Below are positions 1-64,000 of a stretch of DNA of 64,000 bases, piece by piece. The translations under genes and the position numbers were made by a program. Location: the NCBI RefSeq assembly GCF_963506605.1, contig NC_083288.1, positions 3,472,001-3,536,000 of the forward strand. The letters run 5' to 3'. This DNA comes from Zootoca vivipara. Its lineage: Eukaryota. The notes under the pieces were generated by a model, which saw nothing but the letters and a program-made list of their open reading frames with translations, was not told the origin of the DNA and did not search any database. Within the stretch, counting starts at the first letter, position 1. Each line of letters opens with the position of its first letter.

Positions 1-3000
1 GTTGTGAACATCCCCATCTCTGAGTGGCACATGACTCCAGGGGTGCCTGCGCTTAGCCTGGGTTCCTTTTCCTTGGAATTACGGGGCATCCCTCCAGGGA
101 AGTGTGTAGAGGTTTCCCTTACTAGCTTACTTTTCACAAACCAAAAGACCCTTTTCTCTTTTTAACAAAAATATTTTTTATTCATTTTTTACAAAATGAT
201 TTTTTTACATTTCAGCATAAACCATAAGACCCGTATTTACCCTTTAAAAAAATATATATTTTTATTAAAAGAATTACAAGTATGAAGACAAAAATAATAT
301 ACAAAATGCTATCTACCGGTAGTATAGTGTTATCTACCCTTGAATGCTCCCTATTTTGCCTATCCTATTCTATACATCAATTTTAACCTCTCTAACTAAT
401 AAAAGTCCCGCTTGCTGTTTAGAGTGCTGAAAGAGTCAATAGAAAGTGTCCAATCCTCAAATTCACTATGTTGCAGATGTCGTCTTCCCGGCGGCTCCTT
501 TCCCGGCTGATGACATTCTTCCAGGGGTCTTCTTTTCTCCGGACGTCTTCTCCCAGGTTCCAGCAGATAGGCCGCCGTTCATGCAAGAAAGAGAGAAAAG
601 AGATTCTGTTAGAAAAGGTACTAAATCTCAGGAATGTTAGACCCTCTTGTTGCCCACCCCAAACAAAGAAATGGAAGAAAGTTGCTGCTGGGGGATTGCC
701 ACTCAAGAGGATGGCAGAGAGCAAGGAACCGGACCCTGGGCATACACCAGCGACCGGGGGAGCTCCATAAAGCCACAACAACAACAAAAGGTTTCTTACC
801 GCTATGTATGGAGGGTCGTGAGGGCAGCACCACTCCTCTTGGTCGATCCTGATGGCCTTGATGTTCCTGGCGCTGGTCCAGAGTGGATCCCACGGAGAGC
901 AGAAGATGGTATCTCTGCAGCACAACGCTGATGTTCACGTTGCCTTGGCCTGGCGCAACTTCGGACGTTCTGTCACGAGGAGAAAGGGTTTTTGGGGGGA
1001 AACGTCACCTCCAAGGAGCCCACCAGACGTCCAAATACCCAACCAGATGCCTCACTCACCTGGCATGCAGCTCAGGAAGTCCTGCGGGTAAGGTTCCCTG
1101 TGAACACAGCGGAGCAGCCTCCTCACAAGGCGCTGGACCCTGCCTTTCTGCCGATGTTTACAGGCCCGCTGCATGATGTTCAGGCAGCTCCTCCCTGTCC
1201 GCCTGAGCCCTTCTTCCTCGTGCTGCTGCATCTCTTCCAGCCCTGAGTGGCAAGGGAGAAAGGTTGAGCCAGGAATCAGCTTTTCACAAGGCAAAAACTT
1301 GCAAAGCACCCCCACCAGAGCTCCTCCCAGGACCAGGGTGTGGGCTAGGGGGATATTTGTGTGTGAGAGAGAGCAGTGGAGTCACATTCCAATCCTCTTG
1401 GCATGTTCATCTTGTGGCACCTCTGTCTGCACACACACCTGGGAAGCCGCCTTCCCCTAAAGCCCTTTCTCAGAAGAAGCACCCCTCCCTGCCCTCCGTA
1501 AGTCTCACTTACATGTACCATAGGATGCCATGTCTTGATTTTGGATGAAACTGGCATCCCGGAAAGCCAGATGACCTAGAGAGACAGGGCAAGAAAAGGG
1601 ACGTCATCTCGGTGCAAAGCAAGCGGAGACAGAGGCAGCTCGGCAGGAGGACAGGTATGCGTCTAGAGGCCTCCACCCTCGCGGAGCACTCAGAGCAAGG
1701 TGGCCTGGGGACATGCCCATCCTCACTGCCATCGTTACCCAGACGTTACCAGGGAAGGACGTTGCTTGACTTACCCAGAAGCAGAGCTGCCACCCTGGAG
1801 ACTGCTGGCAGCCTGTTGGCAGGCGGCTTCGTACATGTCAAGGCAGCACTCCGAAGGATGTTCTTGCTGAAGGTCTTGCTCTGTCGGCAAAGGCAAAGGA
1901 GAAGTGGCATCAGAGAGGCTTGAGAGCACGGCAGGAGAGCCTGTCACCCCCAAAGACATCCCTGGGCAAAGCTGCCAACAAAGCAGAGTGACCTTACCAG
2001 ATGCTTGGCAGCCTGGTGGAGAGCAAAGTGGAGGCTAAATTTCTCGGGATGCGCCCACCACTTGACTTGTGGGGCTAGATGGGAAAGAGCCCTCCTTGCG
2101 GCCTGCAACACAAGAAGAGAAGAGGGTTACAAATTGCAGGACATAGTCTTGGAAGCTCCTGAGAACAATGACTCCCTCCTACTGCAGAAGTCCACCTCCT
2201 TGGCCCTCACCTTGGCCACCTCGTCCTCGTCTTCGAGGTGAATGAGGACGGCGACCAGTTCATTAACGGCTGCTTCTTCTGTTGTTGTTATGGGAAGCCC
2301 TTGGTCTCTCACCCAGCCCCGAAGCAGCCCCAGATGTTGGATGGCTGATGCCCGGGCAGAGGCTTCCTCCTGTAGGCAGAAAAGATCAGAGGTTGTGTTT
2401 CTCATCAGATCCGTTTCCTTTCTCCTGTCCACCGAGGTGTTTTGAGGCTGCTGAGCCCCCTATCCTCCTCCTGAGGGAGACTGGGGGCAGGGGTGACTCT
2501 CCCCCTGTGTTTTCCAGGCAGGCTTCCAAGAGAAGGTGCTCCAGAGGAACACCCTCCTGAAGCCAGAAGATCTCCGCTGCATGCCAGTCTAAACACCAGC
2601 CTTCCTCTTCCAAAGCATTCCTATCCACCCTGTGTGATGTCATGTGTTCCCTAACACTCACATGGGCAGCCAGACCGCAGTAGGTTGCCACCAGCATCTT
2701 CAGGTCTTCCTCTCCCAGCTCCCTGGACAGGTAGGCTTGGTCTACCAGCTCTATCAACTCTGGGAAGACATCAGCTTCTGCATCAGGGAGGAAATCCAGC
2801 AGCGACAGCCGCAGAAGCAAAGGGTCCTACACAAAAGAGAGAATATTTTCAAAGGTCTGAAAGGCCCCACGCTTTTTCTTTGAGAACAGGCCCTTCAGCA
2901 TTCGGTCAGCAAAAGAGTGCTGGGCCATGATTAGAATCCAGATCTGTGCCCCCCTCCCTCCCTGTGAGCATCACTTGCCATGTCAGAGTCCAGAAGCAGG

Positions 3001-6000
3001 GATATCCCTCTGACGCTGAGCTTCCGGACTTGCAGGTGGTCATGTTTCAGCCAGGTGAGGAGCTGCTCCAGTGTCTCCTCACAGGGATAGACCTGCAGAC
3101 GGCAGCTGAGCAGCTAAAGAGGCCCAAAGAGAAAGAAAGTCTTCAGTGATGAGAGGCTGAGGCAGGCTCTCCTTTTATCCACCACCTGCAGTTCTGCACA
3201 CAGCAAAGCCACTGGAGTGAATGGACCAAAGTTTGTCATGTACATCAAATCCAATGGGTCTACTCTGAGGAGCACTAAAACAGGCAACAGCCCTTAGGCT
3301 CAAAGGAGCCTTGACATAAACCACAGAATATGGAAGTTAAAGGCAGCTGTAAGGTCCAAATTCTGATGGAGGCTGGTTGGAGAACCAAGGACACAAAAGG
3401 AGCCGAAGAACACAAAGCCCAACCCTGGGCAGAAACCAAGCCAGGGCCTCCTTGCTGCACCCATTTCCTCCCGCGTCAGCCCCCCTCACCTCGATGTAGA
3501 TAGCTGCCGCTACTTGTGGCATTCCGGCAAACTCCTGGTCCTCGAGAGCAGCGGTGATGTTTTCCACCATGGGAGGGATCCACCAGTGTCGCTTTCCGAC
3601 AGCTCTGAAATGGAGAACCAGATCTGGGTAAGGAAGGGAAAGGCACCGCAAGAAGCCAACAGGGGCACAATCCGATCCCGTGACTTGACCTCCGTTTGCC
3701 AGACCATTGGGGAAGGTCATCGTGTTCTTCCTCTTACCTCACCATGGCAGACAACCCCTGGCTGAAATTCTCCCGGCAGAAAAGTTGGTCGATGATGGCC
3801 GCCTCTACTTGCTCTCCGGTGGTGCCGAGAAGGAGGTGCAGAACTTCCTTAGCCCCTCTGTAACCAAAGCAAGGCCAGTTTTAGCAGGCGGGTCATTGCC
3901 ACCCACTCCAATTCCTTCCCCATCCTTGCTCCCTAGCAGCAGCCTGAAGGAGAGCCTCCCTTGGAAAACCAAGCTGGACTGGCAACCCCCCGAGGTTGAA
4001 GGGAAAAGGACTCCATTGGCGTCTTTGCAACACACTACTCACCCAAGGAATTCCTGGTCGTAGTGGAAGTTGACTACCATCCCCAGGAGAGCGATCAGCA
4101 GCTGCGGGAAGTTCCGGCGCACAGCTGCCTTGTATACCTCCATCCTGAGGATGGCGTGCAACAGGCTGCTGAGATGTTGCTGGAAGAGAGAGAGGGGCAA
4201 GTCACTTTCCCTGCTTTTCTGCAGAATCCAGAAACCCCTGGATATTCCCCTGGGAAGAAGGAAGCCAGAAACCAGGTGGGTCGTCCTTACCACTTGGGTG
4301 GCAGATTCCGCCAAGGGGCTTTGGTAAAGCTGCTCGGCCATGAGATGGAGCAGTTGTTCTTGGTCGGCCGATGCCAAAACCTCCTTCCATACTCTTTCGC
4401 AGTCTCTGTGAATGCAAAAACAAGAGCAATGGTCAGATTTAAGTCTTCTGCTTGCTGCCATGCCACACAGAGAGGAAATGGCAGCAAGGGCTTTCTGAGC
4501 AAGCCCTGCACCTATTAGCCCAGTAGAACCTGCCAGGAGGGCTCCATACCTGAAGGGAAACTGGAGGAGGTATGCAACCACTTTCGCCAGGTGTTGGTGT
4601 GGCATGATGGACAAAGCAAAGGCGGCCATGTTTCTGCCCTGCACTGTAGGCCCCTGGGTGATCTTATAGAAGGCCTCCAGCAGCACCTCCACCTGTCAGA
4701 GAAAAGGAGAGGGTTGCTGGGAGAGTACAAGGAAGCGGGGCTGTCTGCAGGAGGATCCCTCCATCCCTCATAGAAAGAGGGCCCCCCCTTGACCTGTGCC
4801 ACCACAGCCATCTTCCTTCGAAGGTACCACTCAGGGTCCTTGGGAGTTTTGGACCCAGGCAGCTCCAGGGCGCCAGTTGCCCCCCCTATCCATTCTTGGC
4901 CAAGAGAAGAAGCTTGCCAGTCTGCTCCCAGGAGCAGGACGAGGATTCCCCATTGCTGGACCCATGTTTCTCAGGACCCTTGGCTGAGGTTCCTGTCCTG
5001 ACATTGCCAGGCCTCTCTAAACAAACATGTGTCCTGGCCACCCAATGGCATGAGGTTGCCTCCCCTACAGCAAAGTGGAGAATCTTCTTCTCTCCTACCT
5101 TTGCAGACACCTTACCTCCACTTTTGTGCCGCTAAACTGCTTGATGAACTCTTGCAGCAAGTGGGAGATGTCCAAGGGGTTGAAGCTGCTCTCGACAACC
5201 AGATCGCTGGCCAGGAAGCACATGGCCTCCAAGAGCTGCTCCTCAGGAAGATAGGCACCAAAGACCTGAAGCAAGAGAGGAAGGTCAGAGAGGCCCACAG
5301 GTCAGGGCTGGGGAGCAGAAAGCCCAGGTGCTGTCTCTGCGGAACCCAGAGCATGTGGCTTGAGAGACCACTGTGCCTTGTATGACAGCGACTTACCCTG
5401 GCAAGAGAGTAACAATTATTCAGGAACAATTCAGGAACCGCTCCTCCGGTGGATTGGAGGACCTTCTGAGCTCGGATGAGGAGTGTTTGGTTCCACGACG
5501 TTCGTGCCAGCGTCTCTGCAAAGGAAAGCCAAAGGGTTAGTTCGGGCCTTGCTCACCCCACCCCATGATGCTGGAATGCACTCCTTCCAGTCTTACCTTC
5601 TTTGCGCTGTAGGATGGGCAGAAGATGGCAAAGGGCCTCTGCTGCCCGCTGCCTGCACTCCGGGTCTGGATCCAATGCACACAGACAGGAAATGGCCACC
5701 AGTTGGCCAAGGGAGGATGCAGGAAGCGCTACCGATGGCTGAGAAGAGACCCAGAGAAGTGATTGATAAGAGAAGAGACCCATCACCATTTTCCCTATAA
5801 CATTCTTATTAAATCTTCAAAGCATTCCAAAACATTTATTATCCTATACAGAAAAAAACAAACCATTTCTTTTGACTTCCCACCCCTCTTTTCCTGGTGT
5901 GTGCTTTTTACTCACTAGGATTTGCTCTGCTATGGCCCAGCTCTGTTCTCAAAATGGGTTATGTGCTGGGATGCCCGATTGTCCCTTGGGCACCTTGCAG

Positions 6001-9000
6001 GGTGGGCCTAGAAGGGGCAGCCTGAAGGCCTTGTCAGCCCTGCATGGTTGCAATGCTTCCCTTCAGTAACTCACATATTCCTGGATCTTCTGCAGGAGGG
6101 CGGAAAGATCTTGGAGCGCCTTCCTTCGGATCTTCCCACTCTTCATCCTGGTGACGACATCCATTATTCTAGCCTTCAGCTGGTCCTTTCTGAAGCCGTC
6201 GGGAGGAGGATCAGCCGCACCCAGAGAACCTGTGGTTGAGATGCTGAGGGGAGAGAGGAGGAGCACATTTGTAAAAAGGTTTTATTGCCTTCCATCCTTC
6301 AAAGACCCCAAGCACCAGCACCATAGAAATGGACCCGGGGGGGGGGGAGTGGTTCACATAGGATTACCTTGCAAAAAGATCCTCCTCATCTTCCAGGCTG
6401 ATTACCGATATTTGATCCTCGTCGAAATCAATTCCCTGTCCATGAGATAAGAGAAACAGGAACATCAGAATGTGAAGAATGGATCAGACCCATTCATGAT
6501 CAGGAAAGCACAGACGAGGTAGGTTGGGAAACAAACTGAAAATCTCTGTCCTCCATTTCCTTAGAGACCTTATTCATCCATCCATCCATCCATCCATTTA
6601 GAGCATTTGTACCCTTCTCTTAAGCCAAAAAGGCTCCAAGAGAGCCTTCCATGAAATCAAATGCAAGAAACTCCCTAATGGCAGACTTCTCTTGTAATTA
6701 ACAGTGTGACAAACAGAAATAAAACCCACAAGGAAAGGGGGCAAGGAGGGCAGAGGAAAAGACAACTCCCAAGCTCAGACCCCAGTGTCTAGAATGCTGA
6801 TCCAATGGCTGCCTCCAGATGACAGTTGGGGGAGAGGAGCCCTGAGGGAGCTGGCCTGTCTCAGCAGAGGCCATGGCGCTGTTTCCCATCCGCCAGGCCT
6901 CCTGTCTCTCTCTCCCTCGCCTGCACCTGGGAGCAGCCCTTCCCTGCCATGGACTCTGTGGACAGGTGGGCAGCAGGTCTCCCTGCCTCAGCTCTGCAGA
7001 AAAACCAGCTCCATCTGGCACCCCCTTCCCCTCCACTGGGCCAGCCGCTCCCTCTCTCTTTTCTTCTTCTACTTCTTCTTCATTTTCCCCCTTTCCCTGC
7101 AAACTCTAGTACAAGGAGAACATCCAGCATGTAGAAATAGAAAGGAAGCCTCTCCCACATTCACATGCACATAAATCAGAAGGAATCCTCTGTTCAAAAT
7201 AAGATTCAACCGACTGCAATATAGGACGCTGAATTTCCCTTTTTGGCATTCCTTCTCCCCTTCCAAAGCTCAACCCTTTCTTTGACTTGGTATAGCTCTT
7301 TGCCAAACTTGGAGATACCATTAATCTAGGTTCCAGAGTTAAGTCCCCTGGCCATGGCAACCTCCGCTTACCTCCAGGTTTCTTTGGGACGCCATCTTCT
7401 AATGTAGTGACTGAGCGAAGGTCACTACAGGCCACCTCTGCCAACCTCGAGATGCTGAGGATGCAGGAAGCTCTGTTCAAACGGTCACAAGTTCCGTTGC
7501 TAGGCAACGTCAGTTGAGAATGTGGAATTCCCGGCCTCAGGGCCAAGGTTCTAGGAGAGTCCGTGTGGCCTAGTGGCTAGAGCCATGCAACGCGAGGGTG
7601 ATATTTATACGAGTTTAATACTTTTTCCTGTTCTTTGTATCCTGCTTTGCAGACTCTGGTTGTCTCCCAAAGCAGCTGGCATCGATTTCAAAGAAGGGGG
7701 GGAGACAAGTCCTGTCCTCAGGTTAGGAAAGTCCAAAGACAAGACACCCAATGGAAGGGATGCGGGGGAACAAGGCAGAGGAAGAGCCCCTTTCCCTTGG
7801 CCCAAGGAGAGGCCTGAGATGTCCCCAGGCAAGTCCTGTCCTGTCCTGTCCTGCTGGGGCCACGCTGCCCTTCCCCACCCCCAGCTCTTCTGGGACAGAG
7901 ACGCAGCAACTGACCCTGTAGGCCTTCATGCCCAACACCAGGGGGGCTGTGGGGCTCAAGCCCCTCTCCGATTCCCCTGGGGGGCTTATCTGGCCCCACA
8001 GGCAGCAGCAGCAGGCAGTGCCTGGCAAAGGCTCCCCACCTGCTGAATTTCTGCCTGCCAGAAGAATCACAAGTGTGGAAACCCATCTAAAAGAGAAGGA
8101 AGAGAGAACAAGAAATTCTGCTTCTCTGAGAGCTCCCATATCAGAAATGGATGGTGCTTTAATGCCCAGGGAATGGCAGGTGGTGGTGGTGATTTCTTAA
8201 ATCTGTATGCCACCCTTTCTGACAGCCATTTCAGGGACAGAAGGCCTCCTTTGCAGCCTCCCCGCCATCCATTCTAGAGGTGGGAAGGAGCCCAGAGACC
8301 CTTGAGACCCCCTGGGCAGCGAGAGGCCGAGGGAGACGGAGCTTTGCAAGCAGAGGCTGCTGCTCCAGGAAAGGTCTGGCTGCTATTCTGGGAGCCATTG
8401 GCAGCAGCAGCAGCAGCAGCTCCGCCCACCCCAGAAGAACCAGCTGGCTATTGGCTAGCCTGGAGCGTCCATCAGCCAGCTAGGGAGGGCGGACTCTTCT
8501 GGCGAGGTGCATAGCCAGGTAGGCTGCGCAAGACATGCAGGTTAGGGTGAGGGGGAAACTTGGACATTTGATTTCTATGGACTTCAAGAACATTCCCAAA
8601 GGCGTCCCAAAGGGAGCAGGGGACTCTGTGTGCCCAAAAGGGAACCGATCCGTCTTTGGAAGGCCAGGTAGCCACCCCAGCTGGGGCTTTGCTTCTGGAT
8701 GAGGCCCTTCTGGCTTCCAGGACTGTCCTGAGGGTCAGGGAGCCTCTGTCCAGCCAGGCCTTGGGCAGCCCCTGATTCCCAAGGAGGACCTCCGGGCTCC
8801 CTGGCCCTTCTGGTTCTCCCTCCTCGGCCACCTGGGCCTTGGGACCTCGGCTGGAGACACCCAGGACTTGGCAGAGCCTCCCTCCGTCTCTGCATAGACT
8901 CTCCAAGAGTCCCCCTTTCCCAGGGACTGTCCAGGATTTACAGAAGCCGTCTCGGATCCTGATTTCCTCATTTTCTTACCTCCACTGATGAGAGTCATGG

Positions 9001-9090
9001 TTTGGATGGGGGTCTTTTATCCGTTTTCGCAGTCACACAATCCATCAATCAGTAGCTGAACTGGGATCCACACAGTCAAAAAAACAAATG
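1..9090 (+). repeat. Segmental/tandem duplication, copy 1 (continues left of the window)
   Basis: Position 1 (gttgtgaacatcccc) recurs at 12815 and the ORF track is duplicated (419 to 13233, etc.). Homology ends near cacagtcaaaaaaacaaatg. Confidence 0.97.
935..8998 (-). CDS. Maestro HEAT-like repeat (MROH-family)-like gene, copy 1. In-frame exon chain: 5597-5738, 5397-5515, 5116-5265, 4550-4692, 4291-4405, 4043-4179, 3738-3857, 3490-3604, 2979-3113, 2662-2826, 2211-2369, 1998-2102, 1775-1880, 1513-1575, 1060-1242, 935-969 (stop TGA). Probable further exon 6075-6229; candidate 5' exons up to ATG 8998 are uncertain
   Basis: Sixteen consecutive exons have AG/GT boundaries (one GC donor) and matching phases, giving 1992 nt with no internal stop. 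The peptides resemble MROH HEAT repeats: LGQLVAISCLCALDPDPECRQRAAEALCHLL, WLKHDHLQVRKLSVRGI, RASAIQHLGLL..ELVAVLIHLEDEDEVAK|AARRAL, LEEMQQHEEEGLRRTGRSCLNIM. Minus-strand AATAAA near 177-182 and 261-267. Confidence 0.8.
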
Positions 9091-9289
9091 AACTGAAAAA
9101 TCCTCAAAACCCAAACCGCAAAATAAATAACAAAAAAAAGCACTAAATGTAAGCTCCAAATATCACCTCGGAACACTGCAATCGGAAACGGAAGGCTTGA
9201 ATTACAATGGGGGGAGGGGGGCACACATGAGCAGCGCAACAGGAAACACAGGGGGACTCAAAACGGAGCATGTTCGTCTTCCGATAAAA

Positions 9290-9385
9290 GTTTGAAACAA
9301 CCGGAACACCTACTTCCAGTTTCTCAGCATTCGGGTTTCAAGTTGTTTATGAACTAAGCTGTTTGATAACCGAGGTACCACTGTA
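9290..9385. mobile_element. Right half of a Tc1/mariner (Tigger/pogo-type) MITE
   Basis: Ends in ccgaggtaccactg+TA, the same terminus as complete MITEs elsewhere in the window. Confidence 0.6.
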
Positions 9386-10785
9386 TCGAAAAACTCCCCA
9401 TAATGGGCCCACCTTCTCCTACCACCTGGAACTAAGGACCTGGGTTTCCAAAGGACTTCAGGTCTGGTTTTCACTTCTGCTCCTTTCCTTTTTTTCTTCT
9501 TGAAAACGGCATCTTCAGGTATTCCAGTTGCTGATTGTGGTCCGACCTTGTCTTTTCTCCCCACCTTTAGCACACATATTCTCAGCAGAGGAACCAGCTT
9601 CACGAGTCAGGGTTAGGAGCCGATTTATTGGAAAACTGACTAAGAGTTTGTTTTTAAACAAAGATCTCTGCTTGGAATGTAGTGATGAGCAGAGATGATG
9701 CTCTGAAAGTGAAGGATTGGTTTTTCCCCAGGGTGCATGTCAGCTATGTGTGCACCTTAAGATTTGTGTAACCCTCATACCAACTTCTGTTGCCCAGCGC
9801 CTGCAAGCCCCCTACTGTGACATCATAGAATGCTTGCAGTTTTTTTTCATAACCCCCACCCCCAAAACAACTGCTCATCAGGAGCAGAATTGAGCAGCTT
9901 CTCTGTTTCTCAGAAGAGGTAGCCCTGGGAGAGACAGGGGTTCAAATACCTCCTTACTCAGCTCTGAAGCTCACTGGCTGACCTGGGGCCAGGTTGTGGG
10001 GATTAAATGAGAAGGCGAGAACTGTGTATGCCATCTTGAGCTCCTTGGAGAAAATCCCAAGTGTGAAGAAGATTATTCAGCTTGCATTTCGTTGTGACTT
10101 TGTCCCTTGCCTCAAATTATTCCAAAACACAAGGAATGGGTTAAAATGCCAAGTAATCCCCTTTGAACTATCTCAAACTTTGAAGTCTCTATCCCAGAAA
10201 CTGGAAGCGGGAATGAACATTAACAAACTGATATCACCACGTTGAGAAGCATTGACATTGCTATGTATGTTTGATTAACATCGCCTGCATTGCAAAGGGG
10301 TTAGAATGGATGGCCTTTAGGGGTACCCTCCAGCTTAGCAGATCCATGATTTCATGATGCCAGGCAGATTCGATCAGAGAGCCAGTGACCTGGAGGATAG
10401 GTGTGAGAAGTTTTTTTAAAAAAAACCTGAAAGAGCCAGTTGGGATTCTAATGCTCTCTACATGAGAAGCAATAAAGAAAGGAGAATAAAATGATCAATT
10501 AAATCATTCCACTGTACCAGAACCTAAGATTGGAAGTGTGGATCCTATTGTTTGGACAGACTCAGGGGGTGGCTTCAACTGTTACAGTTACCCCTATCAG
10601 CATTGAGTTGGAATCTGGAGTGTTGCTAGACTGCTGGAGCCCTGCATTCTGAAGGTCTCAGTTCAGAACAGAAGCGGAACCACTTAAATTGACAGTTAGA
10701 GCTTGTGGACGGCTAAAAGAAGTGTTGATCCTCGTCCTTTCATTCTCCCAACTTAGAGGCGTTGAAACCAAGTTAAAAAAAGAGA

Positions 10786-12000
10786 AGCTATAAAGTCTCG
10801 AGGGAAAAGGCTCTGGTTTACCAGAAGCATGTGGCATTTTTAGGGCATATTCTGAAGCAAGGAACTTGTTTGCCACCTTTGACATGCCCAACCTGAGTTC
10901 TCAAAGGTGCTGAGAGCTTTCTTAGGACTTTGCTGGATTTGGCAAGAATTGGATACCAGAAAGAAGGGGAGAAGCAACACATTACAACACATTAACCCAA
11001 AAAGGTTCCTTGACTATATGGACTATAGAAATGAGAAACGCCTTTGAAGACATCCCTAGCTGAACCACCAGCGCCGGCATTGCCCAGTCCCTTTAAACCC
11101 TACAGACTGTATGTGAATGAAGTGAAGGCTGTGGGATCTGGGAGTGTTGGTACAGAGAGGAGAACCCCATTGGAGGACAGTGGAGAATCTCGATTCTGTG
11201 GCCCAATGATGGCCAGCATGCCTTTGAGCGGCAGCAGCAGCAGCAGCAAGAAGAGGAGGATTTGTCCTCCCTGTGCAGGAGGCTCAGAACATGACTTTGG
11301 GAGCTGTTGTGGGCGATTGTATTTTGCATGGAGCTTCTTCATCCTACTTGCCAGTTCAAGTGTGAGGTTTCCCTGCTGACTAACCCAAATCTGACTTTGA
11401 AAGGGTTAGCTCCTTGAACCCGGCTACCTTGTGTAAGTTCCTGTTTCGGATCCAGGAGAACCCCTTGATGGTCTCTTTGCTATGAATCAGCAAGTGATTA
11501 CCAGGACGTTCCCTTTTGAGATGAAGGAGAATGGGAAACAACGAATTGCATGAACATGCAATTGCCCTGCCCATTTTCTCCCCTATCTTTAAAGGTATCC
11601 GTTCCAGCCTGTGACCTGGTGTGATATAAGAAGTGGGAAAGAAGCCATAGGATCCGAAACCTGTGGTGGACATTGAACCTTCAAACTCTCTGGGGCTGGC
11701 TGCACCGGAAGCCACCGGTCCCACAGAGGAAGAAGTTGGACCGTGGACCTTATAATTTTTTGGTGGACCTGAAAATCCTATTCAGGAAACAACCAGTGGG
11801 AAGGAAATCCTCCTCCCAGGCCTCGGAAGAAACACGTTCTGCTCAAGGGCCAAGTGACTGTTTCAGGACAAATAAAGTGAATGTTGCAGGTGGTGAAGCA
11901 GGAAATTGAGAAGTGGTATGCAAAATTAAATATGCAGGAGGGTGTAGATAGTCTTGAAGAAAGGAAGCTCTTAAAAGGCTGGGGGGGCGGGGGGAGGATG
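10786..12000 (+). mobile_element. Degraded class-I (gamma/epsilon-like) ERV pol remnant with polypurine tract and probable 3' LTR start
   Basis: Collinear pol motifs across frameshifts: SYKVSREKALVYQKHVAFLGHILKQG (RT), LRAFLGL/AGFGKNWIPE (thumb), PPAPALPSPFKPYRLYVNE..G/VLVQ, LDSVAQ*WPACL*AAAA (connection), YPFQP/DLV*YKKW and DLKILFRKQ (integrase C-terminus). A G-rich PPT at about 11973-11998 is followed by TG at 11999. Confidence 0.8.
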
Positions 12001-12050
12001 TAACAAAAATCAGAAGTATGGTAGGCCCTTTTTCTGACCAGAGAAGTCAA

Positions 12051-12663
12051 TTGACAAGGTGCCCCATGATATTCTTGTAAAGAAGCTGGTAAAATGCGGG
12101 CTAGACAATGCTACCATTCAGTGGATTTGTAACGGGCTGACTGACCTCACCTGGAGTACTGTGTCCAGTTCTGGGCACCACAGTTCAAGAAGGATACTGA
12201 CAAGCTGGAACGTGTCCAGAGGAGGGCAACCAAAATGGTCAAATGCCTGGAAACAATGCCTTATGAGGAACGGCTTAGGGAGCTGGGTATGTTTAGCCTG
12301 GAGAAGAAAAAGGTTAAGGGGTGATATGATAGCCATGTTCAAATATATAAAAGGATGCCATACAGAGGAGGGTGAAAGGTTGTTTTCCGCTGCTCCAGAG
12401 AAGCGGACACGGAGCAATGGATTCAAACTACAAGAAAGAAGATTCCACCTAAACATTAGGAAGAACTTCCTGACAGTAAGAGCTGTTTGACAGTGGAATT
12501 TGCTGCCAAAAAGTGTGGTGGAGTCTCCTTCTTTGGAGGTCTTTAAGCAGAGGTTTGACAACCATATGTCAAGAATGCTTTGATGGTGTTTCCTGCTTGG
12601 CAGGGGGTTGGACTGGATGGCCCTTGTGGTCTCTTCCAACTCTATGATTCTATGATTCTATGA
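12051..12663 (+). mobile_element. CR1 LINE 3' fragment with internal deletion
   Basis: DKVPHDILVKKLVKCGLD joined to [12 protein letters not shown]...[12 protein letters not shown]...TRSNGFKLQERRFHLNIRKNFLTVRAV, ending in a (TTCTATGA)n tail. Confidence 0.93.
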
Positions 12664-13748
12664 CTTTGGCAGAGACCTCGCTCTTATTTCTTCTTCTTAA
12701 CATTTTCTCATGAGTTTCCCTAGCCTGGATCTTGTCTCAGCCGCTGGAGGTTGCAGGTGAGATGCAGTTGCAGAGAACTGATGAGGAAGTGGGGCAGGAT
12801 GGTGAAGAGGGACGGTTGTGAACATCCCCATCTCTGAGTGGCACATGACTCCAGGGGTGCCTGCGCTTAGCCTGGGTTCCTTTTCCTTGGAATTACGGGG
12901 CATCCCTCCAGGGAAGTGTGTAGAGGTTTCCCTTACTAGCTTACTTTTCACAAACCAAAAGACCCTTTTCTCTTTTTAACAAAAATATTTTTTATTCATT
13001 TTTTACAAAATGATTTTTTTACATTTCAGCATAAACCATAAGACCCGTATTTACCCTTTAAAAAAATATATATTTTTATTAAAAGAATTACAAGTATGAA
13101 GACAAAAATAATATACAAAATGCTATCTACCGGTAGTATAGTGTTATCTACCCTTGAATGCTCCCTATTTTGCCTATCCTATTCTATACATCAATTTTAA
13201 CCTCTCTAACTAATAAAAGTCCCGCTTGCTGTTTAGAGTGCTGAAAGAGTCAATAGAAAGTGTCCAATCCTCAAATTCACTATGTTGCAGATGTCGTCTT
13301 CCCGGCGGCTCCTTTCCCGGCTGATGACATTCTTCCAGGGGTCTTCTTTTCTCCGGACGTCTTCTCCCAGGTTCCAGCAGATAGGCCGCCGTTCATGCAA
13401 GAAAGAGAGAAAAGAGATTCTGTTAGAAAGGGTACTAAATCTCAGGAATGTTAGACCCTCTTGTTGCCCACCCCAAACAAAGAAATGGAGGAAAGTTGCT
13501 GCTGGGGGGTTGCCACTCAAGAGGATGGCAGAGAGCAAGGAACCGGACCCTGGGCATACACCAGCGACCGGGGGAGCTCCATAAAGCCACAACAACAACA
13601 AAAGGTTTCTTACCGCTATGTATGGAGGGTCGTGAGGGCAGCACCACTCCTCTTGGTCGATCCTGATGGCCTTGATGTTCCTGGCGCTGGTCCAGAGTGG
13701 ATCCCACGGAGAGCAGAAGATGGTATCTCTGCAGCACAACGCTGATGT

Positions 13749-16700
13749 TCACGTTGCCTTGGCCTGGCGCAACTTCGGACGTTCTGTCACGAGGAGAAAG
13801 GGTTTTTGGGGGGAAACGTCACCTCCAAGGAGCCCACCAGACGTCCAAATACCCAACCAGATGCCTCACTCACCTGGCATGCAGCTCAGGAAGTCCTGCG
13901 GGTAAGGTTCCCTGTGAACACAGCGGAGCAGCCTCCTCACAAGGCGCTGGACCCTGCCTTTCTGCCGATGTTTACAGGCCCGCTGCATGATGTTCAGGCA
14001 GCTCCTCCCTGTCCGCCTGAGCCCTTCTTCCTCGTGCTGCTGCATCTCTTCCAGCCCTGAGTGGCAAGGGAGAAAGGTTGAGCCAGGAATCAGCTTTTCA
14101 CAAGGCAAAAACTTGCAAAGCACCCCCACCAGAGCTCCTCCCAGGACCAGGGTGTGGGCTAGGGGGATATTTGTGTGTGAGAGAGAGCAGTGGAGTCACA
14201 TTCCAATCCTCTTGGCATGTTCATCTTGTGGCACCTCTGTCTGCACACACACCTGGGAAGCCGCCTTCCCCTAAAGCCCTTTCTCAGAAGAAGCACCCCT
14301 CCCTGCCCTCCGTAAGTCTCACTTACATGTACCATAGGATGCCATGTCTTGATTTTGGATGAAACTGGCATCCCGGAAAGCCAGATGACCTAGAGAGACA
14401 GGGCAAGAAAAGGGACGTCATCTCGGTGCAAAGCAAGCGGAGACAGAGGCAGCTCGGCAGGAGGACAGGTATGCGTCTAGAGGCCTCCACCCTCGCGGAG
14501 CACTCAGAGCAAGGTGGCCTGGGGACATGCCCATCCTCACTGCCATCGTTACCCAGACGTTACCAGGGAAGGACATTGCTTGACTTACCCAGAAGCAGAG
14601 CTGCCACCCTGGAGACTGCTGGCAGCCTGTTGGCAGGCGGCTTCGTACATGTCAAGGCAGCACTCCGAAGGATGTTCTTGCTGAAGGTCTTGCTCTGTCG
14701 GCAAAGGCAAAGGAGAAGTGGCATCAGAGAGGCTTGAGAGCACGGCAGGAGAGCCTGTCACCCCCAAAGACATCCCTGGGCAAAGCTGCCAACAAAGCAG
14801 AGTGACCTTACCAGATGCTTGGCAGCCTGGTGGAGAGCAAAGTGGAGGCTAAATTTCTCGGGATGCGCCCACCACTTGACTTGTGGGGCTAGATGGGAAA
14901 GAGCCCTCCTTGCGGCCTGCAACACAAGAAGAGAAGAGGGTTACAAATTGCAGGACATAGTCTTGGAAGCTCCTGAGAACAATGACTCCCTCCTACTGCA
15001 GAAGTCCACCTCCTTGGCCCTCACCTTGGCCACCTCGTCCTCGTCTTCGAGGTGAATGAGGACGGCGACCAGTTCATTAACGGCTGCTTCTTCTGTTGTT
15101 GTTATGGGAAGCCCTTGGTCTCTCACCCAGCCCCGAAGCAGCCCCAGATGTTGGATGGCTGATGCCCGGGCAGAGGCTTCCTCCTGTAGGCAGAAAAGAT
15201 CAGAGGTTGTGTTTCTCATCAGATCCGTTTCCTTTCTCCTGTCCACCGAGGTGTTTTGAGGCTGCTGAGCCCCCTATCCTCCTCCTGAGGGAGACTGGGG
15301 GCAGGGGTGACTCTCCCCCTGTGTTTTCCAGGCAGGCTTCCAAGAGAAGGTGCTCCAGAGGAACACCCTCCTGAAGCCAGAAGATCTCCGCTGCATGCCA
15401 GTCTAAACACCAGCCTTCCTCTTCCAAAGCATTCCTATCCACCCTGTGTGATGTCATGTGTTCCCTAACACTCACATGGGCAGCCAGACCGCAGTAGGTT
15501 GCCGCCAGCATCTTCAGGTCTTCCTCTCCCAGCTCCCTGGACAGGTAGGCTTGGTCTACCAGCTCTATCAACTCTGGGAAGACATCAGCTTCTGCATCAG
15601 GGAGGAAATCCAGCAGCGACAGCCGCAGAAGCAAAGGGTCCTACACAAAAGAGAGAATATTTTCAAAGGTCTGAAAGGCCCCACGCTTTTTCTTTGAGAA
15701 CAGGCCCTTCAGCATTCGGTCAGCAAAAGAGTGCTGGGCCATGATTAGAATCCAGATCTGTGCCCCCCTCCCTCCCTGTGAGCATCACTTGCCATGTCAG
15801 AGTCCAGAAGCAGGGATATCCCTCTGACGCTGAGCTTCCGGACTTGCAGGTGGTCATGTTTCAGCCAGGTGAGGAGCTGCTCCAGTGTCTCCTCACAGGG
15901 ATAGACCTGCAGACGGCAGCTGAGCAGCTAAAGAGGCCCAAAGAGAAAGAAAGTCTTCAGTGATGAGAGGCTGAGGCAGGCTCTCCTTTTATCCACCACC
16001 TGCAGTTCTGCACACAGCAAAGCCACTGGAGTGAATGGACCAAAGTTTGTCATGTACATCAAATCCAATGGGTCTACTCTGAGGAGCACTAAAACAGGCA
16101 ACAGCCCTTAGGCTCAAAGGAGCCTTGACATAAACCACAGAATATGGAAGTTAAAGGCAGCTGTAAGGTCCAAATTCTGATGGAGGCTGGTTGGAGAACC
16201 AAGGACACAAAAGGAGCCGAAGAACACAAAGCCCAACCCTGGGCAGAAACCAAGCCAGGGCCTCCTTGCTGCACCCATTTCCTCCCGCGTCAGCCCCCCT
16301 CACCTCGATGTAGATAGCTGCCGCTACTTGTGGCATTCCGGCAAACTCCTGGTCCTCGAGAGCAGCGGTGATGTTTTCCACCATGGGAGGGATCCACCAG
16401 TGTCGCTTTCCGACAGCTCTGAAATGGAGAACCAGATCTGGGTAAGGAAGGGAAAGGCACCGCAGGAAGCCAACAGGGGCACAGTCCCATCCCGTGCCTT
16501 GACCTCCGTTTGCCAGACCATTGGGGAAGGTCACCGTGTTCTTCCTCTTACCTCACCATGGCAGACAACCCCTGGCTGAAATTCTCCCGGCAGAAAAGTT
16601 GGTCGATGATGGCCGCCTCTACTTGCTCTCCAGTGGTGCCGAGAAGGAGGTGCAGAACTTCTTTAGCCCCTCTGTAACCAAAGCAAGGCCACTTTTAGCA

Positions 16701-19700
16701 GGCGGGTCATTGCCACCCACTCCAATTCCTTCCCCATCCTTGCTCCCTAGCAGCAGCCTGCAGGAGAGCCTCCCTTGGAAAACCAAGCTGGACTGGCAAC
16801 CCCCCGAGGTTGAAGGGAAAAGGACTCCATTGGCGCCTTTGCAACACACTACTCACCCGAGGAATTCCTGGTCGTAGTGGAAGTTGACTACCATCCCCAG
16901 GAGAGCGATCAGCAGCTGCGGGAAGTTCCGGCGCACAGCTGCCTTGTATACCTCCATCCTGAGGATGGCGTGCAACAGGCTGCTGAGATGTTGCTGGAAG
17001 AGAGAGAGGTGCAAGTCACTTTCCCTGCTTTTCTGCAGAATCCAGAAACCCCTCGATATTACCCTGGGAAGAAGGAAGCCAGAAAGCAGGTGGGTCGTCC
17101 TTACCACTTGGGTGGCAGATTCCGCCAAGGGGCTTTGGTAAAGCTGCTCGGCCATGAGATGGAGCAGTTGTTCTTGGTCGGCCGATGCCAAAACCTCCTT
17201 CCATACTCTCTCGCAGTCTCTGTGAATGCAAAAACAAGAGCAATGGCCAGATTCAAGTCTTTGGCTTGCTGCCATGCCACACAGAGAGGAAATGGCAGCA
17301 AGGCCTTGCTTTCTGAGCAAGCCCTGCACTTTGCCAACCTTTCCCTTAGCCCAGTAGAACCTGCCAGGAGGGCTCCATACCTGAAGGGAAACTGCAGGAG
17401 GTATGCAACCACTTTCGCCAGGTGTTGGTGTGGCATGATGGACAAAGCAAAGGCGGCCATGTTTCTGCCCTGCACTGTAGGCCCCTGGGTGATCTTATAG
17501 AAGGCCTCCAGCAGCACCTCCACCTGTCAGAGAAAAGGAGAGGGTTGCTGGGAGAGTACAAGGAAGCGGGGCTGTCTGCAGGTGGATCCCTCCATCCCTC
17601 ATAGAAAGAGGGGCCCCCCTTGGCCTGTGCCACCACAGCCATCTTCCTTCGAAGGTACCACTCAGGGTCCTTGGGAGTTTTGGACCCAGGCAGCTCCAGG
17701 GTGCCAGTCTGCTCCCAGGAGGGGGAGGAGGATTCCCCATTGCTGGACCCATGTTTCTCAGGACCCTTGGCTGAGGTTCTTGTCCTGACATTGCCAGGCC
17801 TCTCTAAACAAACATGTGTCCTGGCCACCCAATGGCATGAGGTTGCCTCCCCTACAGCAGAAGAAGTGGAGAATCTTCTTCTCTCCTACCTTTGCAGACA
17901 CCTTACCTCCACTTTTGTGCCGCTAAACTGCTTGATGAACTCTTGCAGCAAGTGGGAGATGTCCAAGGGGTTGAAGCTGCTCTCGACAACCAGATCGCTG
18001 GCCAGGAAGCACATGGCCTCCAAGAGCTGCTCCTCAGGAAGATAGGCACCAAAGACCTGAAGCAAGAGAGGAAGGTCAGAGAGGCCCACAGGTCAGGGCT
18101 GGGGAGCAGAAAGCCCAGCTGCTGTCTCTGCGGAACCCAGAACATGTGGCTTGAGAGACCGCTGGGCCTTGTGTGACAGCGACTTACCCTGGCAAGAGAG
18201 TAACAATTATTCAGGAACAATTCAGGAACCGCTCCTCCGGTGGATTGGAGGACCTTCCGAGCTCGGATGAGGAGTGTTTGGTTCCACGACGTTCGTGCCA
18301 GCGTCTCTGCAAAGGAAAGCCAAAGGGTCAGTTCGGGCCTTGCTCACCCCACCCCATGCTGGAATGCACTCCTTCCAGTCTTACCTTCTTTGCGCTGCAG
18401 GATGGGCAGAAGATGGCAGAGGGCATCTGCTGCCCGCTGCCTGCACTCCGGGTCTGGATCCAATGCAGACAGACAGGAAATGGCCACCAGTTGGCCAAGG
18501 GAGGATGCAGGAAGCGCTACCGATGGCTGAGAAGAGACCCAGAAAAGTGACTGATAAGAGAAGAGACCCAGCACCATTTTCCCTAAAGCATTCTTATTAA
18601 ATCTTCAAAAGATTCCAAAACATTTAGCATCCTATACAGAAAAAAACACCATTTCTTTTGACTTCCCACCCCTCTTTTCCTGATGTGTGCTTTTTCCTTC
18701 TTTTTACTCACTAGGATTTGCTCTGCTATGGCCCAGCTCTGTTCTCAAAATGGGTTATGTGCTGGGATGCCCGATTGTCCCTTGGGCACCTTGCAGGGTG
18801 GGCCTAGAAGGGGCAGCCGGAAGGCCTTGTCAGCCCTGCATGGTTGCAATGCTTCCCTTCAGTAACTCACATATTCCTGGATCTTCTGCAGGAGGGCGGA
18901 AAGATCTTGGAGTGCCTTTCTTCGGATCTTCCCACTCTTCATCCTGGTGACGACATCCATTATTCTAGCCTTCAGCTGGTCCTTTCTGAAGCCGTCGGGA
19001 GGAGGATCAGCCGCACCCAGAGAACCTGTGGTTGAGATGCTGAGGGGAGAGAGGAGGAGCACTTTTGCAAAAAGGTTTTATTGCCTTCCATCCTTCAAAG
19101 ACCCCAAGCACCAGCACCATAGAAATGGACCCGGGGGGGGGGGGAGTGGTTCACATAGGATTACCTTGCAAAAAGATCCTCCTCATCTTCCAGGCTGATT
19201 ACCGATATTTGAGCCCTCCTGGCAGGTTCTACTGGGCTAATAGGTGCAGGGCTTGCTCAGAAAGCCCTTGCTGCCATTTCCTCTCTGTGTGGCATGGCAG
19301 CAAGCAGAAGACTTAAATCTGACCATTGCTCTTGTTTTTGCATTCCTTCTCCCCTTCCAAAGCTCAACCCTTTCTTTGACTTGGTATAGCTCTTTGCCAA
19401 ACTTGGAGATACCATTAATCTAGGTTCCAGAGTTAAGTCCCCTGGCCATGGCAACCTCCACTTACCTCCAGGTTTCTTTGGGACGCCATCTTCTAATGTA
19501 GTGACTGAGCGAAGGTCACTACAGGCCACCTCTGCCAACCTCGAGATGCTGAGGATGCAGGAAGCTCTGTTCAAACGGTCACAAGTTCCGTTGCTAGGCA
19601 ACGTCAGTTGAGAATGTGGAATTCCCGGCCTCAGGGCCAAGGTTCTAGGAGAGTCCGTGTGGCCTAGTGGCTAGAGCCATGCAACGCGAGGGTGATATTT

Positions 19701-21168
19701 ATACGAGTTTAATACTTTTTCCTGTTCTTTGTATCCTGCTTTGCAGACTCTGGTTGTCTCCCAAAGCAGCTGACATCGATTTCAAAGAAGGGGGGGAGAC
19801 AAGTTCTGTCCTCAGGTTAGGAAAGTCCAAAGACAAGACACCCAATGGAAGGGATGTGGAGGAAGAAGGCAGAGGAAGAGCCCCTTTCCCTTGGCCCAAG
19901 GAGAGGCCTGAGATGTCCCCAGGCAAGTCCTGTCCTGTACTGTCCTGTCCTGCTGGGGCCGAGCTGCCCTTCCCCACCCCCAGCTCTTCTGGGACAGAGA
20001 CGCAGCAACTGACCGTGTAGGCCTTCATACCCAACACCAGGGGGGCTGTGGGGCTCAAGCCCCTCTCAGATTCCCCTGGGGGGCTTATCTGGCCCCACAG
20101 GCAGCAGCAGCAGGCAGTGCCTGGCAAAGGCTCCCCACCTGCTGAATTTCTGCCTGCCAGAAGAATCACAAGTGTGGAAACCCATCTAAAAGAGAAGGAA
20201 GGGAGGGAGGGAGGGAGGGAGGGAGGGAGGAAGGAAGGAAGGAAGGAAGGAAGGAAGGAAGGAAGGAAGAAGGAAGGGGGACGAGAGAACAAGAAATTCT
20301 GCTTCTCTGAGAGCTCCCATATCAGAAATTGATGGTGCTTTAATGCCCAGGGAATGGCAGGTGGTGGTGGTGATTTCTTAAATCTGTATGCCACCCTTTC
20401 TGATGGCCATTTCAGGGACAGAACCCTCAAGGTCCAAAGGCCTCCTTTGCAGCCTCCCCGGCATCCATTCTAGGGGTGGAAAGGAGCCCAGAGACCCTTT
20501 AGACCCCCCAGGCAGCGAGAGGCAAGCAGAGGCTGCTGCTCCAGGAAAGGTCTAGCTGCTTCTCTGGGAGCCATTGGCAGCAGCAGCTCCGCCCACCCCA
20601 GAAGAGCCAGCTGGCTATTGGCTAGCCTAGAGCGTCCATCAGCCAGCTAAGGAGGGCAGACTCTTCTGGCGAGGTGCATAGGCAGGTAGGCTGCGCAAGG
20701 CATGCAGGTTAGGGTGAGGGGGAAACTTGGACATTTGATTTCTATGGACTTCAAGAACATTCCCAAAGGCGTCCCAAAGGGAGCAGGGGACTCTGTGTGC
20801 CCGAAAGGGAACCGATCAGTCTTTGGAAGGCCAGGTGGTCAACCCAGCTGGGGCTTTGCTTCTGGATGAGGCCCTTCTGGCTCCCAGCACTGTCCTGATG
20901 GTCAGGGAGCCTCTGTCCAGCCAGGCCTTGGGCAGCCCCTGATTCCCAAGGAGGACCTCCGGGCTCCCTGGCCCTTCTGGTTCTCCCTCCTCGGCCACCT
21001 GGCCCTTGGGACCTCAGCTGGAGACACCCAGGACTTGGCAGAGCCTCCCTCCGTCTCTGTGGCGTAGACTCTCCAAGTGTCCCTCTTTCCCAGGGACTGT
21101 CCAGGATTTACAGAAGCCGCCTCGGTTCCTGATTTCCTCATTTTCTTACCTCCACTGATGAGAGTCAT
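13749..21168 (-). CDS. MROH-like gene, copy 2 (core exons open; 5' part rearranged at 19211-19345)
   Basis: Paralogue of copy 1 at offset 12,814 in the 3' part. Equivalent exons include 18385-18526 and 18871-19025. I saw no stop or frameshift in the core exons checked. Lacks copy-1 segment 6416-7245. Confidence 0.75.
19211..19345 (+). other. 135-bp inverted templated insertion (reverse complement of 4410-4544)
   Basis: Identical base for base to the reverse complement of 4410-4544. Replaces the counterpart of 6416-7245. Confidence 0.95.
20196..20276 (+). repeat. (GGGA)n(GGAA)n microsatellite
   Basis: Directly visible; absent at the paralogous site near 8095-8105. Confidence 0.95.
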
Positions 21169-21534
21169 GGTTTGGATGGGGGTCTTTTATCCATTTTCGC
21201 AGTCATACAATCCATCAATCAGTAGCTGAACTGGAATCCACACAGTCACAAAAACTAATGCTGCCATATTTCCAGCTTCCACCCAGAACACACCACAAAA
21301 TTCATTGTTCACAGTTGCATTTGTTCAGACTCATCAAAGAAAAAATCACAGCTCAGGATTTTTAATCAGGCATCCCTCAGACTACCATACCCACCCTACA
21401 AAATGAAAACAAACAAACAGATCAACAAGGTGAATCATCTACCACAAGACAGACCTAGAAAACAAAAGAACATCAGTTGTTACCACTTATCATTTGCAAC
21501 TGAACACACTGGATCATATCAATGAACTTCAGAC

Positions 21535-21757
21535 TATAGTCAAACCTCAGTTTGCGACCGCTTCGGTTTCCGACCACTGTTTACATCCGGGTTCCGCGGC
21601 CCTTGGATGCGCAGAAGCGATCTGCGCAGCGTGTGTGTGTGCAGAAGTGCTCTATCGCTTCGTGCACGCACAGAAGCGTGCCTTTGGTGAGCGACCGCTT
21701 TGGTGAGCGACCGCCTCCATGGAACGGATTGCGGTCGCAAACCGAGGTACCACTGTA
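21535..21757. mobile_element. Tigger/pogo-type MITE
   Basis: TA..tagtcaaacctcagtttgcgaccg ... cggtcgcaaaccgaggtaccactg..TA: imperfect TIRs with TA duplication. Confidence 0.8.
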
Positions 21758-21888
21758 CATTCTATTCTGCGGTCCTTGAGGTATGACAATACTCTCTTGT
21801 TTTTAGTGCAACAGACTAACACAGCTATGCCTTTGTCCATTAATAAAAGTTGGACATTTAAAAAGAGGTGTCAAATAAGTGTCTGATA

Positions 21889-21982
21889 CCAAAATAGTAA
21901 CAAGGTCAGCAGATGACTGCTCCTCTTACCTTCCAAATACACGTCACATACGCCCCTCAGCAGCAGCTGCAGCTAAAAATAG
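21889..21982 (+). promoter_or_regulatory. Putative muscle-type LRRC14B core promoter (MEF2 site, E-boxes, nuclear-receptor half-site)
   Basis: CTAAAAATAG at 21973-21982, CAGCTG at 21964-21969, CAGATG at 21910-21915, CAAGGTCA at 21901-21908, ACGTCA near 21941. Confidence 0.55.
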
Positions 21983-22051
21983 AGAATGGCAAGCAAGAGA
22001 GAACCTCTGTTAGAACAGATCCAGTATAACAGAAGGAATCAAAAGGCAGCA

Positions 22052-25000
22052 ATGCACTCTCTACGGTTCCTGAGTGCTGGGGCTTTGGTATCCAATACAG
22101 AGCTGATAAAAGGAAATATTGGCAGTGTTGCACACAACCTTTTCCCTCTTCTTTTTAAGGCAAGTTACTTGCAGGAACAAGGTGAAGTTCTTCACGATTT
22201 GGTGGCAAACTGGCCACTGAAAGAACTTAACATTGGAAAACTGTTGGGGAAGACGATAGACCACCAGGAAGACATCAGTAGCAGAGCCTGCTCGGTGTGC
22301 TTGACCAGTTGCCTAACTGGCCTTAGAGACTATGTGCTGAATTGTTCATCTCCATATGCAAAGAGACTCAAACTGGTGGACTTAACAGGCCTCAAGGATG
22401 TTGAAGTTCAGCTCTGCAATTGTAGGAAAACAATGGGACGCTGGGCCAGGACAGAGCTGCTGTCGAAGATCTGCTATGATCTGCTTGTTGAAATGCAAAG
22501 GCTGCAGTTCAGTCCAGATGTGTTTGAGATTTCAGTAGACGTTCTTACTGATGTCTTTGTCACTGAACGAAGTTATGAGCTGGTTGTCCAGGCCTTGCTT
22601 ATGAGGTGCCATTGTCCACTAAAAATTCTCTGTGCATCCTTCCGAGTGGACAACCTAGCCCTGCGGAAGCTCTTCTACATCATAAAGCTTACAGATCCCT
22701 CTTTGCTGCTCAAATTTGAAATAGTCCACAATGTTCGGTTGGAAATGGAACATCTGCACATGCTCTTTAATAACGTCCACTTTCCTCAGCTGACGTCGCT
22801 CACACTCCCAGCTAGGACGTTCAATGTACGAAGGTTCACCCCAGAGGATGAGGCCATTCTTGTAGGAATTGGAGAAAAGTTAAGCCAGATGACTCAACTG
22901 ACTGAGCTGAGCCTAGCATTTTCCACACTCACGGGAAGGATACGTAAACTACTCAGGTAATGTGCTCCAGATCTTGCTGGTGACACAATTGAGACAATAT
23001 TTACGACTAATATGTAACGTTTTAAAAAGGGAAAGCATAGGAAGCTTTCTTTTATTGTCATGCTCATGCTTATCTAATTTAGCATTGTCTACTCTGTGCA
23101 GCATGGTGGGATGCGGGTGACGCTGTGGGTTAAACCACGGAGCCTAGGGATTGCCGATCAGAAGCTCAGCGGTTCGAATCCCCTCAACGGGTGAGCTCCC
23201 ATTGCTTGGTCCCTGCTCCTGCAAACCTAGCAGTTTGAAAGCACGTCAAAGTGCAAGTAGATAAATAGGTACTGCTCTGGCGGGAAGGTAAACAGCGTTA
23301 CCATGCGCTGCTCTGGTTTACCACATGACCTGGAAGCTGTACACTGGCTCCCTCGGCCAATAAAGCAAGATGAGCACTGCAACCCCAGAGTCGGACACGA
23401 CTGGACCTAATGGTCAGGGGTCCCTTTACCTTTACCTTACTCTGTAAGTCCCAAAGGAAGGACTTTTTACAGTTCCATCTAACTGGAGATTCAGGAATTG
23501 AACCTGAGATCATCTTGAGTCCCCCATGACCTATTTTTTTGCTGCAAAATAAATATTTGCAAGTGTGGGTGCCAGTGCCATTCTTGGTAGTTTTAGGCTC
23601 TAACATTATTTTTAAATTTGTTTAAAAGATTTTGAACTGACCTTTCAGGGCACACTGCTCTCACCTTTTCTGGAAACAAATTGCTCTGAGAAGAGGCATA
23701 CCCTGGCCACACTTTTCACTCCCCACCCCCCACCCCAAATCAGAGAACCACTTGAAGAATAATACAAGCAAAAAAACTCCCCACCTTGCTCTTTGTACAG
23801 CGGTTGCCTTATACGCCTCATGGGAGTGGCAGGAATCACAACAGCGCACACACTTTGGTGGGATGAAACAGGCCACAAGTTCGTTGTCTTTCGAGACAGA
23901 GGGATGCCAACAGCAACAATAAGCAGGGGTGGCAAGGGAAGTGGAACAAGGACTAGACCCTATTCCACTCAACCTTTGCTGTTGGAGAGTTATTTCAATT
24001 GTTTGGGGAGCACCCAGTGCAGCCACACACCCCTGGGAGTTGAACGATGTTGTATCTTAATGTGGTGTGAGCCAAGCACCAGGGATCCCACTAGGCAACT
24101 GGGGGTGGGGGTGGGGAGAACTGGCACAAGGCTGGGGCCCTTCTAAGCTAGGGGTGTGCCTTCTGCATTGCCTGCCCCAGCCCCTAATGGGGATCCCCCT
24201 TTATGTTCCATCCTGCTCAATGACATTTTGCTCAAAGTTGTGATACAATTTCAGAGAATTTCAGGAATTTCAGAGTAAAATTCCTTTCCAGCCCTGTCCA
24301 CCAGTGACCCAAGAGTCCAGAGAAGCTCTATTACTGCAGGAGGGAAGGGAAGGAAGTTGGAGACCTCAGCTGATGGGCAACGGAGGTTTTTAAGTTTCCA
24401 GGTGCCCAGCCCACCTGAGCCCTGCATCCTCCTGTTGGATCTTGTAAGAGACAACCAGAAAAGCAGAAACCCTCTCTTCCGGCCACCTAGAGCTGCCACA
24501 CCACTGAACAAATGGTGCCTTTCTTGCAAGGGAACATGGAGTAGTGACTTGTACACAAACTGTTTTGTGTTTCACATATGGAACAGTTTCAAGGGAACTT
24601 GTGCATATGTCTCCTGCCACTGAAATGTACTGTGTGTCATTTACAAAATACTTTGGATACGCAAAACACATCAGGGTCCCCCCCCCCAAGGCATTTGGGC
24701 ACCTGACCCGAGCCACTATGAGGTACCTCCTCCCCTCAGCCAGTGGGTTTAACCTTTCAAAATGGGTGCAGGTTTAGCTGAGAGATGATTGGGCATTAAT
24801 TTTCTAAATGATTCATAGTGTTAGAAGAACGTCTCCTCCCAACTCATCCAGCAGCTTGGTTCTGGTTTACTGCCCTCCCATTAGTTTCTCTTCTTGTTTG
24901 AAGCAGATATTTTGATTTGATCCTATTGTTTTGACTAAACAATTTGTGGGAATGTTAGGGATGTGGATTAGGATATATTATTAGATAGATCCTATCCAAG

Positions 25001-37717: not shown

Positions 37718-37880
37718 GTGGCCAGCATGACAAAGCCGCTTCTGGCGAACCAGAGAAACACATGGAAACACCGTTTACCTTCCCACTGTAGCGGTACCTA
37801 TTTATCTACTTGCACTTTGACGTCCTTTCGAACTGCTAGGAGCTGGGACCGAGCAATGAGAGCTCACCCTGTCGCAGGGA
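37718..37880 (-). mobile_element. Sauria SINE fragment
   Basis: tgtggccagcatgacaaagccgcttctggcgaaccagag... matches 36977-37150. Confidence 0.85.
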
Positions 37881-39324
37881 TTTTAAATCACCATAAAAAT
37901 GGCTTTCTGATTACAACAGGCCAGCCAGTATCTGATTCATTGGTAAAAGAACCACATCTTATATGACTAGAAGTGATGGTTGGGTTGTCATTTTTCTTCT
38001 GGTAGGTTAACTGGTACAGCTTATCCTGACCTGGAAAAGCACCAATGTACTAATTAATCAATTAGATTTCTGAAAGTCTTATACTGTATATGTTAAATGC
38101 ATGGTAGTACACATACACATGTTTGAAGATTAGGTACCCAGAAGGCTCTGGACAGGACAAAAAAATAAATGAATCGCTATCTCTTAGGACTGGCTCTATG
38201 GTTATGAGAGCCCAGATTAAGATCCAAAGTCTTCTCTCTGCTCACCCCATTTTCTACAGAATCCTTCCACATTAAACCCCCTCTCTGCTTCTGCTCTTCC
38301 CAAGACCTCCTAGGTCAACAATGGGCTTGTTTTGAGTGCACCAAAAGCCCCTCTTAGAACAGCACAGCAGAAGGGAACATTTGTAAAAGTAAAAGAAAGA
38401 AGTTCAACATTTGAGAATTTGTCCTTCAGAGGCAAATTACTTAGGAGGTGGTTACAAAATCATTGATGGGTGGTGTCAAGTACCAATCTCCTCCGGTGTC
38501 CAGAGAGCCCAGTCCCTTGGCAAAATTTGGGACAGAACCCTCTCAGCGAAAAGTACAAAGGAGCAAAAGAGAGACAAGGAGAGCGAACCCTGAACTCCCT
38601 AAGAACTTTGGAGCCTATTTACGGTACTTTCAACAATATACAGTATAGGGCCGGGCCCTTTCTTCTGTCTGCCAGATTCCTGTTTCTTTCAGAGAGCTGT
38701 CAGTTATTGTTCAAAAAGATATACTAAAATAGACAAGGTCCAGGACATGCATAAAAATATACCAAGTCCCTGACAAACTGCCTCACACTCTAAACAAAAA
38801 CATGGTCAGAAGGGAAGGAGGGAGAAGGAACGCCCTGCGCTTGGTGGATGAAGCTAAAAGGACTCAGAGGAACTGCAGTAAAATAAAACTTGCACAACAA
38901 TTAGACCAAAGATACAGACCAAGATAATCCTTGCAGAACATCAAGAAGGAAGCACCTAGAGCAGAGCGGAAATGAGAGTCACAGCTCTGATGCTTAGAAA
39001 GATGCCACAAGGAGGGAAAGATTACTCGTTTGTACACCGTGAGTCATAAAAGGCAGGGAGGGGTGTCTGTCCTTGCCACCGTCCTGGGATGTTTGGGGGT
39101 TGAAGGCACTTGTGCCCATTTCTTCTCACTGTAGCTGTTTAATGCAAGGCAAGAGCAACAATTTTCCATCATAATCTCATTAAGCATGCAGGCATTGACT
39201 TATACATGTTACTGAGAGATGACTAGATAAAGAATCTTAGCCTTATTCTTCAACATGTAATATGTATACCACAAGCCAAGGATTTCGGAGTTGAAGAAGG
39301 ATAATTTGTAGCCACCTTGACTTG

Positions 39325-39559
39325 TACAGTGGTACCTCGGGTTAAGAACTTGATTCGTTCTGAAGGTCCATTCTTAGCCAGAAATTGTTCTTAACCTGAG
39401 GTACCACTTTAGCTAATAAGGCTTCCCGCCACTGCCGCACCATTTCTATTCTCATCCTGAAGCAAAGTTCTTAACCCGAGATACTATTTCTGGGTTAGTG
39501 GAGTCTGTAACACGAAGCGTCTGTACCCTGAAGCATTTGTAACCTGAGGTACCACTGTA
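39325..39559. mobile_element. Tigger/pogo-type MITE
   Basis: TA cagtggtacctcgggtta ... taacctgaggtaccactg TA. Confidence 0.9.
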
Positions 39560-40656
39560 GATCAAGTATTTTGCTGATGACCAGCAGACTCTTTGGCCAA
39601 ACTCTGCCTATCTATCAACCTTGATACATCATTTCTCAAATCTCACGAAATGGAGAGAAGACTTATTCTCTAAAGAGCTTTAACCTACGGAGACTGTTTT
39701 AGTAAGACCGTATTTTGATGGTTTATCTTTTTGGCGTCAATAATGGACAATTGATTTACTCAACTATCACTTGGCCTGAGACCTGTGATGTAACACATCA
39801 TGATTTTATATTTTACAGAGGCTGTCATAAATTGCGTGGATAAGGAACTGTTCCAACAACATCCCACTGCCCTTCCTTTTTTCCTGGTGACCAGGACGCA
39901 TCTTTGCTGTGGTGGGTTCATCTGAAATCAGGCAGTCCCTGATCTTATGGTGTGCCCACCTCCATATGACAGCCATTTTGTGACTGGTACTCACATCTCT
40001 CTCTCTCTTCAAAATGTGCCCATTGGTGCAAAAAGGGTTGGTGACCTGAGAAAACCCTTAAGCTGCATTCTTGGTACTTCAGGGGACCTCTCCAACAGTG
40101 GCTGCCCACCTCCATCCAAAACAGATTTCTCTGCCCACAGCAGTTGTTTAAGCCCTAGCTTGATTGCCCTCACCAATCCCAAAACTGCCTCCGGGCACTT
40201 CCTAAAGATTTCCACAGCCTCCCTGGACTAGTAGTTGGAAATGAGAGATACAACTGAGTAGCTTGTTTTGTTTCTTTTTTCGTACTGCTGCTTATTTGGA
40301 AGTCAGTATTTGCAAACCATACCTCAAGCAGTTTTAGTTCCACAGAAATAATGAGTATGCAAACATATACTGTATTGCTTTTCTGTTCGTAGAAGGCTAT
40401 ACCACAGTGCCATCTGCTGGCATTAGAAATACTACCAACTCATTATTGATTCTAATACAGCTCACCACAAGCAAAAGTTTTTACTTCTCTCATATATAAC
40501 TTATATAATTTTACCAAACCATATTTTGTACACTAGACACAATGAAATACCACAGTAATTGACTAGCCCACATTAAGATAATCTCCCAGCTGGAAGAATC
40601 TAGCTCCCTGGCTCTGGTTTTATGTTTCAAGCTATATTGAGACATGTGCTGTACAT

Positions 40657-40986
40657 CAGGCATGCCCAACAGGTAGATCGTGATCTACCGGTAGATCACT
40701 GGATGTCTGTGGTAGATCACTGGTAGATCACTGGCTCCCCCCAAAGAAGCTCAACAACTTTGGTTCCCCTAAAAATGCTCAATGTTTTAGCCTTCACCCC
40801 CCAAAACAGGGCTTTCCTCCCACCTCAGAAAAGCTCAACAACTTGACCTGAACCCCTAAAAATGGGGCTTTCCCCCTCCCTAGAAAGCTTAACAACTTTG
40901 ACCTGAACCCCCCAAAAGGGGGTACATCACTGCCAGTTTTTAACTCTGTGAGTAGATCACAGTCTCTTCAGAGTTGGCCACCCCTG
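40657..40986. mobile_element. hAT-type MITE
   Basis: caggcatgcccaac ... gttggccacccctg with a perfect 8-bp TSD ctgtacat. Confidence 0.88.
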
Positions 40987-41237
40987 CTGTACATTGTGAG
41001 GTAATGTAGTATCCGAGGCAACAGTAGGCTGACGGAATTTTAGAAAGCCTTTGGATCTTCCTGATGATTTCAAATACACATGCAATGGAAGTTAACAGAA
41101 GAATGCAGTCCCGTACAGATTTTCCTGGGAGTAAGACTTGGCGAGTTCACTCTCAGCTTGTGTGCACTTCTGTGAAGACATGCATCAGATGGCACTATAT
41201 GTTTTTCATTTGAGACTGCACTGTTTTAGAGGTGATA

Positions 41238-42105
41238 TACGGTATTGGCCCAAATATAACCTGCACTTCCCCCCCCAAATTCTGACAGTGAAAAGTTAAA
41301 AGTGCGGCTTATATTTGTGACCTTACGCCGCTGGCAAAGCGGTGCGGCTCCCCCCCCCCCAGGAAGCAGCCGGGGAGCATGGGCCATCCACTCACCCACC
41401 CTCCAAAACCTTTTCCTGCCCCACATGCCTGGCTGCTGCTGCTGACACTCTAAATTTGGTGGGAAACAGGAGCAGGGAAGAGAAAAAAGGTCTCTTGCCA
41501 CCTCCCTCTAGTGCCGCACCCAAGAAGCCCACAGGGAAACTATTGAAACGCCCCTTGGGAGAAACTACATTTCCCAGGATTGACTTAGGGATGGCATTTA
41601 TCCAGGTATTCTCTCTCCCCCCCCCCTATACAGCACGGGTCTGCCCTTGCGGCTCTATGGAAGTAGAAACTGCCTCACATGTACTTTTACGTTGTCGTTT
41701 GTATGAAGATATACGTTTGACTTTTATTACACCTGTCTTGCAAAAGTCCATGAAAGAATCCGAACATCATAGTTTAAAACTACTGCTAGAGGACAAGAAT
41801 CCCAAGACTACATTAAATGTAGCCAAATTTTGTGTGTCTGCAATCAATCGCAGGAAGCAAGTGGTATCCCATAATGATCCAAACCCTAAATGTTAACTAC
41901 AGGGGGTTTCGTTAATAAGTAATTTTAATTTTATATTTAAATCCTTGTTATATTCACACTGCCCTTTGTATTTTTGTTATGTTTTATGATCTGTGATATT
42001 GTGCGTGTTGATGCTGGTCTGCGACCGTATTAATAAATTCATTCATTCATTTCCCCCCCCACCCCCGGATTTTAAAGGTGTGGCTTATATTCGGGCCAAT
42101 ACAGC
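41238..42105. mobile_element. Mariner/Tigger-like MITE containing a nested LINE 3' end
   Basis: tacggtattggcccaaatataa ... ttatattcgggccaatacag inverted ends. Confidence 0.6.
41625..42052 (+). mobile_element. Non-LTR retrotransposon 3' end with CCHC knuckle (RTE-X-like) and (ATTC)n tail
   Basis: RVCPCGSMEVETASHVLLRCRLYEDIR..VAKFCVSAINRRK, then AATAAA and (ttca)n. Confidence 0.7.
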
Positions 42106-43587
42106 AATAAAAAACTGAGTAATTTGCCTTGGGAAACTATGGACAAATGATATAATTCTATTCTGCAAGGCTTGTTTTAAGAAGACAAGGAAAGCCCTGC
42201 TGAATCAGGCCAAAGACCCACCTAGTACAGCATGTTGTTCTTGCAGTGGCCAACTAGTTTTCCTTGTTATGTAGCTGTTTTTATACAGTACCAACAATTT
42301 ATATGGATTTTCACAGGGTAGCATAAGCTTTTGCCGTAAAGAGCTTACCGTATATACAGTATATCCTACCTGTGAGGAAAAACAAGAGAGAGGGACAAGA
42401 AACATGAAAAAGGGAAGAATGTGAGCAACCACAGTCCCTTGTAGTTAAGGAAGCTTAAAGACTGAGAGAGTTCAGCAGTGGGAACCCATAATGCAGCCGA
42501 TGGACAACCCTGCAGAAAAGTCCAGATTCAGCTTGTGAGGTTGAGAACTTAGATGCTGAGTGAATTTTACTCTTGACAGAGTTGTCTAGGCTTCCAGAGC
42601 TGGGCAGCCGAGGGTCCTTGCTTTCACCTAGAGCGACAAACTCGTCTTGCAAACATGGGATAGTTGCCAACCAAGCAAGAGTGGGATTTTGAAGAGGATT
42701 TCTGGATAAAAGGGAGATGTGGTAGGGCACATGCATTCAGTTCAAGTTGAAGGAGATTCATTCAGAAGATGAGACCTAAAACCAGAGGTGGGAAAGTGGT
42801 GGCAGAGCTGCAATTTGTGGCTGACTGTGGTCATTCACTGGTAATAAAAAGGCACTCAGCACTTGCTCTGGAGAATCGTCTTTCTGACTACTGTTTCACA
42901 TGATCCATAGGCCTTGAAAATCAGTTTGGTGGAGGCCTTGCTAATAAACCCTGATCTCATGCTGCACAAACCAACTTAATGACATTAAGCATTATTATTC
43001 TTTATTAAATTTATATACCACCTTTCATCCAAGGATCACAGGGTTTAGTGTTACATGTAGCTCAGTTCAGATCACAAATGTGACTAACTTGAGAACTTGA
43101 TCACACACTTCCAACAACTTAAAGAGATGTGCTTTCTCAGCCATAAATAGTAGACTCTCAGACTGAAAGCAGCAAAAACACTAACTAGGAATAGTTGCTT
43201 CCAAGTAGCATAGTAAGATTTATTACAGAAAAGGTGTTGTCATGCAAGTGACAGAAGCTGAAGTCATTGTCTTTTAAGCCCAGTACCCTGATCTAAGCTG
43301 CAATCCTAAAAGCACACTTCGTTGGAATAATCCCCACTGAAACAGTGAAATTTATTTCTGAGTAAACATGCATAGGGTTGCAGTTAATAAAACCCACCAG
43401 TGAAATTAACCTGAGCATTATGGTACCACACAATCGCCATTCACCTTGGCGAGTCAAAGAAACACATTAAGTGCTTAAGATAGTCTGTTAAATGACCGAT
43501 ACATATATGGTGGTGAAGCTGAGATCCCAGAGGAGATCAGCCATATCTGACACTTGTATTGTATTGATACTCGGTAATTTTTAGCTA

Positions 43588-45523
43588 CTACTTCCCCAAC
43601 ATCACCTTCTCTACCCTCTTGAACTTTCTGAGCTCAGCAGATAATTCCCAGTATCGAAGGTAGAGCCACATTAGCCTTCCATTCTGACGTTTATTGGTGT
43701 TAAGCAAATTACTGCAATAGGTATCATGTCTGAAAATATCTTTTAAGCCAGTTTCCAGGTCCAGGTCCACAGCAACTGGATCAGTTGCTGCTCTAATAAG
43801 CAAATTCTTCTCCATTTCCAGTCGCTGGTGTCTTGGTAGCACAAGGCTACAGTAGATGCCCTGCCTTTCCGTAAGAGCATCTTCAAAATCTTTTAGTAAA
43901 GCAGTAGCTCTCTTTTGCCACTGCTCTTCCTTCTCCAGGCAATTCTGATACAAAGCACCAGCAGCTCCAGAGCGCTGCAGAATCTGCTTCTCTTGTTCTA
44001 ATTTTGTACGTTCTTGTTCCAGAGTTCTTCTTTCTTCTACCAGTTTACGGCTCTGAGAGACAAGGGCTTCACGGTAACTTACTGTCCTGTTCCGTTCCTT
44101 TTCCAGTTCCAGTTCCAAATGGGCAACTGTGCGGCGGTTTTCTGTGATTATGTCACGATATTTAGATTCAAGTTCTCTCTGTACTAAGGAGAGTTTTCTG
44201 TAGATATCTTTTCTCTCTCTTTCTATCTCTTTCTGAGACTCCCTGGACCAGATCCAACCTGCAATGCATGATTAATACCTCATGATTAATACTGAATTTT
44301 TGCAACAAAAATATCTAATGATATTCCAAAAATAGCCTCCACATTAAGGAAAATACCTACAGTATCTGTTAAATTATGCCTAGATCTGACAAAGTCCCAC
44401 TGGGGAGTACAGGAATGTTTTAAATGCATTTCCCCCTCCTTGGTTTTAATGTATCTAGGTGGCTTTGTTTGTATGCTACTTTGGGTTGCCTTGGGCAAGA
44501 TAAAGCGACTAAGAAATTTAATAAATCATAATAAACGTGCAGGGGGTTGAGCCTATGGGTGGGGTGAAAGTTTTGGCACTTGCTAGATTTAGAATCTGAC
44601 CCCAGTTAAAAATAAGTTACCAACAAGGCAAACAAAGAGAAAGAAATCGAGAGATCCTTGACTGCATTTTCATTATTTTCTGAAATAGAGATGCAGACAT
44701 AAATACTATGATGACATTCCAACAGCCACCCTAGGCTTCTTTATTTAAAGGAAGCCCCATTACTTCTGAAAGCACATGTTGTGTTTGAAAGTCGCCTCAG
44801 TTTCAAAAGTCTGTTACAGTCGTACCTCGGGTTACGAACACCTCGGTTTGTGAACAGTTCGGGTTACGAACTGCGCAAGCCCGGAAGTGTTTTCGCCGTG
44901 CGTGTGTGCGCAGAAGCAGCGCGCGCAGTCTGCGCATGCGCAAAATGGCGCTTTGCGCAGCGTTTGGGTTACGAACTGCGATCCGGAACGGATTGCGTTC
45001 GTAACCCGAGGTATTACTGTATGTGATATGAAGAGCAGCTACTATCAGTACCGCTGCGCTAGGAAGGTAAATGGCATTTCCATGCGCCCTGGCTTCTGTC
45101 ACAGTGCCCCGTGGTGCCAGAACCAGTTTAGTCCTGCTCACCACATGACCTGGAAAGCTGTCTGTGGACAAACACCGGCTCCCTCGGCCTGAAAGTGAGA
45201 TGAGCGCCCCACCGCATAGTCACCTTTGATTGGACTTAAATGTCCAGGAGTCCTTTGTGGGTTCACAGCGTAAAAATGCAAGGTTTCTAAGAACTTGCTA
45301 CATTAAATTGCCCAGTCCAGTTTGTACCAATTCCTGTCAAGATGACTCATCCAACAAACTGCAAAAAGGAGAAAGTCTAATTTTATTTCACATGTCACTT
45401 ACGGAAGGCAGCCAGCCCCAGCATGGGAACCAACAAAGCGTAATTCCATTTGCTTCCATGGCCTTCATCATCCCTTGCATTAGGCTGGATGTTCCAGTTA
45501 GGAGGGTCATTTAAATTATTCAT
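43588..45523 (-). CDS. CCDC127: Coiled-coil domain-containing protein 127; coding exons 45403-45523 and 43588-44258 (263 aa); probable non-coding exon 1 with donor at 49531
   Basis: MNNLNDPPNWNIQPN..WNYALLVPMLGLAAFR|WIWSRESQKEIE..NTNKRQNGRLMWLYLRYWEL; phase-1 GT-AG intron; head-to-head with SDHA. Confidence 0.96.
44815..45021. mobile_element. Tigger/pogo-type MITE in a CCDC127 intron
   Basis: TA cagtcgtacctcgggttacgaac ... gttcgtaacccgaggtattactg TA. Confidence 0.88.
45045..45256 (+). mobile_element. Sauria SINE 3' fragment
   Basis: ggaaggtaaatggcatttcc..cacatgacctggaaagctgtc..gagatgagcgcc. Confidence 0.75.
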
Positions 45524-45661
45524 GGACAGACCTTTAAAATGAGAGGAAACAAAACATTTAGGTTGTTTTAATAGCCGACTGTAAAACTCATTCCCCACAG
45601 ATGCATTTAAATTGGCACACTACCAATACAATTCTCAAGGGAAGGGGGTGGAATAGTTCTA

Positions 45662-45799
45662 NNNNNNNNNNNNNNNNNNNNNNNNNNNNNNNNNNNNNNN
45701 NNNNNNNNNNNNNNNNNNNNNNNNNNNNNNNNNNNNNNNNNNNNNNNNNNNNNNNNNNNNNNNNNNNNNNNNNNNNNNNNNNNNNNNNNNNNNNNNNNN
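45662..45799. other. Assembly gap (N run)
   Basis: Run of Ns. Confidence 1.
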
Positions 45800-46206
45800 G
45801 TGCTGGGGATGGGGCCATGAAGGTGAGCCAGGCTCAGATTCCCTCCTGTGTGTTCCCTCCTTTCCTCTGCATCATTTGACCCTTTACTTGCTCCTCACTT
45901 ACTACTACTTTCCTGCCCCCAACGTTGCTCTAGTTTCAGCTTCTCCTGCCGATTTCCCTTCACATTTTCACTCATAGCCCATCCATATAGACATAGTCCT
46001 TACACATTCCTGTGGGAATAATCATGGTAACAGGCATGGATAAGAGAAAGGGATTTGTTTACAGTACTTGCCTGCATTTGGCCAGTCCAGCCTATTACTT
46101 TCACCTCCATCTCATCTACGCAAAGGTACCTCTTGTCAGGGCATGCAAAACAGTTCAAAATAAAATGGCCAGCCCAATAAATATGGAACTTTTCATGCAG
46201 AAGTTC

Positions 46207-46536
46207 CAGGGGTCCCCAAACTTACCTCACCGAGGGCCGATGCTGGCAGCACCGATCGTGCTGCGGGCCGGAGCGCAACCATGCATGTGCGCACACGCGA
46301 TTTCCGGCACACTTCTGGGTTGCCGGAACACCGGAAATCGCTTGTGCGCATGCGCCTTCCGGAACTGTGCCGGAAATGACATGCACACAAGCTATTGCTG
46401 ACGCTCCCGGCGACCTGGAAGTGGGCAGCCACGCAGCGCCGATAAGAGCAGGCGTCGGCAGCGGGTGTTGCCGGGGGCCGCATAAATGAGCCTCGTGGGC
46501 CGCATCCGGCCCCGGGCCTTAGTTTGGGGAACCCTG
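46207..46536. mobile_element. hAT-type MITE (same family as 33443-33804)
   Basis: caggggtccccaaact ... agtttggggaaccctg. Confidence 0.85.
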
Positions 46537-47963
46537 TCACTTTCCAAAATTCAATCATAGTGTATGTGTATGTACAAAAGGGATGGGAACCTGTGGCTCC
46601 CCAGATGTTGCTGAACTGCCATTTGCATCAGACCCAGCCAGCATGGCCAGTGACCCGGGATGAGGGGAGTTACAGTTCAGCAACATCTGTAGGGCCTCAG
46701 GACTCCCCATCCCTGGTTTACTAGCACTTCAATACTTTTGAATATTCACAGCATTTTTAAATGAAACATTAAACGAAGATGAAAGACAAGGACACAAGAG
46801 AAATAAATAAATAAATCCTTACCCTTAATTTCTCTTTAGCAGTCAAACAAATCTGATCACTCAGAAGGTAAGGGGAAAAGGCTCTTGATCAAAGCCATCC
46901 TGGAACTAAAATTAAGTTAAACAGTTCATGTTTTGCAAGAAAACATTGGTATACATTTATGAATACTAAAATTATTTTTATTTAGATGAACTTTTTAAAA
47001 CTGGCAATACCAGATTGTTAATTTAAAGTATAATTTTATATTTACTTGCTGAAAGTGATAAGATCAAGGGTTCGAAAGAAAAACACAAACTTTTCTCTTT
47101 TTAGGACATGGAATATAATGAGATCTGAGTTCATCCCAATGCAAGCCCTGTGCCAGTATTTACAATAATTTCAACAGCAATCTATTTAACAGTGGGGAAA
47201 AGGATACAGTATTTCCATAATAATTGGTAAAAGAGTCCCAAAGCTGTTAAGAAATAAAAATTTACTGATTTGACTTTATATCACTTTATATAACCTGACT
47301 CTATATAACTTTTTACTGTCACAAAAATAAAGGTGAAACCCAGCCAGATGGATGGGGTAGAAATAATAAATTATTATTATTATTATTATTAGTAGTAGTA
47401 GTACCTGCACACCTCACTGTTAACAATCTACGTATCCAGAAGCGGTTTGAAAAGGCCAAAGTTTCCCTTGACTATTTATCACTTTGTGTCAGTTCAAATG
47501 ATAATATCCATGTGTGAATGGACATTCACAGACAAAACTTTCATTCGCCCAGATGTTACTAGAAACCCAACACATTTCAAAGGAATCAGTTCACACTTAG
47601 CCGCCAGGCTTCATGTGCATCTGTATCGACGTTTACACATAAGGTAAACATTACTTAATTTCTCTACAGTGACTGGCCACTGTATATTTGATTTAACTAA
47701 ACCAAAAAACCACTTTGGTGCCTGAGATCACATCAGGCTAACTGACAATTCTACTGCTCTGTGGTAGCTCATTCACATAGGCATCTCCATTACTGTTTTC
47801 ATTTATTTGTTTTAGTTACTGTTTCAGCCAGCATGGTCATTGCAAAACTATATTTATTGCTCCTAAAACAGTATCAATTAAAGGTTACATGTAAACTACA
47901 AAGGAAGCTGTAAGTCACTATCATATTAATTCACAGATCACTTTATTTTAACCTGAAGTTATG

Positions 47964-48167
47964 AACATTAGGAAGAACTTCCTGACAGTAAGAGCTGTTC
48001 AGCAGTGGAATTTGCTGTCAAGGAGGGTGGTAGAGTCTCCTTCTTTGGAAGTCTTTAAGCAGAGGCTTGACAGGCATATGTCAAGAATGCTTTGATGGTG
48101 TTTCCTGCTTGGCAGGGGGTTGGACTGGATGGCCCTTGTGGTCTCTTCCAACTCTACGATTCTATGA
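47964..48167 (+). mobile_element. CR1 3' end
   Basis: Highly similar to 12451-12655; ends tacgattctatga. Confidence 0.92.
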
Positions 48168-50008
48168 ACATGCCAGTGTGAACTAGTCCTGTGTTTATAG
48201 GAATCAAGTGATGCACATACTTGTAGAAGAGGCCCAGTTTTTTTGACTGTATGGTGTAAACCAGGTGCTCACAGGTCACTCCTTTAAACAGTAACTCCCA
48301 CTAGAGGTCACTGACCTTTGGCCTATCACTCTATACGTTTCATGGCCACATTTGAGAAATATACCCAAACTCGAAGCCCTTGATACAGATACACGCATAC
48401 AGCACACCTATGCACTTTCATTCATTCATTTTATTTGTATGCCACTTTTACATACTCAAAAAGCATGCTCAAAAGTGGCATACAACAAAGAAAACAGGGA
48501 CACATTTCAAAATCATACAGTGAAAAGTCAATTTCATAATAATGTAGCAAAACAACACAATAGCAAATATAACACAAAAAAGCACATTGCAATTTTATGA
48601 ATGTAAGAAGATTACTTAAACAACACCTGGCATCCAACAGCAAAAATAACAAGCCAGCTTTGCGGTTTCACCTTGGTCCTAGAAAAACCCCTCCCATGAT
48701 GTTGCTCACAGATCATCCAAGGGGTTGGGGTAGCTGAAAACATCCCTCCTCCCAGCATGCACTTTCATACCAATATACGCCAAAGATGGGGAACCTGTGG
48801 CTCACCAGATGCTTGACGCTAGCCAGTGGCGTGTCCAACAATACCTGGAGGAGGGTGACGGTCTCTCCGATCCTAGATAAAGGCAGTGTAACTGTTCACT
48901 GCACATAGAAAACTAGCCTATCAGGAAAGCCTAGGCTAGAACCCTTCAATCCCTCAATGTTATTAGCTCTCCCTACTTTTAATTTTCCCCCCCTGCTGCA
49001 CTGGAAGAACATTTAAACCACACAAATCCTTAACCACAGCCTCAGGTGCAACAAGCCCAGCCAACTCCACCCACAGCCACAAATCTGTTTTCTTTCTGAA
49101 AAGCAGAACCTTTTACTTGACTTCTAATAGGACCACTTAATGTTTGAGACGTAAGAAAAAGAGTGGGGGAAAGACGGGAAAAAGACACAGATTCGTTGCT
49201 ATTCCATGTGCCTTGAAAGCATCCAGTTAAGCCTTTAGTTCAACTCTCTCCCATGCAAGGGAGAAAATCCCCCCCCCCAGTACCTTATTGGTCGAGTTCG
49301 ATTCTGCATTTTCCTACCTTCGCTTGTCATCTGTCAAGCTTTCCCTTGGTCCTAGTAGTAGAAATAAACACAAAAATCACAGTTTTATACTGCTTTTAAT
49401 GTTGCTTTTGGGGCTGTGATCCGCCCTGGGACCTTAAGGTGAAGGGCGGGTAATAAATATGAAATTTATTATACAAGCATACCTTAGTGCTATTATAAAA
49501 CGTGGGCATTGTTAAGCGCCCGCTGACTCACGCCGAAACACCCTCACATATCACGGGGAAAGAGGGAGGGCGGAAACCAGAAACAAGAAGCTCCCCCTCA
49601 AGCTCCGAGCGGCTGCCGCCACCTAAGGTTTCACTGCGCCTGCGCAAGGTGCCCTTTCAAGCCCCGCCCCTCTCTTGGAACGAACCATCCCTGTGAGGAA
49701 AAGGGGGAGGATTATTATTGTTGTTGTTGTTGTTCTTTCCCCCCCTCGGAAACTTATTCGAGTACAAAAGAGCGCTAGACAGATATACTTTCCCTCTTTG
49801 TGGGAACCGGGAAAGGCATTTCGCGACTCTGTTTCTTTAGACCGTGAGGTCCCTTTATAAATTCCCGCTTTCCCCCCCTCTCCTGTGGGTTGGTTCCTCC
49901 CGCCCGCCCTCGACAATTGTTCCGTCAGGGCGACCTTCCCCTGTTTCTTGTGCGCAGGCGCAGTAAGCCCGATCTCTGTCCGGCCTAGTTTCTGAGGGCA
50001 GGTGCGAA

Positions 50009-63945
<13,937 letters not shown>

Positions 63946-64000
63946 TAATATTAATGATCTGTTCATACTGATGATATGTGAATGTACTTCCTGGGATTGT

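Follow-up and report, generated by a model that had tools for sequence, protein, structure and literature searches.

Inverted templated insertion of a paralogous intron segment at an 830-bp deletion in a tandem MROH7-like gene pair of Zootoca vivipara

We found that copy 2 of a tandem pair of MROH7-like genes in Zootoca vivipara lacks 830 nt that are kept in copy 1 (6416-7245, minus strand, by colinear alignment of the copies), and that a 135-nt inverted piece stands in their place (19211-19345, plus strand). This piece is identical at 135 of 135 positions to the reverse complement of 4410-4544, that is, to almost the whole of one intron of copy 1. All positions are those of the window, the entire 64,000-nt stretch of contig NC_083288.1 that was analyzed. 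A first-pass annotation of the window had already described this inverted replacement, and both the self-comparison of the window and the colinear blocks of the two copies bore it out. The evidence supports a microhomology-flanked, templated, inverted insertion accompanying the 830-bp deletion, for which DNA of the neighboring paralogue was probably the template.

The two copies of the duplicated unit were delimited by self-comparison at 1-9090 (copy 1) and 12815-21260 (copy 2), both on the minus strand. Colinear blocks pair 1-4884 with 12815-17716 (99.0% identity), 4915-6415 with 17702-19212 (96.7%), 7240-8106 with 19335-20205 (97.9%) and 8098-9090 with 20279-21260 (91.6%). On the basis of homology, the host could be assigned to two MROH7-like (Maestro HEAT-repeat) genes lying in tandem: the match of one exon to PF21047, the Maestro HEAT profile, exceeds the gathering score (E = 4.9e-8), and the longest open reading frame matches lacertid proteins, the best of which at full coverage is Zootoca vivipara MROH7 (98% identity in the alignment). 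The gene model was built by mapping two proteins, P0004 and P0016, onto the window and then refining the splice sites, and it is a model by homology only. The copy-1 gene spans 7395 to about 1061 with 18 exons and 17 introns, the introns measuring, from 1 to 17, 933, 124, 336, 81, 131, 423, 144, 111, ~185, ~130, 376, 152, ~292, ~108, 117, 199 and 270 nt. Exon 1 (7395-7372 in copy 1) holds the start codon plus 7 codons; it is retained in copy 2 (19466-19489, minus strand) with the start codon, 8 codons in all and a GTAAGT donor. Exon 2 was placed at 6438-6368 in copy 1 by protein mapping, and a remnant of it, with the acceptor missing, lies at 19165-19210 in copy 2. Two other features of the gene could be observed. 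Intron 12 (2978-2827, minus strand) has an apparent GC-AG splice pair with the donor GCAAGT, and a purine-rich simple repeat upstream of exon 1 spans 94 nt in copy 2 (20188-20281) and 20 nt in copy 1 (8089-8108).

The match between the insert and 4410-4544 could not be extended by even one base at either end. At the left junction, the dinucleotide GA (19211-19212) is common to the copy-1 flank (6414-6415) and the donor. At the right junction, GCATTC forms an exact microhomology (copy-1 7246-7251 and 19340-19345), and with the preceding T5 (19335-19345 in all) the homology reaches 11 of 12 positions between the ancestral flank TTTTTGGCATTC (copy-1 7240-7251) and the donor sequence TTTTTGCATTC. 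This 11-mer occurs in the two copies of intron 7 and in the insert, and nowhere else in the 64 kb. Thus, the microhomologies GA and GCATTC noted in the first reading of the sequence were confirmed, the one on the right being longer than had been described. The unambiguously inserted part amounts to 127 nt (19213-19339). No untemplated bases were found at the insert, and the donor is still present and intact. There is neither a target-site duplication nor a poly(A) tract at the insert, the target showing the 830-bp deletion instead, and no exon-exon joint lies inside it. The insert places the sense strand of intron 7 on the plus strand and is therefore antisense to the minus-strand host gene. 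The distance from donor to insert is 14.7 kb on the chromosome and ~2-3 kb in the paralogue-aligned register. No other templated indels were found between the two copies, whose other large indels are microsatellite length changes.

The donor segment lies within intron 7 of copy 1 (4406-4549, minus strand), a stretch of 144 nt from GTATGG to CACAG which, read on the minus strand as GTATGG...TTGCATTCACAG, has GT-AG ends and a pyrimidine tract. Joining the exons at this intron reproduced 30 of 30 residues of P0004 after splice-site refinement. Furthermore, the 48 codons of the intron are skipped exactly in nine of the ten annotated proteins aligned, which come from Zootoca, Podarcis and Lacerta; the tenth is an open reading frame call on a short Logan contig. 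By homology and canonical splice signals, 4406-4549 can be regarded as intron 7. Exactly GTATG at the 5' end and ACAG at the 3' end of the donor intron are lacking from the insert, so that the earlier description of the donor as a 144-nt intron short of these bases alone held true on both the sequence and the 30 residues. It should be noted that the copy-1 intron is in frame and stop-free, which has roughly a one-in-ten chance over 48 codons, so its retention would be compatible with the sequence. A single raw RNA run, sampled at 6%, gave no reads on the gene and 6 partly fitting reads upstream of exon 1.

Copy 2 has an intron 7 of its own (17220-17380, minus strand, 161 nt), which matches the insert at 92% over 106 nt in BLAST. 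Within the donor span, it differs from the insert by 6 substitutions and by indels of 4 and 13 nt, and two of the six substitutions depend on the alignment, adjoining the 13-nt indel. The first-pass annotation was right that this intron is not the donor and about both indels, and had counted 4 substitutions. At every site separating the two introns, the insert agrees with that of copy 1 (0 of 135 differences), and the donor is the copy-1 version of intron 7. If retained, the 161-nt intron of copy 2 would shift the frame. The likely branch-site motif of intron 7 also varies, reading CTGAC at 4440 in copy 1 and CTGGC at 17254 in copy 2. In copy 1, intron 8 (111 nt) is, like intron 7 (144 nt), stop-free and in frame, and an open reading frame of 217 codons runs through exons 7-9 (4039-4692, minus strand). 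Some annotated Podarcis isoforms keep the intron-8 stretch.

The lost 830 nt comprise the last 807 nt of intron 1, including the pyrimidine tract and the acceptor (7245-6439), and the first 23 nt of exon 2 (6438-6416). Contigs of other paralogues from three independent DNA studies show, as loose ends, the copy-1 type of continuation past 19210/19212 and before 19335, and exon 2 is complete in the annotated orthologues. This makes copy 1 the ancestral state and copy 2 the derived one. Removal of the exon-2 acceptor and 23 nt has probably broken the full-length frame of copy 2. Candidate acceptors are CCAG and GGAG just upstream of the exon-2 remnant and an AG after a pyrimidine-rich stretch inside the insert; as read from the sequence, all three would lead to early stops. 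Thus, copy 2 is probably unable to join exon 1 to exon 2 in frame, and downstream starts are possible. As inverted repeats ~1.9 kb apart, the insert and the intron 7 belonging to copy 2 enclose exons 2-7 on the pre-mRNA, an arrangement that may favor hairpins or back-splicing. Motifs that are modest candidates for the stalling of a fork are present as well, namely (CATC)6 and a 23-nt pyrimidine run in the lost segment, and a G11-12 run ~68 nt from the left breakpoint (6337-6347 and 19133-19144).

Divergence between the two copies is uneven. We counted 5 differences in 1-3650 (0.14%; against 12815-16464) and 65 differences in the 2765 nt of 3651-6415 (2.4%; against 16465-19210), and divergence to the right of the insert was about 2%. 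Such unevenness reveals recent sequence exchange between the copies, and the jump at about 3650/16465 appears to mark the limit of a recent tract of gene conversion over the 3' half of the gene. At the local divergence of 2.4%, the probability of zero differences in 135 nt is about 0.04. On this estimate, the insertion is younger than the local divergence between the copies, and its template was of the copy-1 type. In public Logan contigs, the depth of the insert bin was 5-20 times below that of the flanks and 5-7 times below that of copy 2's own intron, figures that are rough sums of contig depths and not copy counts. This suggests that the copy-1 version of the intron is rare in the genome and that the version in copy 2 is the common one of the family.

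Considering these observations, we think that a DNA template switch (MMBIR/SDSA-like) on the neighboring paralogue probably produced the insert. In intron 1 of copy 2, a fork would have collapsed or a break arisen, 830 bp would have been lost, and the lesion would have been healed by a microhomology-mediated switch onto the DNA of the adjacent copy. About 127-135 nt would have been copied off the opposite strand, which would account for the inversion of the insert, and the new strand would have been captured by the other end via the T5-GCATTC match. With the copies paired by homology, a pairing for which their history of conversion is evidence, the break would have lain ~2-3 kb from copy-1 intron 7, and the neighbor would for that reason have been used and not copy 2's own intron. 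Two polarities of synthesis can be considered. In the first, the left 3' end (...TTTGA) would prime on the plus strand of the copy-1 intron and copy ~130 nt, and the new end (...TTTTTGCATTC) would be captured at the right by the 11/12 match; since the template would then be the antisense strand, it would have to be DNA. In the second, the right 3' end (...GAATGC) would prime on the sense strand 4 bases from the 3' end of the intron, and synthesis would stop 5-7 nt short of its 5' end, on a template of either DNA or intron RNA. From the scar we infer the break itself, a DNA template and a pathway, which could be MMBIR, aberrant SDSA or long-range snap-back.

Several lines of evidence argue for a DNA template switch. 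First, the inverted copy, the homology at both junctions, the absence of filler and the retention of the donor match the published MMBIR-type signature. Second, the donor is the adjoining paralogue, and the two copies demonstrably exchange sequence (5 versus 65 differences). A DNA switch during recombination between the copies predicts a donor in the adjacent paralogue, whereas a diffusible RNA patch does not. Third, intron 7 has no match in Rfam and no unusual fold stability (z-score -0.35 in RNA folding), and there is no sign of RNA in the insert. The first-pass annotation had named a switch to a neighboring paralogue as the simpler alternative, and we agree. On the other hand, a fit that falls 5 and 4 nt short of the two intron ends would arise by chance with a probability of only ~0.0005-0.005, or 0.001-0.017 for the 127 nt, and a template distance of 14.7 kb together with a tract of 135 nt exceeds typical Pol-theta or MMB-TI events. 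A distance of 14.7 kb (~2-3 kb aligned) is within the reported range of FoSTeS-type switches.

MMBIR-type templated insertions are inverted, have a nearby template and microhomology at both junctions, and often involve replacement; some 100 of them in the germline, each at least 25 bp long, were found per human genome (PMC8421209). The insert resembles such MMBIR/FoSTeS products (MMB-TI, PMC8421209) in that it is an inverted, germline-heritable copy from the same chromosome with replacement at the target, and three of their features, a surviving template, inverted orientation and microhomology at both junctions without filler, were found here. The template, however, is 14.7 kb away (~2-3 kb in the paralogue-aligned register) and not ~100 bp, the MMBSearch definition seeking templates within 100 bp only (PMC8421209), the tract measures 127-135 nt, and the donor is approximately a whole intron of a paralogue. 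In foldback or snap-back synthesis (PMC11724301) and in Pol-theta end joining, the copy is likewise inverted, with one end priming at microhomology and the other capturing the strand. Inserts templated by foldback can be as long as about 150 bp in yeast (PMC11724301), but the products of these two routes are mostly <35 bp and are copied beside the break, whereas here 135 nt came from another gene copy; an insert of a few to ~30 nt from the break flank, as expected of Pol-theta, was not what we observed. Thus, of the mechanisms that had been proposed for a microhomology-flanked templated insert, the MMBIR type agrees with the features found, the template distance excepted, and Pol-theta end joining disagrees in both the size and the source of the insert.

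The close fit of the insert to the intron ends was examined by placing a 135-nt segment at random and asking for a summed end distance of <=9 nt to any intron. The chance of such a fit was 0.0016-0.0046 within the gene and 0.0005-0.0014 within plus or minus 20 kb. For the unambiguous 127 nt (summed distance <=17) it was 0.001-0.017, and with the length left free (20-500 nt) about 0.001. These values, ~0.0005-0.017 overall, are low yet not decisive, because the fit was noticed after the fact, because the gene holds ten introns of 81-199 nt, and because the 11/12 homology of the target flank to the pyrimidine tract of the intron determines where one end lies. Matches to a pyrimidine-rich flank are enriched at intron 3' ends. 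The caution that small introns make a chance fit possible had been expressed earlier. Under a DNA template switch, the choice of intron 7 as template and the near-exact fit would be a coincidence, which is made likelier by a gene full of 80-200-nt introns and by a capturing homology that lies in the pyrimidine tract of the intron.

The same fit had led to the proposal that a germline break was repaired from an excised intron RNA or its cDNA. According to this explanation, which we keep as an unlikely alternative, a near-full-length, debranched copy-1 intron 7 served at the copy-2 break: the right end (...GAATGC) would pair with GCAUUC 4 bases from the 3' end of the intron, Pol theta or a retroelement reverse transcriptase would run to 5-7 nt from the RNA 5' end, and the product would join on the left via GA. 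The insert indeed lies wholly within the intron, and the polarity permits such a route, since the sense strand is the template when synthesis is primed from the right. Excised introns are also produced at the neighboring gene and would be locally concentrated. Moreover, class 2 templated sequence insertion polymorphisms (TSIPs) are known, which have no target-site duplication and no poly(A), show microhomology and in some cases have intronic donors (PMC5110952). Our insert is similar to them in all these junction features, end-joining features included, as well as in the target deletion and in a donor from a transcribed region, but known class 2 donors, like known RNA patches in general, are scattered genome-wide (PMC5110952), whereas our donor is the neighboring paralogue and the insert bears no proof of an RNA stage. 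No mark of RNA origin (untemplated bases, poly(A) or an exon-exon joint) could be identified, and the fit is the sole hint of an RNA intermediate, given that an insert made only of intron carries no splice joint; one of the two fitting ends is also explained by the 11/12 target-flank homology. In addition, the insert is colinear and error-free across CTGAC, the likely branch site ~27 nt before the 3' end, which excludes a lariat as the template. A debranched linear intron, which is short-lived, would thus be needed, and intron 7 has neither a stabilizing structure nor a known RNA family. The lack of gene expression in the RNA run sampled (6% of the run) and the T5 that extends the right homology, unused unless a bulged primer was trimmed, also argue against an RNA template. 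The observation on the intron ends stands; as one case, noticed after the fact, it cannot decide between DNA and excised intron RNA as the template.

A DNA template might also have been found within copy 2. If its own intron 7 was then of the copy-1 type, a snap-back of the left 3' tail could have copied it, and gene conversion from another paralogue could later have overwritten the source. The inverted orientation is the exact outcome of such an intrastrand foldback, the intron lies 1.9 kb from the break and would be reachable by resection, gene conversion is active in this copy pair, and the depth data (5-7 times the insert bin) make copy 2's present version of the intron seem the common one of the family. 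However, with 2-2.4% divergence on both sides of the insert, the later conversion must have spared the indel itself, and two events are required where one suffices, which renders this course of events very unlikely in our opinion. Scarcely probable, too, is an assembly artefact, in which a chimeric read was built in or members of the multi-copy MROH family were collapsed. Such an error could be suspected from the depth of the flank contigs (5-20 times the insert bin) and from the public contigs, which at this place are 100-300 nt long and of which none among the Logan matches listed bridges a junction. An assembler error would not, however, leave an inverted stretch of 135 nt, a colinear return exactly 830 bp on and microhomology at both joints, and in three DNA studies each bin of the region is covered by Logan contigs, with no joint or conflict reported. 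Finally, intron gain or transposition by reverse splicing (discussed in PMC11146597), which likewise moves a near full-length intron, is excluded by the antisense orientation and the absence of both splice sites; the insert, which replaces 830 bp, is not a new intron. A LINE-mediated insertion or class 1 TSIP retrocopy can be rejected by the absence of a target-site duplication and of poly(A), with an 830-bp deletion in their stead.

With a DNA template switch as the preferred explanation, the locus shows in clean, natural form how a deletion can be healed by an inverted templated insertion from one tandem paralogue into another. If the template was RNA after all, it would be a natural case, in a vertebrate, of break repair returning intron RNA to the genome, with relevance for RNA-templated repair and for the spread of intron-derived sequence. 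Should templated insertions favor intron ends genome-wide, this would be the first population-scale evidence for excised introns as repair templates in the vertebrate germline; should there be no such excess, the present case would be attributable to chance in a gene with many small introns.

Some other features of the window were also observed. The region 58000-62000 is AT-rich (GC 31-35%), with GC skew up to +0.36 and AT skew up to +0.26, and no long tandem array was found in it. Runs of N occupy 35154-35287 and 45662-45799. A dispersed repeat of ~350 nt is present in three copies of 80-91% identity and in both orientations (23114-23439, 36860-37211 and 52358-52711), and a further repeat pair lies at 12452-12655 and 47964-48167.
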